In this document: positions 1 to 64,000 of the stretch, piece by piece
How the letters are laid out: each line of letters opens with the position of its first letter
How positions within the stretch are numbered: position 1 is the first letter of the stretch
NCBI GenBank assembly: GCA_965205265.1
Contig: CBDBGH010000003.1
Location: 768,001 to 832,000 of the forward strand
Direction: 5' to 3'
DNA length: 64,000 nt
DNA from: Alphaproteobacteria bacterium
GTDB lineage: Bacteria > Pseudomonadota > Alphaproteobacteria > Bin95
The notes under the pieces: generated by a model
What the model saw: only the letters and a program-made list of their open reading frames with translations
Database searches by the model: none
What the model was told of the DNA's origin: nothing
Made by a program: the position numbers and the translations under genes

Positions 1-19
1 TGCCGCAAGAAGGAAACGG

Positions 20-466
20 TCAGCCCGTCTCCCGCCAGCGCTCGCGCGCTGCATCGTCACCGGCGCGGGCAGTGACCCAGCGTTCGCCGTCCGCGCCCTC
101 CTCGCGCTTCCAGAAGGGCGCTTCGGTCTTGAGCCAGTCCATCAGGAAATTGCAGCTGTCGAAGGCGGCCTGGCGGTGCGCCGAGGCGGTGATCGTCAAC
201 ACGATGGGGTCGCCCGGCTCCAGCCGCCCGTAGCGGTGGACGATCAACGACGCTTCCAGCGGCCAGCGCCGGTGCGCCTCGGCGTCGATGAGTTCCAGCT
301 GGCGCTCCGTCATGCCGGGATAGTGCTCCAGCGTCATGGAGCGCAGCCCGCCCGGGTCGCGCACCAGCCCGACGAAACTGGCGACGCCGCCGATGCGCGT
401 GTTGCCGGCGGTGAGCGCGGCGATCTCGCGCCCGACATCGAAGGCTTCGCGCTGGACCCGTATCAT
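20..466 (-). CDS. moaE: Molybdopterin synthase catalytic subunit
   Basis: Starts MIRVQREAFD; contains GGVASFVGLVRD, LEHYPGMT, HRYGRL, SAHRQAAF and LKTEAPFWKRE; lies downstream of moaD. Confidence 0.95.
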   Translation of the reverse strand: MIRVQREAFDVGREIAALTAGNTRIGGVASFVGLVRDPGGLRSMTLEHYPGMTERQLELIDAEAHRRWPLEASLIVHRYGRLEPGDPIVLTITASAHRQAAFDSCNFLMDWLKTEAPFWKREEGADGERWVTARAGDDAARERWRETG

Positions 467-471
467 CCCTG

Positions 472-723
472 TCAACCTCCGGTAACGGGGGGAAAGAAGG
501 CCACCTCGTCGCCGGGGCCGACGGGCGTGTCGGCTTCGGCGAAGTCCCGGTTGACCGCGGCACGGACGACCGAGCGGTCGGCGAAGACCTCCGCCTGGCT
601 CGCGTTCTGCGCCGCCAGCCAGTCGATCAGCGCGCCGACGGTGGCGATGCCGGAGGGGGGCGAGACCTGCCATTCCGACATGCCGGCCTTGTCGCGCAAC
701 CAGGCGAAATAGAGGATCTTCAA
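472..723 (-). CDS. moaD: Molybdopterin synthase sulfur carrier subunit
   Basis: 83 aa; starts MKILYFAWLRD; C-terminal EVAFFPPVTGG. Confidence 0.97.
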   Translation of the reverse strand: MKILYFAWLRDKAGMSEWQVSPPSGIATVGALIDWLAAQNASQAEVFADRSVVRAAVNRDFAEADTPVGPGDEVAFFPPVTGG

Positions 724-1232
724 ACCTGCAACTCCAGCCGCTCGACGATGAAATCGGCGATGGCGTCCGGATCGTCAAGGTCGAGAGCCGGGAGGCCGTC
801 CGCGCGGACGCGCTCCGCGGTCTTCCCGTCGCATGCGACCGCAACCACATCGGGATCGTCCGGCCAGAGCGCCTCGGCCTCCACGGTCGCGCGGTGAACC
901 ACCAGCTTGGGATGCGGCTCGCGCTTGTAGCCCTCGACCAGCACGAGGTCCACGGGCGAGAGCCGGGCAAGCAGTTCGGCCAGCGGCGGCTCGGCCTCCC
1001 CGCGCAGCTCCCGCATCAGCGCCCAGCGCCGGCCGGACGCCACCAGCACTTCCCGGGCGCCTGCCTGCCGGTGTTCCCAGGAATCCTTGCCGGGCTTGTC
1101 CACGTCGAAATTATGGTGCGCATGCTTGACGGTGGAGACCGAAACGCCGCGCTGCCCGAGCGCCGGAATGAGCTTGAGCACGAGCGTGGTCTTGCCGCTG
1201 CCGCTCCAGCCCGCAATGCCGAGCGCCTTCAT
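720..1232 (-). CDS. mobB: Molybdopterin-guanine dinucleotide biosynthesis protein B
   Basis: GWSGSGKTT P-loop, VKHAHHNFDVDKPGKDSW, DLVLVEGYK; start ATG overlaps the pgsA stop. Confidence 0.95.
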   Translation of the reverse strand: MKALGIAGWSGSGKTTLVLKLIPALGQRGVSVSTVKHAHHNFDVDKPGKDSWEHRQAGAREVLVASGRRWALMRELRGEAEPPLAELLARLSPVDLVLVEGYKREPHPKLVVHRATVEAEALWPDDPDVVAVACDGKTAERVRADGLPALDLDDPDAIADFIVERLELQV

Positions 1233-1756
1233 CCGGCAGCGCCCAGCGCCTTGCGGACATAGCCGGCGCCTGTCCAGAGCGTGATCGCGGCGGCAACCCA
1301 GAGCAGCACGACGCCGGCTCCGTGCGTCGCCGGGGGCAGACCGGGGCTGGCGATCAGCAGGGTCAGCGCCGCCATCTGCGCCGCCGACTTGTATTTCGCG
1401 ACGCGGGTGACCGGCAGCGCGCCGGCGCCCGCCGCCTCGCGCAGGCCGGAAACGACGAATTCGCGCACCAGGATGAGCGCGGCGGCGAGCGTGCCCCAAA
1501 CCCCGAGCCCGCCAAGCCCGGCCAGCAGCAGCGCCGTGCCGTTGACCAACACCTTGTCGGCGATCGGGTCGATGGTTGCGCCGAAGGCGGTCGTTTTGCC
1601 CTGCTGCCGGGCGATGTAGCCGTCGAGCAGGTCGGTTGCGGCTGCGGCGACGAAGAGCGCCGCCGCCCACCAGCTCTCGCCCGTGGCGAGCAGGATCGCG
1701 AGCGGCACAAGGGCTGCGATGCGCGAGAGGCTCAACAGGTTCGGCAGGCTAGGCAT
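1229..1756 (-). CDS. pgsA: CDP-diacylglycerol--glycerol-3-phosphate 3-phosphatidyltransferase
   Basis: PNLLSLSR; DLLDGYIAR...GATIDPIADK CDP-alcohol phosphatidyltransferase motif; REFVVSGLRE. Confidence 0.93.
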   Translation of the reverse strand: MPSLPNLLSLSRIAALVPLAILLATGESWWAAALFVAAAATDLLDGYIARQQGKTTAFGATIDPIADKVLVNGTALLLAGLGGLGVWGTLAAALILVREFVVSGLREAAGAGALPVTRVAKYKSAAQMAALTLLIASPGLPPATHGAGVVLLWVAAAITLWTGAGYVRKALGAAG

Positions 1757-1925
1757 GGGTCACGGAATCGGCGCCCGGATACGCGCACCGAGTATGCGCC
1801 CGCTACCCGCTTCGACGCAAGGACAAGCGGGGGTTGCGGCCAGGGCAATCGCTTTTGGAGATTTGCGAGCAGGGCGCATGACCGGGATTCAACCGGGTTT
1901 CGAGGGGGCCGGTCATATCCCCATC

Positions 1926-2015
1926 CCGTCATACCCGGACTTGTTCCGGGTATCCATACGGCCGCCCGGCGGAGCCGCTTGAGAGAGATACCCGGAACAA
2001 GTCCGGGTATGACGG
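1926..2015. repeat. Palindromic intergenic element (REP/RPE-like) with perfect 29-bp inverted arms
   Basis: CCGTCATACCCGGACTTGTTCCGGGTATC (1926-1954) is the exact reverse complement of 1987-2015; each arm also forms its own hairpin. Confidence 0.85.
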
Positions 2016-2020
2016 AGGAG

Positions 2021-2043
2021 CCTGTCCTGAGCTTGTCGAAGGG
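2021..2043. repeat. Half-copy of a second dispersed palindromic repeat type (CCTGTCCTGAGCTTGTCGAAGGG)
   Basis: Resembles the GTCCTGAGCTTGTCGAAGG intergenic repeat recalled from other alphaproteobacteria; abuts the first element; no partner arm seen. Confidence 0.5.
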
Positions 2044-2111
2044 GGCGTTCGGGCATGACAAATCCGAAAGCGATTGCCCTGGGGTTGCGGCCGATCCGGG
2101 CGGACGGGGCT

Positions 2112-3122
2112 CTAAAGATGCGGGATCACATCCCGGCCGAAGCGTTCTATGGCTGTCACGATCTCACGGTGCGGCGGGCCGCCGGAATGGGCGTGCCGGA
2201 GCCGCAGGATGAAGCTGTTCACGCCGAGGGCGTCCGACCAGCGCCTGAACTCGGCGATGCAGGTTTCCGGCGCGCCGGCGATGATCCGGTCCTTCCAGAT
2301 ATTCTCGAACCGGAGTTCGGCTTCCGATGCGAAGCCGCGAAAGGCGGTAGCGCCGTTGCGCCAGTAATAGCCATAGGCGGCGGAAACTTCCGGGCCGTAG
2401 ATGCGGGCCGCCTGCTCGAAGCTGTCCGCGACCCAGGCATCGCGCATGAGCACGAGCTGCGGCGCCCTTCCGGCGGCTTCTGCGGCGGCGCGGTAACGAT
2501 CCGCCAGAGCCCGGTTCTCCTCCAGCGTGAAGGAGGGGCCCAGAACCAGCGCATCGCCCAGCCGCCCGGCGCGCTCGACGGCCGCCGGCACCCATCCTCC
2601 GACCCAGATCGGTATACCCGGCTTCTGCAATGGGGGCGGCGTCACGCGCACGCCGTCGATCTCGAAGGACCGGCCGCGGTGCCGGACCGGCTCGCCGGTC
2701 CAGGCCTGGCGCAGGATTGCCACGGATTCCTCGAAGCGGGGCACCCGCTCGCGCCTGTCGATGCCGGCCGCGCGGAAATCCGCATCCTGGTAGCCGAGGC
2801 CGACGCCGAGAACGGTCCGCCCTCCGGAGACGATGTCGAGCACCGCTGCATCCTCGGCGACCCGGACCGGGTGGTGCAGGGGGAGCAGCAGCACGGCGGT
2901 CCCGACCCGGATGCGGCGGGTGCGCGCCGCAATGGCCGCCAATACCACGAAAGGCGAGGGCAGGAAGCCGTCCTTGTCCTGATGATGCTCTCCGACGAAG
3001 AAGCCGGCGAACCCGGCCGCTTCCGCCGCCTCCGCTTCCTGCACAGCCTCCGCCATGCAGCGGTCGAGGTTGTCGCCGCGGGGCGGATTGGCGATGGAAC
3101 TGTAAATCGAGAGCTCGATCAT
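2112..3122 (-). CDS. LLM-class flavin-dependent oxidoreductase (luciferase-like)
   Basis: VGEHHQ, PSPFVVLAAIAART, HPVRVAEDAAVLDIVSGGR, GVGLGY. Confidence 0.9.
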   Translation of the reverse strand: MIELSIYSSIANPPRGDNLDRCMAEAVQEAEAAEAAGFAGFFVGEHHQDKDGFLPSPFVVLAAIAARTRRIRVGTAVLLLPLHHPVRVAEDAAVLDIVSGGRTVLGVGLGYQDADFRAAGIDRRERVPRFEESVAILRQAWTGEPVRHRGRSFEIDGVRVTPPPLQKPGIPIWVGGWVPAAVERAGRLGDALVLGPSFTLEENRALADRYRAAAEAAGRAPQLVLMRDAWVADSFEQAARIYGPEVSAAYGYYWRNGATAFRGFASEAELRFENIWKDRIIAGAPETCIAEFRRWSDALGVNSFILRLRHAHSGGPPHREIVTAIERFGRDVIPHL

Positions 3123-3260
3123 GCGGACATTTTCCTGAAAATCGCTGCAGGACAAAAGCGTGGGGGAGGGAAGCACGAATCGCGCGGGCCGGCCAGAAAA
3201 TCGCGGGCGGGCGCGTCTCCGGATTGACCCGGCGGGCGCATCGTGTTTCCTTGCCGCATC

Positions 3261-3584
3261 ATGTCGACACGTAGCGAAACGCAGCGTCTGTTGAAGCTGG
3301 CGGTCGGTCCGGTGGCGGCTGCCTGCGTTGCCGTTTATTTCGGTTACCACGCCCTGGTGGGGGAGCATGGCGCGTTGTCGCTGATGGAGATCGAGCGCCG
3401 GATTACCGAGGTCCAGGCCCGGCACGATGTACTCGTGCAGCATCGCGACCGCCTTGAGTTGCGCGCCGCCCAGCTCAAGCAGGACCCGGCCGATGCCGAC
3501 CTGCTCGACGAATATGTCCGCGCCCTGCTGCATGTGGGGCGGCCGGACGAAATCGTCATCCTGCTGGATACGGAAACAGGGTGA
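3261..3584 (+). CDS. ftsB: Septum formation initiator, FtsB/DivIC family
   Basis: N-terminal TM helix, YHALVGEHG, coiled coil, DLLDEYVR..L...RPDEIVI; usual position upstream of pdhA. Confidence 0.85.
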   Translation: MSTRSETQRLLKLAVGPVAAACVAVYFGYHALVGEHGALSLMEIERRITEVQARHDVLVQHRDRLELRAAQLKQDPADADLLDEYVRALLHVGRPDEIVILLDTETG

Positions 3585-3612
3585 ACGGGTTCCTGGAACG
3601 CGGAGGCCGGAC

Positions 3613-4644
3613 ATGAGCAGGCAGCCGTCGAAGAAGCGGGGCCGCGCATCGGCGAAGAGGAACGGGCGCGCCAACGGCGCCGCGCCGGATTCCGGCCGGC
3701 TGCTGCGCTGGTATCGGGACATGCTGCTGATCCGCCGCTTCGAGGAGCGGGCGGGGCAGATGTACGGCATGGGCCTGATCGGCGGCTTCTGCCACCTCTA
3801 TATCGGCCAGGAGGCGGTCGTCGTCGGCATTCAGGCCTGTCTCGGCGAGCGGGATTCCGTCGTCACCGGCTACCGGGACCACGGCCACATGCTGGCGGCG
3901 GGCATGGATGCGCGCGGCGTCATGGCTGAACTCACCGGCCGCGAGGGCGGCTATTCGCGCGGCAAGGGCGGCTCCATGCACATGTTCTCGCGGGAGAAGA
4001 ACTTCTTCGGCGGGCACGGTATCGTCGCTGCGCAGGTGCCCATCGGCGTCGGCCTCGGCTTCTCGCATCGCTACAGGGGCGAGGACGGCGTGTCGGTCGT
4101 CTATTTCGGCGACGGCGCGGCCAACCAGGGGCAGGTCTATGAGTCGCTCAATCTCGCTGCGCTCTGGGAACTCCCGGTGCTGTTCGTGATCGAAAACAAC
4201 AAATACGGCATGGGCACGGCGGTCTCGCGGGCGGCGGCCGGGTCCGGCCTCCACGCGCGGGGCAGCGGCTTCGGGATTCCGGGCAGGCTGGTGGACGGTA
4301 TGGATGTGCGCGCCGTCCATGCGGCCGCGAGCGAAGCGGTGGCCGAGGCGCGCAGCGGCAAGCCGGTCATTCTGGAGATGGAGACCTACCGCTATCGCGG
4401 GCATTCCATGTCGGACCCGGCGAAATACCGCACGCGCGAAGAGGTCAACCGGATGCGCCGCGACCGCGACCCCATCGAGAGGCTGCGCCATGTGCTGGAG
4501 AGCGAGGGCCATGCGGACGCCGATGCGCTGAAGGCCATCGACGCGGAGATCAGGGAGGTCGTCGCCGACGCCGCGCGGTTCGCCGAAGAGAGCCCGGAAC
4601 CGGACCCCTCCGAACTGCATACCGACGTTCTTCTGGAGGCATGA
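3613..4644 (+). CDS. pdhA: Pyruvate dehydrogenase E1 alpha subunit
   Basis: [11 protein letters not shown]; [12 protein letters not shown] motif; [12 protein letters not shown]. Confidence 0.97.
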
Positions 4645-4648
4645 CGCG

Positions 4649-6019
4649 ATGCCTGTCGCCGTGACCATGCCGGCGCTTTCGCCGACCATGACGGAAGGGA
4701 CGCTCGCCAAATGGCTGGTCGCCGAGGGCGACCGGGTCAGCCCGGGCGATGTGATCGCCGAGATCGAGACCGACAAGGCGACCATGGAAGTCGAGGCCGT
4801 TGACGAGGGCATTGTCGCCAGCCTCGCCGTTCCTGAGGGCGCGGAAGGCATAGAGGTCAACGCCACGATCCTGTGGCTCAGAGGCGAAGGCGAAAGCGCG
4901 GACGCCGTGCCGGTTGCCGAGCCGCCTCCTCCGGTTGCGGAGCCGCCGCCTGCGGTCGTGAAGGCGCCGCCCGCTGCTCCGGCCCGACCGAAGCCGGAAG
5001 CGGCGAAGCCCGCGCCGGAGCCGGACTATCGGGGCGAGACGGTGGAGATGACCGTGCGCGAGGCGCTCCGGGACGCGATGGCGGAGGAAATGCGCCGCGA
5101 CGAGACGGTCTTCGTCATGGGCGAGGAAGTCGCGGAATATGAAGGCGCCTACAAGGTGACGCAGGGCCTGCTTGCCGAGTTCGGGCCCCGCCGGGTCCGC
5201 GACACGCCGATTACCGAGCATGGCTTCGCGGGGCTCGGCGTCGGCGCGGCCTTCGGCGGGCTGCGGCCCGTGGTCGAGTTCATGACCTTCAACTTCGCCA
5301 TGCAGGCCATAGACCAGATCGTCAACTCCGCCGCCAAGACGCTTTACATGTCGGGCGGCCAGATGGGCTGCCCGATCGTTTTCCGGGGGCCGAACGGGGC
5401 GGCCTCGCGCGTCGCCGCGCAGCATTCGCAATGCTATGCCAGCTGGTATGCGCATGTGCCCGGCATGATCGTGGTCTCGCCGTTTTCGGCCGCGGATGCG
5501 AAGGGCCTGCTCAAGGCGGCGATCCGGAATCCGAACCCGGTCATCTTCCTGGAAAACGAGATTCTCTACGGCCAGCGCGGCGAGGTGCCGAGCGATGCCG
5601 ACTACACCGTGCCCATCGGCCGCGCGAAAGTGCTGCGGCCCGGCCGGGACGTGACCATTGTGGCCTTCTCACGCATGTGCGCCACGGCGCTCGAAGCGGC
5701 CGGCACGCTGGCGGGCGAGGGGATCGAGGCCGAGGTGATCGACCTTCGCACGCTGCGCCCGCTCGACCGGGAGGCCATCGCGGCATCGGTCCGCAAGACG
5801 AACCGCATCGTTTCCGTGGAGGAGGGCTGGCCCGTGGCCGGCATCGGCTCGGAGATCGCGGCGATTGCGATGGAAGACGCCTTCGACTGGCTGGACGCGC
5901 CGGTCGTGCGCGTGGCCGGGGAAGACGTGCCGATGCCCTATGCCGCCAATCTCGAAGCGCTGGCCCTGCCGGACGCGGCGCGCATTGCCGCTGCGGCGCG
6001 GGCCGTCTGCTACGCCTGA
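4649..6019 (+). CDS. pdhB: Pyruvate dehydrogenase E1 beta subunit with N-terminal lipoyl domain
   Basis: ETDKATME lipoyl motif; [31 protein letters not shown]. Confidence 0.97.
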
Positions 6020-6033
6020 GGGGACCGTTCGGG

Positions 6034-7401
6034 ATGGCGACCGAGATTCTTATGCCGGCTTTGTCGCCGACGATGACGGAGGGCAATCTCGTCAAGTGGC
6101 TGGTGGGCCGGGGCGACAGGGTGGAGCCGGGCGACGTGATCGCCGAGATCGAGACCGACAAGGCGACGATGGAAGTCGAAGCGGTCGATGAAGGCGTTGT
6201 CGGGCGCATCGTGGTGCCGGAAGGCAGCGAAGGCGTCGCTGTCAACGCGGTGATCGCCGTGCTTGTGGAAGAGGGCGAGGAACTGGGCGAAGAAACGGCC
6301 GCGCCACCCTCCGCGCCGGCCGCTCCGCCGCCCGAAGCCGAGGCGCTTCCGGCCGCGCCGGAGCAGGAGGCGGGCCGAGAGGCGAAGGCGACGCCGCTTG
6401 CGCGGCGCATGGCCGCTCTTGCCGGCATCGACCTCGCGGCGATTGCCGGCAGCGGCGCGCATGGGCGGATCACGCGCGACGATGTGCGCCGGGCCGCTGG
6501 CCGGACGGCCCCGGCCGAAGTCGATGAGGGCCGCGAGCGCATTTTCGCGAGCCCGCTGGCGCGGCGGATGGCGGGCGAGGCGGAGCTTCCCCTGCAAGAT
6601 GTGGCCGGCAGCGGCCCCGAGGGCCGGATCGTCAAGCGGGACATCGAGCGCGAACTACGGCAGGGCGCGGCGGCGCCTTCGGCCCCGGCGGACCCGGAGC
6701 AGTTGCCGGGCCTGCCGCCCTTCGAGCGCGTCAGGCACTCGAACATGCGCAAGGTCATCGCGCGCCGGCTGACCGAGTCCAAGCAGACGGTCCCGCATTT
6801 CTACCTGACGGTGGATTGCGAGATCGACGCGCTGCTGGAGGCGCGCCGGGAGATCAATCTGCGCGCGCCGGAAGGCGTCAAGGTCTCGGTCAACGATTTC
6901 GTCGTCAAGGCGCTGGCGACCGCGCTTTGCCGCGTGCCGGACGCCAATGCCGCCTGGACCGAGGACGGCTTGTTGAAATTCCAGCAGGTCGATGTATCGG
7001 TGGCCGTCGCGGTGCCGAACGGGCTGGTGACGCCGGTCGTGCGCCAGGCGGAGGCGAAGGGGCTCGCCGAGATTTCCATCGAGATGGCGGACTTCGCCGC
7101 CCGCGCCCGCGAGGGCAAGCTGATGCCGGAGGAATACCAAGGCGGCACCACCAGCGTCTCCAATCTCGGCATGTTCGGCATCCGCCAGTTCGACGCCGTC
7201 ATCAATCCGCCCCAGGGGACAATCCTGGCGGTCGGCGCCGGAGAGCAGCGGCCGGTCGTGAAGAAGGGCGCGCTGGCGGTGGCCACGGTGATGAGCTGCA
7301 CGCTTTCCTGCGACCACCGCGCTGTGGACGGCGCGCTCGGCGCCCGGCTGCTGGGCGTTTTCAAGGCGCTGGTCGAATGCCCGGCGGCGATGTTGCTGTA
7401 G
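6034..7401 (+). CDS. pdhC: Dihydrolipoamide acetyltransferase E2
   Basis: Lipoyl domain (ETDKATME), two subunit-binding repeats, catalytic DHRAVDG. Confidence 0.96.
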   Translation: MATEILMPALSPTMTEGNLVKWLVGRGDRVEPGDVIAEIETDKATMEVEAVDEGVVGRIVVPEGSEGVAVNAVIAVLVEEGEELGEETAAPPSAPAAPPPEAEALPAAPEQEAGREAKATPLARRMAALAGIDLAAIAGSGAHGRITRDDVRRAAGRTAPAEVDEGRERIFASPLARRMAGEAELPLQDVAGSGPEGRIVKRDIERELRQGAAAPSAPADPEQLPGLPPFERVRHSNMRKVIARRLTESKQTVPHFYLTVDCEIDALLEARREINLRAPEGVKVSVNDFVVKALATALCRVPDANAAWTEDGLLKFQQVDVSVAVAVPNGLVTPVVRQAEAKGLAEISIEMADFAARAREGKLMPEEYQGGTTSVSNLGMFGIRQFDAVINPPQGTILAVGAGEQRPVVKKGALAVATVMSCTLSCDHRAVDGALGARLLGVFKALVECPAAMLL

Positions 7402-7419
7402 CCGGCCCGGAGTAAGGCA

Positions 7420-8811
7420 ATGGCCGACAAACAATTCGATCTCGTCGTCGTCGGCGGCGGACCGGGCGGCTATGTTGCGGCGATTCGGGCCGCGCAGCTC
7501 GGCATGAACGCAGCGCTGGTCGAGCGCGAGCATCTGGGCGGCATCTGCCTCAATTGGGGCTGCATCCCGACCAAGGCCCTGTTGCGCAGCTCGGAGATCA
7601 ACCACCTGCTGCACAATCTCGGCGACTACGGCTTCAGCGCGGGCGATGTTTCCTTCGACCTCGGCCGGATCGTGAAGCGCTCCCGGAAAGTGGCCGGGCA
7701 GCTGTCGCGCGGCGTCAGCCACCTGCTGAGGAAGAACAAGGTGACCGTCATCGACGGCGCGGGCCGGCTGGCGGGACGCGGGCGCGTCGCTGTCGAGAAG
7801 GACGGGCAGGAAGTCGATGCGCTCGCCGCGCCCCATATCATCCTTGCGACGGGCGCGCGCGCGCGGTCCCTGCCGAACCTGGAACCGGACGGCAAGACGG
7901 TCTGGAGCTACAAGGAGGCGATGGTGCCCGACTCTGTGCCGGAAAGCCTGCTTGTGGTCGGCTCGGGCGCCATCGGCATCGAGTTCGCGAGCTTCTACGG
8001 CAATCTCGGCGTGCCGGTGACGGTCGTCGAGGTGCTCGACCGCATCCTGCCGGCGGAGGACCCGGAAATCTCGGACTTCGCGCTGAAGGCCTTCCGGAAG
8101 CAGGGCATGACCCTGATGACGGGCGCGAGGGTCACGGAGGTCGCGGACGGCAAGGCGTCCGTGCAGGCGGCCGACGGCGGGACGGTGACGGTGGATGCCG
8201 GGACGGTGATTCTGGCGGTCGGCATAACGGGCAATGTCGAGGATCTGGGCCTTGAGGACACGGGCGTCGAGGTTGAGGCCGGCCATGTCGTCACCGATGA
8301 ATGGCTCCGGACCGGCGAGCCCGGCGTCTATGCCATCGGCGATCTTGTGGGCCCGCCCTGGCTCGCCCACAAGGCCAGCCATGAGGGCGTGCTCTGCGTC
8401 GAAAAGATCGCCGGGCTTGAGGGGCTGCACCCGCTCGATCCCGGCGCGATCCCGGGTTGCACCTATTGCCGCCCGCAGGTCGCCAGCATCGGCTATACTG
8501 AGCCGGCCGCGAAGGAGGCCGGCTACGAGGTCCGCGTCGGGCGGTTCCCCTATGTCGGCAACGGCAAGGCGATTGCGCTCGGCGAGCCCGAGGGCCTCAT
8601 CAAGACCGTGTTCGACGCGGCGACGGGAGAGTTGCTGGGGGCGCATATGATCGGCGCCGAGGTGACGGAGCTCATTCAGGGATATGCCATCGCCCGCAAT
8701 CTGGAGGCGACGGAAGCGGAACTGATGCATACCGTCTTTCCGCATCCGACCCTTTCCGAGGCGATGCACGAATCGGTGTTGGACGCTTATGGACGCGCCA
8801 TCCACTTCTGA
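7420..8811 (+). CDS. lpdA: Dihydrolipoyl dehydrogenase E3
   Basis: [27 protein letters not shown]. Confidence 0.97.
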
Positions 8812-9760
8812 TCGGGCGACCGCCCGCTCGCGGACCGGCGGCGCCGCGCGGCCCTTCCGGCATCCGGAAAAGCGCCTGCGCCCGGACAATCCGAGCCCGC
8901 GCAAGCCGCCCTGGATTCGCGTCAGGGCGCCGACTTCGGAGGCCTATGCGGAAACGCGCCGCATCGTGCGCGAACACGGCCTCGCGACGGTGTGCGAGGA
9001 AGCCGGCTGCCCGAATATCGGCGAGTGCTGGGCCGAACGCCACGCAACCATGATGATCATGGGCGAGATCTGCACCCGCGCCTGCGCCTTCTGCAATGTC
9101 GCGACCGGCAGGCCCGGCGCGCTCGACCGCGGCGAGCCCGAGAATGTGGGCAAGGCGGTGGCGAAGCTGGGCTTGGCGCATGTGGTCATCACCTCCGTGG
9201 ACCGCGACGACCTCGACGACGGCGGCGCGGCGCATTTCGCCGAGACGGTCGGATGGATCCGCAGCTATGCGCCCGGCACGACCGTGGAATTGCTCACGCC
9301 CGATTTCCTGAGAAAGCCGGGCGCGCTGGAGACCGTGGTCGCCGCGAAGCCGGATGTCTTCAACCACAATCTCGAAACCGTGCCGGGCCTCTACAGCGCC
9401 GTCAGGCCGGGCGCGCGCTACTACCACAGCGTCCGGCTGCTGGAGCGCGCCAAGGAGCTGGACCCCGCCCTGTTCACCAAGTCCGGCATGATGGTCGGCC
9501 TCGGAGAAACCCGCGAACAGGTCGCGCAGGTGATGGACGACCTGCGCTGCGCGGACGTGGATTTCCTCACCATCGGGCAGTATCTCCAGCCGACGCCGAA
9601 GCATCACAGGGTGGACCGTTTCGTGACGCCGGAGGAGTTCGAGGCCTATGCGGCAATGGCAAGGGCCAAGGGTTTCCTGCTGGTCTCGGCCTCGCCGCTG
9701 ACGCGGTCCTCCTACCATGCCGACAGCGATTTCGCGAAGCTGAAGGCCGCGCGCGGCTGA
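8789..9760 (+). CDS. lipA: Lipoyl synthase
   Basis: [12 protein letters not shown] and CTRACAFC cluster motifs; RSSYHA. Confidence 0.97.
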
Positions 9761-10245
9761 TGCCGAGCCACCGCGAACGGCGGTTCGTGCCCTATGCGCC
9801 GGACCGGATGTTCGCCCTCGTTGCGGATATCGAGCGTTACCCAGAGTTCATTCCCTGGTGCGCCGGGGCGCGCATCCGCCAGCGGGAGGGGGCGCTTGTC
9901 GTCGCCGACCTCCGGGTGCGTTTCGGCCCCTTTCGCGAGAGCTTTACCTCCCGCGTCTCGCTGACGCCGCCGGAACGCATCGACGTCGCCTATGCGCACG
10001 GGCCGCTCTCGCACATGGCGACGCATTGGCGTTTCACGCCCGCCGAGGGCGGAACCGTGATCGACTTCAGCATCGACTGCGATTTCCGCTCGGCGCTGCT
10101 GCGGGGTCTGGCGAGCCGGTTCTTCCATGAGGCCGCAAAGCGGATGGCGCAAGCCTTCGAGGCGCGGGCGCACAAGCTCTACGGCGACGAGGCGGGACCG
10201 CGCGGCGAACGGCCCAGCGGGCAGGGGAGAGGGAAAACAGCATGA
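9760..10245 (+). CDS. ratA: RatA/Coq10 START-domain protein
   Basis: MFALVADIERYPEFIPWC...AFEARAHKLYG; TGATG overlap with lipA. Confidence 0.88.
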   Translation: MPSHRERRFVPYAPDRMFALVADIERYPEFIPWCAGARIRQREGALVVADLRVRFGPFRESFTSRVSLTPPERIDVAYAHGPLSHMATHWRFTPAEGGTVIDFSIDCDFRSALLRGLASRFFHEAAKRMAQAFEARAHKLYGDEAGPRGERPSGQGRGKTA

Positions 10246-11111
10246 AAATCGGCGTGGCATTTCCGACTACGGAAATCGGGACGGACCCGGCGGTTATCCG
10301 CGGGTTCGCGCAGGAGGTGGAGGCGCTCGGCTACGACCATCTCACCTGCATCGACCATGTGGTGCAGGAGGTCTCGAACGGCGCGGAGGACTGGCGGGCC
10401 TATTACACGCTCGACAACATGTTCCACGAGCCCCTGACCCTGTTCGGCTTCCTGGCCTGCGCCACGGAACGGATCGAGCTTGCAACCGCGATTCTCATCC
10501 TCCCGCAGCGGCAAACGGCGCTGGTCGCCAAGCAGGCAGCGGAAATAGACCTCCTGTCCGCCGGCAGGTTGCGCCTCGGCGTCGGCATCGGCTGGAACGC
10601 CATGGAATTCGAGGTGCTGGGGCAGTCCTTCCGAAACCGCGCCCGGCGGATGGAGGAGCAAATCGCCTATATGCGCCGGCTGTGGACCGAGCCGTCCGGC
10701 AGTTTCTCCGGCGAATGGCACGAGCATCGGGACGCCGGCATCGCCCCGCTGCCGCTTCAGCGCCCGATTCCGCTCTGGATCGGGGCGTTCCAGGACCCGG
10801 CGATCGAACGCGCGGGGCGTCTCGGCGACGGCTGGTTCGCCAATCCGCGGGTGCCGCCCGGCAATGAGATGGCTCGCCAGATCGCGCTGGCGCGGGGCGC
10901 GGCCGAGAAGGCCGGGCGCGACCCGGCCGCGCTCGGCATCGACGGGACCATCCATATCGGCGAGCGCACGCCGGAAGACGCGGCAAGCGAGCTTTCGCGC
11001 TGGGAAACGCTGGGCGTCAGCCATGTGACCGTGCGCACGATGTATTCCGGCTTCGAGACGCCCGCGGAGCACCTGGACGCGCTCAGGCGCTTCAGGAAGG
11101 CGATGGGCTGA
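10242..11111 (+). CDS. LLM-class oxidoreductase, probable F420-dependent subfamily
   Basis: [54 protein letters not shown]. Confidence 0.85.
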
Positions 11112-11123
11112 CGACCCTCCCTC

Positions 11124-11780
11124 CTATTCCGCCGCTGCTACGCCGACCGGACAGGAGACGCCGGTGCCTCCAAGCCCGCAATACCCGTATGGCACCTTGG
11201 CCAGATATTGCTGGTGGATATCCTCGGCGTAGTAGAAGGGCGGCGCATCCACAATCTCGGTGGTGATGGCGCCGTAGCCCGCCTGCCGCAACGCCTCGGC
11301 GAAACGAGCTTTGGACGCTTCCGCCGCCTCCCGCTGCGCGTCGTCATAGACATAGATGCCGGAGCGGTATTGCGTGCCGACATCGTTGCCCTGGCGCATG
11401 CCCTGGGTCGGATCGTGGGTCTCCCAGAAGACCTTGAGCAGCACGTCGTAGGAAACGCGCGTCGGGTCGAACACGACCAGGACGACTTCATTGTGCCCGG
11501 TGCGGCCGGTACAGACATCCTCATAGGTCGGGTTGGCCGTGTAGCCTCCCGCATAGCCGACAGCGGTGGTCCACACGCCGGGCGTTTCCCAGAACTTGCG
11601 CTCGGCGCCCCAGAAGCAGCCGAGCCCGAAAAGCGCCCGCTCCATGTCTTCCGGGAAGGGCGGCGTCATGGTGACGCCATTGACGAAATGCTGAGGCGGA
11701 ACCGGCATGACACGGTCGCGGTCCGGCAGCGCCCGATCCGGGGTGACCATCTGGACCTTCTTCATCAGGCCGAAAAACAT
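11124..11780 (-). CDS. msrA: Peptide-methionine (S)-S-oxide reductase
   Basis: [37 protein letters not shown]. Confidence 0.96.
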
Positions 11781-11885
11781 CGCGGGCCCCCTGTCTCGCT
11801 GGTGGGACAACTCTGCAAGTATAGCCGGTTGTCCCGGCGCTGCGGCGGTTTATATTTCAGCCAACGCAGTTCGTCGGAACCGCTC

Positions 11886-12608
11886 ATGGACCTCGGCAAG
11901 GCCAGACGCCCGAAACTCTTCCACGCCACCACGCCGGGCGCCTGTCCCTATTTGCCGGAACAGCTCGAATGCAAGCTGGTTATCGAGCTCTCGGACCCCG
12001 AGGCCGGATCCCTCTACACCGATCTTTCGCGAGCCGGTTTCCGTCGAAGCTACGGTTACGCCTACCGCCCCGCCTGCAAGAGCTGCTCCGCCTGCGTGCC
12101 GGTTCGCATCGCCGTTGCCGATTACCGGGACACGCGCTCGCTCCGCCGGGTTCGCCGACGGAACCGCGACCTCCGGGACAGCCTGCGGCCCGCAATCGGC
12201 ACGGCCGAACAGTATTCGCTCTTCCGCCGCTACCAGGAGGACCGGCATGCGGCCAGCAAGATGGCGGCGATGACCTTTGCCGATTTTCGCTGCATGGTGG
12301 AGGAGACGCCCGTTTCCAGCTTCATTCTGGAAGTCCGGGACGACTCCGGCCGCCTGCTTGCCGCATGCCTGGCCGACTGGCTGGAGGACGGCCTTTCCGC
12401 GGTTTACAGCTTTTTCGATACCGGCGAGGCGCGCCGCAGCCTTGGCACCCAGATGATCTTGCGCCTGATAGATATCGCCCGGGCGATGGAGCTGGATGTC
12501 GTCTATCTGGGATACTGGATTTCGGGCAGCGGCACGATGGACTACAAGCACCGTTTCCCGGCTGTGGAGCAACTGGTGGACGCCCAATGGGCGCCCCTGG
12601 AGCCCTAG
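11886..12608 (+). CDS. bpt: Aspartate/glutamate leucyltransferase (Bpt, ATE-like)
   Basis: CPYLP, GFRRS..YAYRPACKSCSACVPVRI, GLSAVYSFFD, YLGYWI, MDYK. Confidence 0.9.
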   Translation: MDLGKARRPKLFHATTPGACPYLPEQLECKLVIELSDPEAGSLYTDLSRAGFRRSYGYAYRPACKSCSACVPVRIAVADYRDTRSLRRVRRRNRDLRDSLRPAIGTAEQYSLFRRYQEDRHAASKMAAMTFADFRCMVEETPVSSFILEVRDDSGRLLAACLADWLEDGLSAVYSFFDTGEARRSLGTQMILRLIDIARAMELDVVYLGYWISGSGTMDYKHRFPAVEQLVDAQWAPLEP

Positions 12609-12660
12609 CCGCATCCCGACGCCCGGCCGCCGGCGGCCCGCCGGGGCAGAAAGGTTTGCC

Positions 12661-14112
12661 ATGAAGCTCAAAGACCCGTCCCTGCTGCGTCAGCAATGCT
12701 ATATCGACGGCGCCTGGTGCGATGCCGACAGCGGCGACACCGTTCCGGTCACGAACCCGGCTACGGGCGAGGAACTGGGCAGGGTGCCGAGAATGGGCGC
12801 GGCCGAAACCCGGCGCGCCATCGAGGCCGCGGAGCGCGCCTGGCCGGCATGGCGGGCGAAGACCGCGAAGGAGCGAACCGCCATCCTGCGCCGCTGGCAC
12901 GACCTGATGATGGAGAACCGGGAAGACCTGGCCGTGCTCATGACCGCGGAGCAGGGTAAGCCGCTTGCCGAATCGCGGGGCGAGATCGTGTACGGGGCGT
13001 CGTTTATCGACTGGTTTGCCGAGGAAGGCCGGCGCGTTTACGGCGACACCATTCCGCAGCACCAGCCGGACAAGCGCATCCTGGCGATCAAGCAGCCTGT
13101 CGGAGTCTGCGCGGCGATTACGCCGTGGAACTTCCCGAACGCCATGATTACCCGCAAGGCCGGTCCTGCGCTTGCCGCCGGCTGTCCGATGGTGTTGAAG
13201 CCAGCCTCTGCGACGCCGTTTTCGGCGCTCGCGCTTGCCGAGCTCGGCGAACGGGCCGGCATTCCCAAGGGCGTATTCAGCGTCGTTACCGGCGCGTCGG
13301 GGGCCATTGGCGCCGAAATGACGACAAGCCCGATCGTGCGCAAGCTTTCCTTCACGGGCTCCACGGAAATCGGCAAGGTGCTGATGGCGCAATGCGCGAG
13401 CACCATCAAGAAGGTGTCGCTGGAACTCGGCGGCAACGCGCCCTTCATCGTCTTCAATGACGCGGATCTGGATGCGGCGGTGGAGGGCGCCATCGCCTCC
13501 AAATACCGCAATATGGGCCAGACCTGTGTTTGCGCGAACCGCCTCCTCGTCCAGTCCGGCGTCTATGAGGATTTCGCGGCGAGGCTGAGCCAGGCGGTGT
13601 CCGGCATGTCTGTCGGCAACGGGATGCAGGAAGGCGTGGTGCAGGGGCCGCTCATCGACATGAGTGCGGTCGAGAAGGTCGAGGAGCATATCGAGGACGC
13701 GCTTGCCAAGGGGGCGCGGGTCGTGGTCGGCGGCGGCCGGCACGAGCTCGGCGGCACCTATTTCAAGCCGACCGTGCTGGCGGATGTGACGCCCGGCATG
13801 AAAGTTGCACGGGAAGAGACCTTCGGTCCGCTCGCGCCGCTCTTCCGGTTCGAGGAAGAGGAAGAGGCGATTACGATGGCCAACGATACCGAGTTCGGCC
13901 TGGCGGCCTATTTCTACACCCGCGACCTCGGCACGGCGTGGCGCGTCTCCGAGGGCCTGGAATACGGCATTGTCGGCGTCAATACCGGGATCATCTCCAC
14001 GGCCGAGGCGCCGTTCGGCGGCGTCAAGGAGTCGGGCATCGGCCGCGAGGGCTCGCATTACGGCATCGAGGACTATCTGGAAGTCAAATATCTGTGCATG
14101 GCCGTCGGCTGA
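12661..14112 (+). CDS. gabD: Succinate-semialdehyde dehydrogenase
   Basis: ITPWNFP, FTGSTEIG, LELGGNAP, GQTCVCAN, EETFGP. Confidence 0.93.
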   Translation: MKLKDPSLLRQQCYIDGAWCDADSGDTVPVTNPATGEELGRVPRMGAAETRRAIEAAERAWPAWRAKTAKERTAILRRWHDLMMENREDLAVLMTAEQGKPLAESRGEIVYGASFIDWFAEEGRRVYGDTIPQHQPDKRILAIKQPVGVCAAITPWNFPNAMITRKAGPALAAGCPMVLKPASATPFSALALAELGERAGIPKGVFSVVTGASGAIGAEMTTSPIVRKLSFTGSTEIGKVLMAQCASTIKKVSLELGGNAPFIVFNDADLDAAVEGAIASKYRNMGQTCVCANRLLVQSGVYEDFAARLSQAVSGMSVGNGMQEGVVQGPLIDMSAVEKVEEHIEDALAKGARVVVGGGRHELGGTYFKPTVLADVTPGMKVAREETFGPLAPLFRFEEEEEAITMANDTEFGLAAYFYTRDLGTAWRVSEGLEYGIVGVNTGIISTAEAPFGGVKESGIGREGSHYGIEDYLEVKYLCMAVG

Positions 14113-14115
14113 GCC

Positions 14116-14787
14116 TTGGGCGCTGACGAGGAGAAACGGCTGGCGGCGGCGCGCGCCGTCGATCTGGTGGAGGCCGGTATGACGGTCGGGCTCGGAACCG
14201 GCAGCACCGCTGCCCACGCCATCCGGATGCTGGGCCGGCGGGTCCGGGAAGGACTGGCGGTGCGCGGCGTGCCGACCTCCGAAGCCAGCGCGGCGCTCGC
14301 GCGGACGGAAGGCATTCCGCTCGCCGACCTCAATGAAGTGGACCGTGTCCATCTCGCCATAGACGGCGCGGACGAGGTGGACCCGCACAAGCGCTGCATC
14401 AAGGGCGGCGGCGGCGCGCTGCTGCGGGAGAAGATCGTCGCGAGCGCGGCGGACCGTTTTGTGGTCATCGTCGATTCCGGGAAAACGGTGGCGCGTCTGG
14501 GCGCCTTCCCGCTGCCTGTAGAGGCGGTGCCGTTCGCCCGCGAGCAGGTGCGGCGGCGGATGCTGGCGCTCGGCGCTTCCGTGGAATTGCGCGGCGGCGC
14601 GGAGGCGCCGTTCGTCACCGATGAAGGCAACAGCATCCTGGATTGCAGCTTCGGCGCCATTGCCGACGCGTCCGCGCTCGCCGCGCGGCTCGACACCGTC
14701 CCCGGCATTGTCGGGCACGGATTGTTCGTCGATATGGCCGACGACGTGATTGTCGGCAGGGGCAATTCCGCCCGTTTCATGGAGTGA
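14116..14787 (+). CDS. rpiA: Ribose-5-phosphate isomerase A
   Basis: GLGTGST, DGADEVD, KGGGGALLREK; TTG start. Confidence 0.95.
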   Translation: MGADEEKRLAAARAVDLVEAGMTVGLGTGSTAAHAIRMLGRRVREGLAVRGVPTSEASAALARTEGIPLADLNEVDRVHLAIDGADEVDPHKRCIKGGGGALLREKIVASAADRFVVIVDSGKTVARLGAFPLPVEAVPFAREQVRRRMLALGASVELRGGAEAPFVTDEGNSILDCSFGAIADASALAARLDTVPGIVGHGLFVDMADDVIVGRGNSARFME

Positions 14788-14798
14788 GGCAAGGCCGG

Positions 14799-16148
14799 AT
14801 GGCGCGTTACGACTACGACCTGTTTGTCATCGGCGCCGGCTCGGGGGGCGTGCGCGCGGCGCGCATTGCCGCCGGGCACGGCGCGCGGGTGGGCATTTGC
14901 GAGCAGAGCCGCGTCGGCGGCACCTGCGTCATCCGGGGCTGCATCCCGAAAAAGCTGCTGGTTTACGCCTCGCATTTCGCCCGCGATTTCGAGGACGCCC
15001 GCGCCTATGGCTGGGGGCCGGCCGCGAACGGGTTCGACTGGTCCCGCCTGATCGACAACAAGAACCGCGAGATCGACCGCCTGAACGGCATCTACCTTTC
15101 CCTGCTTTCGGACGCAGGCGTCGAATTGGCAGAGGAACGCGGCGTGCTGGAGGACGCGCATACCGTCCGGCTGGGCGGGCGCAGGATTACCGCCGACAAG
15201 ATATTGATTGCGGTCGGAGGCTGGCCCTGGATGCCGGACATTCCGGGAATCGAGCATGCAATTTCCTCCAACGAAGCGCTTGAATTGACGGCACGGCCCG
15301 ACCGGATCCTGATCGTCGGCGGCGGCTATATCGCCGTCGAGTTCGCCGGAATCTTCCACGGCCTCGGTGTCGAGACCGTCGAGATGATCCGCGCCGAGCA
15401 TCTGTTGAACGGCTTCGACGACGATATCCGCATCGAGCTCGGCGAGCAGATGCGGGCGGACGGCGTCGAGATCGTCAACCGGACCAATCCGACCGCCATC
15501 GAGAAGACGAACGGGGGCTTTCGCGTTGCAACGGATACGGGCAGGGTCGTCGAAGCCGATCTTGTCATGTTCGCAACCGGCCGCAATCCGAACACCGCCG
15601 GGCTGGGCCTCGAAGCCACGGGTGTCGAGATGGACCGCAAGGGGGCCGTTCTTGTCGATGCGGAGTCCCGGAGTTCGGTCGGGAATATCTACGCCATCGG
15701 CGATGTGACCGACCGGCTTGCGCTCACGCCCGTCGCGATACGCGAGGGGCATGCCTTTGCCGATACGGCGTTCGGCAACAGGCCCTGGCAGGCCGACCAC
15801 GCCAATGTGCCCACCGCCGTTTTCAGCCAGCCGCCCATCGGCACGGCCGGGCTCACCGAGGCCGAGGCGCGCGTGCAACATGGCGAGGTCGATATCTACA
15901 AGAGCCGCTTCCGGCCGCTGAAACACACGCTGACCGGCCGCGACGAGTTCACCCTGATGAAGCTCGTGGTCGAGCCGGGAAGCGGCCGCGTTCTCGGCGC
16001 GCATATGGTGGGCGCGGACGCCCCGGAGATCGCGCAGGGCCTTGGCATCGCCATCAAGATGGGCGCAACCAAGGCCCAGTTCGACGCGACGGTCGGCATC
16101 CACCCGACCGCCGCCGAAGAATTCGTGACGATGAGGGAGCCGGTTTAG
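14799..16148 (+). CDS. gor: Glutathione-disulfide reductase
   Basis: GAGSGG, GGTCVIRGCIPKK, HPTAAEEFVTMR. Confidence 0.95.
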   Translation: MARYDYDLFVIGAGSGGVRAARIAAGHGARVGICEQSRVGGTCVIRGCIPKKLLVYASHFARDFEDARAYGWGPAANGFDWSRLIDNKNREIDRLNGIYLSLLSDAGVELAEERGVLEDAHTVRLGGRRITADKILIAVGGWPWMPDIPGIEHAISSNEALELTARPDRILIVGGGYIAVEFAGIFHGLGVETVEMIRAEHLLNGFDDDIRIELGEQMRADGVEIVNRTNPTAIEKTNGGFRVATDTGRVVEADLVMFATGRNPNTAGLGLEATGVEMDRKGAVLVDAESRSSVGNIYAIGDVTDRLALTPVAIREGHAFADTAFGNRPWQADHANVPTAVFSQPPIGTAGLTEAEARVQHGEVDIYKSRFRPLKHTLTGRDEFTLMKLVVEPGSGRVLGAHMVGADAPEIAQGLGIAIKMGATKAQFDATVGIHPTAAEEFVTMREPV

Positions 16149-16164
16149 CGCGATGGCAGGCCGG

Positions 16165-16401
16165 TCAAGGAAGCAGCTTCAACAATGCAACGATCAGCAC
16201 GGCTTGCGCAGCGGCAACGGCATATATCTTGTTTGTCAGTTCCGCTTTGAGATTTGCAAGGTCCGCCTTGGTCGCCAGCCGGTCGTGCTCCGCCCCGCTG
16301 GCCTGAAACGCGGTTTCCGCAACAGCTTCGGCCAAATCCCGTTTCATGCCGGCGTCTTCCAGGCGCCGAACGGCCGCAAGCGTATCGAAGGTGGTAACCA
16401 T
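16165..16401 (-). CDS. Small DUF1640/CCDC90-like membrane-anchored coiled-coil protein
   Basis: 78 aa: FDTLAAVRRLEDAGM..AEAVAE..LATKADL..LKAEL followed by a C-terminal hydrophobic helix. Confidence 0.7.
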   Translation of the reverse strand: MVTTFDTLAAVRRLEDAGMKRDLAEAVAETAFQASGAEHDRLATKADLANLKAELTNKIYAVAAAQAVLIVALLKLLP

Positions 16402-16475
16402 GGCGGTATTCTGCACCGCGCGAAGACGAGGCGCGAGGTCTTCGGCGTGAGGAGCTGCAACCGGCCTGCCGCCCG

Positions 16476-18098
16476 TTACTGCCGGGAGACATCCACCTCC
16501 TTGCAGGTGATGAACTCCAGCAGCGCCGGCTGGCCGGCCTCGGTCGCCGCGATGCCGCGGGCTATGGCGGCCTGTATTTCGCCGGGATCCGTGACCCGCT
16601 CGCCATAGGCGCCGAAGGCCCGCGCCATGGCGGCGTAGTCTCCGGAAATGTCCGTCGAGCGGAATTTCTCCGTCGAGACCGGCATGACCTTGAGCTCGAT
16701 GGCCATGGAGAAGTTGTTGAGCAGGATGGAGAGGATCGGGATGCGCTCGCGCACGGCGGTCTCGAAGTCCATGCCGGTGAAGCCGATGGCCGCGTCGCCC
16801 CACACATTGATGCAGAGCTTTTCCGGGCAGGCGAGCTTGGCGCCCATGGCGAGGCCCAGCCCGTAGCCGAGCTGCGTCGTCTTGCCCCAACCGATGTAGG
16901 ACAGCGGTTCGGTCGCCTTCCAGAAGGGCGAGAGCTGGTCGCGCGGGCTGCCGGCATCGTGGGTGATGACGGTGTTCTTCTTGTCCACCGCGCGTTCCAG
17001 TTCGGCGAGCACCCGATAGGGATTGAGCGGCGCCTCCTCGCTCTCCCGCTTGGCCGCCCATTCGGCGAGCCAGCTTTCCATGCCGGCCGCGATCTCGGCT
17101 GCAACGGGACCGGAATCGCGTATCGGCTCTCCCTCGAGCGCCGCCAGCAGCGCATCGAGCGTGAGGCCCGCATCGCCCACAAGGCCGAGCGCCGCCGGCA
17201 CGTCCTTGTTTAGGTCCATCGGATCGAGCGTGGCGTGGATGACCGTTTTGCCCTTGGGCATGGAGACGCCGAAATTGGTCTCGGTGAAGCTGCAACCGAT
17301 GCCGAAGATCAGGTCCGCCCGGTCGAGGAAGCTGCGCACCGGGCGCGGCATGGCAAGGCCGCCCGCGCCGAGGCTGAGCGGATGGTCCTCCGGAAAGGCG
17401 CTCTTGCCTTCGAGGCTGGTGCAGACGGGGACGGCCAGATGCTCCGCCAGGGACTTCAGTTGCGGCCATGCCCTGGCGTAGTGCACGCCCTGGCCGGCAT
17501 AGATGACGGGCCGCTCCGCCGCCATGAGCATCTCGGCGGCCTTTGCCACGGCCTCGGGGTCCGGTCCGCTGCGGGTCGAGAGCACGGGTTCGTAGGAGAG
17601 GTCGCCATCCAGTTCCTCGTTCATGAGGTCGGCGGGGACTTCCACCACGACCGGCCCGCCGCGCCCGTTGCGCAGGCGCGTGAAGGCGCGGCGCATCACA
17701 TTGGCGATTTCGCCGACCGAGGTGATCGGCTCGGTCGATTTGGCGATGGGCTTCATCGCCTGGGTCGAGTTGAAGTTCGGGTGGATATGGGCGATCCGGC
17801 GCGGATAGCCCATCGGCATCACCAACAGCGGGACCGACTCGCCATAAGCCTGGGCGATACCGCCATAGGCATTCTCCGAACCGGGGCCGTGCTGCATGGC
17901 GAAGACGCCGATGGTGCCGCCGGAGGTCAGCCGCGAAATGGCGTCCGCCATGTGCAGGCCGACCCGTTCCTGACGAACGATAATCGGGCGGATATCGAGA
18001 TGCGCGGCATATTCGAGCACATGGTTCACCGGGTAGCCGATGATCGTCTCGATGCCTTCGCGCTTCAGGATTTCCGAAATCGCTTCCACGGCCTTCAT
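16476..18098 (-). CDS. Thiamine pyrophosphate-requiring enzyme, acetolactate synthase-like
   Basis: VRQERVGLHMAD, QHGPGSEN, GDAAIGFTGMD...LLNN TPP motif. Confidence 0.9.
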   Translation of the reverse strand: MKAVEAISEILKREGIETIIGYPVNHVLEYAAHLDIRPIIVRQERVGLHMADAISRLTSGGTIGVFAMQHGPGSENAYGGIAQAYGESVPLLVMPMGYPRRIAHIHPNFNSTQAMKPIAKSTEPITSVGEIANVMRRAFTRLRNGRGGPVVVEVPADLMNEELDGDLSYEPVLSTRSGPDPEAVAKAAEMLMAAERPVIYAGQGVHYARAWPQLKSLAEHLAVPVCTSLEGKSAFPEDHPLSLGAGGLAMPRPVRSFLDRADLIFGIGCSFTETNFGVSMPKGKTVIHATLDPMDLNKDVPAALGLVGDAGLTLDALLAALEGEPIRDSGPVAAEIAAGMESWLAEWAAKRESEEAPLNPYRVLAELERAVDKKNTVITHDAGSPRDQLSPFWKATEPLSYIGWGKTTQLGYGLGLAMGAKLACPEKLCINVWGDAAIGFTGMDFETAVRERIPILSILLNNFSMAIELKVMPVSTEKFRSTDISGDYAAMARAFGAYGERVTDPGEIQAAIARGIAATEAGQPALLEFITCKEVDVSRQ

Positions 18099-18179
18099 GG
18101 GGGTGTTTCTCCTGTCGGTTGGCCCTAAACTTGCCGGAGTCGGGAGCATAAGGAAAGCAGCCTTGCGGAGACGCTGGCC

Positions 18180-19124
18180 ATGACGACCGACGCCGGGATG
18201 AGACTTGCAACCGCGCCTCCGAAGGCGTTGCGCCGCGCGGCCGAAGCGGCGGTGCGGAACGACCCGGATGTCTCGGCGGTGGTGCTGTTCGGCTCGCGCG
18301 CGCGAGGCGACCACAGACCGGACAGCGATTGGGACCTCGCCTTTGTGACCCGTGGAGGCGCGGTTCGGCGCAAGGCGCCGGAAGGCTGGAAGCCACCGCC
18401 CGGCCGCATGAAGATCGACTGCCTGCAGGTTCCCGCCGAAGAGCTTCGCCGCAAGGCGAACGCGCTGCGTCATGTCGCTTGCCCCATCGCGCGTGAGGGG
18501 CGCCTGCTCGCCGGCGTCTGGGACCGGCCCGAACCGGGAGATGCGCCGAGGATGGAAGCGGACGAGTATGCGGCACTGCTCCACGGGGCGGTCAGCCGCC
18601 TCGATATCGCGGTTGGAATCGCAGCCGCGATACCGGCCGTCGGCGGGCCGCGCCAGGATGCCGCCGACGCTGCGCATCATGTCGCCGCAAGCGCAGACGC
18701 AGCGGAATATCTGGCCAAGGCGATGCTGGGGCGCCTCGGCGTGGACTATCGCAAGACGCACAGCCTGGACGAGCTTGCGGCGTTGTTCGGCGACGCCCAT
18801 GCAAGGCTTCGCGACTCCGTGCGGGCGCTGAACGGCCACAGCCGGGCGGCGGCGCGCCTCGCCGGCGTCGCCCGGCTTCTTGTCGAGGAAGTGGACGCGG
18901 CCGGCTCGGACGGGCGGTTCTCGGGCCAAATGGAGGAGGCGGCGCGGGGGATAGCTGCGACGCTCGCAGGCCGCGCGACGGAGCTGCGGGCGGCCGGCGA
19001 ACCCGACCCGGCGCCGGAAGACCCGCTGGTTGCCGCCGTCGCGGCGTCACGTCCGGGTCTGGCGGATGTTCTCGAAACGGCCGCCGCGGATATTCGGGTG
19101 CAGGGGCGCAGGGCAAACGCATGA
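18180..19124 (+). CDS. Fused minimal nucleotidyltransferase (MNT)-HEPN domain protein
   Basis: VLFGSRARGDHRPDSDWDLAFV (MNT motif); AAEYLAKAML...KTHSLDEL (HEPN-like). Confidence 0.75.
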   Translation: MTTDAGMRLATAPPKALRRAAEAAVRNDPDVSAVVLFGSRARGDHRPDSDWDLAFVTRGGAVRRKAPEGWKPPPGRMKIDCLQVPAEELRRKANALRHVACPIAREGRLLAGVWDRPEPGDAPRMEADEYAALLHGAVSRLDIAVGIAAAIPAVGGPRQDAADAAHHVAASADAAEYLAKAMLGRLGVDYRKTHSLDELAALFGDAHARLRDSVRALNGHSRAAARLAGVARLLVEEVDAAGSDGRFSGQMEEAARGIAATLAGRATELRAAGEPDPAPEDPLVAAVAASRPGLADVLETAAADIRVQGRRANA

Positions 19125-19372
19125 GAGTAGTGCCGGCTACCGAGGCAAAAGCGCGTCTGGCCGAGTTGCTTCGGACAGTCGAGCGCGGGGAAACCGTGGC
19201 GATTACGCGCCACGGCCGGACGGTCGCCCATATGATTCCTGCACCGGAGGTCGATCGGGCCAACCGTAAGCAGGCGGTCGCCGACTTCCGGCGCCGGCGC
19301 AGCGGATGGCGGTCCGCGGGAATGTCGGCCGATGATGTTCTCGAAGCGTGGCACCTCGGCCATCGGATGTGA
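19121..19372 (+). CDS. Phd/YefM family antitoxin
   Basis: MRVVPATEAKARLAELLRTVERGETVAITRHGRTVAHMIP; ATGA overlap with the upstream gene. Confidence 0.9.
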   Translation: MRVVPATEAKARLAELLRTVERGETVAITRHGRTVAHMIPAPEVDRANRKQAVADFRRRRSGWRSAGMSADDVLEAWHLGHRM

Positions 19373-19442
19373 GTCCTTGTTCGTACTCCACGCCTCGGTT
19401 GCCGCCTCTGCTCAAGAGCGTTTGGCGGAACGGCGCAGGTAA
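19369..19442 (+). pseudogene. Remnant 5' end of a PIN/VapC toxin
   Basis: GTG overlaps the antitoxin stop; after a frameshift the sequence reads LFVLHASVAA (compare VapC FVLDASVA), then TAA at 19440-19442. Confidence 0.55.
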
Positions 19443-19467
19443 CGGGAATTCGGAATCGATGCAGGAC

Positions 19468-20340
19468 ATGACGGTAAAGACAATCGGCATACTCAGCCCC
19501 GGCGATATGGGGCACGGGGTCGGGCGGGCCTTGCGGGAGTGCAACGGGCTGCGCGTCGTCACCGACCTTTCGGGACGGAGCGACAGGACGCGGGGCCTTG
19601 CGGTCGCGGCCGGGTTCGAGGACCTGGGTTCGCTCGACGCCGTTGTCGAGGCATCGGACATCCTCCTCTCGATCATGCCGCCGGCCGCCGCAGAGGGTTT
19701 TGCGGCGGAGCTGGCCGGCAGAATCGGCGCGGACGGGCCGGTCTTCGCCGACATGAATGCCGTTGCGCCGGAAACCGTGCGGCGCATTGCGGCCCGGTTC
19801 CCGGCGGACCGCTTTGTGGACGGCGGCATTGTCGGACCGTCTCCCAAGGGGCCGAAGCCAACGCGCTTCTATGTTTCCGGGGCGCCGGCGGCTGTCATGG
19901 AGGCGCTGGCCTCGGACCGGATTGCCGTGCGTCCGCTCGGTCCCGAGATCGGCAGGGCGTCGGCGCAAAAGATGCTCTATTCGGCGCTCAACAAGGGCTA
20001 TTGGGCGCTCCAGGCGGCCGTGCTGACGGCGGCCGAGCGCGCAGGGCTGAGCGACGAGCTGCGCGCCGAGCTCGCTTTCAGCCAGCCGGACGTGCTCGCC
20101 CGCATGGAGGACCGCATCGGCCTCTTGCCGGCGGACGCCCACCGCTTCCACCCGGAGATGGCGGAGATCGCTTCCTTCTTCGAAGACCTGGGCATGACAA
20201 CCGGGTTCCACCGGGGCGCGGAGGACCTGTTCCGTCTTCTGGCTCGGACGCCGCTTGCTGAGGAAACCAAGGAGACCTGGGACCGGTCGAGGCCGCTCAG
20301 CGAGTCCGTCCGTATTTTCGCGGATGCCGTAGAGGCATAA
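19468..20340 (+). CDS. NAD(P)-dependent oxidoreductase (3-hydroxyisobutyrate/6PGD-like with DUF1932-type C-terminus)
   Basis: IGILSPGDMGHGVG, VDGGIVG, ASAQKMLYSALNKG, EMAEIA. Confidence 0.85.
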   Translation: MTVKTIGILSPGDMGHGVGRALRECNGLRVVTDLSGRSDRTRGLAVAAGFEDLGSLDAVVEASDILLSIMPPAAAEGFAAELAGRIGADGPVFADMNAVAPETVRRIAARFPADRFVDGGIVGPSPKGPKPTRFYVSGAPAAVMEALASDRIAVRPLGPEIGRASAQKMLYSALNKGYWALQAAVLTAAERAGLSDELRAELAFSQPDVLARMEDRIGLLPADAHRFHPEMAEIASFFEDLGMTTGFHRGAEDLFRLLARTPLAEETKETWDRSRPLSESVRIFADAVEA

Positions 20341-20378
20341 GGTAGCTGCAAAACGAACCTGGCGGGGGAGGGCGGCCG

Positions 20379-21161
20379 ATGGCCGAGGCAAGACGGCTTC
20401 AGGGCAGGGTGGCGATGATTACCGGCGGCGCATCCGGGATCGGGGCGGCAAGCGCGCGCCTGTTCGCCGAGCATGGCGCGAGCGTGGCGGTGGCCGACAT
20501 CAACGACAATCTCGGCCCGCTCGTCGTCCGGGATATCGAGGCGGCCGGCGGCGCGGCCTGCTATCTCCATCTGGACACCGTCGATGAGGACCAGTGGCGG
20601 GAAGCGGTGCAAACGGCGGTCGAGCGCTTCGGACGCCTCGACATCATGCTGAACGCCGCCGGCGTCTCGGGCCGGATGCCGGACGGTTCGGCGGCGCCGC
20701 GCATCGGGGAGGCGGACCTCGCGAACTGGAACCGGATCATGGATGTGAACTCCACCGGCGTCTTTCTCGGCACCAAACACGCCATCGCGGCGATGCAGGC
20801 GGCCGGCGGCGGCTCGATCATCAACATTTCGTCGGTCTACGGCATTGTCGGCTCGGTCCACAACGCCGCCTATCATGCGTCCAAGGGCGCCGTGAGGACG
20901 CTGACCAAATCCGCCGCCGCGCAATATGCGAAGGACGGTATCCGGGTGAATTCCGTCCATCCGGGCTATGTGGACACGCCGATGACCGAAGCCGTCCACA
21001 GCAATCCGGAGCTTGCCCGCCCCCGGCTCGAGGAGACGCCGATGGGCCGCTTCGGCAAGCCGGCCGACATCGCCAATGGCTGCCTGTTCCTGGCAAGCGA
21101 CGAGTCGAGCTGGATGACGGGCGCGGAACTGGTCATCGACGGCGGCATGACCGCCGTGTGA
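20379..21161 (+). CDS. Short-chain dehydrogenase/reductase
   Basis: TGGASGIG, NAAG, YHASKGAV. Confidence 0.92.
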   Translation: MAEARRLQGRVAMITGGASGIGAASARLFAEHGASVAVADINDNLGPLVVRDIEAAGGAACYLHLDTVDEDQWREAVQTAVERFGRLDIMLNAAGVSGRMPDGSAAPRIGEADLANWNRIMDVNSTGVFLGTKHAIAAMQAAGGGSIINISSVYGIVGSVHNAAYHASKGAVRTLTKSAAAQYAKDGIRVNSVHPGYVDTPMTEAVHSNPELARPRLEETPMGRFGKPADIANGCLFLASDESSWMTGAELVIDGGMTAV

Positions 21162-21170
21162 CCGCTGCCG

Positions 21171-22568
21171 CTACCTGCCGGTGAGTATGCGTTCGAAAAG
21201 CTGCTTCACGGTCGGGATGAAGCCGTCCGCGTAGAAGGGGTCCAGCCGGAAGCGGTAGGCGTTGTGGCCGGAGAACATGAGCTGTTCCTCGACCGACCCG
21301 CCATGGCTGATCTGCTGCAGTGTCTTCTGGATGCAGAAGGACCGGGGGTCCGCCTTGCGGCCGGTGGTGCCGGCCTCGTTCTGCGACCAATTGCTGAACT
21401 GGCAGGCCGACAGGCAGCCCATGCACTCGATCTGGTCCGTCAGGATTTGCCGCCGGCGCTCCGGCGTCACGAACACCAGGGTCGAATCGGGCGTGCGCAT
21501 GGCTTCCGAATAGCCGGCTCCGATCCAGCCTTCGGCGCGTTGCCTGTCGTCGTCGGCGACATAGACGGGCCGGCCCCGCGGGCCGACCGGGAAGGCCACA
21601 TCGTGGCCGCCGACGGGTTCCGTAGAGAACGCGATCTGGTGTTCGGCCCGCTCCTGCAGCTCATCGAGGAAGGCGTTGCGCACTGCGGACGAGTAAAAGC
21701 CGGTCGGGCTGAACCGGTTGAGGAAAACATCGCCTTCCTTGAGCGTCAGCAACTTGCGCTTCCACTCTTCGGAGATCGGGCTTTCCTGCGTCAGCAGCGG
21801 CCGGGTGCCGAACTGGAACGCGACCGGCGCGATATCCGGGTCTTCGATCCAGTGGGACCACTCATCCAGCCACCAGACGCCTCCTGCCATGATGATCGGG
21901 ACGTGGGCAAGGCCGACTTCCGCCATCTGCTGGCGTAGCTGGACGACCCTGGGGCGGGGGTCTTCCGGCCGGTTCGGGTCCTCGACATTGGAAAGGCCGT
22001 TATGCCCGCCGGCGCGCCACGGGTCCTCATAGACGACGCCGCCAAGCAGGTTCGGAAACTTGCGGTAGGCGCGCTTCCAAAGGGCGCGAAAGGCGCGGGC
22101 GGAGGAAATGATCGGGTAGTAGTGGACGCCGAACCGCGCCGCGAGCTCCGCCAGCCGGTAGGGCATGCCCGCTCCGCAGGTGATGCCGTGGATCAGGCCC
22201 TTGGCGCCCTCCATCACGGCATTCAGCACGCGCTCCGCGCCGGCCATCTCCCAGAGCACGTTCATGTGTATGCGGCCCTGGCCGCCTGCGCTGTCATAGG
22301 CGATGCGGGCCTGGTGGATCGCGCCCCGGATTGCGTGCGCAAGCAGCTCTTCATGCCGCTCGCGCCGCGTCTTGCCGTAGTAGTTCTGGACGATGGCGGA
22401 ACCGTCTTCGCGGAAGCTGTCTGCGTTGACGCCGGAGAAGGTCCCGACGCCGCCGCAGGCGGCCCATGCGCCCGAGCTCTCCCCGTTCGAAATCGCAATG
22501 CCCTTGCCGCCCTCGATGAGCGGAAAGACCTCGCGGCCGGAGAAAACGACTGGGTGCACGACCGCCAT
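21171..22568 (-). CDS. Nitronate monooxygenase family FMN oxidoreductase
   Basis: PLIEGGKG, GITCGAGMP, YEDPWRAGGHNG, AFQFGTRP; lies directly downstream of pnp. Confidence 0.85.
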   Translation of the reverse strand: MAVVHPVVFSGREVFPLIEGGKGIAISNGESSGAWAACGGVGTFSGVNADSFREDGSAIVQNYYGKTRRERHEELLAHAIRGAIHQARIAYDSAGGQGRIHMNVLWEMAGAERVLNAVMEGAKGLIHGITCGAGMPYRLAELAARFGVHYYPIISSARAFRALWKRAYRKFPNLLGGVVYEDPWRAGGHNGLSNVEDPNRPEDPRPRVVQLRQQMAEVGLAHVPIIMAGGVWWLDEWSHWIEDPDIAPVAFQFGTRPLLTQESPISEEWKRKLLTLKEGDVFLNRFSPTGFYSSAVRNAFLDELQERAEHQIAFSTEPVGGHDVAFPVGPRGRPVYVADDDRQRAEGWIGAGYSEAMRTPDSTLVFVTPERRRQILTDQIECMGCLSACQFSNWSQNEAGTTGRKADPRSFCIQKTLQQISHGGSVEEQLMFSGHNAYRFRLDPFYADGFIPTVKQLFERILTGR

Positions 22569-22573
22569 CGGCG

Positions 22574-24688
22574 TCAGTCCGCTGCTGCCGTCAGGTCCGC
22601 CCCGGTCTCCTGGTCGACGGACTTCATGGAGAGGCTCACCTTGCCGCGGTCATCGACGCGCAGCACCTTGACCTTCACCTGGTCGCCCTGTTCCACGACA
22701 TCGCCGACGGTCTTGACCCGTTGCGGGGCCAGCTCGCTGATATGCACGAGCCCGTCGCGGCTGCCGAGGAAGTTCACGAAGGCTCCGAAATCGACGATCT
22801 TGACCACCTTGCCGGTATAGATGGCGCCCACTTCCGGCTCGGCGACGATGCCCTTGATCCACTCGATCGCGGCCTCGGAAGCCCTGGGGTCCACCGAGGA
22901 GACCTTGATCGTGCCATCGTCGTCGATGTCGATTTTGGCGCCGGTGGTATCCACGATCTCGCGGATGACCTTGCCGCCCGAGCCGATGACTTCGCGAATC
23001 TTGTCGCGGGGAATCGACATGGTGGTCATGCGGGGCGCGAAGTCGCTCACATCGTCGCGCGCCGTGTCGAGCGCCCTGGCCATCTCCCCGAGGATATGCA
23101 TCCGGCCCTTCTGCGCCTGCTCCAGCGCCGTGCTCATGATGTCTTCGGTGATCGAGGTGATCTTGATATCCATCTGGAGCGACGTCACGCCGACCTCGGT
23201 CCCAGCGACCTTGAAGTCCATGTCGCCCAGATGGTCCTCATCGCCGAGGATGTCCGAAAGCACGGCGAAGCGGTCGCCTTCCTTGATGAGGCCCATCGCA
23301 ATGCCGGCGACAGGGCGTTTCAGAGGAACGCCTGCATCCATCATCGATAGCGATGCGCCGCAGACCGACGCCATTGAGGACGAACCGTTCGACTCCGTGA
23401 TCTCCGAGACCACGCGAATGGTGTAGGGGAACTCGTCCTTCTTCGGCAGCAGGGGGCGGACGGCGCGCCATGCGAGCTTGCCGTGCCCGATTTCACGGCG
23501 GCCCGGCGCACGCAGAAACTTTGCCTCACCGGTAGAGTAGGGCGGGAAATTGTAGTGGAGCATGAAGTGCTCGCGGTATTCTCCGTCCAGCGCATCGACG
23601 ATCTGCTCGTCCTGCGACGTGCCGAGCGTGGAGACCACGATCGCCTGCGTTTCGCCGCGGGTGAACAGCGCGCTGCCGTGCTGGCGCGGCAGGATGCCGA
23701 CCTGGCAGTCGATAGGGCGCACCGTTTCCAGGTCGCGGTCATCGATTCGCTTGCTCGTGTCCAGAATGGCGCCCCGGACGATGTCGCGTTCGAGGTCCTT
23801 GAAGAACGGGGCTGCGACGGCCGGGTCCGTGCCGGCCTCTTCCAGCCTGGCGAGAGCGTCGGTCTTGGCGGCGGCGATGGCGGTCTGGCGCGCCTGCTTT
23901 TCCCGCAGGGCATAAGCCTCTTCCATGGCGGCGCGGCCGAGTTCATAGACCTTCGCCTTCGCTTCCTCGGTGCCCGGCTCCGGATCGGGAAGGTCCCAGG
24001 GCTCCTTGGCGCATTCCTCCGCCATGTCGATGATGGCGTCGATGACCGGCAGGAAACCCCGGTGGCCGAACATCACGGCCTCCAGCATTTTCTCCTCGGG
24101 AAGCTCCTGCGCTTCCGATTCCACCATCAGCACGCCCTGCGAAGTGCCGGCGACCACCAGATCCAGGACGGACGATTGCATCTGCTCGGTGGTGGGATTG
24201 AGAACGAACGCATCGTCGATCAGCCCGACCCGAGCGCCGGCAATCGGCCCGAGAAACGGAATCCCGGACAGCGTCAGCGCGGCCGAGGTCCCGACCATGG
24301 CAACGATATCGGGATCGTTCTCCAAGTCGTGGCTCATCACGGTGCAGATGATCTGGGTTTCGTTCCGGAAGCCCTTGGCGAAGAGCGGCCGGATCGGCCG
24401 GTCGATCAATCGCGAGGTCAGCGTTTCCTTTTCGCTCGGCCGCGCCTCGCGCTTGAAGAAACCGCCGGGAATCTTGCCGGCGGCATAGGTTTTTTCCTGG
24501 TAGTTGACGGTAAGCGGGAAGAAGTCGAGCCCGGCTCTGGGGCTCTTCTCCGCGACCACGGTGCACAGCACCGCCGTCTCTCCGAGGCTTGCCATGACGG
24601 CAGCGTCGGCCTGGCGCGCGATGCGGCCGGTCTCGAGGACCAGCGGGCGTCCGCCCCAGTCGATTTCCTTGCGGACGATATCGAACAT
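22574..24688 (-). CDS. pnp: Polyribonucleotide nucleotidyltransferase
   Basis: [36 protein letters not shown]; KH and S1 domains. Confidence 0.98.
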
Positions 24689-24779
24689 ATCGGATGCAGT
24701 CCTTTCCATGGCCGCGACCCGGACGGTGCGGCCCTTTGCATGTTTTCTTTCGGACGCCGGCCTTCCGGCGCCCCGGTCG

Positions 24780-25049
24780 TCAGCGGCGCAGGCCGAGGCG
24801 TTCGATCAGCGACCGATAGCGCCCATTGTCCTTCCTGCGCAGATAGTCGAGCAGGCCGCGGCGCTGGCCGACCATGACCAGCAGGCCGCGGCGCGAGTGG
24901 CGGTCTTTCTTGTGGGTCTGGAGGTGCTCGGTCAGGTTACGGATGCGTTCCGTCAGGATCGCCACCTGCACCTCCGGCGATCCCGTGTCGTCGTTGTTCG
25001 TGCGGAACTCCTGGATGAGTTCGGACTTTCTTGCAGCGGTAATCGACAT
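24780..25049 (-). CDS. rpsO: 30S ribosomal protein S15
   Basis: 89 aa; [10 protein letters not shown]...[16 protein letters not shown]. Confidence 0.98.
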
Positions 25050-25071
25050 CTGTTGCTCTCGTTCCTTGCAG

Positions 25072-26001
25072 CTACGGATTGACAACTCGCACGGGCCGAA
25101 CCGTTCCGGACTCGTACCGGGCCACCGCGACCAGATCCCCGCCCATCCGGGCGCGAACCGTCATGCCGTCGTAGAACCCGGCGATCCGCGAAACATCGGC
25201 CGTGCCAAACAGCCGCAGCGCCTGTCCATTCCTGAGCGCAGCGGCCTCCTGCTCCGAAACGGACAGGGCCGGGATGTCGGCCAGCGACCTGTCCGTCGGC
25301 AGCAAGAATACACTCTCCGGGCCTATATGGGCCAGAGATTCCAATTCTTCCAGTGTAATGGCGTCCTCGACGCGAAACGGCCCGACGCGCAACCGCCGGA
25401 GAGCCGAGACATGTCCGACCGTGCCGAGCGCAGCGGCAAGGTCGCGCGCAATGGCGCGGACATAGACACCCTTGCCGGTTTCCGCCGCGAATTCCGTTCG
25501 GTCGTCGTCGAGCCGGCGCTCGAAGCGCAGTTCGATCACTTCGGCGGGGCGCGGGGGCAAGTCGGGCGCCTCATCGGCGCGGGCCAGGTTATAGGCCCGC
25601 TTTCCTCCGATCTTGACAGCGGAATATCGCGGCGGCACCTGCATGATCCGACCGGTGAAGGCCGGCAGGGCCTTGCGGATCGCGTCGTCGTCGGGGCGAA
25701 CCGCACTGGTTTCCGTCACGCTGCCGTCCGCATCGTCGGTATCGCGCGCCTCGCCCCAGCGCACAGTGAAACGATAGACCTTGCTGCCGTCCATGACCCA
25801 GGAGACCGTCTTGGTCGCCTGGCCGAGAGCGATGGGCAATACCCCCGTCGCAAGCGGGTCCAGCGCCCCGCCATGCCCGATCTTGGCGCCTCCGCTCAAT
25901 CGCTTGATCCGGTTGCAGACGGCGGTGGACGTCATCCCGGCGGGCTTGTCCACGACAATCCAGCCATTGAGGTCGGGTCGTTTCTGGCGCCTACGAGCCA
26001 T
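25072..26001 (-). CDS. truB: tRNA pseudouridine(55) synthase
   Basis: [35 protein letters not shown]. Confidence 0.96.
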
Positions 26002-26359
26002 GCTGGTTCCGCCGGATCAGCGCTTCGACCCGGTCCGCCTCATCGAAGCTGCGGTCGCGCTGAAACCGGAGCCGGGGTGTGAATTTGGCGTCGAGCATGC
26101 GGCCGAGTTCGCCCCGAATGCGCCCCGCGGCGCGGTTGAGCGCCGCGACCGTGTCGTCGGTATCGTCCCGGCCCATCATGGAGACGAACGCCGTCGCCTG
26201 TTTCAGGTCGGGCGACATGACAACCTCCGACAGGGTCACCATGTCCAGCGCCTGCAGATCCGGGTCGCGAAAGGTCGCACGGGCGAGGATGCCGGCCATC
26301 GCATGACGGACCGTCTCGCCCATGCGAAGCCGCCTCGGCCCGTTCCGGTCCGGCTTCAT
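25991..26359 (-). CDS. rbfA: Ribosome-binding factor A
   Basis: [30 protein letters not shown]; between infB and truB. Confidence 0.93.
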
Positions 26360-28992
26360 GGCAGCGTGCGCTGCACTTCCTCGGTTTCGAAGCATTCGAT
26401 GACGTCGCCTACCTGAATGTCCTGATAGGACTCGAACGACATGCCGCACTCGAAACCTTCGCGGACCTCCCGCTGCTCTTCCTTGAACCGCTTCAGGGTC
26501 GCGAGTTTGCCCTCGTGGATGACGATATTGTCGCGCAGGAGCCGCACGCCGGCGCCGCGCCGGACCACGCCCTCGATAACCCGGCAACCGGCCACCTTGC
26601 CCACGCGGGTGATGTTGAAGACTTCCCGGATATCCGCCTGGCCGATCTGGCGTTCGCGCAATTCCGGCGCCAGCTTGCCGGCCATCGCTTCCCGGATGTC
26701 GTCGATCAACTCGTAGATGATCGAGTAGTAGCGGATATCGACGCCATTCTGCTGCGCCGCCAAACGGGCCGGGCTCCCGGCGCGGACATTGAAGCCGATG
26801 ATGAAGCCGCCGGAGGCGTGCGCGAGCGTGACATCGCTCTCCGAGATTCCGCCCACGCCGCTATGCAGAACATCGACCTGCACCTCGTCGCTGCCGAGCT
26901 TCGCAAGCGCGCCGACAATCGCCTCGACCGACCCTTGCACATCCGCCTTCACGACCAGCGGCACCTTCTCGGTCTTACCGGCGGCGAGGCTCTTGAAGAT
27001 GTCGTCTATCGAACCGCGCTTGACCGGCGCCGCCTGCGCCTCCCGGTCGCGCCGCGCCCGGTATTCGGTGACCTCGCGCGCGCGCCCTTCATTGTCCACG
27101 ACGACGACCTCATCGCCGGCAACGGGCGGACCGGACAGGCCCAGCACTTCGACCGGCACCGAGGGACCGGCCGACTTCACCCTGCCGATCCGGTCATCGA
27201 CCATAGCGCGGACCTTGCCCCATTCCGCTCCGGCAACGACGATGTCGCCTATCTTGAGCGTTCCGTTCTGGACCAGGACGGTTGCGACCGCGCCGCGGCC
27301 CTTGTCCAGTTGCGCCTCGACAACAATGCCGCTCGCCCGGCGGTCCGGATTGGCCTGGAGCTCCATGAGGTCGGCCTGAAGCAAAACGGCTTCTTCGAGC
27401 GTGTCGAGGCCGGTCTTCTGCGTTGCCGACACTTCGATCATCTGCACGTCGCCGCCGAACTCCTCCGCAACGAGTTCGTGCTGCAGAAGGTCGTTTCGGA
27501 CCCGTTGCGGGTCGGATTCCGGACGGTCCACCTTGTTTATAGCGACGATGATCGGGGCCTCCGCCGCCCTTGCATGCGCAATCGCTTCGACCGTTTGCGG
27601 CTGGACGCTGTCATCGGCAGCGACCACCAGGATCACGATATCGGTAGCGCGGGAGCCGCGCGCGCGCATCGCGGAGAAGGCTTCGTGGCCGGGGGTGTCG
27701 AGGAAGGTGATGTCGGCGCCGGACGGGGTTCGTACCCGGTATGCGCCGATATGCTGGGTGATGCCCCCGGCCTCGCCGCTGACCACATCCGTCTGCCGCA
27801 GCGCGTCGAGAAGCGAAGTCTTGCCGTGATCGACATGACCCATCACGGTCACGACCGGCGCACGGGGCCTGAGGTCGGCTTCTTCGTCCAGGGGACCCGA
27901 GAGTCCTTCCTCGACGTCGCTTTCCGCGACACGCACAACGCGGTGCCCGAACTCCTCCACCACGAGTTCGGCCGTGTCGGCATCGATTGTCTGGGACGGC
28001 ATGGCCCGGATGCCGTTCTGCATCAGGACGCGAATCACATCGACCGCGCGCGTGGCCATCCGGTTTGCGAGTTCGCTGATGAGGATGGTCTCGGGCACGA
28101 TGACTTCGCGCTGGATGAACTGCTGCCCTTCACCCGACGCCTGGCGCTGGCGCTCGCGCTCGCGAGCCCGGCGCACGGACGCCAGCGAGCGCTGCCGTTC
28201 CTGCTCCACTTCCTCGTCGAGCGCCTGGACGATGGTGAGTTTGCCGGCGCGCCGACGGGGCTCCGTCCGGCGCGGTTGCGCGGCGGGCCTTTTGTCGCTG
28301 CGCCGCCGCCCGCCGCGGTCTTCTTCGTCTCGTCCTGCGGCGCGCCGACCGCCCGGAAGCTCGACGGGCGGAGCCGGAGCATCGGAGGGCCGGGCCGGCG
28401 CCCGCCCGGCCGGACGCGCCCGACGGGTCCCCGCGTCAGCGGGGCGGCGGGCGGAAGCGCCGCCGGCCGGCCGCTCGCCGCGCGCGGACTCTACCCGGCG
28501 CACCGCGTCGCGGCGGGCCTCGTCGGCAGCCCGTTTCTTCTCTTCCTCTTCCTGGCGCCTTGCGTCGATTTCGTCCTGCTTGCGCTGCTCTTCCGCGTTG
28601 GCGGCCTTGAGTTCGGCCAGTTCGCGCGCCCGCTGTTCGGCCTGGATTTCTTCCGGGCTCTGCGGCGTCGGAGGAGGAGCGGGCGGAGGCGCCTCGGGCG
28701 CCGCCTCGGCCGCCGGGGCAGGAGCGGAAGGCGCCTTCGGCCGGGATTGCAGCGCCCTGGCCCGCGCTGCGCGTTCTTCGGTGCTGAGTCCGCCGGCTGC
28801 CTGCTGGGCCTGCTTGCCCGGCTTTTCGGTGATGATCGTGCGTTTGCGCTTGACCTCCACCGTCACCTGCTTCGACCGGCCGTGGGAAAAGCTCTGGCGA
28901 ACCTTTCCGGCGCCCACCGTCTTCTTCAACTCCAGCTTACCCGGGCGGGACAGGCTGAGCTTGCCGCTGTCGCGTTCGCCGCTTTCGGTCAT
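26356..28992 (-). CDS. infB: Translation initiation factor IF-2
   Basis: [20 protein letters not shown]; N-terminal VRQSFSHGR. Confidence 0.98.
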
Positions 28993-29597
28993 CCTTGTCT
29001 CCCGTCCGCCGCTCCGTTGCGGAAGCCGGCCAGCCGGCCGGCTTCGAGCATGAAGCGCTCCGTCAGCCGACCCGGACCTAGCACCGCATGGACCGTAAAG
29101 TCACGCCCAATTGCCGCGCCCATCTCGGCGGCCGTCAAAACCGACACGACAGGCAGGCCCCGCGCCAGGCCGGCCAGCGCCCGTCTTCCGTTCTCTGCGC
29201 CGTCCAGAGCCTCGACCAGAACGGCGCCGCGGCCCTCCCGAAGCCAGTCGCATGCGCCTTCATAGCCGGCGGCAAGCAAACCCGAGCGGCGCGCCAGCCC
29301 GAGCAGGCTGCAGCAACGCCTCGCAAGGCCGGCCTCGACACGCGCTTCCAGATCGCCGGGCACGGAGAGCGGCCGCCTTGCGGCGCGCTGGAATGCCCGC
29401 CCGCACCGGGCCGCTTCAAGGCTCTTCGGATCGGCTCCGACCCAATAGCCGCGTCCCGGCAGTTTCTCCTCGAGGTCGGGCGCCAGCCCGCCGTCGGGTC
29501 CGATTACGAACCGGATCAGCTCCCGGCGCGGCCGGCTCTGCCGTGTCGCGACGCATCGGCGCATGCCGCCGTCGTCCTGTGTTGCCGCCCCGGACAC
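28989..29597 (-). CDS. YlxR (DUF448)/L7Ae-like RNA-binding protein
   Basis: RRCVATR...LIRFV..PD...LPGRG; LLGLARRSG; between nusA and infB. Confidence 0.88.
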
Positions 29598-29613
29598 GCT
29601 TCCGCCTGCCTCC

Positions 29614-31227
29614 TCACGACCGGTCTTCGGCCGGCTCTTCGCCAGCCGGTTCGTCGTCGAACCAATGGGCGCGCGCCGCCATAATCATGGCGTCCGCCGT
29701 TTCGACATCGAGGGTGCTGGCCGAAAGGCCGGCTTCGAGCGTCTCCTCGTCAAGGGCCGCGATTGCATCGAGGTCGCGGCCTTCGTGCTGCGGGCTTGCG
29801 ATAAAGCGCAGCTCGTCGCTCGAGAGGTCGGCGAAATCGTCCAGCGTCAGCACACCGGCATGCCCCAGCGCCACAACGATATGGCCGTTGAGCCCGTCGA
29901 ACTCCGCGAGTTCGTCTGCAACGCCAAGCTCGATGCGTTCGGCATCGAGCCGCGCGGCCTGCTGTTCGAGGAAATCCTGCGCGCGGCGCTGCAATTCCTC
30001 CGCGATGTCCTCCTCGAAGCCCTCGATCTCCATCAGGTCCTCGATGCCGACATAGGCCACTTCCTCAAGGGTCGTGAAGCCTTCGTTGACCAGCAGTTGC
30101 GCAATGACCTCATCGACATCGAGCGCGTCGATGAACAGCGCCGAACGCTGCCGCATCTCCTCCTGCCGGCGCTCCGACTCCTCGGCCTCGGTGAGAATGT
30201 CTATGGACCAGCCGGTAAGCTGGCTTGCGAGGCGGACATTCTGGCCGCGCCGGCCGATCGCCTGGCTCAACTGGTCGTCCGGCACGACGACCTCGATGCG
30301 CCCGTCCTCCTCGTCGAGCACGACCTTCACCACCTCCGCCGGAGCGAGCGCATTGACGATGAATGTCGCCGGGTCCTCGGACCAGGGGATGATGTCGATC
30401 TTCTCGCCGTGCAGTTCGCTCACCACCGCCTGGACGCGGCTGCCGCGCATGCCGACGCAAGCGCCCACGGGGTCGATGCCCGGGTCGTTGGAGATCACCG
30501 CGATCTTGGCGCGGCTGCCGGGGTCGCGGGCCACGGCGCGAATTTCGATGATGCCGTCGTAGATTTCCGGCACCTCCTGGGCGAACAGCCGCACCAGGAA
30601 CTCGTTGCGCGTGCGGGAGAGGAAGATCTGCGGGCCGCGGGTCTCTTCGCGCACCTCGTGGATCAGGGCGCGGACACGCTCATTGCGGCGCGGATGTTCG
30701 CGCGGAATGATTTCGTCCCTGCGGAGAACCGCTTCGGCCTGGCCCAGATCGACGACCACATGGCCGAACTCATTGCGCTTGACCAGACCGTTGACGATTT
30801 CTCCCACCCGTCCGACGAACTCCCGGTACTGGCGGGCGCGCTCGGCCTCGCGCACCTTCTGCACGATGACCTGCTTGGCGGACTGGGCGGCGACGCGCCC
30901 GAAATCGATGGGCGGCAGGTCGTCGATCAGCATGTCGCCCACCTTCGCGGAGGCGTTGTAGCGTTGCGCGTGGCTCAGCTTCAGTTGTGCGAATTCGTCC
31001 TCGATCTCCGCGTCTTCCTCGACCACCTCGCGGTAGCGCGCCAGCCGTATTTCCCCGGTCTTCCTGTCTATCGAGGCGCGAATGTCGTGCTCCAGGCCGT
31101 ATTTGGACCGGCCCGCCCGCTGGATCGCCTGCTCCACGGCAACGATGACCTCGTCGCGGTCGATGCCTTTTTCACGCGCCGCGCTGTCCGCGATTTGCAG
31201 CAGTTCGGGGCCGAGAATGTTCACCAT
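29614..31227 (-). CDS. nusA: Transcription termination factor NusA
   Basis: [52 protein letters not shown]. Confidence 0.98.
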
Positions 31228-31248
31228 GGCGGGGTCGCCCTCGCTTTC

Positions 31249-31755
31249 CTAGATTGCGCCTTCGGCCGCGGCCGCAAGCAGCGCGTCGGTCATCAGCAGT
31301 TTCGCCGACTTGACGGCGGCCAGCGGCAGCGATGCCTCGCCTGTATCGGTCTGCAGCCGAAGCGTTGCCCCGTTCAGGCCTTCCAGCCGGCCGCGGAACC
31401 GGCGCTGGCCGGCAACGCCGTCTTCGAGCTCCACCCGCGCTTCGAACCCGGCGAACCGCTCGAAATCTCCGGGCCGCGTGAGCGGCCTGTCGATACCCGG
31501 GGAGCTCACTTCCAGCGAATAGGCCTGCGGGATCGGGTCCTCGATATCGAGCAGGGCCGAAAGCGTTCGGCTCGCCTCGGCGCAATGGTCCACGGTCATG
31601 CCTGCCCGGTCCTGCCGCTCAACCATGATTTGCAGCACCGGCGTACTGCCTCCGAAACGGACGCGCACGAGGTCGTAGCCCAGCCCCTCCAGGGCAGGCG
31701 CCACAAGATCCGCCACGCGTTGCGCGGGGGCGTTGTCGGCAATCGTTACGGCCGT
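31249..31755 (-). CDS. rimP: Ribosome maturation factor RimP (start codon uncertain)
   Basis: LDIEDPIPQAYSLEVSSPGIDRPL; possible starts are ACG 31755, ATT 31743 or GTG 31716. Confidence 0.92.
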   Translation of the reverse strand, partial: TAVTIADNAPAQRVADLVAPALEGLGYDLVRVRFGGSTPVLQIMVERQDRAGMTVDHCAEASRTLSALLDIEDPIPQAYSLEVSSPGIDRPLTRPGDFERFAGFEARVELEDGVAGQRRFRGRLEGLNGATLRLQTDTGEASLPLAAVKSAKLLMTDALLAAAAEGAI

Positions 31756-31770
31756 CGGTCTTCTCCCAAC

Positions 31771-31804
31771 GAAAAAAGGCGGCCCGAAGCCCCCAAACCC
31801 GCTT
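31771..31804 (-). terminator. Intrinsic terminator/attenuator in the rimP leader
   Basis: Minus strand GCGGGTTTG-GGGGCTT-CGGGCCGC stem followed by a T6 run, just upstream of the rimP SD. Confidence 0.6.
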
Positions 31805-31866
31805 CCCACTGTCAAGAATGAGCAGCCCGCATCCACGACAAGCAGGCAAGCGCGCGGAATATAGCC

Positions 31867-32568
31867 TCAGACAACCGGATTCGCAACGCCATGGCGGCGG
31901 ATGAAACGCAGATAGGTCGATTTGACGCCTGCCATGCGGGCCTTGGCTTCGTAGCGCGTTTCCGGCCAGTCTGCCGGGCGTTGCCGCCAGTCGTCGGCGG
32001 ATGCCGCGGTCCAGGCGAATGCGGGGTGCGCGGTCAGCCGCTCCAGCATCCAGTCGAGGTAGTCGCCATGGTCCGTTGCCACGCGAAGCTCCGCACCTTC
32101 CCGCATGGTGCGCGCGAGCCGGTCCAGCATCGGGCGCGCGACGATCCGCCGATGGCGGTGCCGCACCTTCGGCCAAGGGTCGGGAAACAGGACGAACGCC
32201 CTGCCCAGCGCATTTCCGGGCAGCCGGTCCAGCACCGAAACCGCGTCGTCGCAGTGAATGCGGAGATTGGCGAGGCCTTCCGCATCCGCCCGTGCGGCCA
32301 GGCTCGCCACCCCGTTCATGTAGGGTTCGGCGCCGATGAACCCGATATGCGGATGGCGCGCGGCCTGCCATGCGAGATGTTCGCCGGCTCCGAAGCCGAT
32401 TTCGAGCCACAGGTCGTCTATGTCGAAACCGAACAGCGCCGCCGGGTCGAGCGGCCCGTCGGGAAGGCGCAGGGCCGGCAGGACCGTTTCCAGCGCCCGC
32501 CTGCGCCCGGGATTGAGAGGCCGGCCCCGCCGCCGGCCGTAAAACCGGTAGTCGGTCGGTTCGGTCAA
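31867..32568 (-). CDS. trmB: tRNA (guanine-N7)-methyltransferase
   Basis: [31 protein letters not shown]; TTG start overlaps the metK stop. Confidence 0.95.
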
Positions 32569-33755
32569 GTAAGCGCGGCCTGCAGGTCCTTTGCGAGATC
32601 GGTCCGTTCCCAGGAGAAACCGCCGTCGCTGTCCGGCTCGCGGCCGAAATGGCCGTAGGAGCTGGTGCGCTTGTATATCGGACGGTTGAGCCCGAGCCGC
32701 ATGCGGATGCCTCTCGGGCTGAGATCGACCGCTTCGCGCACCGCATCGGCCAGCGTCTCGTCCGAAACCCGGCCCGTGCCCTGCGTGTTGAGCAGCACGG
32801 AGACGGGATTTGCGACGCCGATGGCATAGGCCACCTGCACGACGCATTTGTCGGCGAGTCCCGCCGCGACGACATTCTTGGCGACATAGCGCGCCGCATA
32901 GGCGGCGGAGCGGTCCACCTTGCTCGGGTCCTTGCCGGAAAACGCGCCGCCGCCGTGCGGTGCTGCGCCGCCATAGGTATCGACGATGATCTTGCGCCCC
33001 GTGAGGCCCGCATCGCCGTCCGGTCCGCCGATCACGAAGCGGCCCGTCGGGTTCACATGGAAGTCTTCCTCCGGGCACATCCAGCCTTCGGGCAGGACCT
33101 GCTCGACGAAGGGGCGGACCAGCTCCTTCACCCGGCGCTGGTCCAGACCGGGGCTGTGCTGGGTGGAAACGACTACCGAAGTCGCGCGCACGGGCCGTCC
33201 GTTCTCGTAGAGCAGCGTTACCTGGCTCTTGTTGTCCGGGCCGAGGTCGTCGCCGAACGCGCCCCGGTGCCGGGCCTCGGCCATCCTGCGCAGGATTTCA
33301 TGGCTGTACTGGATGGCGGCGGGCATCAACTCCGGGGTTTCCCGGCAGGCGTAGCCGAACATCAACCCCTGGTCGCCCGCGCCTTCGTCCTTGTTGGCGC
33401 CTGCCCCCGTCGAGCCATCGACGCCCATGGCGATGTCGCCGGACTGCTGGTGGACCACGCAAAGCACGGTGCTGTCGCGCCAGTGGAAGGTGGGCTGCTC
33501 GTAGCCGATTTCGCGCACCGCCTCGCGGGCGAGTTCGCTCATTCGCTCCCGAGTGATGGTGGAAGGACCCCGGACTTCCCCGCCGATGACGATCAGATTG
33601 GTCGTCACCATGGTCTCGACGCCGCAGCGGTTCAGTTCCGGTCGGTCCTCGGCCATGAAGGCATCCACGATCGAATCCGAAATCCGGTCGCAAATCTTGT
33701 CCGGATGGCCTTCGGACACCGACTCGCTGGTGAATTGGTAATTGCCTTCGAGCAC
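32565..33755 (-). CDS. metK: S-adenosylmethionine synthetase
   Basis: [28 protein letters not shown]. Confidence 0.98.
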
Positions 33756-33901
33756 GGGGCGGACGCTCCCTCAATATGGCATGGCACAGGCCCGCCGGAC
33801 GATGCGGGTCGATGACCCGTTGTCGCAAGCCGGGGCCGGGAGGGTCAAGTGTGTTGGCGTCGCATATGCGGGGCGGCCGCTATCGGGGGAGCATCGCCAT
33901 T

Positions 33902-33940
33902 TTGCACTTGATTATATACCTATATATTCTGTTCATGTTC
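33902..33940 (+). promoter_or_regulatory. Putative sigma70 promoter overlapping a LexA-like box
   Basis: TTGCAC-N17-TATTCT; ATTC-N7-GTTC at 33926-33940, one mismatch to the alphaproteobacterial GTTC-N7-GTTC SOS box. Confidence 0.45.
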
Positions 33941-34198
33941 CGAAGAGTCCTTGAGGGAACGAACGAGGCCATGACCTGACTGTGCGGTGGAAGCGCCGCC
34001 TGAGCGCCCTGCTTCCGCACTTGACCCGGAGCTGGAGTGGCGGCGCCCGTTGCCGGGCCCGCCAGCCCTCCGAGCCCGGTGGACGCGATAGGCGGTGGTT
34101 GCCGGGGAGTGCGCATGATATTGTTTTCTTTGGCTCCCGCAGGGGGCCAAAGGTTCTCGGTCGGGAGGTTGGGCAAGCTGTTGGACAAATCGGGATTG

Positions 34199-34226
34199 AT
34201 TTGGAAATATTCAATATTTTCCAAAT
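34199..34226. promoter_or_regulatory. AT-rich palindromic operator-like site
   Basis: ATTTGGAAA-N10-TTTCCAAAT, perfect 9-bp arms, about 130 bp upstream of an LLM gene. Confidence 0.5.
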
Positions 34227-34353
34227 GTTATGGTGAAATCCTGCCTCTCTCCCTGTCCGCCGGCTTCTTCCGCTTGTCCGGCTCTCGGCGAAGAGCGTTT
34301 GCGTCTCGCCTTCGGCCCCCTGTCGCAGGCGTCCGGCTCTCCAGGAGATTTGC

Positions 34354-35508
34354 ATGATCCGCAAGTTCACCACCGTCTATCCCGGCCATATCGATCTCCC
34401 GGACCGGGGGCAGGATGCGACCCCTGCCGATGAGCGGCGCTACTCCAACGAGGCGCTCGCATCCGTATTCGCCAAGACCGACGCGGTGGCGAAGAAGCTG
34501 GACGAGATCGGTTTCGACACGCTCTGGCTGGCCGAGCACCATTTCCAGCACGAAGGTTATGAGTGCATCCCGAACATCCTCATGTGCGCGGTGCATCTCG
34601 CCCATATCACCCGCTCGCTCAGGATCGGCTGCGGCTTCAACATCGCGCCGATGTGGCACCCGCTCCGCTTGGCGGAGGACTTCGCCACTGCCGACATCCT
34701 GACGCAGGGGCGCACCGTGTTCGGCGTCGGGCGCGGCTACCACACCCGCGAGGTCGAGACCTTCGGCGCGCCGATGCAGGACCAGACGGCCAACCGGGAC
34801 CTGTTCGAGGAGCAGGTCGAGATCATGTTCAAGGCGTTCAACGAGGAGAGCTTCCGCCACGAGGGCAGCCACTACACCCTGCCGCCGCGCGTGCCCTATC
34901 GAGGCTACGACCTGCAGGAGATCACCCTGGTGCCGCGCCCGGTCAACCTGCCGGTGGAATGCTGGCAGCCGGTGGTGAGCGCCAATCCGCGCGGGCTGGA
35001 CTTCATGATCCGGCACGGCATCAAGGGCGCCGTCGGCGGCGGCGCGGCGACCATGGCGGAAGGGCCGATCCAGGGCTACCGGGACGCGGCCGCCCGCGCC
35101 GGACTGGACCTGGAACTCGGCGAGAACCTGACGATCGGGATTTTCTTCTATCTCGCCGACACGAAGGAACAGGCGGTCCGCGAGATGACGCCGCTCTATG
35201 AGGAGCATGTGAAGATATTCGCGCCGCTGGGCTTCGTGCCGGGCATTTCGCCGGAGGGCGTCAGGGCGGTGTCGCGCCGGGGCGGCTGGTACGAGAACGG
35301 CGTGCCGAGGCTGGAGCACTTCATGGACCTCGGCGCCTGGTTCGCCGGCACCGCCGAAGAGCTGGTCGGACGCCTGAAGCAACTGGAAGAGCGCTACCCC
35401 GGCATGGAGCACATCAACCTCTCCACCAGCATGGGCACGCCGACCGCGCAGATGCTGGAGCAATTCGACCGCGTGGCGAAGGACGTCATGCCCGCCTTCG
35501 GGCATTGA
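34354..35508 (+). CDS. LLM-class flavin-dependent oxidoreductase
   Basis: LWLAEHHFQHEGYE, WHPLRLAEDFATADILT.GR, GVGRGYH. Confidence 0.9.
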   Translation: MIRKFTTVYPGHIDLPDRGQDATPADERRYSNEALASVFAKTDAVAKKLDEIGFDTLWLAEHHFQHEGYECIPNILMCAVHLAHITRSLRIGCGFNIAPMWHPLRLAEDFATADILTQGRTVFGVGRGYHTREVETFGAPMQDQTANRDLFEEQVEIMFKAFNEESFRHEGSHYTLPPRVPYRGYDLQEITLVPRPVNLPVECWQPVVSANPRGLDFMIRHGIKGAVGGGAATMAEGPIQGYRDAAARAGLDLELGENLTIGIFFYLADTKEQAVREMTPLYEEHVKIFAPLGFVPGISPEGVRAVSRRGGWYENGVPRLEHFMDLGAWFAGTAEELVGRLKQLEERYPGMEHINLSTSMGTPTAQMLEQFDRVAKDVMPAFGH

Positions 35509-35596
35509 GTCGGGCAAGCGCTGCCGGCAGATTGCCGGCCGCGCCCCGTCCGCTATGTTCGCGGGGAGTGCAACGACCCGACAGAGGAACGCGCCG

Positions 35597-36427
35597 ATGG
35601 CTTTTCAGCATCTGATCTTCGATGTGGCCGACGAGATTGCGACGATTACGCTCAACCGCCCGGAGGCGCGCAATGCGCTCTCGGAGCCCATGCGGTCCGA
35701 ACTGGACGCCGTGCTGGCCGAGCTCAAGCGCGAGGGCGGGCGCAGCGTCAAGGCGGCGATCGTCACCGGGGCGGGCCGGGCGTTCTGCGCCGGGGGCGAT
35801 GTGAAGGCGATGCAGTCGCGCCAGAAGGGCGCGGAGTTCAACCGGCGCCGGATGCGCGAGGGCCACAACCGCTTCTACGACCTCATGAACCTGGAAATGC
35901 CGGTGATCGCCGCGGTCAACGGCGCGGCCGCCGGCGCCGGCTGCAATCTGGCGCTCGCCTGCGATTTCATCCTCGCCACGCCGCGCTCGATCTTCATGCA
36001 GGCCTTCGGGCGCATCGGGCTGGTGCCCGACTGGTCGGGCTTCTACCTGCTACCGCGCATTGTCGGACTGCAAAGGGCGAAGGAGCTGATCTTCAGCGCC
36101 CGCAAGCTCGGCGCAGCCGAGGCCAGGGAATACGGCATCGTCTATGAAATCCACGAGGAAGACGCGCTCATGGACGCGGCGCGGGCGCTGGCGGGGCGTT
36201 TCACAAAGGCCTCGACGACCGCCATCGGACTTTCCAAGACCATCCTCAACCAGTCGTTCAACCTCGATCACCGCACCATGCTGGAGATGGAGGCCTTCGC
36301 CCAGTCGGTCGCGTCCGGGTCCGAATACCACGCGGCGGCGGTCGCCCGCTTCGTCGGGAAGCAGCCCGCGCTGTTCGACTGGGAAGCAATGGACCGCGCG
36401 CAAACCGACGCGCTGGCCGCGGAGTAG
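35597..36427 (+). CDS. Enoyl-CoA hydratase/isomerase family protein
   Basis: ITLNRPEARNAL, AFCAGGDV, AVNGAAAGAG, GLVPD. Confidence 0.92.
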   Translation: MAFQHLIFDVADEIATITLNRPEARNALSEPMRSELDAVLAELKREGGRSVKAAIVTGAGRAFCAGGDVKAMQSRQKGAEFNRRRMREGHNRFYDLMNLEMPVIAAVNGAAAGAGCNLALACDFILATPRSIFMQAFGRIGLVPDWSGFYLLPRIVGLQRAKELIFSARKLGAAEAREYGIVYEIHEEDALMDAARALAGRFTKASTTAIGLSKTILNQSFNLDHRTMLEMEAFAQSVASGSEYHAAAVARFVGKQPALFDWEAMDRAQTDALAAE

Positions 36428-36493
36428 CGCGCGAAGGGAAAAAGCCGGCGCGGCCTCGCCACTGCCGGCCTTGGGAAGTCGATGGCGGGGCGG

Positions 36494-36832
36494 CTACTCG
36501 GCCGCCTCGTCGTAGGCCGCGCCCTCGTCGTAAACCGTGTCGTATTCCCGGTCCATCGTGATCGGCATCTCATACATCTCGATCTGCGGCGGATGGTCGT
36601 ATTTCGCCGTCATGTAGGCGACCCACTCCGCGTTGTAGCCCTTCTCCGCCGCCTCTCGGGACTCCCAGAGATAGATTCCCCCGCCGAGGCCGTCCCGGTA
36701 GAGCACGTTCTTGCGGATCAGCCCCTCGGTCGCCATGTAGCGCGGGATCGAATCGCGGAACATCTGCACGGCGGTTTCCCGGTCGGTGCCTTCCGGCAAT
36801 CCGTAGGTGACAACGGCGATCATCCTCGTCAT
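36494..36832 (-). CDS. YdhR-like dimeric alpha-beta barrel putative monooxygenase
   Basis: GLIRKNVLY...GGGIYLWESREAA. Confidence 0.75.
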   Translation of the reverse strand: MTRMIAVVTYGLPEGTDRETAVQMFRDSIPRYMATEGLIRKNVLYRDGLGGGIYLWESREAAEKGYNAEWVAYMTAKYDHPPQIEMYEMPITMDREYDTVYDEGAAYDEAAE

Positions 36833-36976
36833 GGCCCGTCTCCCGTCATTTGCGGGCAAGCATAGCAGAACGGCCGCGCCAGCGGCCGCCCCCTCGTATG
36901 CTGCTTGTCGCGTTCCTTCCGCCGGGGTATCGATGCAGGATCGCCCGGCATTTCCGGAAGAGAAGGGAGCATCCGA

Positions 36977-37300
36977 ATGGCGTTTTACGAGCTTCGCCGG
37001 TACACGGTCCGGCCCGGCAAGATGGATGAGTGGCTCGAATTCATGGAGGGGACCATCATCCCGTTCCAGGTTTCCAAGGGCATGGTCATCACCGGAAGCT
37101 ATCGCGGCGAGGAGGACGACTCGGTCTATTTCTGGACGCGCCGCTTCGAGAGCGAAGCAAGCCGCGAGGCGCTCTACGCCGCCGTTTACGAGAGCGATTT
37201 CTGGAAGAACGAGGTCGCGCCCAAGGTCGTGGACCTCATCGACCGCGACCTGATCCAGGTCACCCGCGTGGTGCCGACAGCGCGCTCTGTGGCGCAGTGA
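36977..37300 (+). CDS. NIPSNAP family protein
   Basis: FYELRRYTVRPGKM...YFWTRRFESEASRE. Confidence 0.88.
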   Translation: MAFYELRRYTVRPGKMDEWLEFMEGTIIPFQVSKGMVITGSYRGEEDDSVYFWTRRFESEASREALYAAVYESDFWKNEVAPKVVDLIDRDLIQVTRVVPTARSVAQ

Positions 37301-37325
37301 CGCAATAAATCCGGGCGGCCCCCGG

Positions 37326-37715
37326 TCAGGCGGCGCGGGCCTCGAAGAGCGGACGCGCCGTCTTGGCGTAAGTGTGCTTGGCGACGATCCGGCCGCCTTC
37401 GACATGCAGCAGGTCCAGGCCGCGCCAGGCGCTCGACCGTTCCGGCGTGGTGAGCACGCAGGACCAGGAAATCATCGCCTTGCCGTCTTGCGCGTCGAGG
37501 AACAGGTCCTCCTCCTCGAAGCGCACCTTGCCGAACTTGCCCGCGAACATCGGCTCGAACGCCGCCCTGATCGCTTCCTTGCCCTCGTGCCGGGCCCCGT
37601 GGAACTCGTCATAGACCGCGTCCTCGGCGAACCAGGCCATGACGCCGTCGAGGTCGTCGCGGTTGAAGGCGTCGGTGAACTGGAGCGTGATTTGCTTGAG
37701 CTCGTGGCGGGTCAT
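37326..37715 (-). CDS. SnoaL/NTF2-like protein
   Basis: FTDAFNRDDLDGVMAWFAEDAVY...GKEAIRA...GRIVAKHTY. Confidence 0.85.
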   Translation of the reverse strand: MTRHELKQITLQFTDAFNRDDLDGVMAWFAEDAVYDEFHGARHEGKEAIRAAFEPMFAGKFGKVRFEEEDLFLDAQDGKAMISWSCVLTTPERSSAWRGLDLLHVEGGRIVAKHTYAKTARPLFEARAA

Positions 37716-37747
37716 GCGCGGTCCTCCGGGGCAGGTGTCCGGGCCCA

Positions 37748-38896
37748 TTATAGCCGCTCCGCCGGCGCGGGGGCGCGCGGCGTGAAGGGGCGGCGCTGGC
37801 CGGCCGCCTCCATCAGCGGCATCACCTCCTCGATCCACTGGCGGCACTCGCCGAGATAGTCCACCCAGGAGAGCAGCAGCCCGTCCACGCCCATGTCCGA
37901 AAGCCGCTCCAGCTCCTCGACGATGTCCTCCGCCGTCCCGATCAGCGGATAGCCGCCATGGCCTGCCTTGAAGTGGAAGCGGAAGGCGTCCATCACGGCC
38001 GGCTCCAGCGTACCGGACTGGAGCCCGAAGATTTCCAGCATGTTGGCGACCGCCGCATCGTCGCCGCGCTCGACGACATAGTGGCGGAGATAGTCTTCGG
38101 CCTCGCGCCGCGTCGGGCGGCAGACGACATAGCCGTGGATCCAGCATTGCGAGGAGCGCCCGAGATCGGCAGCCATGGCCTTGAGATGCGAAATCTGCGC
38201 CCGGTCGCTGCCCTCGTCCTTCTGGCGCAGCATGACGAAATTCATGTCGGCATGGGCGGCTGAGAAGGCCTGTCCGGCGGGCGAACTGCCGGCGTTCATG
38301 ATCGGCGGCCGCGGGCGCTGGAGGGGTTTCGGCTCGCTCCAGAGCGCCCTGCCGCTGAAGAAGCGCCCGTCCAGGTCGAACGGCTCCGTCTCGCTCCAGA
38401 GGCGCTTCACCAGGGAAAGCCATTCTTCCGCATAGACGTAGCGGTCGTCATGGCCGCGCATGTCGAGCCCGAACATGTCGAACTCGTTCTTGAACCAGCC
38501 GGCGACGAGGTTGAGCGCGAAGCGGCCCCCGGAGATATGGTCCACCGTCGCGCCCATCTTGGCCGCCGCGACCGGGTGGACCAGCGGCGCGTGGACTGTC
38601 GAGAAGACGGTGGTGTGCGAAGTCTCGGCCGCGATGCCGGCCGCCCAGGTCAGGCTCTCGAAGGTCCGGTTGTTGAAATTAGTCTCGCCGCCATAGCCCT
38701 TCCAGCGGCCGACCGGCAGCAGCGCCTCGAAACCGGCGGCGTCCGCCATGCGGGCGAGCGCCCGGTTGTCCTCCCATGTCATCGGCCAGGCGCCGTCCGC
38801 CGTCGTCACGGTGGAGCCGTGCGAGCAGTTGAACGCCATCACGCCGAGCCCGATGCGGTTGTCGTTGAAGAGCGGGCTCCGCGGCGCGTCGATCAT
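37748..38896 (-). CDS. LLM-class FMNH2-dependent monooxygenase (RutA/SsuD-like)
   Basis: GFEALLPVGRWKGYGG, ATVDHISGGRFALNLVAGW, IMNAGSSPAG. Confidence 0.88.
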   Translation of the reverse strand: MIDAPRSPLFNDNRIGLGVMAFNCSHGSTVTTADGAWPMTWEDNRALARMADAAGFEALLPVGRWKGYGGETNFNNRTFESLTWAAGIAAETSHTTVFSTVHAPLVHPVAAAKMGATVDHISGGRFALNLVAGWFKNEFDMFGLDMRGHDDRYVYAEEWLSLVKRLWSETEPFDLDGRFFSGRALWSEPKPLQRPRPPIMNAGSSPAGQAFSAAHADMNFVMLRQKDEGSDRAQISHLKAMAADLGRSSQCWIHGYVVCRPTRREAEDYLRHYVVERGDDAAVANMLEIFGLQSGTLEPAVMDAFRFHFKAGHGGYPLIGTAEDIVEELERLSDMGVDGLLLSWVDYLGECRQWIEEVMPLMEAAGQRRPFTPRAPAPAERL

Positions 38897-40098
38897 GGTT
38901 CTGCGGCCGTCGCCGTCACGCCCGCCTCGACCAGCGCCCGGATTTCCACCGCGTCGAGCCCCGCCTCGCGCAGCACTTCCTCGCTGTGCTGGCCGGCCTG
39001 CGGCGCCTGCAGGCGGATCGAACCCGGCGTCCTGGAGAAGGAGACGGGCGGGCGCATATGCACGAGGCGGCCTTCCGAGGGGTGGTCGAGGGTCTGGAAG
39101 AACTCCACGGCCTGCAGATGCGGGTCGTCGAACAGCGTCTCGGGAGAGTGCATCGGCATGCAGGGAATATCGGCGGCCTCCAGCTTCTCCAGCCAGTCCG
39201 CCGTCGTCCGGCCCCGCATGATGTCCGCGAGGATCCGGTAAAGCGCCTCGATGTTCCGCGAACGGGCGGTCATGGTCGCAAAGCGCTCGTCCTCCGCAAG
39301 CTCCGGCCGCCCCGCAATCCCGAAGAAGCGGCGCCAGTGGCGGTCGTTGTAGGGCAGCACGCAGAGATGGCCGTCAGCGGTCTCGTGCGGGCGGCGCCAC
39401 GGCGTCAGCAGGCGTTCGTATCCGGCGGGCCCCAGCGGCGGGTCGAAGACGCGCCCCTGCTGGTGCTCGTTCATCACGAAGGAGGCGAAACACTCGAACA
39501 TGCCGCAGTGGATCTCCTGTCCCTCGCCGGTCCGGGCGCGGTGGTGGAGCGCCATCAGGATCGAGAAGAGCGCGAACAGGCCGCTGGTCTTGTCGGCCAG
39601 CACGGAGGGGGCGTAGCGCGGCGCGCCGCCGGTCTGCGCGCCCTCCAGCCAGGCGAGCCCGGAGACGCCCTGGATCAGGTCGTCATAGGCGGGCTTGTCG
39701 GCGTAGGGACCGTCCTTGCCGAAGCCGACGGCGGTGCAATAGACGATATCGGGCCGGTGCTCTGCGATCGCCTCATAGTCGATGCCGAGCCGGGCGGCGG
39801 GCTTCGGCCGCATATTGTGGATGAATACGTCGGCCGTCCGGGCCAGCCGGTAGAGCGCCTCGCGGCCGGCGGCCTGCTTCAGGTCGAGCACGAGGCTGCG
39901 CTTGTTGCGCGCCTTGGTGAGGATGCCGGCCGCCATGCCCCCGTTGCGGCGCGGCCCCACCTGGCGGCTGATATCGCCGCCCGGCGGTTCGATCTTCACC
40001 ACATCGGCGCCGTAGTCGCCCATCAACTGGGTGCAGTAGGGGCCGTACATCACGGTCGTGAGATCGAGCACGCGCAATCCGGCAAGCGGTCCGGACAT
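38893..40098 (-). CDS. CoA transferase family III (CaiB/BaiF)
   Basis: PLAGLRVLDLT, GADVVKIEPP.GD, RNKRS..LDLK, AYDDLIQG. Confidence 0.92.
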   Translation of the reverse strand: MSGPLAGLRVLDLTTVMYGPYCTQLMGDYGADVVKIEPPGGDISRQVGPRRNGGMAAGILTKARNKRSLVLDLKQAAGREALYRLARTADVFIHNMRPKPAARLGIDYEAIAEHRPDIVYCTAVGFGKDGPYADKPAYDDLIQGVSGLAWLEGAQTGGAPRYAPSVLADKTSGLFALFSILMALHHRARTGEGQEIHCGMFECFASFVMNEHQQGRVFDPPLGPAGYERLLTPWRRPHETADGHLCVLPYNDRHWRRFFGIAGRPELAEDERFATMTARSRNIEALYRILADIMRGRTTADWLEKLEAADIPCMPMHSPETLFDDPHLQAVEFFQTLDHPSEGRLVHMRPPVSFSRTPGSIRLQAPQAGQHSEEVLREAGLDAVEIRALVEAGVTATAAEP

Positions 40099-40161
40099 TC
40101 CGCTCCTCCGTTTGTTTTGCACATTCTGGCCCGCCGGCCGGAAGCGGGGAAGGGCGGGCCT

Positions 40162-41235
40162 TCAGCCCGTCTGGGCGCGGTGCCTCAGCAGGTGGTCGGC
40201 CAGCACCAGCGCCATCATCGCCTCGCCCACGGGCACCGCGCGGATGCCGACGCAGGGATCGTGGCGGCCCGTGGTGACGATCTCGACCGCCTCGCCCGCT
40301 TCGGTGACCCCCCGGCGCGGAATGAGGATCGAGCTGGTCGGCTTGACCGCAAAACGCGCGACCACGGGCTGGCCCGAGGAAATGCCGCCCAGCACGCCGC
40401 CGGCATTGTTGGAGAGGAAGGCAATGCCGCCTTCGCCGTCCGGGGCCATCTCGTCATGGGCGGCCTCGCCGCGTTTCGCCGCCGAAGCGAAGCCGTCGCC
40501 CATCTCGACGCCCTTGACCGCGTTTATGCTCATCATCGCCGCGGCAAGGTCGCCGTCGAGCTTGCCATAAACCGGCTCGCCGAGGCCGGCCGGCACGCCC
40601 TCCGCGACGATCTCGATGACCGCGCCGACGGACGATCCGGCCTTGCGGACCGAATCGAGATAGTCCGCCCATTCCTCCACCGCGGCGGCGTCCGGGCAGA
40701 AGAAGGGATTGTTGCCCACGGCATTCCAGTCCCACCGGGCGCGGTCCACGGTCTTCTCGCCCATCCGGACCAGCGCGCCGCGAATCGAGACGCCCTCGCC
40801 CAGCACCTTGCGCGCGATGCCTCCGGCCGCCACCCGCATGGCGGTCTCGCGGGCCGAGGACCGCCCGCCGCCGCGATAGTCGCGAATGCCGTATTTCCGC
40901 CAGTAGGTGTAGTCGGCATGGCCGGGGCGGAAACGGTCGGCGATCTTCGAATAATCCCGGGAGCGCTGGTCCACATTCTCGATCGCGAGGCCGATAGGGG
41001 TGCCCGTCGTCCGCCCCTCGAACACGCCGGAGAGGATCTTCACCCTGTCGGGTTCGCGGCGCTGGGTGGTGAAGCGGGACTGGCCGGGCCGGCGCTTGTC
41101 GAGCCAGACTTGGAGGTCGTCCGGGACCAGCGGAATGCCGGGCGGGCAGCCGTCCACCACGCAGCCTATGGCCGGCCCGTGGCTCTCTCCCCAGGTGGTG
41201 AAGCGAAAGGCCTGCCCGAATCCGTTCGACGCCAT
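40162..41235 (-). CDS. aroC: Chorismate synthase
   Basis: [31 protein letters not shown]. Confidence 0.97.
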
Positions 41236-42077
41236 CAGCCGTATTTCGGCTTGAAGCTCGCCAGCAGGTCCGACGTGTCCCCCGCCCGGTGCGGGTTCAT
41301 CATGCCGACGGTGTGGTAGCCGCAATCCACATGATGCACCTCGCCGGTGACGCCGGCGCTCATCGGGCTGAGCAGATAGAGGGCGGACTGGCCGATCTGC
41401 TCCAGGGTGACATTGGCCTGCAGCGGCGAGTTCAACTCGTTCCACCTCAGGATGAAACGGAAATCGCCGATCCCGGACGCGGCGAGGGTCTTCACCGGCC
41501 CGGCCGATATGGCGTTGACGCGGATGCCGTCATTGCCGAAATCGGCCGCCATGTAGCGCACGCTCGCTTCCAGCGCGGCCTTGGCGACGCCCATGACGTT
41601 GTAGTGCGGCATCACCTGCTCGGCGCCGTAATAGGTGAGGGTCAGCATCGCCCCGCCCGGCTCCATCAGCGCCGAGGCCCGGCGGGCGAGGTCCGTGAAG
41701 GAGAAGCAGGAGATGTCGAGCGACATGCGGAAGTTCTCGCGCGTCGTATCGACATAGCGGCCCTTGAGTTGGTCCTTGTCGGAAAAGGCGATGGCGTGGA
41801 CGACGAAATCGAGCCGGCCCCATTCGGCCGCGAGCGTCTCGAACAGGGCGTACATGCTGGCGTCGTCGGCGACATCGGCCGGCAGCACCAGCGCCGCGCC
41901 CAGCGACTCGGCGAGCGGGCGCACGCGCTTGACAAGCTGCTCCGTCTGGTAGGTGACGGCGAGTTCGGCGCCGCTCCCCGCCAGCGCCTGCGCGATCCCC
42001 CAGGCTATGGAGCGGTCGTTCGCCATGCCCATGATGAGCCCGCGCTTGCCGGTCATGGCGGCCGATGATGCGGTCAT
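41235..42077 (-). CDS. fabI: Enoyl-ACP reductase
   Basis: [38 protein letters not shown]. Confidence 0.96.
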
Positions 42078-42102
42078 GGCGTTCTCCGGGGTCGGGTGAG
42101 GC

Positions 42103-42771
42103 TCAGCTTTCGCCCCCGGTTGCGACCAGACGCCAATTCGGGTCGGGCGACCGCGTGTCCCGGGCGAAGGTCCACACGTCGGTGATCTCCTCGATGGCGT
42201 TGGTCGCGCCGGAGAGCGTCTGGCCCTCGGAATCGCGCAGCACGCCGACCTGCTCCGAGACGAAACGGACCGTCGCCCAGGCCTCATGGCCGTCCAGCCC
42301 GGCATCGGTGAGCTCGGCTTCCTTGATGCCGATCAGCGTCGCCTCGAGGATATGGCCCTTCTCCTCCCGGTCGGCGATGGTGCGCTCGAAATTGCCGAAC
42401 ACCTCGGCGCTGGTCAGCGGCCGGAGCGTGTCCCGGTCGCCGCCGGCAAACGCGTTCACGATCATCTCGAACGCCGCGCGCGCGCCCGAAGCGAACAGCT
42501 CCGGGTCGAAGCTCGCGTCCACGCCCCGGATCTGCCGTATGCCGTCTCCGAGCGGCGTGCCGTCGCTCTCTTCGTCCTCGCCCTTGTTGCGGTCGGGCAG
42601 CGCTATCACATTGTCGTTGGAGTTCGCGTCGCCGGCGGCGTTCGGCTCCGCCTGCGGGGGCGCCTGGTGATGCCCCTGGCGGCGGCCCAGGACGCTGCGC
42701 AGCCGGAAGACGAGGAACGCCGCCACCATGGCGAAGAACAACAGGTCGAAGAACGGAATTCCGCCGTCCAT
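42103..42771 (-). CDS. Tim44/TimA-like adaptor protein
   Basis: FRLRSVLGRR.G, GARAAFEMIV.AF, DVWTFARD...PNW.LVAT; divergent from fxsA. Confidence 0.9.
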   Translation of the reverse strand: MDGGIPFFDLLFFAMVAAFLVFRLRSVLGRRQGHHQAPPQAEPNAAGDANSNDNVIALPDRNKGEDEESDGTPLGDGIRQIRGVDASFDPELFASGARAAFEMIVNAFAGGDRDTLRPLTSAEVFGNFERTIADREEKGHILEATLIGIKEAELTDAGLDGHEAWATVRFVSEQVGVLRDSEGQTLSGATNAIEEITDVWTFARDTRSPDPNWRLVATGGES

Positions 42772-42821
42772 GGGCGCTCACTACCGGCCGTTGCGGCCGA
42801 TCCCTTCACTCGATTGACCAG

Positions 42822-43287
42822 AGATAAGCCCAAGTCTAGGAAAGGGCAAGTATGGCCTTCGCAATCCTTTTGGCGCTGATCGGGGTTCCCCTGGTCGAGA
42901 TCGCCGTTTTCATCGAGGTCGGCGGCTGGATCGGGTTGTGGCCGACGCTCGCCGTGATCGTGCTGACGGCCGTCGTCGGGACCTGGCTGATCCGCGCGCA
43001 GGGGGTGGGCGTATTGATGCGCGCCCGGCGGACGATCGCCGAGGGCGGCGCGCCGATCCGCGAGATGTTCGACGGGGTATGCCTTATCGTGGCGGGCGCC
43101 CTGCTGCTGACGCCGGGCTTCTTCACCGACGCCGCCGGGTTCCTGCTGCTGCTGCCGCCGTTCCGGGACCTCGCAGCAGGATGGGCCTGGCGGCGCTGGG
43201 GCGGCGAGGTCCGCGTCCGGCGGGCCGGGGCCGGCGTCATCGAAGGCGAGTATCGCGACGACACGCCGGGAGAGCCCCGATGATCCT
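42822..43287 (+). repeat. 466-bp direct repeat, copy 1 (long target-site duplication)
   Basis: AGATAAGCCC...GATGATCCT recurs at 45204-45669; ends exactly at the left IS TIR. Confidence 0.95.
42852..43283 (+). CDS. fxsA: FxsA family membrane protein, copy 1
   Basis: PLVEIAVFIEVG..IG...LLLTPGFFTD. Confidence 0.92.
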   Translation: MAFAILLALIGVPLVEIAVFIEVGGWIGLWPTLAVIVLTAVVGTWLIRAQGVGVLMRARRTIAEGGAPIREMFDGVCLIVAGALLLTPGFFTDAAGFLLLLPPFRDLAAGWAWRRWGGEVRVRRAGAGVIEGEYRDDTPGEPR

Positions 43288-43409
43288 CCTGACTTCGACG
43301 GTTGGGCTGACTTCTGACCGATCTCGCGTCTGGAGTTTTCAGTAAAGCCAATGAGTTGGCAGTTGCGGTGCGGTCAAGCTGCGTTGTAGTGCCTAGTAAA
43401 TCTTTGAGA

Positions 43410-43438
43410 CTGTCAATGCCTCCGCCACGCGCTACACT
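43410..43438 (+). promoter_or_regulatory. Putative transposase promoter giving a leaderless mRNA
   Basis: CTGTCA-N17-TACACT, then 6 nt to ATG 43445; no SD. Confidence 0.5.
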
Positions 43439-43444
43439 CCCCCC

Positions 43445-45100
43445 ATGTTCGTGCGCATCAAGACCTCCCCCAACAGCCCGCGACGCTCGGTCCAGATCGT
43501 CGAGGCCGTGCGCGACGGCGGCAAGGTCCGACAGCGCATCGTCCGCCATGTCGGCGTGGCCATGGACGAGGACGAGCTCGAGCGCCTGAGGCAGCTCGGC
43601 GAGTACGTCAAGGCGAAGCTGGAGGACGAGCGTCAGCCGGCATTGTTTGCGCCCGAGAAGATCGCTGAGCAGGCGATCCGTGTCGGCCGCCGGGGGGACG
43701 GCAAGGAGGAACTCCCGGTCGACCTCAAGCAGCTTGAAGAGGAGCAGCGCCTGATCACAGGCATCCACGAGGTCTATGGCGAGATCTACCGGCTGCTGGG
43801 CCTCGACGCGCTGCTGCCGCGCTCGCGCTACCGGGCCTCCCATGACGCGCTGTTCCATGTGGTGATGGCGCGGGTAGCCAACCCCGACAGCAAGCGGGGC
43901 AGCGTGCGCCGGCTCGAGGAGGACTTCGGCGTGAGTCTTCCGCTCGAGAAGGTCTACCGGATGATGGATCAGCTCGACGCGACGGTGATCGAGCGACTGC
44001 GCACGCGCGTCGGCGAGGCGAGCCGGTCGCTGCTGCCGGAGCCGGTCGCGATCCTCTTCTTCGATTGCACCACGCTCTACTTCGAGACGGCCGCCGAGGA
44101 CGAGCTTCGCCAGCACGGCTTCAGCAAGGACGGCAAACACAAGGACTCGCAGGTTCTGCTGGCGCTGATGGTGACGCGCGAAGGGCTGCCGATCAGCTAC
44201 GAGGTCTTCCCCGGCGCCACCTACGAGGGACACAGCATGGTCCCGGTCCTGCAGGACATGCAGCGCCGCCACCAGGTGGAGCGCACGGTATGCGTGGCCG
44301 ACCGGGGCATGCTGAGCGCCGACAACCTCGACGCCATGGACGCCATCGGCGGCGAGTATGTCGTCGGCGCGCGGCTGCGCAAGCTGCCGCTCGCGCTGCT
44401 GGGGCAGGTTCTCGACCCCGGGACCTATGCCCCGCTGGAGGGCTCACAGGACCGCCGGGTCGGCGAGTGGGAGTACAAGGGCCGTCGCCTGATCGTCGTC
44501 TTCTGCCCCCAGCGCGCACGCAAGGACGCGCACGAGCGCCGCCATCAGGTGGAACGCCTGCTCGACAGGCTGGCCCGCAGCGACAATCCCAGGGAACTGC
44601 TCTCCAATCACGGGGCGAAGCGCTTCATCGCCGTCGAGGGCGACGCACGGCTCACGGTGAACCCGGAGAAGATCGCCGAGGCCGCACGATGGGACGGGCT
44701 CACCGGCGTCATCACCAATCTGCGCGACGCGCGCGTCACCGAAGTGATGGCTCACTACCAGGGGCTCTGGCAGGTCGAGGAGAGCTTCCGGATCACCAAA
44801 CACGACCTGAAGATACGTCCCATCTGGCACTGGAACCCGGACCGGATCCGCGCTCACATCGCCATCGCCTTCCTGGCCTTCGCCTGCGTTCGACACCTTG
44901 CGTACCGCGTCGCCATCCAGAAGCGGCGGATGTCCCCGGAGGTCATCCGCTCCGCCCTCGTCCACCGCCAGTGCTCCCTGCTGCGCTGTCGGCAATCGGG
45001 CAACCGCTACGTCATCCCCTCGAAGCCGACACCGGCGGCGGAGCAGATTTACGCAACCATGGGGCTGCCCCTGACGATCACCCCGTATCAACTCGCCTGA
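43445..45100 (+). CDS. IS1634-family DDE transposase
   Basis: 551 aa; MFVRIK..VQIVE..R.GGKVRQR, FFDCTTLYF (D), GFSKDGK, VADRGM (D), YQGLWQVEESFRITK (E), RPIWHW. Confidence 0.93.
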   Translation: MFVRIKTSPNSPRRSVQIVEAVRDGGKVRQRIVRHVGVAMDEDELERLRQLGEYVKAKLEDERQPALFAPEKIAEQAIRVGRRGDGKEELPVDLKQLEEEQRLITGIHEVYGEIYRLLGLDALLPRSRYRASHDALFHVVMARVANPDSKRGSVRRLEEDFGVSLPLEKVYRMMDQLDATVIERLRTRVGEASRSLLPEPVAILFFDCTTLYFETAAEDELRQHGFSKDGKHKDSQVLLALMVTREGLPISYEVFPGATYEGHSMVPVLQDMQRRHQVERTVCVADRGMLSADNLDAMDAIGGEYVVGARLRKLPLALLGQVLDPGTYAPLEGSQDRRVGEWEYKGRRLIVVFCPQRARKDAHERRHQVERLLDRLARSDNPRELLSNHGAKRFIAVEGDARLTVNPEKIAEAARWDGLTGVITNLRDARVTEVMAHYQGLWQVEESFRITKHDLKIRPIWHWNPDRIRAHIAIAFLAFACVRHLAYRVAIQKRRMSPEVIRSALVHRQCSLLRCRQSGNRYVIPSKPTPAAEQIYATMGLPLTITPYQLA

Positions 45101-45166
45101 CCGTCGACGAAGCACGGCTCGAAGAAATGCCGGATGTAGTGCCTAGCCGAAATGAGAACCAGGCAA

Positions 45167-45179
45167 TATCAACTACTTA
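45167..45179 (+). promoter_or_regulatory. IHF consensus site inside the right IS end
   Basis: TATCAACTACTTA matches WATCAANNNNTTR exactly. Confidence 0.6.
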
Positions 45180-45203
45180 TGCGAATCAACCGTCGAAGTC
45201 AGG

Positions 45204-45669
45204 AGATAAGCCCAAGTCTAGGAAAGGGCAAGTATGGCCTTCGCAATCCTTTTGGCGCTGATCGGGGTTCCCCTGGTCGAGATCGCCGTTTTCATCGAGG
45301 TCGGCGGCTGGATCGGGTTGTGGCCGACGCTCGCCGTGATCGTGCTGACGGCCGTCGTCGGGACCTGGCTGATCCGCGCGCAGGGGGTGGGCGTATTGAT
45401 GCGCGCCCGGCGGACGATCGCCGAGGGCGGCGCGCCGATCCGCGAGATGTTCGACGGGGTATGCCTTATCGTGGCGGGCGCCCTGCTGCTGACGCCGGGC
45501 TTCTTCACCGACGCCGCCGGGTTCCTGCTGCTGCTGCCGCCGTTCCGGGACCTCGCAGCAGGATGGGCCTGGCGGCGCTGGGGCGGCGAGGTCCGCGTCC
45601 GGCGGGCCGGGGCCGGCGTCATCGAAGGCGAGTATCGCGACGACACGCCGGGAGAGCCCCGATGATCCT
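45204..45669 (+). repeat. 466-bp direct repeat, copy 2
   Basis: Matches 42822-43287; begins immediately after the right TIR. Confidence 0.95.
45234..45665 (+). CDS. fxsA: FxsA family membrane protein, copy 2
   Basis: Translation identical to 42852-43283. Confidence 0.92.
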   Translation: MAFAILLALIGVPLVEIAVFIEVGGWIGLWPTLAVIVLTAVVGTWLIRAQGVGVLMRARRTIAEGGAPIREMFDGVCLIVAGALLLTPGFFTDAAGFLLLLPPFRDLAAGWAWRRWGGEVRVRRAGAGVIEGEYRDDTPGEPR

Positions 45670-46213
45670 GCTGCGCCACGGCCAGACGCTGTGGAACCTG
45701 CATTACGGCCAGACGCGCATCGATCCGGGCCTTCCCGATCCGGGGCTGACGGAGGAAGGCTGCCGGCAGGCCGAGGCGGCCGCGGCCGCGCTCGCCGGGC
45801 GCGGCATCTCGCTGCTCTTCGCAAGCCCCTACCGGCGCACGCTCGAAACGGCGGCTGCCATTGCCCGGCGCCTCGACGTCCCGATTTCGATAGAGCCGCT
45901 GCTGCGCGAGCGGGCGGGCTTTTCCTGCGATGTCGGGACCCGCGCGGGCATGCTGGCCGGGGCCTGGCCGGACCTCGACTTCTCCGCCCTCGACGAGCAG
46001 TGGTGGTGCGAACTCGGGGAAACGCATGAGCGGGTGCTGGACCGCGCCCGCGCCTTCCGCGCCGCCGTGGCCGAACGCCCGGACCGCGACCGTATCTGCG
46101 CGGTGACCCATTGGGGCGTTATCCGCGCGCTGACCGGCGAGACCGTCGAGAACGGCGCCATCCGCAAGCACGACCCCTCCGGTCCGCTTTCTCCCTTTGC
46201 CGCCCCGTGCTAG
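45662..46213 (+). CDS. Histidine phosphatase (phosphoglycerate mutase superfamily)
   Basis: MILLRHGQT, ASPYRRTLET, VTHWGVIRAL. Confidence 0.9.
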   Translation: MILLRHGQTLWNLHYGQTRIDPGLPDPGLTEEGCRQAEAAAAALAGRGISLLFASPYRRTLETAAAIARRLDVPISIEPLLRERAGFSCDVGTRAGMLAGAWPDLDFSALDEQWWCELGETHERVLDRARAFRAAVAERPDRDRICAVTHWGVIRALTGETVENGAIRKHDPSGPLSPFAAPC

Positions 46214-46223
46214 ACGGGCGGCC

Positions 46224-46736
46224 ATGACCGGGAACGGCGCAAACGGGGCGGCCGACGCGAAGCCGCGGGTGACCATCGGCGCGCAATATCTGAAGGACCT
46301 CTCCTTCGAGAGTCCGAACGCGCCGATGAGCTTCAACGAGCTCGAAACGCGGCCCGAGATCGGCATCGACCTCAATGTCGAGGCGCGCCCCCTGCAAGAC
46401 AACCACTTCGAGGTGCTGCTGCATGTCACGGCGCGGGCGAAGCGCGGCGAGACGGTCCTCTTCCTGGTGGAGCTGTCCTACGCCGCGGTCGCCTCCGTGC
46501 CGCCCCTGCCGGACGAGGTGAGGACCAGGGTGGTCGGGTCCGAGGTGCCGAAGCTGCTGTTCCCCTTCGCCCGTGGCATCATCGCCAATGCGGTGCGTGA
46601 CGGTGGCTTCCCGCCCTTCCTGATCGACCCCATCGACTTCGATGCGCTGTTCGAGCGCGCGGCGGCCGCGCAGGCGGATGGGCGCCGGCAGGAGGCGGGC
46701 GGGCAGGCCGCGCAGGAGGAGGGAGGCGGCGATTAG
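46224..46736 (+). CDS. secB: Protein export chaperone SecB
   Basis: QYLKDLSFESPNAP, LLFPFAR.II...GGFPP..IDPIDF. Confidence 0.95.
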   Translation: MTGNGANGAADAKPRVTIGAQYLKDLSFESPNAPMSFNELETRPEIGIDLNVEARPLQDNHFEVLLHVTARAKRGETVLFLVELSYAAVASVPPLPDEVRTRVVGSEVPKLLFPFARGIIANAVRDGGFPPFLIDPIDFDALFERAAAAQADGRRQEAGGQAAQEEGGGD

Positions 46737-46938
46737 CCGGGACCGCGAATACGCGCCGCCCGAGGCGGAGGAAGCGGAGGTCTGGGGCGACCTGCTGCGG
46801 TCCTTCCTGCGCGGCGCCGCATTGCTGGGGCTGGCTGCGGCCGGCGCCGGCGGCGGGCTCTGGTATCTCTACTACCTGATGAGCACCGGCCGGATGGAGC
46901 ACTTCCCCCTCGTCTGCGGCGCCATCGGCCTGGAGTGA
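46732..46938 (+). CDS. Putative small single-pass membrane protein, possible ATT start
   Basis: GGAGG SD 5 nt before an ATT that overlaps the secB stop; hydrophobic AALLGLAAAGAGGGLWYLYYLM segment; fills the gap to the convergent gene. Confidence 0.45.
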   Translation: MSRDREYAPPEAEEAEVWGDLLRSFLRGAALLGLAAAGAGGGLWYLYYLMSTGRMEHFPLVCGAIGLE

Positions 46939-46942
46939 ACGG

Positions 46943-47836
46943 TCAGCCTCCCGGCAGGAAGGCGAGGAGTTCGGCGAGCAGTTCTTCCGGCGCTTCCTCG
47001 GGGATGAAGTGGCCGCAATCGAGCGCGCGGCCCCGCACGTCGTCGGCGCGGGCGCGCCAGACATCCAGCATGTTCAGCTTCGCCCCGGTCTGCCAGCCGG
47101 GCCGCTTCGGCATGTTGCCGGCCCAGAGCGCCAGCACGGGGCAGGCGAGTTTCCGGCCCCGGTCGGCGGCGTCATGCTCCATGTCGAGCGCGACGGCGCG
47201 GTAGTCGGCGCACATGGCGCGCACCGTTTCCGGGTCGGAAAAGCAGCGCAGATACTCCCCGTAGGCCGCTTCCTCGAAGGCTCCCGGAACCGCGCTCCAC
47301 TGGTCGAGGAAGAAATCCAGGAACAGCTTCGGGCTGGTGGAGAACACCGTCTCGGGAAGCGGCGAAGGCTGGCGCATGAGGTTCCAGTGGAACCACGAGA
47401 ACGCCAGGGAAGCGTCCATGTTCTCGAACGCTTCCAGAGACGGGACCACGTCCAGATTGGTGAAGCTCAGGACCCGCCCCGGATGGTCGAGCGCGAGGCG
47501 GAGCCCGACGCGCACGCCCCGGTCGTGGCCGACGAGGTGGAAGGCCTCGAAGCCGAGCGCCTGCATGACGGCCACCTGGTCGCTCGCGGTTGTGCGCTTG
47601 CAGTAGGTCGTGTGGTCGCCCGGTTCCGGGCGCGGCTTGTCGCTGTCCCCATAGCCGCGCAGGTCCGGGCAGACGACCGTGAACCGTTCCGCCAGGCGGG
47701 GCGCCACCTTGTGCCATTCCGCATGGGTCTGGGGATAGCCGTGCAGCATCAGCAGCGGCGGCCCTTCGCCCCCGTGCACGACATGGATCCCGCACCCTCC
47801 GGCGTCGATCCCGGACCTCTCGAATCCCTCGAACAT
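46943..47836 (-). CDS. Alpha/beta hydrolase, haloacetate dehalogenase-like
   Basis: LHGYPQTH, DLRGYGDS, GHDRGVRV, FHW, CADYRA, CGHF. Confidence 0.85.
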   Translation of the reverse strand: MFEGFERSGIDAGGCGIHVVHGGEGPPLLMLHGYPQTHAEWHKVAPRLAERFTVVCPDLRGYGDSDKPRPEPGDHTTYCKRTTASDQVAVMQALGFEAFHLVGHDRGVRVGLRLALDHPGRVLSFTNLDVVPSLEAFENMDASLAFSWFHWNLMRQPSPLPETVFSTSPKLFLDFFLDQWSAVPGAFEEAAYGEYLRCFSDPETVRAMCADYRAVALDMEHDAADRGRKLACPVLALWAGNMPKRPGWQTGAKLNMLDVWRARADDVRGRALDCGHFIPEEAPEELLAELLAFLPGG

Positions 47837-47986
47837 GCGCTGCTCCAACACCCCGTTTCCCGGATCAGGCGTCGGAGGGGCGCGCCTTGTCAACGAAACA
47901 GCGCCCCGCCGCGCCCTCCGCCTCGATTGACCCGGTCGTTTGCGCCCTGTATTCAACGCTATCGGGCGGATACCGGACGGCGGGAC

Positions 47987-48400
47987 ATGGCTGAGGAAAC
48001 CGGCATCGAGAGGCTGTGCCGCGAGAGAAACCTTCGCCTGACAGGCCAGCGTCGGACGGTGGCCCGCGTCCTCTCCGACAGCGCCGACCATCCCGATGTC
48101 GATACGGTCTATCGGCGCGCGAGCCGGATCGACCCGAATATCTCCATCGCCACCGTCTATCGCACGCTCAAGCTCTTCGAGGACGCCAATGTGCTGACCC
48201 GGCACGATTTCGGCGGCGGCCGGGCGCGCTACGAGGAGGCCGGCGAGCATCACGACCATCTGATCGATGTGGAAACCGGGACGGTGGAGGAGTTCTACGA
48301 CGCCGAGCTCGAAGAGATGAAGAGCAGGATCGCCGAACGCCTCGGCTTCGACCTGGTGGATCATCGTCTCGAGCTCTATGGCCGTCGCCGGCGCAGCTAG
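47987..48400 (+). CDS. fur: Fur family transcriptional regulator (Fur/Mur)
   Basis: RLTGQRR, DHPDV, SIATVYRTLKLF, HHDHLIDV, DHRLELYG. Confidence 0.92.
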   Translation: MAEETGIERLCRERNLRLTGQRRTVARVLSDSADHPDVDTVYRRASRIDPNISIATVYRTLKLFEDANVLTRHDFGGGRARYEEAGEHHDHLIDVETGTVEEFYDAELEEMKSRIAERLGFDLVDHRLELYGRRRRS

Positions 48401-50087
48401 CGCCCGGCGCCGGGCCTGGCGCACCGCGACACCGGACGGCTGGACCTGGGTAACCCTGTCGGTGGCGGCGCTGGCGGCAGCGCCGATCCTGGCCGTCATC
48501 TGGATGGCCGTCACGCCGACCCTCGACATCTGGCGGCACCTCGCCTCGACCGTGCTGCCGGGCTATGTCTGGAATTCCTTCCTGCTTGCGCTCGGCGTCG
48601 CGGTCGGCACGGTGGCTATCGGCGTCGCGGCGGCCTGGCTGGTCACCATGTGCCGGTTCCCGGGAAGCCGGGCCTTCGAGTGGCTTTTGCTGCTGCCGCT
48701 CGCCATGCCCGCCTATGTCGTCGCCTATGTCTATACCGACCTTCTGGAATATGCGGGCGCGGTGCAGGTGTTTCTGCGCGCCTCGTTCGGCTGGACCACC
48801 GCGCGCGACTACTGGTTTCCCGAGATACGTTCGCTCGGCGGGGCGGTCTCGCTGTTCTCGCTGGTGCTCTACCCTTACGTTTATCTGCTCTCCAGAGCGG
48901 CCTTCATCGAGCAGAATGTCTGCGTGCTGGAAGCGAGCCGCCTGCTCGGCTGCACGCCCTGGCAGGCCTTCCGGCGCGTGGCGCTGCCGCTCGCCCGCCC
49001 GGCGGTGGCCATCGGCGTCATCCTCGCCCTGATGGAAACCTTGAACGATCTGGGCGCAGTCGAATTCTTTGCGCTACAGACATTTACGGTCGGTATCTTC
49101 GACATCTGGATGAACATGGGCAATGCCGCCGGCGCCTCCCAGCTCGCGCTTGTGCTTCTGGTCGTCATCGCCGGTCTTATCTGGGCCGAACGTGCGGCCC
49201 GGCGTCAGCGGCGTTTCCACCACACGAGCGGACGCTACCGGCGGCTGGCGCCGCCCCGCCTTTCCGGCTGGGCCGCCGCCGGCGCGTTTCTGGCCTGCGG
49301 GCTGCCGGTGCTGCTCGGCTTCCTCCTGCCCTCGGCAGTGCTCGCCTGGTATGCGGTGACGGCCTGGCAGCCGGACCAATTGTCCGACTTCCTGAAATAT
49401 GCGGAGCACAGCCTCACGCTGGCCGGTATCGCCGCGCTGGCGGCCTCGGGATTCGGGCTTGTGCTCGCCTATGGCGCGCGGGCCGGCGCCCCGCCGGTTG
49501 CGCAGGGCGCGGCGCGTTTCGTGTCGCTCGGCTATGCGGTGCCGGGGGCGGTGCTGGCGCTCGGCGTGATGATTCCGCTCGCCGGCCTCGACCGCGGCAT
49601 CGACGCCTTCGCGCGCGCCGAATTCGGCGTCTCGACCGGGCTGGTTTTCAGTGGGACGCTGTTTGCGGTCTCGGCTGCGCTGACCGTGCGTTTCCTGGCA
49701 CTCGCCTACGGCACCATCGACGCCGGCCTCTCGAAGGTGACGCCGAATATCGACAGCGCGGCGCGCACGCTCGGCCACGGGCCGTTCGCGCGGCTGTCGC
49801 GCGTACATCTGCCCATCGTGCGCGGCAGCGTGCTGACCGGGGCGCTGCTGGTCTTCGTCGATTCGATGAAGGAACTGCCGATGACGCTTATCCTGCGGCC
49901 CTTCAACTACGAAACGCTGGCGACGAATGTCTATCAGTTCGCCTCGGACGAGCTTCTGGAGGAATGCTCGCTCTCGGCGCTCGCCATCGTGCTGGCGGGC
50001 GTGCTGCCGGTGCTGTTGCTGACCCGCATCATCGGCCACTCCCGCGCCGGCGAGGAGCTGATCCCTCGCCGGGCCGATGAGCCGTAG
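48378..50087 (+). CDS. Fe(III) ABC transporter permease (FbpB/FutB-like)
   Basis: Two permease halves; LPLAMPAYV, YPYVYLL.RAAF, LGYAVPG.VLA, MKELP.T.ILRPFN. Confidence 0.9.
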   Translation: MAVAGAASARRRAWRTATPDGWTWVTLSVAALAAAPILAVIWMAVTPTLDIWRHLASTVLPGYVWNSFLLALGVAVGTVAIGVAAAWLVTMCRFPGSRAFEWLLLLPLAMPAYVVAYVYTDLLEYAGAVQVFLRASFGWTTARDYWFPEIRSLGGAVSLFSLVLYPYVYLLSRAAFIEQNVCVLEASRLLGCTPWQAFRRVALPLARPAVAIGVILALMETLNDLGAVEFFALQTFTVGIFDIWMNMGNAAGASQLALVLLVVIAGLIWAERAARRQRRFHHTSGRYRRLAPPRLSGWAAAGAFLACGLPVLLGFLLPSAVLAWYAVTAWQPDQLSDFLKYAEHSLTLAGIAALAASGFGLVLAYGARAGAPPVAQGAARFVSLGYAVPGAVLALGVMIPLAGLDRGIDAFARAEFGVSTGLVFSGTLFAVSAALTVRFLALAYGTIDAGLSKVTPNIDSAARTLGHGPFARLSRVHLPIVRGSVLTGALLVFVDSMKELPMTLILRPFNYETLATNVYQFASDELLEECSLSALAIVLAGVLPVLLLTRIIGHSRAGEELIPRRADEP

Positions 50088-50093
50088 CATTTT

Positions 50094-50165
50094 GAACATG
50101 AAATGTTCGTTTATTCTGAAATAATTCAGAAATAACTTGACATTGATGATATACACCTCAATATA
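50094..50165. promoter_or_regulatory. AT-rich regulatory patch with two palindromes and a TTGACA
   Basis: GAACAT-N3-ATGTTC (50094-50108), TTCTGAA-N4-TTCAGAA (50114-50131), TTGACA (50137-50142). Confidence 0.5.
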
Positions 50166-50179
50166 AGGCGGGAGGGAAG

Positions 50180-50215
50180 GAAGCGGCATCCGCGGGTCCG
50201 CTTCGTTTTCCGTTT
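50180..50215 (+). terminator. Possible intrinsic terminator
   Basis: GAAGCGG/CCGCTTC stem followed by GTTTTCCGTTT. Confidence 0.45.
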
Positions 50216-50494
50216 CGCGCCGGCGCGAAAACAGCCCCCGATTCGGCCAACGGGCGAGGTGCGCCCTGCGCCCGGCTCGCGCGCGCAAGCGCATGCGGGC
50301 AATCAGGCGCGCGAACCGCGCCGGCGCGAAACGCCCGCCCGCGGGCGCGGGCGCCCGCGGGCGGGGTACGCGCGAATCAAGGTCCCGCCGCAGGGGGCAG
50401 CCCGATGGCGGGGAGGAGGGAGCGGAGTGGAACGAAACGGGAGAAAGGAACGACATGAAGGAAGCCGACGGACACAGCTTCGAGGAAGGACGGA

Positions 50495-50557
50495 CCTCAT
50501 GCCCCAAACGGCTACAGCATATGCCCCGTTCGCATGCGGATCATGACATCGCATGAC
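50495..50557 (+). repeat. 63-bp imperfect direct repeat upstream of the adhesin gene
   Basis: Gapless 48/63 match to 55868-55930; both start CCTCATGCCC and end CATGACATCGCATGAC. Confidence 0.8.
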
Positions 50558-50763
50558 ATGCCGTAACACTCCCGGCGGGAGGGGACAAAACAGGCTGGCG
50601 GCGGCGAATGGCGGCGCTTGACAACGGGCGCGTCCGGGGCTTCCCTTCGACCGGGGTATCGTGCCCGCGCACGTGGGGGATCGAATTGGAGCGTGGTCAT
50701 GGGGCGTTTGCGTTTCGCCGACGAGGGCTTGACATGGGTGTCTCGTTGGCTCGTGTATAATTT

Positions 50764-50846
50764 AGCGCCGAGCGCCGAGCGCCGAGCGCCGAGCGCCGAG
50801 CGCCGAGCGCCGAGCGCCGAGCGCCGAGCGCCGAGCGCCGAGCGCC
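50764..50846 (+). repeat. Heptanucleotide simple sequence repeat, (AGCGCCG)x11 plus 6/7 of a unit
   Basis: Counted directly; perfect units starting 2 nt after a TATAAT. Confidence 0.97.
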
Positions 50847-50864
50847 CAACCTGCGTCTTCAGTC

Positions 50865-53800
50865 TTGAGGCCGCTCCGCCGGGCCGTGGCGGCGCCCGCC
50901 TCTCTCGTCTGCCATCGCTCCCCGCGCCGGGGCCGCTGCTCTGAGGTAGCCCTTTCCGGTTCGCGCGGCGGGTCCGCTTCCCGCTTCCTCCTTTCGGTCT
51001 TCGCCGAACTCCGGCCGCGCGCGGCCGCGATACCGCTGCTCGCCGCCGCCATCCTGTTCGCGGCGCCGTTCCTGCCCGGCGCGGGCGGCGCGGCGCAGGC
51101 CCAGCAAACCCAGGTGCTGGTCAGCAACTTTAATCAACCCGGCGGCGTCGGCGCCACTTTGGCCAATTTCGACCATGCCCTGGCGTTCACCACCGGCCGC
51201 CACAGCGGCGGTTACACGCTGACCAGCGTCAAACTCGCATTCGATTTCGGCAATCTGAGCTTCACCGCGAGCATCAACGCCGACAACAACGGGGAGCCGG
51301 GAAGCGCGCTGGGTACGTTGACAAGGAGCGCATCGGAATCCGGCCTGCTCACCCACGCCGGCATCAACCTGGCGGCGAATACCACTTACTTCCTGGTCTT
51401 CGACGTCGCTTCCGGTAACCGTGACGGCGCCACCACCGCCAGCAACGCCCAGACCGGGTTGACCGGCTGGAGCATCGCCGACGGCAACCTGTATCGGAAC
51501 AGGGACGCGACGAGCGGATCGTGGACAACCTGGTCAAACTCCTTCCGGATGCGCATCAGCGGCATCGCGAAAGGGACGGTGCCGACGCCGACCGCGACCA
51601 TCTCGCCGGTGACCTCGCCGGTGACCGAGGGGGCGGCGGCGAGCTTCATGGTGACCCTGTCGAGCGCGGCGCCGTCGGAAGGGGTGACCGTGAACCTTTC
51701 GGTGTCGGAGGCGGCGGGCAGCGACTACGTAACCCCGGGCAACGAGGGATCGAAGAGGGTGACGTTCGCCGAGGGAGAGACGCGCAAGACCTACCGCGTC
51801 GCCACGGTGGACGACGGGAACGACGAGCCGGACGGCTCGGTGACGGCGACGCTCTCCTCGGGCGCGGGTTACAACCTGGGATCGCCGGCGAGCGCCTCTG
51901 TCACGGTGCGGGACAACGATCAGGACACCCAGCCATCGTTCGGCGACAGGAGCATCGCGAACCAGTCGTACACGGAGAACGTCCCGATCCCGGCCCTGAC
52001 GCTGCCGGCCGCCGCGAGCGGCGACGGGACGCTGCGCTACAGCCTGTCGCCGGCGCCGCCGGCAGGCCTCTCCTTCGACGCCGGAACCCGCAGGCTGTCG
52101 GGCGCGCCGAGCGGCACCCAGGCGGCGGCGACCTACACCTACACGGCGACGGACGACGACGGCGATACCGACACGCTCACCTTCACCATCGCGGTCGCGG
52201 CGGCGCCGCCGGGCGCGACGCCGACCTTCGGCGCCCGCAGTATCCCGAACCAGTCCTACACGCAGGGCGTGGGGATCGCGGCGCTGACGCTGCCCCGGGC
52301 CACGGGCGGCAACGGGACGCTGCGCTACAGCCTGTCGCCGGCGCCGCCGGCGGGACTTTCGTTCGACGACGCGCCGCGCCGGCTGACCGGCGTGCCGACC
52401 GCAATCCAGGACGCCGCGGCATACAGCTACACGGTGACGGACGCCGACGGCGACACCGCCACGCTCAGCTTCACCATTGCCATCGAGGACGGGGCGACGG
52501 AAATCGAGGTGCCCGACGACCTGCCGGCGGAGCTCCGGCGCGTGCCGCGCAACGCCGCCCTGTCCGCGGACGGGGTCGTGACCTGGGACCTGGACACCGC
52601 GACCGAGCCCGACCGCTGGACCACCTACTGGGTGCAGTGGGTTTGGGACGAGCAGCCGCCGACGCGCATGGTCCTGGGACGAGCGCATGCCGGCGACGCG
52701 ACGCTGCGGGAGACCCGGTGTTCCGGCGGGAGTTGCGAGGTCCGGATCGAGGAGTTCGATCCCGGGCGGCACTACCTGGTCCACGTGACCACGCTGGAGC
52801 GGGCCTTGCGGCGCCTGCCGGCGGCGACGCTGCGGCATGTGCCGGCGCCGGATGAGGAAGCGCCGAAGGTTTCCGGCCTGCCGGAGGACGTGGCGGTCTC
52901 GGGCACCGGGCTGGTGACCTGGCGGGTGCCGGTCTCGGAGGGCGACTACACGGTCGCCTGGGCGAGCGGCGACCGCCGGCTGGAGACGGTGCCCACGCGG
53001 GGCGGGCAGCGCGGCGGGCTCGATACCGTGCGGGCCCGCGATTGCGAAGACCGGCTCTGCCGGTTGCAGATCCCGCGCTTCGACGCGGCGCGGCACTGGG
53101 TGGTGGAGGTGAACGCGCTCGACCGCAAGTTCCGGGGGCGCGAGCCCGTGCGGGTGCGGCACGTGCCGGAGGCGGCGCCGGGCGAGACCGTCGCCGGGGG
53201 TCCGGCCCGGTTCCGTGTCTATCACGACCCGTCGGACGGGACGGCGGTGGAGCGGTTCGACGAGGCCATGGCGGCGTTCCGCGCGGCGGGGATCGTGCCC
53301 GAGGTGATCGTGGCGGCGCCGCACGGCGAACCGGCGTTCCTCGCGGGCTATCCGTATGTGCGCATGCCGCGTTTCTTCGTGGGCGAGCCGTTGGCGAACG
53401 GCCGGTATCCGGGCGCGTGCAACGGCGGCCTGCGCTGGCTGAAGACTTATCTTGCGAACCTGCCGGGGGTATCGGCGGCCGACGCCCGCGTGCGCGAAGC
53501 GGACGGCGCGACGGTGGACTTCGCGGTAACGCTCGACAAGGCGGCGGCGACAGCGGCGACGGTGGATTTCGCGACCGCCGACGGCACGGCGACGGCGGGC
53601 GAGGACTATACCGCGGCGAGCGGCACGCTCACCTTCGCGGCGGGCGAGACCTCGAAGACGGTCTCGGTGGCGGTGCTGGACGATGCGTATGACGAGGGCG
53701 AGGAGACGTTCACGCTCACCCTCTCGAACGCCGCCGGGCTGCGCATCGCGGACGGCGAGGCGACGGGGACCATCGTGAACACCGACCCGCTGCCGCTGCC

Positions 53801-55850
53801 TGGGGCGGCGCCGCCGACGGGCGGCGGGACGGCGCCCCGGTTCACGATCTACCACGACCGGTCCGATCCGGCGGCGGTGGCCCGGTATGGGCAAGCCGTG
53901 CGGGCGCTCGGCGATGCGGGCGTCAGCCACCAGACGCGCCATGCAACCGGCGCCGAGGCGGGCGCCCTCGCGGGCGTCGGCCACTCGGTCATGCCGCGGT
54001 TCTTCCTTGGCGACCCGGCGGCATCCGGCTGGGGGCCGTCGCAGCCGAAGGTGAACAACGGCGGGCTGCGCTGGCTGCTGGCGTATATCGGGAACCTGCC
54101 CGGGCTGTCGGTGGCCGACGCCCGCGTGACGGAGGCGGAGGGCGCGAGGCTCGACTTCGCGGTGACGCTCGGCAGGGCGGCGACGGCGTCGGTGACGGTG
54201 GCCTGGGCGACCGCCGACGGCACGGCGCGGGCGGGGGCGGACTACACCGCCGCGAGTGGCACGCTCACCTTCGCGCCGGGCGAGACCTCGAAGACGGTCT
54301 CGGTGGCGGTGCTGGACGACGCCCATGACGAGGGCGCGGAGACGCTGACGCTCAGGCTCTCGAACGCGGCCGGCGCGCGCATCGTCGACGGCGAGGCGAC
54401 GGGCACGATCGGCAACGCCGACCCGCTGCAGAAGGACTGGCTTGCGCGGTTCGGGCGCGCGGCGGCATCGGGCGCGATCGCGGCGATAACGACGCGGCTG
54501 GAGATCCCTCTGGACGCGGGCTCGCACCTGACGCTGGGCGGGCAACGCATCGCGCTGGACGGTTCCGGGGGCGCCGGGGCCCAGCCCGGCGAACCGGTTG
54601 GCGCGTCCCGGCCGTCATGGTCTGGGGGCCCGGACCGGGCCGAGTCGCAAACCATGAACTGGCGCGAGCTGCTGATGGGGACCTCGTTCCGCGCGGTCTT
54701 CGGCGGCGGCGCGGGGCCACAGTTCACGAGTTGGGGCCGGGGCGCATCGGTGTCACAGTTCTCCAGCGCCGGTTCGGGTCTGTCGTTGAGCGGCGAGACC
54801 GCGACGGGATCGCTGGGAATGGACTACGAGCGGGGCCGCCTGCTGACCGGGTTCGCGATGACCCACAGCATTGGCGAGGGCACGGCACAGGGCGCGGGCC
54901 GGAGCTACGTCATGGGGAGCACGGTGACGACGATGCTTCCCTATGCGCGGCTGGCGCTCTCGGAGCGGGTGTCGGCCTGGGGTCTGGTGGGGACGGGCAG
55001 CGGGCAGCTCTCGCTCGATCTCGACGGCGGCGCGGCGGAGCGCTACCGCGCGGACCTCACGATGACGCTGACCGCGATGGGTGTGCAGGGCGCGCTGCTG
55101 ACGCCTGCCGAAGCAGGCGGGTTCGCGCTGGCGCTCAAGGCGGACGGGTTCTGGGTGCGCACGGAGTCCGACGGTGTCTCGACGCCGGGCGTAGGGAACC
55201 TGGTGGGGGCACAGGCCGAGGCGAGCCGCCTGCGGGCGGTGCTGGACGGCTCGCGGCGGTTTACGCTCGCGGGTGGCCGGACGCTGACGCCGTCGGCGGC
55301 GCTCGGGCTGCGCCATGACGGTGGCGACGCGGAGACCGGGACGGGCGTGGAGGTCGGCGCCGGCCTCGGCTATGCGGACCCGTCGCGAGGCCTGGACATG
55401 GGGCTCCGCCTGCACGGGCTCGCGGCGCATGCCGAGGAGGGCTACTCCGAATGGAGCGTGTCGGGCTCGCTCAGGCTGGTGCCGGGCGGCCGGGGGCGCG
55501 GCCTGTCGGCGTCGCTCACGCCCTCATACGGGGCGGACCCGGGCGGCGCGGACCGGCTGTGGACGATGCCGGACGCGCACGCGCTGGCGGCGAACGACGA
55601 CACGCCACTGTCGCGCCGGCTCGACGGGGAGCTCGGATACGGCCTTGCGGTGTTCGGCGGCCGGCTCACCGGCACGCCGCATGTCGGGTTCGGCCTGTCG
55701 GACACGGCGCGCGAGCTCCGCCTGGGCTGGCGTCTGACCCCGGCGGGCGGATCGGGCTTCGAGCTCGGTCTCGACGCCGCTCGGCGCGAGGCTGGCGGCG
55801 GCGATATGCCCGAGCACCGCATCGGCGTCGGCTTTACCGCGCGGTGGTGA
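50865..55850 (+). CDS. Large autotransporter-like surface adhesin (3 Calx-beta, 2 putative Ig domains, unassigned repeats, C-terminal beta-barrel-like domain); true start uncertain
   Basis: Signal-like segment ending AQA|QQ at 51102; Calx-beta motifs (ATADGTATAGEDY..SGTLTF..GETSKTVSV.VLDD..DEG.ETFTLTLSN); He_PIG-like PAGLSFD..TR.LSG.P; terminal Trp. Confidence 0.85.
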   Translation: MRPLRRAVAAPASLVCHRSPRRGRCSEVALSGSRGGSASRFLLSVFAELRPRAAAIPLLAAAILFAAPFLPGAGGAAQAQQTQVLVSNFNQPGGVGATLANFDHALAFTTGRHSGGYTLTSVKLAFDFGNLSFTASINADNNGEPGSALGTLTRSASESGLLTHAGINLAANTTYFLVFDVASGNRDGATTASNAQTGLTGWSIADGNLYRNRDATSGSWTTWSNSFRMRISGIAKGTVPTPTATISPVTSPVTEGAAASFMVTLSSAAPSEGVTVNLSVSEAAGSDYVTPGNEGSKRVTFAEGETRKTYRVATVDDGNDEPDGSVTATLSSGAGYNLGSPASASVTVRDNDQDTQPSFGDRSIANQSYTENVPIPALTLPAAASGDGTLRYSLSPAPPAGLSFDAGTRRLSGAPSGTQAAATYTYTATDDDGDTDTLTFTIAVAAAPPGATPTFGARSIPNQSYTQGVGIAALTLPRATGGNGTLRYSLSPAPPAGLSFDDAPRRLTGVPTAIQDAAAYSYTVTDADGDTATLSFTIAIEDGATEIEVPDDLPAELRRVPRNAALSADGVVTWDLDTATEPDRWTTYWVQWVWDEQPPTRMVLGRAHAGDATLRETRCSGGSCEVRIEEFDPGRHYLVHVTTLERALRRLPAATLRHVPAPDEEAPKVSGLPEDVAVSGTGLVTWRVPVSEGDYTVAWASGDRRLETVPTRGGQRGGLDTVRARDCEDRLCRLQIPRFDAARHWVVEVNALDRKFRGREPVRVRHVPEAAPGETVAGGPARFRVYHDPSDGTAVERFDEAMAAFRAAGIVPEVIVAAPHGEPAFLAGYPYVRMPRFFVGEPLANGRYPGACNGGLRWLKTYLANLPGVSAADARVREADGATVDFAVTLDKAAATAATVDFATADGTATAGEDYTAASGTLTFAAGETSKTVSVAVLDDAYDEGEETFTLTLSNAAGLRIADGEATGTIVNTDPLPLPGAAPPTGGGTAPRFTIYHDRSDPAAVARYGQAVRALGDAGVSHQTRHATGAEAGALAGVGHSVMPRFFLGDPAASGWGPSQPKVNNGGLRWLLAYIGNLPGLSVADARVTEAEGARLDFAVTLGRAATASVTVAWATADGTARAGADYTAASGTLTFAPGETSKTVSVAVLDDAHDEGAETLTLRLSNAAGARIVDGEATGTIGNADPLQKDWLARFGRAAASGAIAAITTRLEIPLDAGSHLTLGGQRIALDGSGGAGAQPGEPVGASRPSWSGGPDRAESQTMNWRELLMGTSFRAVFGGGAGPQFTSWGRGASVSQFSSAGSGLSLSGETATGSLGMDYERGRLLTGFAMTHSIGEGTAQGAGRSYVMGSTVTTMLPYARLALSERVSAWGLVGTGSGQLSLDLDGGAAERYRADLTMTLTAMGVQGALLTPAEAGGFALALKADGFWVRTESDGVSTPGVGNLVGAQAEASRLRAVLDGSRRFTLAGGRTLTPSAALGLRHDGGDAETGTGVEVGAGLGYADPSRGLDMGLRLHGLAAHAEEGYSEWSVSGSLRLVPGGRGRGLSASLTPSYGADPGGADRLWTMPDAHALAANDDTPLSRRLDGELGYGLAVFGGRLTGTPHVGFGLSDTARELRLGWRLTPAGGSGFELGLDAARREAGGGDMPEHRIGVGFTARW

Positions 55851-55867
55851 GCGCGGCGCGGCGGCTT

Positions 55868-55930
55868 CCTCATGCCCGAAGCAGCGGTGGGATATGCGCC
55901 ATGCGCATACAAAACATGACATCGCATGAC
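55868..55930 (+). repeat. 63-bp imperfect direct repeat downstream of the adhesin gene
   Basis: Matches 50495-50557; begins 17 nt after the adhesin stop codon. Confidence 0.8.
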
Positions 55931-55995
55931 GCTGCCGGCAGGCGTTCCGCGCGGCCCCGCCGGAGCCCGGTCATCGGCCCGTCCGTTCCGGGCCG

Positions 55996-58248
55996 CTATC
56001 CCGCGTCCTGCGTCCGGTCCCTGAGGGCGCGCCAGACCCGTTCCGGCGTGGCGGGCATCTGGACGCAGGCGGCCCCGGCCGAGGCGAGCGCATCCGCCAC
56101 CGCGTTCATCGCCGCCGGCAGGGCGGCCGTGGTGCCGCTTTCGCCGACGCCCTTCACGCCGAGCGGGTTGGTCAGGCAGGGGGTCCGGCTCCGCTCCAGC
56201 GCAAAGGAGGGAATGTCGGCTGCGCGCGGCATGGCGTAGTCCATGAAGGAGCCGGAGAGGAGCTGGCCCGTCTCCGGCTCGTAAACCATGTGCTCCATGA
56301 GCGCCTGGCCGACGCCTTGCGCGATGCCGCCATGCAACTGGCCTTCCAGCAGCATCGGGTTCACGACGACGCCCGCATCGTTGACCAGGCTGTAGCGCTC
56401 CAGCGAGACCCGCCCGGTCTCGGGGTCGATCTCGACCTCGGCGACATGGGTCCCGTTCGGGAAGCTGTAGGTGCGCGCAATGAAATGTCCGGCGGCGTCG
56501 AGCCCCATATCCATATCCTCGCCGAGGAACGCCGGGTTGAAGCTGGCCCCCGCCACCTCGCGCAAGCCGACCCGCCTGTCCGTGCCGACAACCTCGAAGG
56601 CGCCCTGCCCGAAGGCGATATCGTCCTCGCTCGCTTCCATCATGGCCGCCGCGATGCGCCGGCCCTTCTCGACGATGCGCTCGCTGGCCCGCACCACCGC
56701 CGCGCCCGCCACCGTGGTGACGCGCGATCCGCCCGCCCCGCTGCCGCGGCCGACAATGTCGCTGTCGCCGGTCAGCACCCGTATGGCCTCGACCGGCAGG
56801 CCCAGTTGCGCCGCCGCGATCTGGGAGAAGGTGGTCGCGAAGCCCTGGCCGTTGCTGGAAGCGGTGAGCGTAACGGTGAGCAGGCCCTCCTCGTCGAAGC
56901 GCATCGTCACGCGCCCGTCCTTGTAGCCGTCGGGCTCGGTATAGGAGGCGAAGCCGAAACCGCGCAGCTTCCCGGCGGCCTCGCTGGCGCGCCGCCTCTC
57001 CGGGAAGCCCGCGCGGTCCGCCAGTTCCAGCGCGGCGTCGAGATTGGCGGCGAAGTCGCCGCTGTCATAGACGAGGCCCGTCGGCGTGCGCCAGGGCATC
57101 TCCTCGGGGCGGATCATGTTGCGCCGGCGGAGCGCCGCCGGGTCGATGGCCAGCCGGCGCGCCGCCTCGTCCACAAGGCGCTCGACGATATAGCCGTATT
57201 CCGGCTTGCCGGCGCCGCGATAGGCGGTGATCGGGGTGGTGTGGCTCAGGCGGCAGACCGTCTCGGCATGGACGGCCGGGATGCGGTACACATTGGCGAG
57301 CATCCGCGAGCCGCCGTCCGTCGGGATGACGGGTCCGGCGCCCGTGGCATAGGCGCCGAGGTCGGAGCGCGTCGAGGTGCGGATGGCAAGGAAAATCCCG
57401 TCGGCGTCCAGCGCAAGCTCGGCCACCGTGTCGTGGTCGCGGGCGTGGTAGTCCGAGAGGAAGGCCTCGGCGCGCTCGTCGATCCATTTCAGCGGCCGCC
57501 CGAGCAACCGGGCCGCGTGGGCGAGCAGGACCTGTTCGGCGAAGATGCCGTTCTTCATGCCGAAGCCGCCGCCGACATCGGGCGTGATGACGCGGACATC
57601 GGCCCGCGCCGCGCCGAGCGCCTTCGCCAGCGCCTCCTGCACCTGGCCCGGGCCCTGGGTCGGCGCAAACAGCGTATAGCGCCCGTCGCGCGCGTCCCAT
57701 TCCGCCAGCGCGCCCCGCGTTTCCAGCGGCGCGGCCGAGATGCGGTTGTTCGCAAGCGGAATCCGGATGCGATGGGCCGCGCGCGCGAACCGCGCCTCGA
57801 CCTCTGCGGCGTCGCCGGTCGCCCATTCGAACAGTTCTTCGGTTTCGGCCGGGTCGAGCGGGCGGTAGTCCACGGCGACGGCTTCGGCCATGTCGCGCGC
57901 CGCCGCCGCCGTCTCGGCCACCGCCATGGCGACGATCTCGCCGGCATAGCGCACCCGTTCGCGCGCATAGGCGGGGAAGGGCGGCGGCGCCAGCGGCGTG
58001 CCGTCGCGGCGGCGCACCGGCGAGCGATTGTCGAGCGGCCCGGCGTCGAGGCCGTCGCGCAGCAGCGCGACCGCGCCCGGCACGGCCAGCGCCTCGCGGT
58101 CGTCCACGCCGAGTATGTCGGCATGGGCATAAGGCGAGCGCAGGAAACGCACCCATGCCTGGCCGGCGAGGTCTATGTCGTCGATGAAGCGGCCCCGGCC
58201 GGTCAGCAGCGCCGCATCCTCGAGGCGCGGAAGGCTTTCCCCGATCAC
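55996..58248 (-). CDS. Xanthine dehydrogenase family molybdopterin-binding large subunit (CoxL-like)
   Basis: [45 protein letters not shown]. Confidence 0.92.
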
Positions 58249-59135
58249 CGCATGCGCCCGCGCAGGAAGGCCCCGGCGCGGGCGATCGCCTCGCCCGCCT
58301 CGTCCAGCACCGGCTCGAACAGGTGCCAGACATGCATCATGTCATGAGCGACATCGAGGCTGACATCGACGCCTGCTTCGCGAGCGCGCTCGGCGAGCCG
58401 GAGCGAGTCGTCGAGCAGCACTTCGGCGGTCCCGACCTGGACCAGCAGCGGCGGCAGGCCCGCAAGGTCGGCGTAGATCGGCGCGGCGAGCGGCGCGCGC
58501 GAATCGACGCCCGCAAGATAGCGCTCGGAGAACCAGAGCAGCGCCTCGTGGTTCAACATCGGGTCCTCGTCTTCCTTGGCCGTCATCGAGGCGCCGACGC
58601 CCTCCATATCGACCCAGGGCGACAGGCAGAGCCCCGCCGCCGGCATCGGCTGGCCGCGATAGCGCAGCGCGACGAGCGCGGCGACGGTGAGCCCGCCGCC
58701 CGCCGAATCGCCCGCTATCGAAAGCCGGCCCGGCGCATAGCCCTCGTCGAGCAGCCAGCAATAGGCGGCGACCGCGTCGTCCACCGCGGCGGGGAAAGGC
58801 GATTCCGGCGCGAGCCGGTAGTCGAGAAGCAGGACTTTCGCCTTCGACGCCGCAGCGATGTTCCAGGCGAGGTTGCGGTGCGAATCGCAGGAGCCGATGA
58901 CATAGCCGCCGCCATGCAGATAGAGCACGGCGCGGTCCGCCAGGCCGCCGGGCGCGGCGACCCACTCCGCATAGCGCCCGGCGACGGTCACGGGCGTAAC
59001 TTCCGCTTCCGCCGGCGCGGGGAACCGCTCGCCTACTTCCGCGATCCGCGCGCGCATTTCGGGCACGGTCGGGTTCTCGGGCTTGCCGCGTTCCCGAAGC
59101 AGGGTCTTCAGGGCCGCCAATTGCTCCGAACTCAT
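58245..59135 (-). CDS. HSL-family esterase (alpha/beta hydrolase)
   Basis: HGGGY, DYRLAPE, GDSAGG, HVW. Confidence 0.92.
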
Positions 59136-59246
59136 CTGGGCGCTGCCTCCTTGCATGCCGTGCAGGCCCCTAGCCTAGACCGTTTCCGTGCGGCGCAGAA
59201 AGGCTCTAGAGTGCCTCGCTCGAAGACGGGAGAGGGAGGGAAATCC

Positions 59247-59984
59247 ATGCCGGTCGCCATCGTTACCGGCGCCGGGTCGGGCGTCGGCCAGGCCGCTGCG
59301 GAAGCACTCTTGGGCGCAGGCTACCAGGTGGCGCTCGCCGGGCGGCGCACGGAGCCGCTGGAGGAGATCGCCCGGCGCTGGCCGGAGAGCACGCTGGCGC
59401 AATCGACCGATGTCGGCGACGAGGCGCAGGTCAAGGCGCTGTTCGAGGCGGTGGTCGCACGCTTCGGGCGGCTGGACCTGCTGTTCAACAATGCCGGGTT
59501 CGGCGCGCCGCCCGTGCCGCTGGAGGAGCTCTCGCTCGCCCAGTGGCAGGCGGTGGTGGACGCCAATCTCACCGGCAGCTTCCTCTGCACGCGGGAAGCC
59601 TTCCGAGTGATGAAGTCGCAGGACCCGTCCGGCGGGCGGATCATCAATAACGGGTCGATCTCGGCCCATGTGCCGCGCCCCAACTCGGCGCCCTACACCG
59701 CGACCAAGCATGGCGTGACGGGGCTTACCCGCTCGACGATCCTGGACGGGCGCGCCTTCGGCATTACCTGTGGCCAGATCGACATCGGCAATGCCGAGAC
59801 GCCGATGACGCAGCGTATGCACAAGGGCGTGCTGCAGCCGGACGGCTCGACGAAGGTGGAGCCGACTATGGATGTGCGCCATGTCGCCGACGCCGTGCTC
59901 TACATGGCCGGCCTTTCGCCGGACGCCAATGTGCCGTTCCTGACGGTGATGGCGAACGGCATGCCCTTCATCGGTCGCGGCTAG
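59247..59984 (+). CDS. Short-chain dehydrogenase/reductase
   Basis: [19 protein letters not shown]. Confidence 0.92.
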
Positions 59985-60023
59985 GGCGGCCCGAACCGGG
60001 ATGGGTGCAAACCGCCGCAGCGG

Positions 60024-60566
60024 GTGGAGACGGCCATGATACGGCGCTGCACGGCGGACGACTTCGACCGCATCCTGGCGATCGTCAACGATGCCGCCCG
60101 GGCCTATCGCGGCGTCATACCGGACGACCGGTGGAAGGACCCCTACATGCCCGCCGGGGAGCTGGCCGAAGAGATTGCAGCCGGCATCGACTTCGACGGA
60201 TACGAGATCGAAGGGGCGGGACTGGTCGGGGTGATGGGTATCCAGCCGGTCGAGGATGTGACGCTGATCCGTCATGCCTATGTGGCGACCGCCTATCGGC
60301 GGTCCGGAATCGGCTCGGCGCTGCTGGAAGGATTGCTCGCGCGCCAGGACCGCCCGGTCCTTATCGGCACCTGGGCCGCCGTCGGCTGGGCGATTGCGTT
60401 CTATCGTCGGTATGGGTTCGAGACGGTTCCGGAGCCGGAGAAGACGAGGCTGTTGCAGCGCTACTGGACCGTTCCCGAGCGCCAGATCGAGACCTCCGTG
60501 GTCCTCGCCGATTCTCGTTGGCGCAGCAGGGCGCATGGAGCTGGCGAAACGGGGGCGGGGGATTGA
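60024..60566 (+). CDS. GNAT family N-acetyltransferase
   Basis: LVGVMG...IRHAYV...RRSGIGSALL; AIAFYRRYGF; start may instead be ATG 60036. Confidence 0.88.
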   Translation: METAMIRRCTADDFDRILAIVNDAARAYRGVIPDDRWKDPYMPAGELAEEIAAGIDFDGYEIEGAGLVGVMGIQPVEDVTLIRHAYVATAYRRSGIGSALLEGLLARQDRPVLIGTWAAVGWAIAFYRRYGFETVPEPEKTRLLQRYWTVPERQIETSVVLADSRWRSRAHGAGETGAGD

Positions 60567-60621
60567 AAAGCGGGCGGGCGCGCCGTAAGTCTCGCCGGCC
60601 ATTCGCGAAGGACACGAGCTC

Positions 60622-61632
60622 ATGGGCTACAGGGTCGCCATAGCCGGCGCGACCGGAGCCGTCGGCTACCAGCTTCTGGAAGGACTGCATGAGGCAGCCT
60701 TCCCCGTGGACGACATTGCGGCGCTGGCCTCGCGCAAATCCCAGGGCCGCAAGGTGTCCTTCGGCGATGACGAGCTGGATGTGCAGGTCCTGGACGAGTT
60801 CGACTTCTCCGGCTGGGACATCGCGCTGTTTTCGCCCGGCGGCGCGGTCTCGAAAGCGCATGCGCCGCGCGCCGCCGCTGCGGGCTGCGTCGTCATCGAC
60901 AACACTTCGACTTTCCGCATGGAGCCGGACGTGCCGCTGGTCGTGCCGGAGGTGAACCGGGAGGCGCTCGCGGGCTATTCGCAGCGCAACATCGTCTCGA
61001 ATCCCAACTGCTCGACGATCCAGATGGTGGTGGCGCTGAAGCCGCTGCAGGACGCGCAGCCGATCCGGCGCATCGTGGTCTCGACCTACCAGTCGGTCTC
61101 CGGCGCGGGCCGGAAGGGCATGGACGAGCTCTGGGGCCAGACCCGCGGCGTCTATCAGCTCGAGGACGCGGAGCCGGCCGAATTCACCAAGGAGATCGCC
61201 TTCAATGTCGTGCCGCATATCGACGTCTTCATGGAGGATGGCTCGACGAAGGAAGAGTGGAAGATGGTGAACGAGACCCGGAAGATCCTGGACGCCGACA
61301 TCGCGGTCACCGCGACCTGCGTGCGGGTGCCGGTCTTCGTCGGCCATGCCGAGGCGGTGAATGTCGAGTTCGACGGGCCGATGGACGAGGAAGAGGCATA
61401 CGAGCTGCTGAGCGCGGCCCCCGGCGTGGAGGTTGTGGACCGGCGCCAGGACGGCGGCTATGTCACGCCCAAGGAAGCCGCCGGCGACGACACCGTGTTC
61501 GTCTCGCGCATCCGCCGCGACCCGACGGTGGAGCACGGCCTCAACCTCTGGGTCGTCTCGGACAATCTCCGCAAGGGGGCGGCGACCAACGCCGTCCAGA
61601 TCGCCCGCGAACTCGCCGACGCCTGGCTTTGA
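60622..61632 (+). CDS. asd: Aspartate-semialdehyde dehydrogenase
   Basis: GATGAVG, NPNCSTIQ, STYQSVSGAG, DNLRKGAATNAVQIA. Confidence 0.97.
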   Translation: MGYRVAIAGATGAVGYQLLEGLHEAAFPVDDIAALASRKSQGRKVSFGDDELDVQVLDEFDFSGWDIALFSPGGAVSKAHAPRAAAAGCVVIDNTSTFRMEPDVPLVVPEVNREALAGYSQRNIVSNPNCSTIQMVVALKPLQDAQPIRRIVVSTYQSVSGAGRKGMDELWGQTRGVYQLEDAEPAEFTKEIAFNVVPHIDVFMEDGSTKEEWKMVNETRKILDADIAVTATCVRVPVFVGHAEAVNVEFDGPMDEEEAYELLSAAPGVEVVDRRQDGGYVTPKEAAGDDTVFVSRIRRDPTVEHGLNLWVVSDNLRKGAATNAVQIARELADAWL

Positions 61633-62117
61633 GCATCTGGCCGGAGGGGTTCGCGCCGGAGATTCCGGCGGCCTGGGCGGGGCCGGACGGCTTCATGGCG
61701 CGGGTGCGCTATCTGGAGCTCTTCGAGGCCGTGCTGGAGCCGTTCGGCCGGGCGCTCGGCCTGCCGCCGGACTATCTGGAGCGAACCAATTGCAGCACCT
61801 TCGCGCTGGAGAGCCATGTCGTCTATCTGGACGACGCCCGCCCCGGCGAGCGGCTGCTGTGCCGGTTCCATTTCGCCGATGCCGACGCGAAACGCGTCCA
61901 CTATCTGCAGACGCTCCACCGCGCGCCCGACGGCCCGGCGCTCGCCGCCTATGAGTGCCTGTGCATGCATGTGAACCTGGAACTGCGCCGGGGCCTGCCG
62001 TTTCCCGAAGCGGCGGCAGCACGCGCGGGGAAACTGGTCGAACTTCACCGCCGCCACCCCTGGCCCGTCGGCCCCCGCCTCGCCATCCGCTTCCATGCGG
62101 AGGACGTCGCGGCATAG
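61629..62117 (+). CDS. Hotdog-fold thioesterase-like protein
   Basis: STFALESHVVYL, D.KRVH, E...MHVNL..RR..PFP; TTG start overlaps the asd stop. Confidence 0.7.
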   Translation: MSIWPEGFAPEIPAAWAGPDGFMARVRYLELFEAVLEPFGRALGLPPDYLERTNCSTFALESHVVYLDDARPGERLLCRFHFADADAKRVHYLQTLHRAPDGPALAAYECLCMHVNLELRRGLPFPEAAAARAGKLVELHRRHPWPVGPRLAIRFHAEDVAA

Positions 62118-62123
62118 GCGGCA

Positions 62124-63044
62124 TTACCCTCTGGCAGCGCGGCGAAGGCGGTCGTTGATCGCCCGGCCGAGGCCGCGCTCCGGAATTGCGGCGACGGCGA
62201 TGCCGCCCCCGCCATCGAGCCGGCGCAGCATGGCGAAGAGATTGGCGGCGGCCTCCACGAGGTCGCCCGACGGGCTGAGGTTCAGATCGCCTTCCACGGC
62301 CCCGAAGCCGAGCAAGGCTTCACCCGGGCGGGCCGAGGCCGCGTCCATCCTGAGCGGGCTGTCGGGCGCATAGTGGCGCAGCAGCATGCCGGGGGAGGGG
62401 CGCGGCGCATTGCCGGCCGAGGAGGCGGGCTCGGCGAGCGGACCGGTCTCCGCCTCGATGGCGTCGGCGTCCAGCGCGCCCGGCCTCAGCAGGACCGGCG
62501 GGTCCTCGCCGAGCGCGACCACGGTCGATTCGAGGCCGATCCGGCAGGGGCCGCCGTCGAGCACCGTCGCTGCGCTCTGCCCGAGCTCAGCCGCCGCGTG
62601 GGTCGCCGTCGTGGGGCTGAGGCGCCCGGAGCGATTGGCGCTCGGGCCGACCAGCGGCCGTCCGGCGGCGCGGATCAGCGCTTCCGCCAACGGATGGGCC
62701 GGCCAGCGCAAGGCCAGCGTGTCGAGGCCGGCCGATGCGAGCCAGGAGACCGGGGAGTCCGGCGCGCGCGGCAGCACCAGGGTGAGCGGGCCGGGCCAGA
62801 ACCTGTCCGCAAGGCGGCGGGCGCGGTCGTCGAAGACCGCCAGCGCTTCGGCCTCCTCCCGGCCCGCCACATGGACGATGAGCGGGTTGAAGCGCGGCCG
62901 GCCCTTGGCCTCGAACACGGCGGCGACGGCGCGGTCACAGGTGGCGTCGGCGCCCAGCCCGTAAACGGTCTCGGTCGGGAAGGCGACCAGCCCGCCGGCG
63001 CGGATCGACCGAGCGGCCTCTTCGATAGCCGCCCCCGAGGTCAC
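62124..63044 (-). CDS. tsaC: Threonylcarbamoyl-AMP synthase, Sua5 type
   Basis: VAFPTETVYGLGADA, KGRPRFNPLIVH, PSANRSG, SPGM...HYAP. Confidence 0.95.
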   Translation of the reverse strand: MTSGAAIEEAARSIRAGGLVAFPTETVYGLGADATCDRAVAAVFEAKGRPRFNPLIVHVAGREEAEALAVFDDRARRLADRFWPGPLTLVLPRAPDSPVSWLASAGLDTLALRWPAHPLAEALIRAAGRPLVGPSANRSGRLSPTTATHAAAELGQSAATVLDGGPCRIGLESTVVALGEDPPVLLRPGALDADAIEAETGPLAEPASSAGNAPRPSPGMLLRHYAPDSPLRMDAASARPGEALLGFGAVEGDLNLSPSGDLVEAAANLFAMLRRLDGGGGIAVAAIPERGLGRAINDRLRRAARG

Positions 63045-63808
63045 GACCCGCCCCAGGCGATGAACCAGGGGTTGGAGAAGCGGGCCTTGCCATAGAGCAG
63101 TTCCGGGCCGTCGTTGATTTCGCGCACGGAGCCGCCGGCGGCCGCCAACACGGCGTGGCCCGCGGCCGTGTCCCACTCGTTACTGCCGCCGTAACGTGGA
63201 TAGACATCCGCCTCGCCGCGTGCGATCAGGCAGAATTTGAGCGAGCTGCCGGCGTCGATCTGCCGCGCCACGTCGTAGCGGGCGAGGAAGCGGTCGATTT
63301 CGGTGCCAGCGCCGTATGTGCGGCTGACCGTGACCGTGATGCCGGATGCGGGGAATCGCCTCGTGCAGATTGCGCGCCGGCCGCCGCCGTCCTCCAGGAA
63401 GGCGCCGCCACTCTCCCGGCCCGCATAAAGCTCGCCCGAGGCCGGCAGATAAACGGCGCCCAGCACTGGCCGCCGTTGCTCGATGAGCGCAATGTTGACC
63501 GTGAATTCGGGGATCTTGCGGATGAACTCCTTGGTGCCGTCGAGCGGGTCGACCAGCCAGAACGGCGCGTCGTCGACCTCCGGGACCCGGCCTGCCGCGA
63601 CGCTCTCCTCGGCCACGACCGGTATGTCGGGCGCCAGAGCGGCAAGGCGCTCGATGATCAGGCGTTCGGCGGCCTCGTCCGCCTCCGTCACCTGGCTGCG
63701 GTCTGACTTGCGGCGGGCCTGAAGGTCCGGCGCGCGGAACCAGGGCATGATCAGCTCGCCCGCCTCGCGCGCGATCCGGCAGACGGACTCGAGCAGCTTT
63801 TCCTGCAT
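63041..63808 (-). CDS. cysQ: 3'(2'),5'-bisphosphate nucleotidase
   Basis: VTEAD, WLVDPLDGTKEF, GSSLKFC, EWDTAAG. Confidence 0.95.
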   Translation of the reverse strand: MQEKLLESVCRIAREAGELIMPWFRAPDLQARRKSDRSQVTEADEAAERLIIERLAALAPDIPVVAEESVAAGRVPEVDDAPFWLVDPLDGTKEFIRKIPEFTVNIALIEQRRPVLGAVYLPASGELYAGRESGGAFLEDGGGRRAICTRRFPASGITVTVSRTYGAGTEIDRFLARYDVARQIDAGSSLKFCLIARGEADVYPRYGGSNEWDTAAGHAVLAAAGGSVREINDGPELLYGKARFSNPWFIAWGGS

Positions 63809-63834
63809 GAGCGCGTTCCGTGCCTCGTCCGGCT

Positions 63835-64000
63835 CTAGCCGGCCCGCTCGTTCAGGTAGTGGAGCGGCAGGCCGGCCTCTGGCCAGTCGCAGGAAACCAG
63901 CCTGCCGGAATGGGAGAGCGTGATGAAGGCGGTGCGCAGGTCCGGGCCGCCGAAGCAGATATTGGTCGTGTAAGGGTCCGGCATCGGCACATGCTCCAAC
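63835..64000 (-). CDS. 3' end of an SMP-30/gluconolactonase family protein (partial, runs off the window)
   Basis: PDPYTTNICFGGPDLRTAFITLS..GRLV..DWP..GL.L. Confidence 0.8.
   Translation of the reverse strand, partial: LEHVPMPDPYTTNICFGGPDLRTAFITLSHSGRLVSCDWPEAGLPLHYLNERAG

Follow-up and report, generated by a model that had tools for sequence, protein, structure and literature searches.

A DDE element normally duplicates its target over a fixed length, which follows from the geometry of the transposase complex. Two exceptions to this rule are IS1634 and IS1549. Both IS1634 of Mycoplasma mycoides subsp. mycoides SC (Vilei et al. 1999, cited in PMC2266710) and IS1549 of Mycobacterium smegmatis (Plikaytis et al. 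1998, cited in PMC2266710) are described as producing long direct repeats on insertion, given as 8–514 bp in the 2008 family review, which states that no mechanistic model exists (PMC2266710). A literature search for a model newer than that review found none in the papers that were searchable. According to the review's account and table, IS1634-family elements are 1500–2000 bp long, have terminal inverted repeats with ends C-----YT and carry an incomplete YREK motif from which the arginine is usually absent, and typical members make AT-rich duplications of 5–6 bp (PMC2266710). The description of ISGka5 from Geobacillus kaustophilus likewise gives a 6-bp duplication (PMC8024623), and IS1634 is listed with 60–65 copies per genome (PMC2266710, PMC3053259).

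We analysed a window of 64,000 nucleotides (the whole stretch of DNA) in which an element of this known kind, long variable repeats having already been published for IS1634 and IS1549, lies between two copies of a 466-bp sequence. The features are as follows.

42822..43287, no strand: left copy of the 466-bp target duplication, identical to 45204-45669 and running exactly up to the left inverted end of the IS
42852..43283, plus strand: fxsA copy 1, 143 aa, with its native upstream region kept
43280..43287, plus strand: histidine-phosphatase stub, ATGATCCT only, reading into the IS as a 21-aa peptide (translation compared with the intact gene at 45662)
43288..45203, plus strand: IS1634-family insertion sequence, 1916 bp, with 53 identical genome copies, two with one mismatch and six interrupted
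43288..43304, plus strand: left terminal inverted repeat, 17 nt, a perfect pair with 45187-45203
43445..45100, plus strand: transposase gene, 551 aa
45187..45203, minus strand: right terminal inverted repeat, 17 nt, last base G in 53/53 identical copies
45204..45669, no strand: right copy of the 466-bp target duplication, identical to 42822-43287
45234..45665, plus strand: fxsA copy 2, lying immediately after the IS and keeping just 30 nt of its own upstream sequence
45662..46213, plus strand: intact histidine-phosphatase gene, 183 aa, rebuilt by the duplication; PF00300 (His_Phos_1) 110 bits at residues 2-160

The sequence-only reading had assigned the element to the IS1634 family, and the curated models agree. 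Residues 28-542 of the transposase match positions 1-482 of 483 in NF033559 'IS1634 family transposase' (341.3 bits, cut-off 100), and PF01609 (DDE_Tnp_1) matches with 54 bits (cut-off 23). D207, D286 and E445 are invariant in a seven-sequence transposase alignment with homologues down to 50% identity; judging from motif context, they form a putative catalytic DDE triad. The motif Y438-x2-L441-x3-E445-x6-K452 is a YREK without the R (L instead), and all four residues are invariant in the same alignment. Size and ends also agree with the family description (1916 bp, perfect 17-nt inverted ends, start CCTGACTT). The duplications do not: instead of 5–6 AT-rich base pairs, the repeats here span 5–573 bp (median about 140), and G+C at the cut sites is 0.61 versus 0.68, hence only mildly AT-richer. 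This departure agrees with the published exceptions IS1634 and IS1549, and so do identical copies with repeats of very different lengths (46 of 53, 6–573 bp). By the family model and published descriptions, the element resembles IS1634 in family, in many copies per genome and in repeat lengths that vary from copy to copy, IS1549 in family and in long direct repeats on insertion, and ISGka5 in family, in having one DDE transposase gene and in similar size. It differs from IS1634 in host phylum, being an alphaproteobacterial relative (68% G+C), and from IS1549 in host; from ISGka5 and typical members, with their reported duplications of 5–6 bp, it differs in that only 3/54 repeats here are 5–8 bp long. 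A search of a plasmid collection with the IS DNA gave no match, and the exact-protein cluster of the transposase has 237 members, none informatively named.

The two repeats were read from sequence as identical and as abutting 17-bp inverted ends, and this is borne out at 466/466 bases, with both copies adjoining the IS ends exactly, far beyond chance. The identical run is in fact 467 nt (42821-43287 = 45203-45669, 0 mismatches), its first base being a G that is also the last base of the IS. Because this extra G stands at the IS end in 53/53 identical copies, a 466-bp repeat and a 1916-bp IS are the right partition; the repeat begins only past the terminal G in 16 IS copies. The inverted pair was computed as 19 nt, of which two are flanking bases that pair by chance, and the true ends are 17 nt.

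Both fxsA copies and the intact downstream phosphatase are present in full, as the earlier reading had it. FxsA scores above cut-off for PF04186 (124.7 bits) and NF008528 (122.4 bits) and thus belongs to the FxsA family. The phosphatase ATG overlaps the fxsA stop (ATGA), and the protein is 81–93% identical over (nearly) residues 1-183 in 15/15 same-genus genomes searched. The claim that the insertion leaves the interrupted gene unharmed is true of the reading frame; it fails for the upstream context. Because just 30 nt before fxsA were duplicated, the rebuilt fxsA–phosphatase pair is severed from sequence further upstream and, by its position, probably depends on read-through transcription from the IS. 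A promoter and terminator scan of 42600-45800 found neither kind, so that a native or outward IS promoter could not be placed, and an Rfam search of 41500-47000 gave no match.

We conclude that the 466-bp repeat was almost certainly made by IS1634-family transposition with a long target duplication, as normal behaviour of the element. The earlier reading would have been undermined by other copies with only short target duplications. We found 61 IS copies with both ends in the genome, of which 54 have their own perfect flanking repeat of 5–573 bp. Among the 53 identical copies, 46 have such a repeat (6–573 bp, reaching 14 bp or more in 44 copies) and seven do not; the eight further copies (two one-mismatch, six interrupted) have repeats of 5, 11, 151, 161, 161, 187, 215 and 374 bp. 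The identity of the 53 copies, together with the mismatch-free repeat, supports the earlier view that the insertion is recent. The lengths of the repeats follow a single smooth distribution that starts at 5 bp (median about 138 bp). Among periods of 5–160 bp none was significant (best 127.5 bp, p = 0.385), clustering was weak (p = 0.073), and 108 repeat lengths showed no helical period at 9.5–12 bp (p = 0.76). Given the non-significant periodicity tests, we make no claim for a cluster of six lengths at 198–205 bp.

Two ordinary insertions on sister chromosomes, 466 bp from each other, could in principle give the same structure if unequal IS–IS recombination came next, and such recombination does occur in this genome. 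The repeat-less copies 4892940 and 5202993 show a reciprocal flank swap (100 and 172 bp), and in two further repeat-less copies the left flank of 2317705 matches the right flank of 4290172 over 76 bp; both patterns fit IS–IS recombination. However, this route needs two nearby hits in the same orientation plus a crossover at 54/61 sites, the outer borders lack the expected 5–6-bp duplication in every copy, and the smooth run of lengths from 5 bp up also speaks against it. We therefore regard it as very improbable.

Single transposition events with long duplications are further indicated by the borders themselves. Both repeat borders carry a W-G^A half-site on the strand open to attack by the IS 3' end. 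Across 92 half-sites, taken on the strand under attack, A occupies +1 in 71, G occupies –1 in 61 and A/T occupies –2 in 68, against a background of 16% A and 34% G. Since the left repeat carries the same bases at its distal border, which touches no IS end, they derive from the target. Sharing a common half-site, both borders must therefore have been chosen by the transposase.

The behaviour extends to related elements. We compared 77 related loci in 13 other assemblies (transposase 50–99% identical, ends CCYGACTTCGA conserved), with both ends placed in 71. Perfect repeats of 16–1318 bp flank 51/71 of these copies across 9/13 assemblies, and +1 is A in 76/102 of their half-sites. The longest repeats, 1309 and 1318 bp, exceed the 8–514 bp published for IS1634 and IS1549 in the review. 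No exact repeat of at least 6 bp was found in 20/71 copies, some of which may reflect motif-based end calls; locus L089, for instance, scores 0 by exact match, although BLAST aligns a 609-bp repeat there at 96.9% identity.

An assembly artefact would mean that co-occurring filled and empty alleles, or a false join at a repeat of 50-plus copies, had been collapsed to an IS between 466-bp copies. It deserves consideration since the IS is highly repeated and the evidence consists of the assembly and Logan contigs. Moreover, no Logan contig bridges the repeat–IS joint with the 31 letters required on each side. Against this, the artefact must recur at 54 sites, each time exactly at IS ends and W-G^A half-sites, and again in nine other assemblies. 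In the contig graphs of X1 and X2, which represent two studies (X1 possibly the source sample), the end of the repeat leads to two branches, one into the IS and one into the phosphatase, both at roughly flank depth (IS and phosphatase versus flank: 28.5 and 24.6 versus 34.7 in X1; 2.4 and 4.0 versus 3.8 in X2). The paths of mixed alleles would sum to the flank depth, so these values speak against a mixture, as a weak hint given the coarseness of contig depths. The contig comparison covered 42000-45190, with one repeat copy, where no joint is unique to the empty allele. Stretches uncovered in X5 and X7 carry no information on the structure. One contig of 467 nt (X7; 42821-43287) is compatible with a two-copy repeat at a depth of only 2. 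Overall, an artefact seems even less probable than a double insertion.

The empty site that the sequence-only reading proposed to look for exists in relatives. All eight same-genus species with a locus spanning the site have a single fxsA and no IS, and 41800-43291 and 45203-46700 map collinearly, with an overlap of ~471 nt, to one stretch in 8/8 spanning loci; a ninth, L037, sits at the end of a contig and is outside this count. An older tandem duplication of the fxsA region with a later IS insertion at its junction has nothing specific in its favour and is scarcely credible, as none of the eight loci has a duplication without the IS, the repeat is mismatch-free and unrelated sites have the identical architecture. 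For two other long-repeat sites (L064 and L060), the regions are not conserved in the three relatives compared. Lone related IS copies occur in two other species of the genus (G005 and G001; 89% and 85% identical), and neither is flanked by a repeat within 1.5 kb.

Given transposition with a long target duplication, we infer the order of the chemical steps, the gap filling and the reason for the loose spacing as follows. The 1916-bp IS has, on this account, recently transposed into the fxsA–histidine-phosphatase operon, each of its 3' ends (…CAGG-3') being joined 5' of the A at a loose W-G^A half-site. One end was attached 30 nt before fxsA and the second inside the phosphatase gene, after its first 8 nt, the two joints lying 466 bp apart on opposite strands. 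Host repair synthesis would then have filled two long single-stranded gaps, yielding the perfect 466-bp direct repeat with a second fxsA and a rebuilt phosphatase gene. The distance between half-sites, 5–573 bp here and up to about 1.3 kb in relatives, would not be set by the transposase complex, and the polarity of the joints is always the one that gives a duplication. Tentatively, and with more doubt than belief, we suggest that a whole proteobacterial clade of IS1634-family elements may use two spatially uncoupled strand transfers, made by the transposase at W-G^A sites on opposite strands, 5 to >1300 bp apart. The duplication polarity would arise if the first nick primes strand-displacement synthesis by the host and the second transfer comes after it (a 'sliding second cut'). 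If true, this would be an undescribed mode of DDE transposition and would explain the 25-year-old IS1634/IS1549 puzzle. The 54 exactly bounded events here and the 51 in related elements constitute a sizeable natural collection for studying an unexplained mechanism, supplying a length distribution, a half-site common to both borders and an apparently very active element in which mechanisms could be tested.

Long duplications soften the mutational cost of insertion, since only a gene that extends across the entire repeat is broken. The proposal that the element is a gene-duplicating device is correct at this site and does not generalize: by crude ORF calls, which overlooked the window's own 8-nt phosphatase overlap and make the counts rough, a whole gene lies inside the repeat at 1/46 sites, and the insertion still disrupts a gene spanning the whole repeat at 10/46. 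The long perfect repeats left behind could later serve to delete the IS precisely, recombination between them being a plausible route. With respect to replication, in a genome whose cumulative GC skew has no clean origin or terminus, 25 IS copies are co-directional and 28 opposite.

At the fxsA-histidine phosphatase locus, an IS1634-family element has inserted recently and duplicated 466 bp of its target; the structure is confirmed. The features of the site are as follows:

42103-42771, minus strand: Tim44/TimA-family gene, divergent, upstream of the repeat (NF033779, 237.9 bits)
42822-43287 and 45204-45669: direct repeats, 466 bp each
42852-43283 and 45234-45665: fxsA, complete in each repeat (PF04186, 124.7 bits)
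43288-45203: element, 1916 bp
43288-43304 and 45187-45203: perfect inverted ends, 17 nt
43445-45100, plus strand: transposase, the single long ORF of the element, 551 aa
45662-46213: histidine phosphatase (PF00300, 110 bits, match from residue 2)

Positions 42821-43287 and 45203-45669 match without exception over 467 nt, and the G that opens this match doubles as the final base of the enclosed element. Since G follows the element core in 53/53 identical genome copies and the flanking repeat begins only past this terminal G in 16 copies, the partition into 466-bp repeats and a 1916-bp element is correct, which bears out the sequence-only reading that the repeats adjoin 17-nt inverted ends. The inverted pair was scored as 19 nt because two flanking bases pair by chance. 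The transposase matches the NCBIfam model NF033559 'IS1634 family transposase' (341.3 bits, cut-off 100; model positions 1-482 of 483) and Pfam DDE_Tnp_1 (54 bits). Its Y438-x2-L441-x3-E445-x6-K452 is a YREK motif without the arginine, and none of Y438, L441, E445, K452, D207 and D286 varies across seven homologues with identities as low as 50%. De Palmenaer et al. (2008, PMC2266710) give a YREK lacking arginine, a size of 1500-2000 bp and ends C-----YT as family features; the element's end CCTGACTT, 1916-bp size and arginine-less YREK all agree with that description.

The 466-bp repeat is a target duplication, on three lines of evidence: an empty site, genome-wide repeats and a common half-site. 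The phosphatase protein was used to retrieve nine loci from congeneric species. In 8/8 loci spanning the site, 41800-43291 and 45203-46700 are collinear on one stretch (identity 80-96%), and the two alignments overlap by ~471 nt, hence a single fxsA and no IS; the ninth locus (L037) begins at a contig end and lies outside this count. The empty site that the sequence-only reading had proposed to look for in relatives is therefore present in every spanning locus.

The source genome (5.70 Mb, 3 contigs) holds 53 identical 1916-bp IS copies, all on the 5.46-Mb contig, besides 2 copies with one mismatch, 5 split by a ~2.8-kb insertion, 1 split by the same IS and two truncated pieces. We found an own perfect flanking repeat of 6-573 bp in 46/53 identical copies (at least 14 bp in 44) and none in 7. 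The 8 further both-end copies have repeats of 5, 11, 151, 161, 161, 187, 215 and 374 bp. Tabulating direct repeats at other IS copies, as had been suggested, thus gave long and variable lengths (5-573 bp), with an own perfect repeat in 54/61 both-end copies. Two of the repeat-less copies, 4892940-4894855 and 5202993-5204908 on contig C3, lie in opposite orientation and have reciprocally exchanged flanks (100 and 172 bp), the signature of a ~310-kb inversion by IS-IS recombination. The left flank of repeat-less copy 2317705 matches the right flank of another, 4290172, over 76 bp; the remaining 3/7 are unaccounted for by flank matches.

Scanning one genome per species yielded 77 loci in 13 other assemblies with a transposase 50-99% identical to that of the window, under the record titles Alphaproteobacteria, Paracoccaceae, Candidatus Poriferihabitaceae, Pseudohongiella, Pseudomonadales, Gammaproteobacteria and Chloroflexota. 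The conserved ends of the element read CCYGACTTCGA, and this motif located both ends in 71/77 loci. A perfect flanking repeat of 16-1318 bp is present in 51/71 loci (9/13 assemblies), a lower bound, as exact matching gives 0 for one locus (L089) whose repeat spans 609 bp at 96.9% identity by BLAST. Counter to this pattern, two species of the same genus as the source genome each have one related copy (89% and 85% identical in DNA) that lacks any repeat within 1.5 kb.

Repeat length has a median of 136 bp in the source genome (n = 46) and of 138 bp elsewhere (n = 51); either sample could follow an exponential or a log-normal shape, and lengths <30 bp are rare (8% of 97). Lengths of 198-205 bp occur in 6/46 cases and of 567-573 bp in three, the overall clustering being not significant (p = 0.073). 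The IS1634-family norm in PMC2266710 is 5-6-bp AT-rich duplications, with IS1549 and IS1634 as exceptions (8-514 bp) for which that text gives 'no mechanistic model'; the family-typical 5-6 bp is just the lower edge of a continuum. The lengths show no helical (9.5-12 bp) or other periodicity, and the missing helical period speaks against a rigid protein-bridged loop setting the spacing of the two joints.

For each border we took the strand exposed to attack by an IS 3' end, which gave 92 half-sites from 46 sites. Position +1, where the target is joined to the IS end, holds A in 71/92 half-sites (background ~16% A); G occupies -1, the target base just before it, in 61/92 (background ~34% G), and -2 is A or T in 68/92; among related loci, +1 is A in 76/102. 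The same bases stand at the outer edge of the left repeat, where no IS end adjoins, and so belong to the target. Around the cut sites (±20 nt) G+C is 0.61 versus 0.68 for the chromosome, a mild AT enrichment. A host process placing one border at random would not yield the same half-site at both borders. The data show that the transposase selects both borders; these lie on opposite strands, at variable distance, and always have the polarity that gives a duplication. If the element follows general DDE chemistry, each IS end (…CAGG) would use its 3'-OH to attack the phosphodiester 5' of an A, and the exposed target 3' ends (…WG) would prime repair synthesis over gaps of 5-573 nt. Our guess is that strand-displacement synthesis from the first nick might come before the second strand transfer, which would explain the constant polarity; the full model, including strand displacement between transfers, seems rather unlikely to hold as a whole.

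The IS resembles IS1549 and IS1634, as covered in PMC2266710, in its long variable repeats, and differs from ISGka5 of the same family, for which PMC8024623 gives a 6-bp repeat in an experiment, in that its repeats are mostly long. No newer work on long-repeat behaviour was found in the literature searched. The IS joins a known, rare kind and is not a new principle; what makes it valuable is a large, clean data set and the common half-site.

With the phosphatase ATG overlapping the stop codon of fxsA (ATGA), the gene pair resembles a single operon. Insertion occurred 8 nt into the phosphatase gene: the left repeat ends in ATGATCCT, its frame running on into the IS as a 21-aa stub, and the right repeat restores the full frame. 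These frames and the PF04186 and PF00300 matches confirm the proposed rebuilding of the phosphatase downstream and the two full fxsA copies. The claim that the interrupted gene is spared holds for the phosphatase frame, but as the repeat begins only 30 nt before the fxsA ATG, the rebuilt pair is cut off from everything >30 nt upstream. A consensus scan of 42600-45800 found no sigma-70-like promoter or terminator-like site. Because the transposase gene is co-oriented with the pair and no terminator-like site follows it, we infer that the pair is probably expressed by read-through from the IS. Genome-wide, crude GC3-filtered ORF calls, which miss the window's own 8-nt overlap, place 27/46 repeats in intergenic DNA and an IS end inside a called gene at 19 sites. 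At 10/19 of these the gene extends across the entire repeat and is disrupted, and at the other 9 the repeat preserves an intact copy; a whole called gene lies within the repeat in 1/46, the window's only. By these calls a 'gene-duplicating device' describes the exception.

Contigs of four sequencing runs were placed on 42000-45190, a stretch with one repeat copy. In X1 (possibly the source sample) and X2, from two studies, a long contig covers the Tim44 flank and the repeat as far as 43287, and the last 30 nt of the repeat branch into an IS path and a phosphatase path (loose end at 43291). Coarse contig depths of flank, IS path and phosphatase path are 34.7, 28.5 and 24.6 in X1 and 3.8, 2.4 and 4.0 in X2. 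Each branch is near flank depth, which weakly favours duplication in every cell over a mixture, in data to which an empty allele is invisible. In none of the four runs does a contig reach 31 letters to each side of the repeat-IS joint. IS depth is ~50 (X1) and ~44 (X2) times flank depth, agreeing with the copy count. In run X7, contigs break or branch within the IS at 43784/43790 (window 43784-43813) and IS depth is 2-7x repeat depth; X7 may be a strain with fewer or variant IS copies.

The five IS copies split by ~2.8 kb (C3 690261-694973, 2133841-2138553, 2221835-2226546, 4216736-4221452 and 5027366-5032078) show an IS sequence overlap of 6-13 bp at the breaks, which points to another mobile element repeatedly landing inside the IS and leaving short duplications. 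At C3 4596309-4600231 the IS lies inside another copy of itself, with ~91-93 bp of IS duplicated (positions 119-211); the copy it entered is flanked by a 215-bp repeat of its own. Neither small contig carries a full IS copy; on the 43-kb contig C2, two identical stretches (14210-14752 and 42509-43051) weakly match the IS1634-family model in its C-terminal third (83 bits, below cut-off). Beside another IS copy, ~500 bp (L064:320-835, C3 ~125450-125965) form a dispersed repeat, matching dozens of places at 68-88% identity in each of three related genomes.
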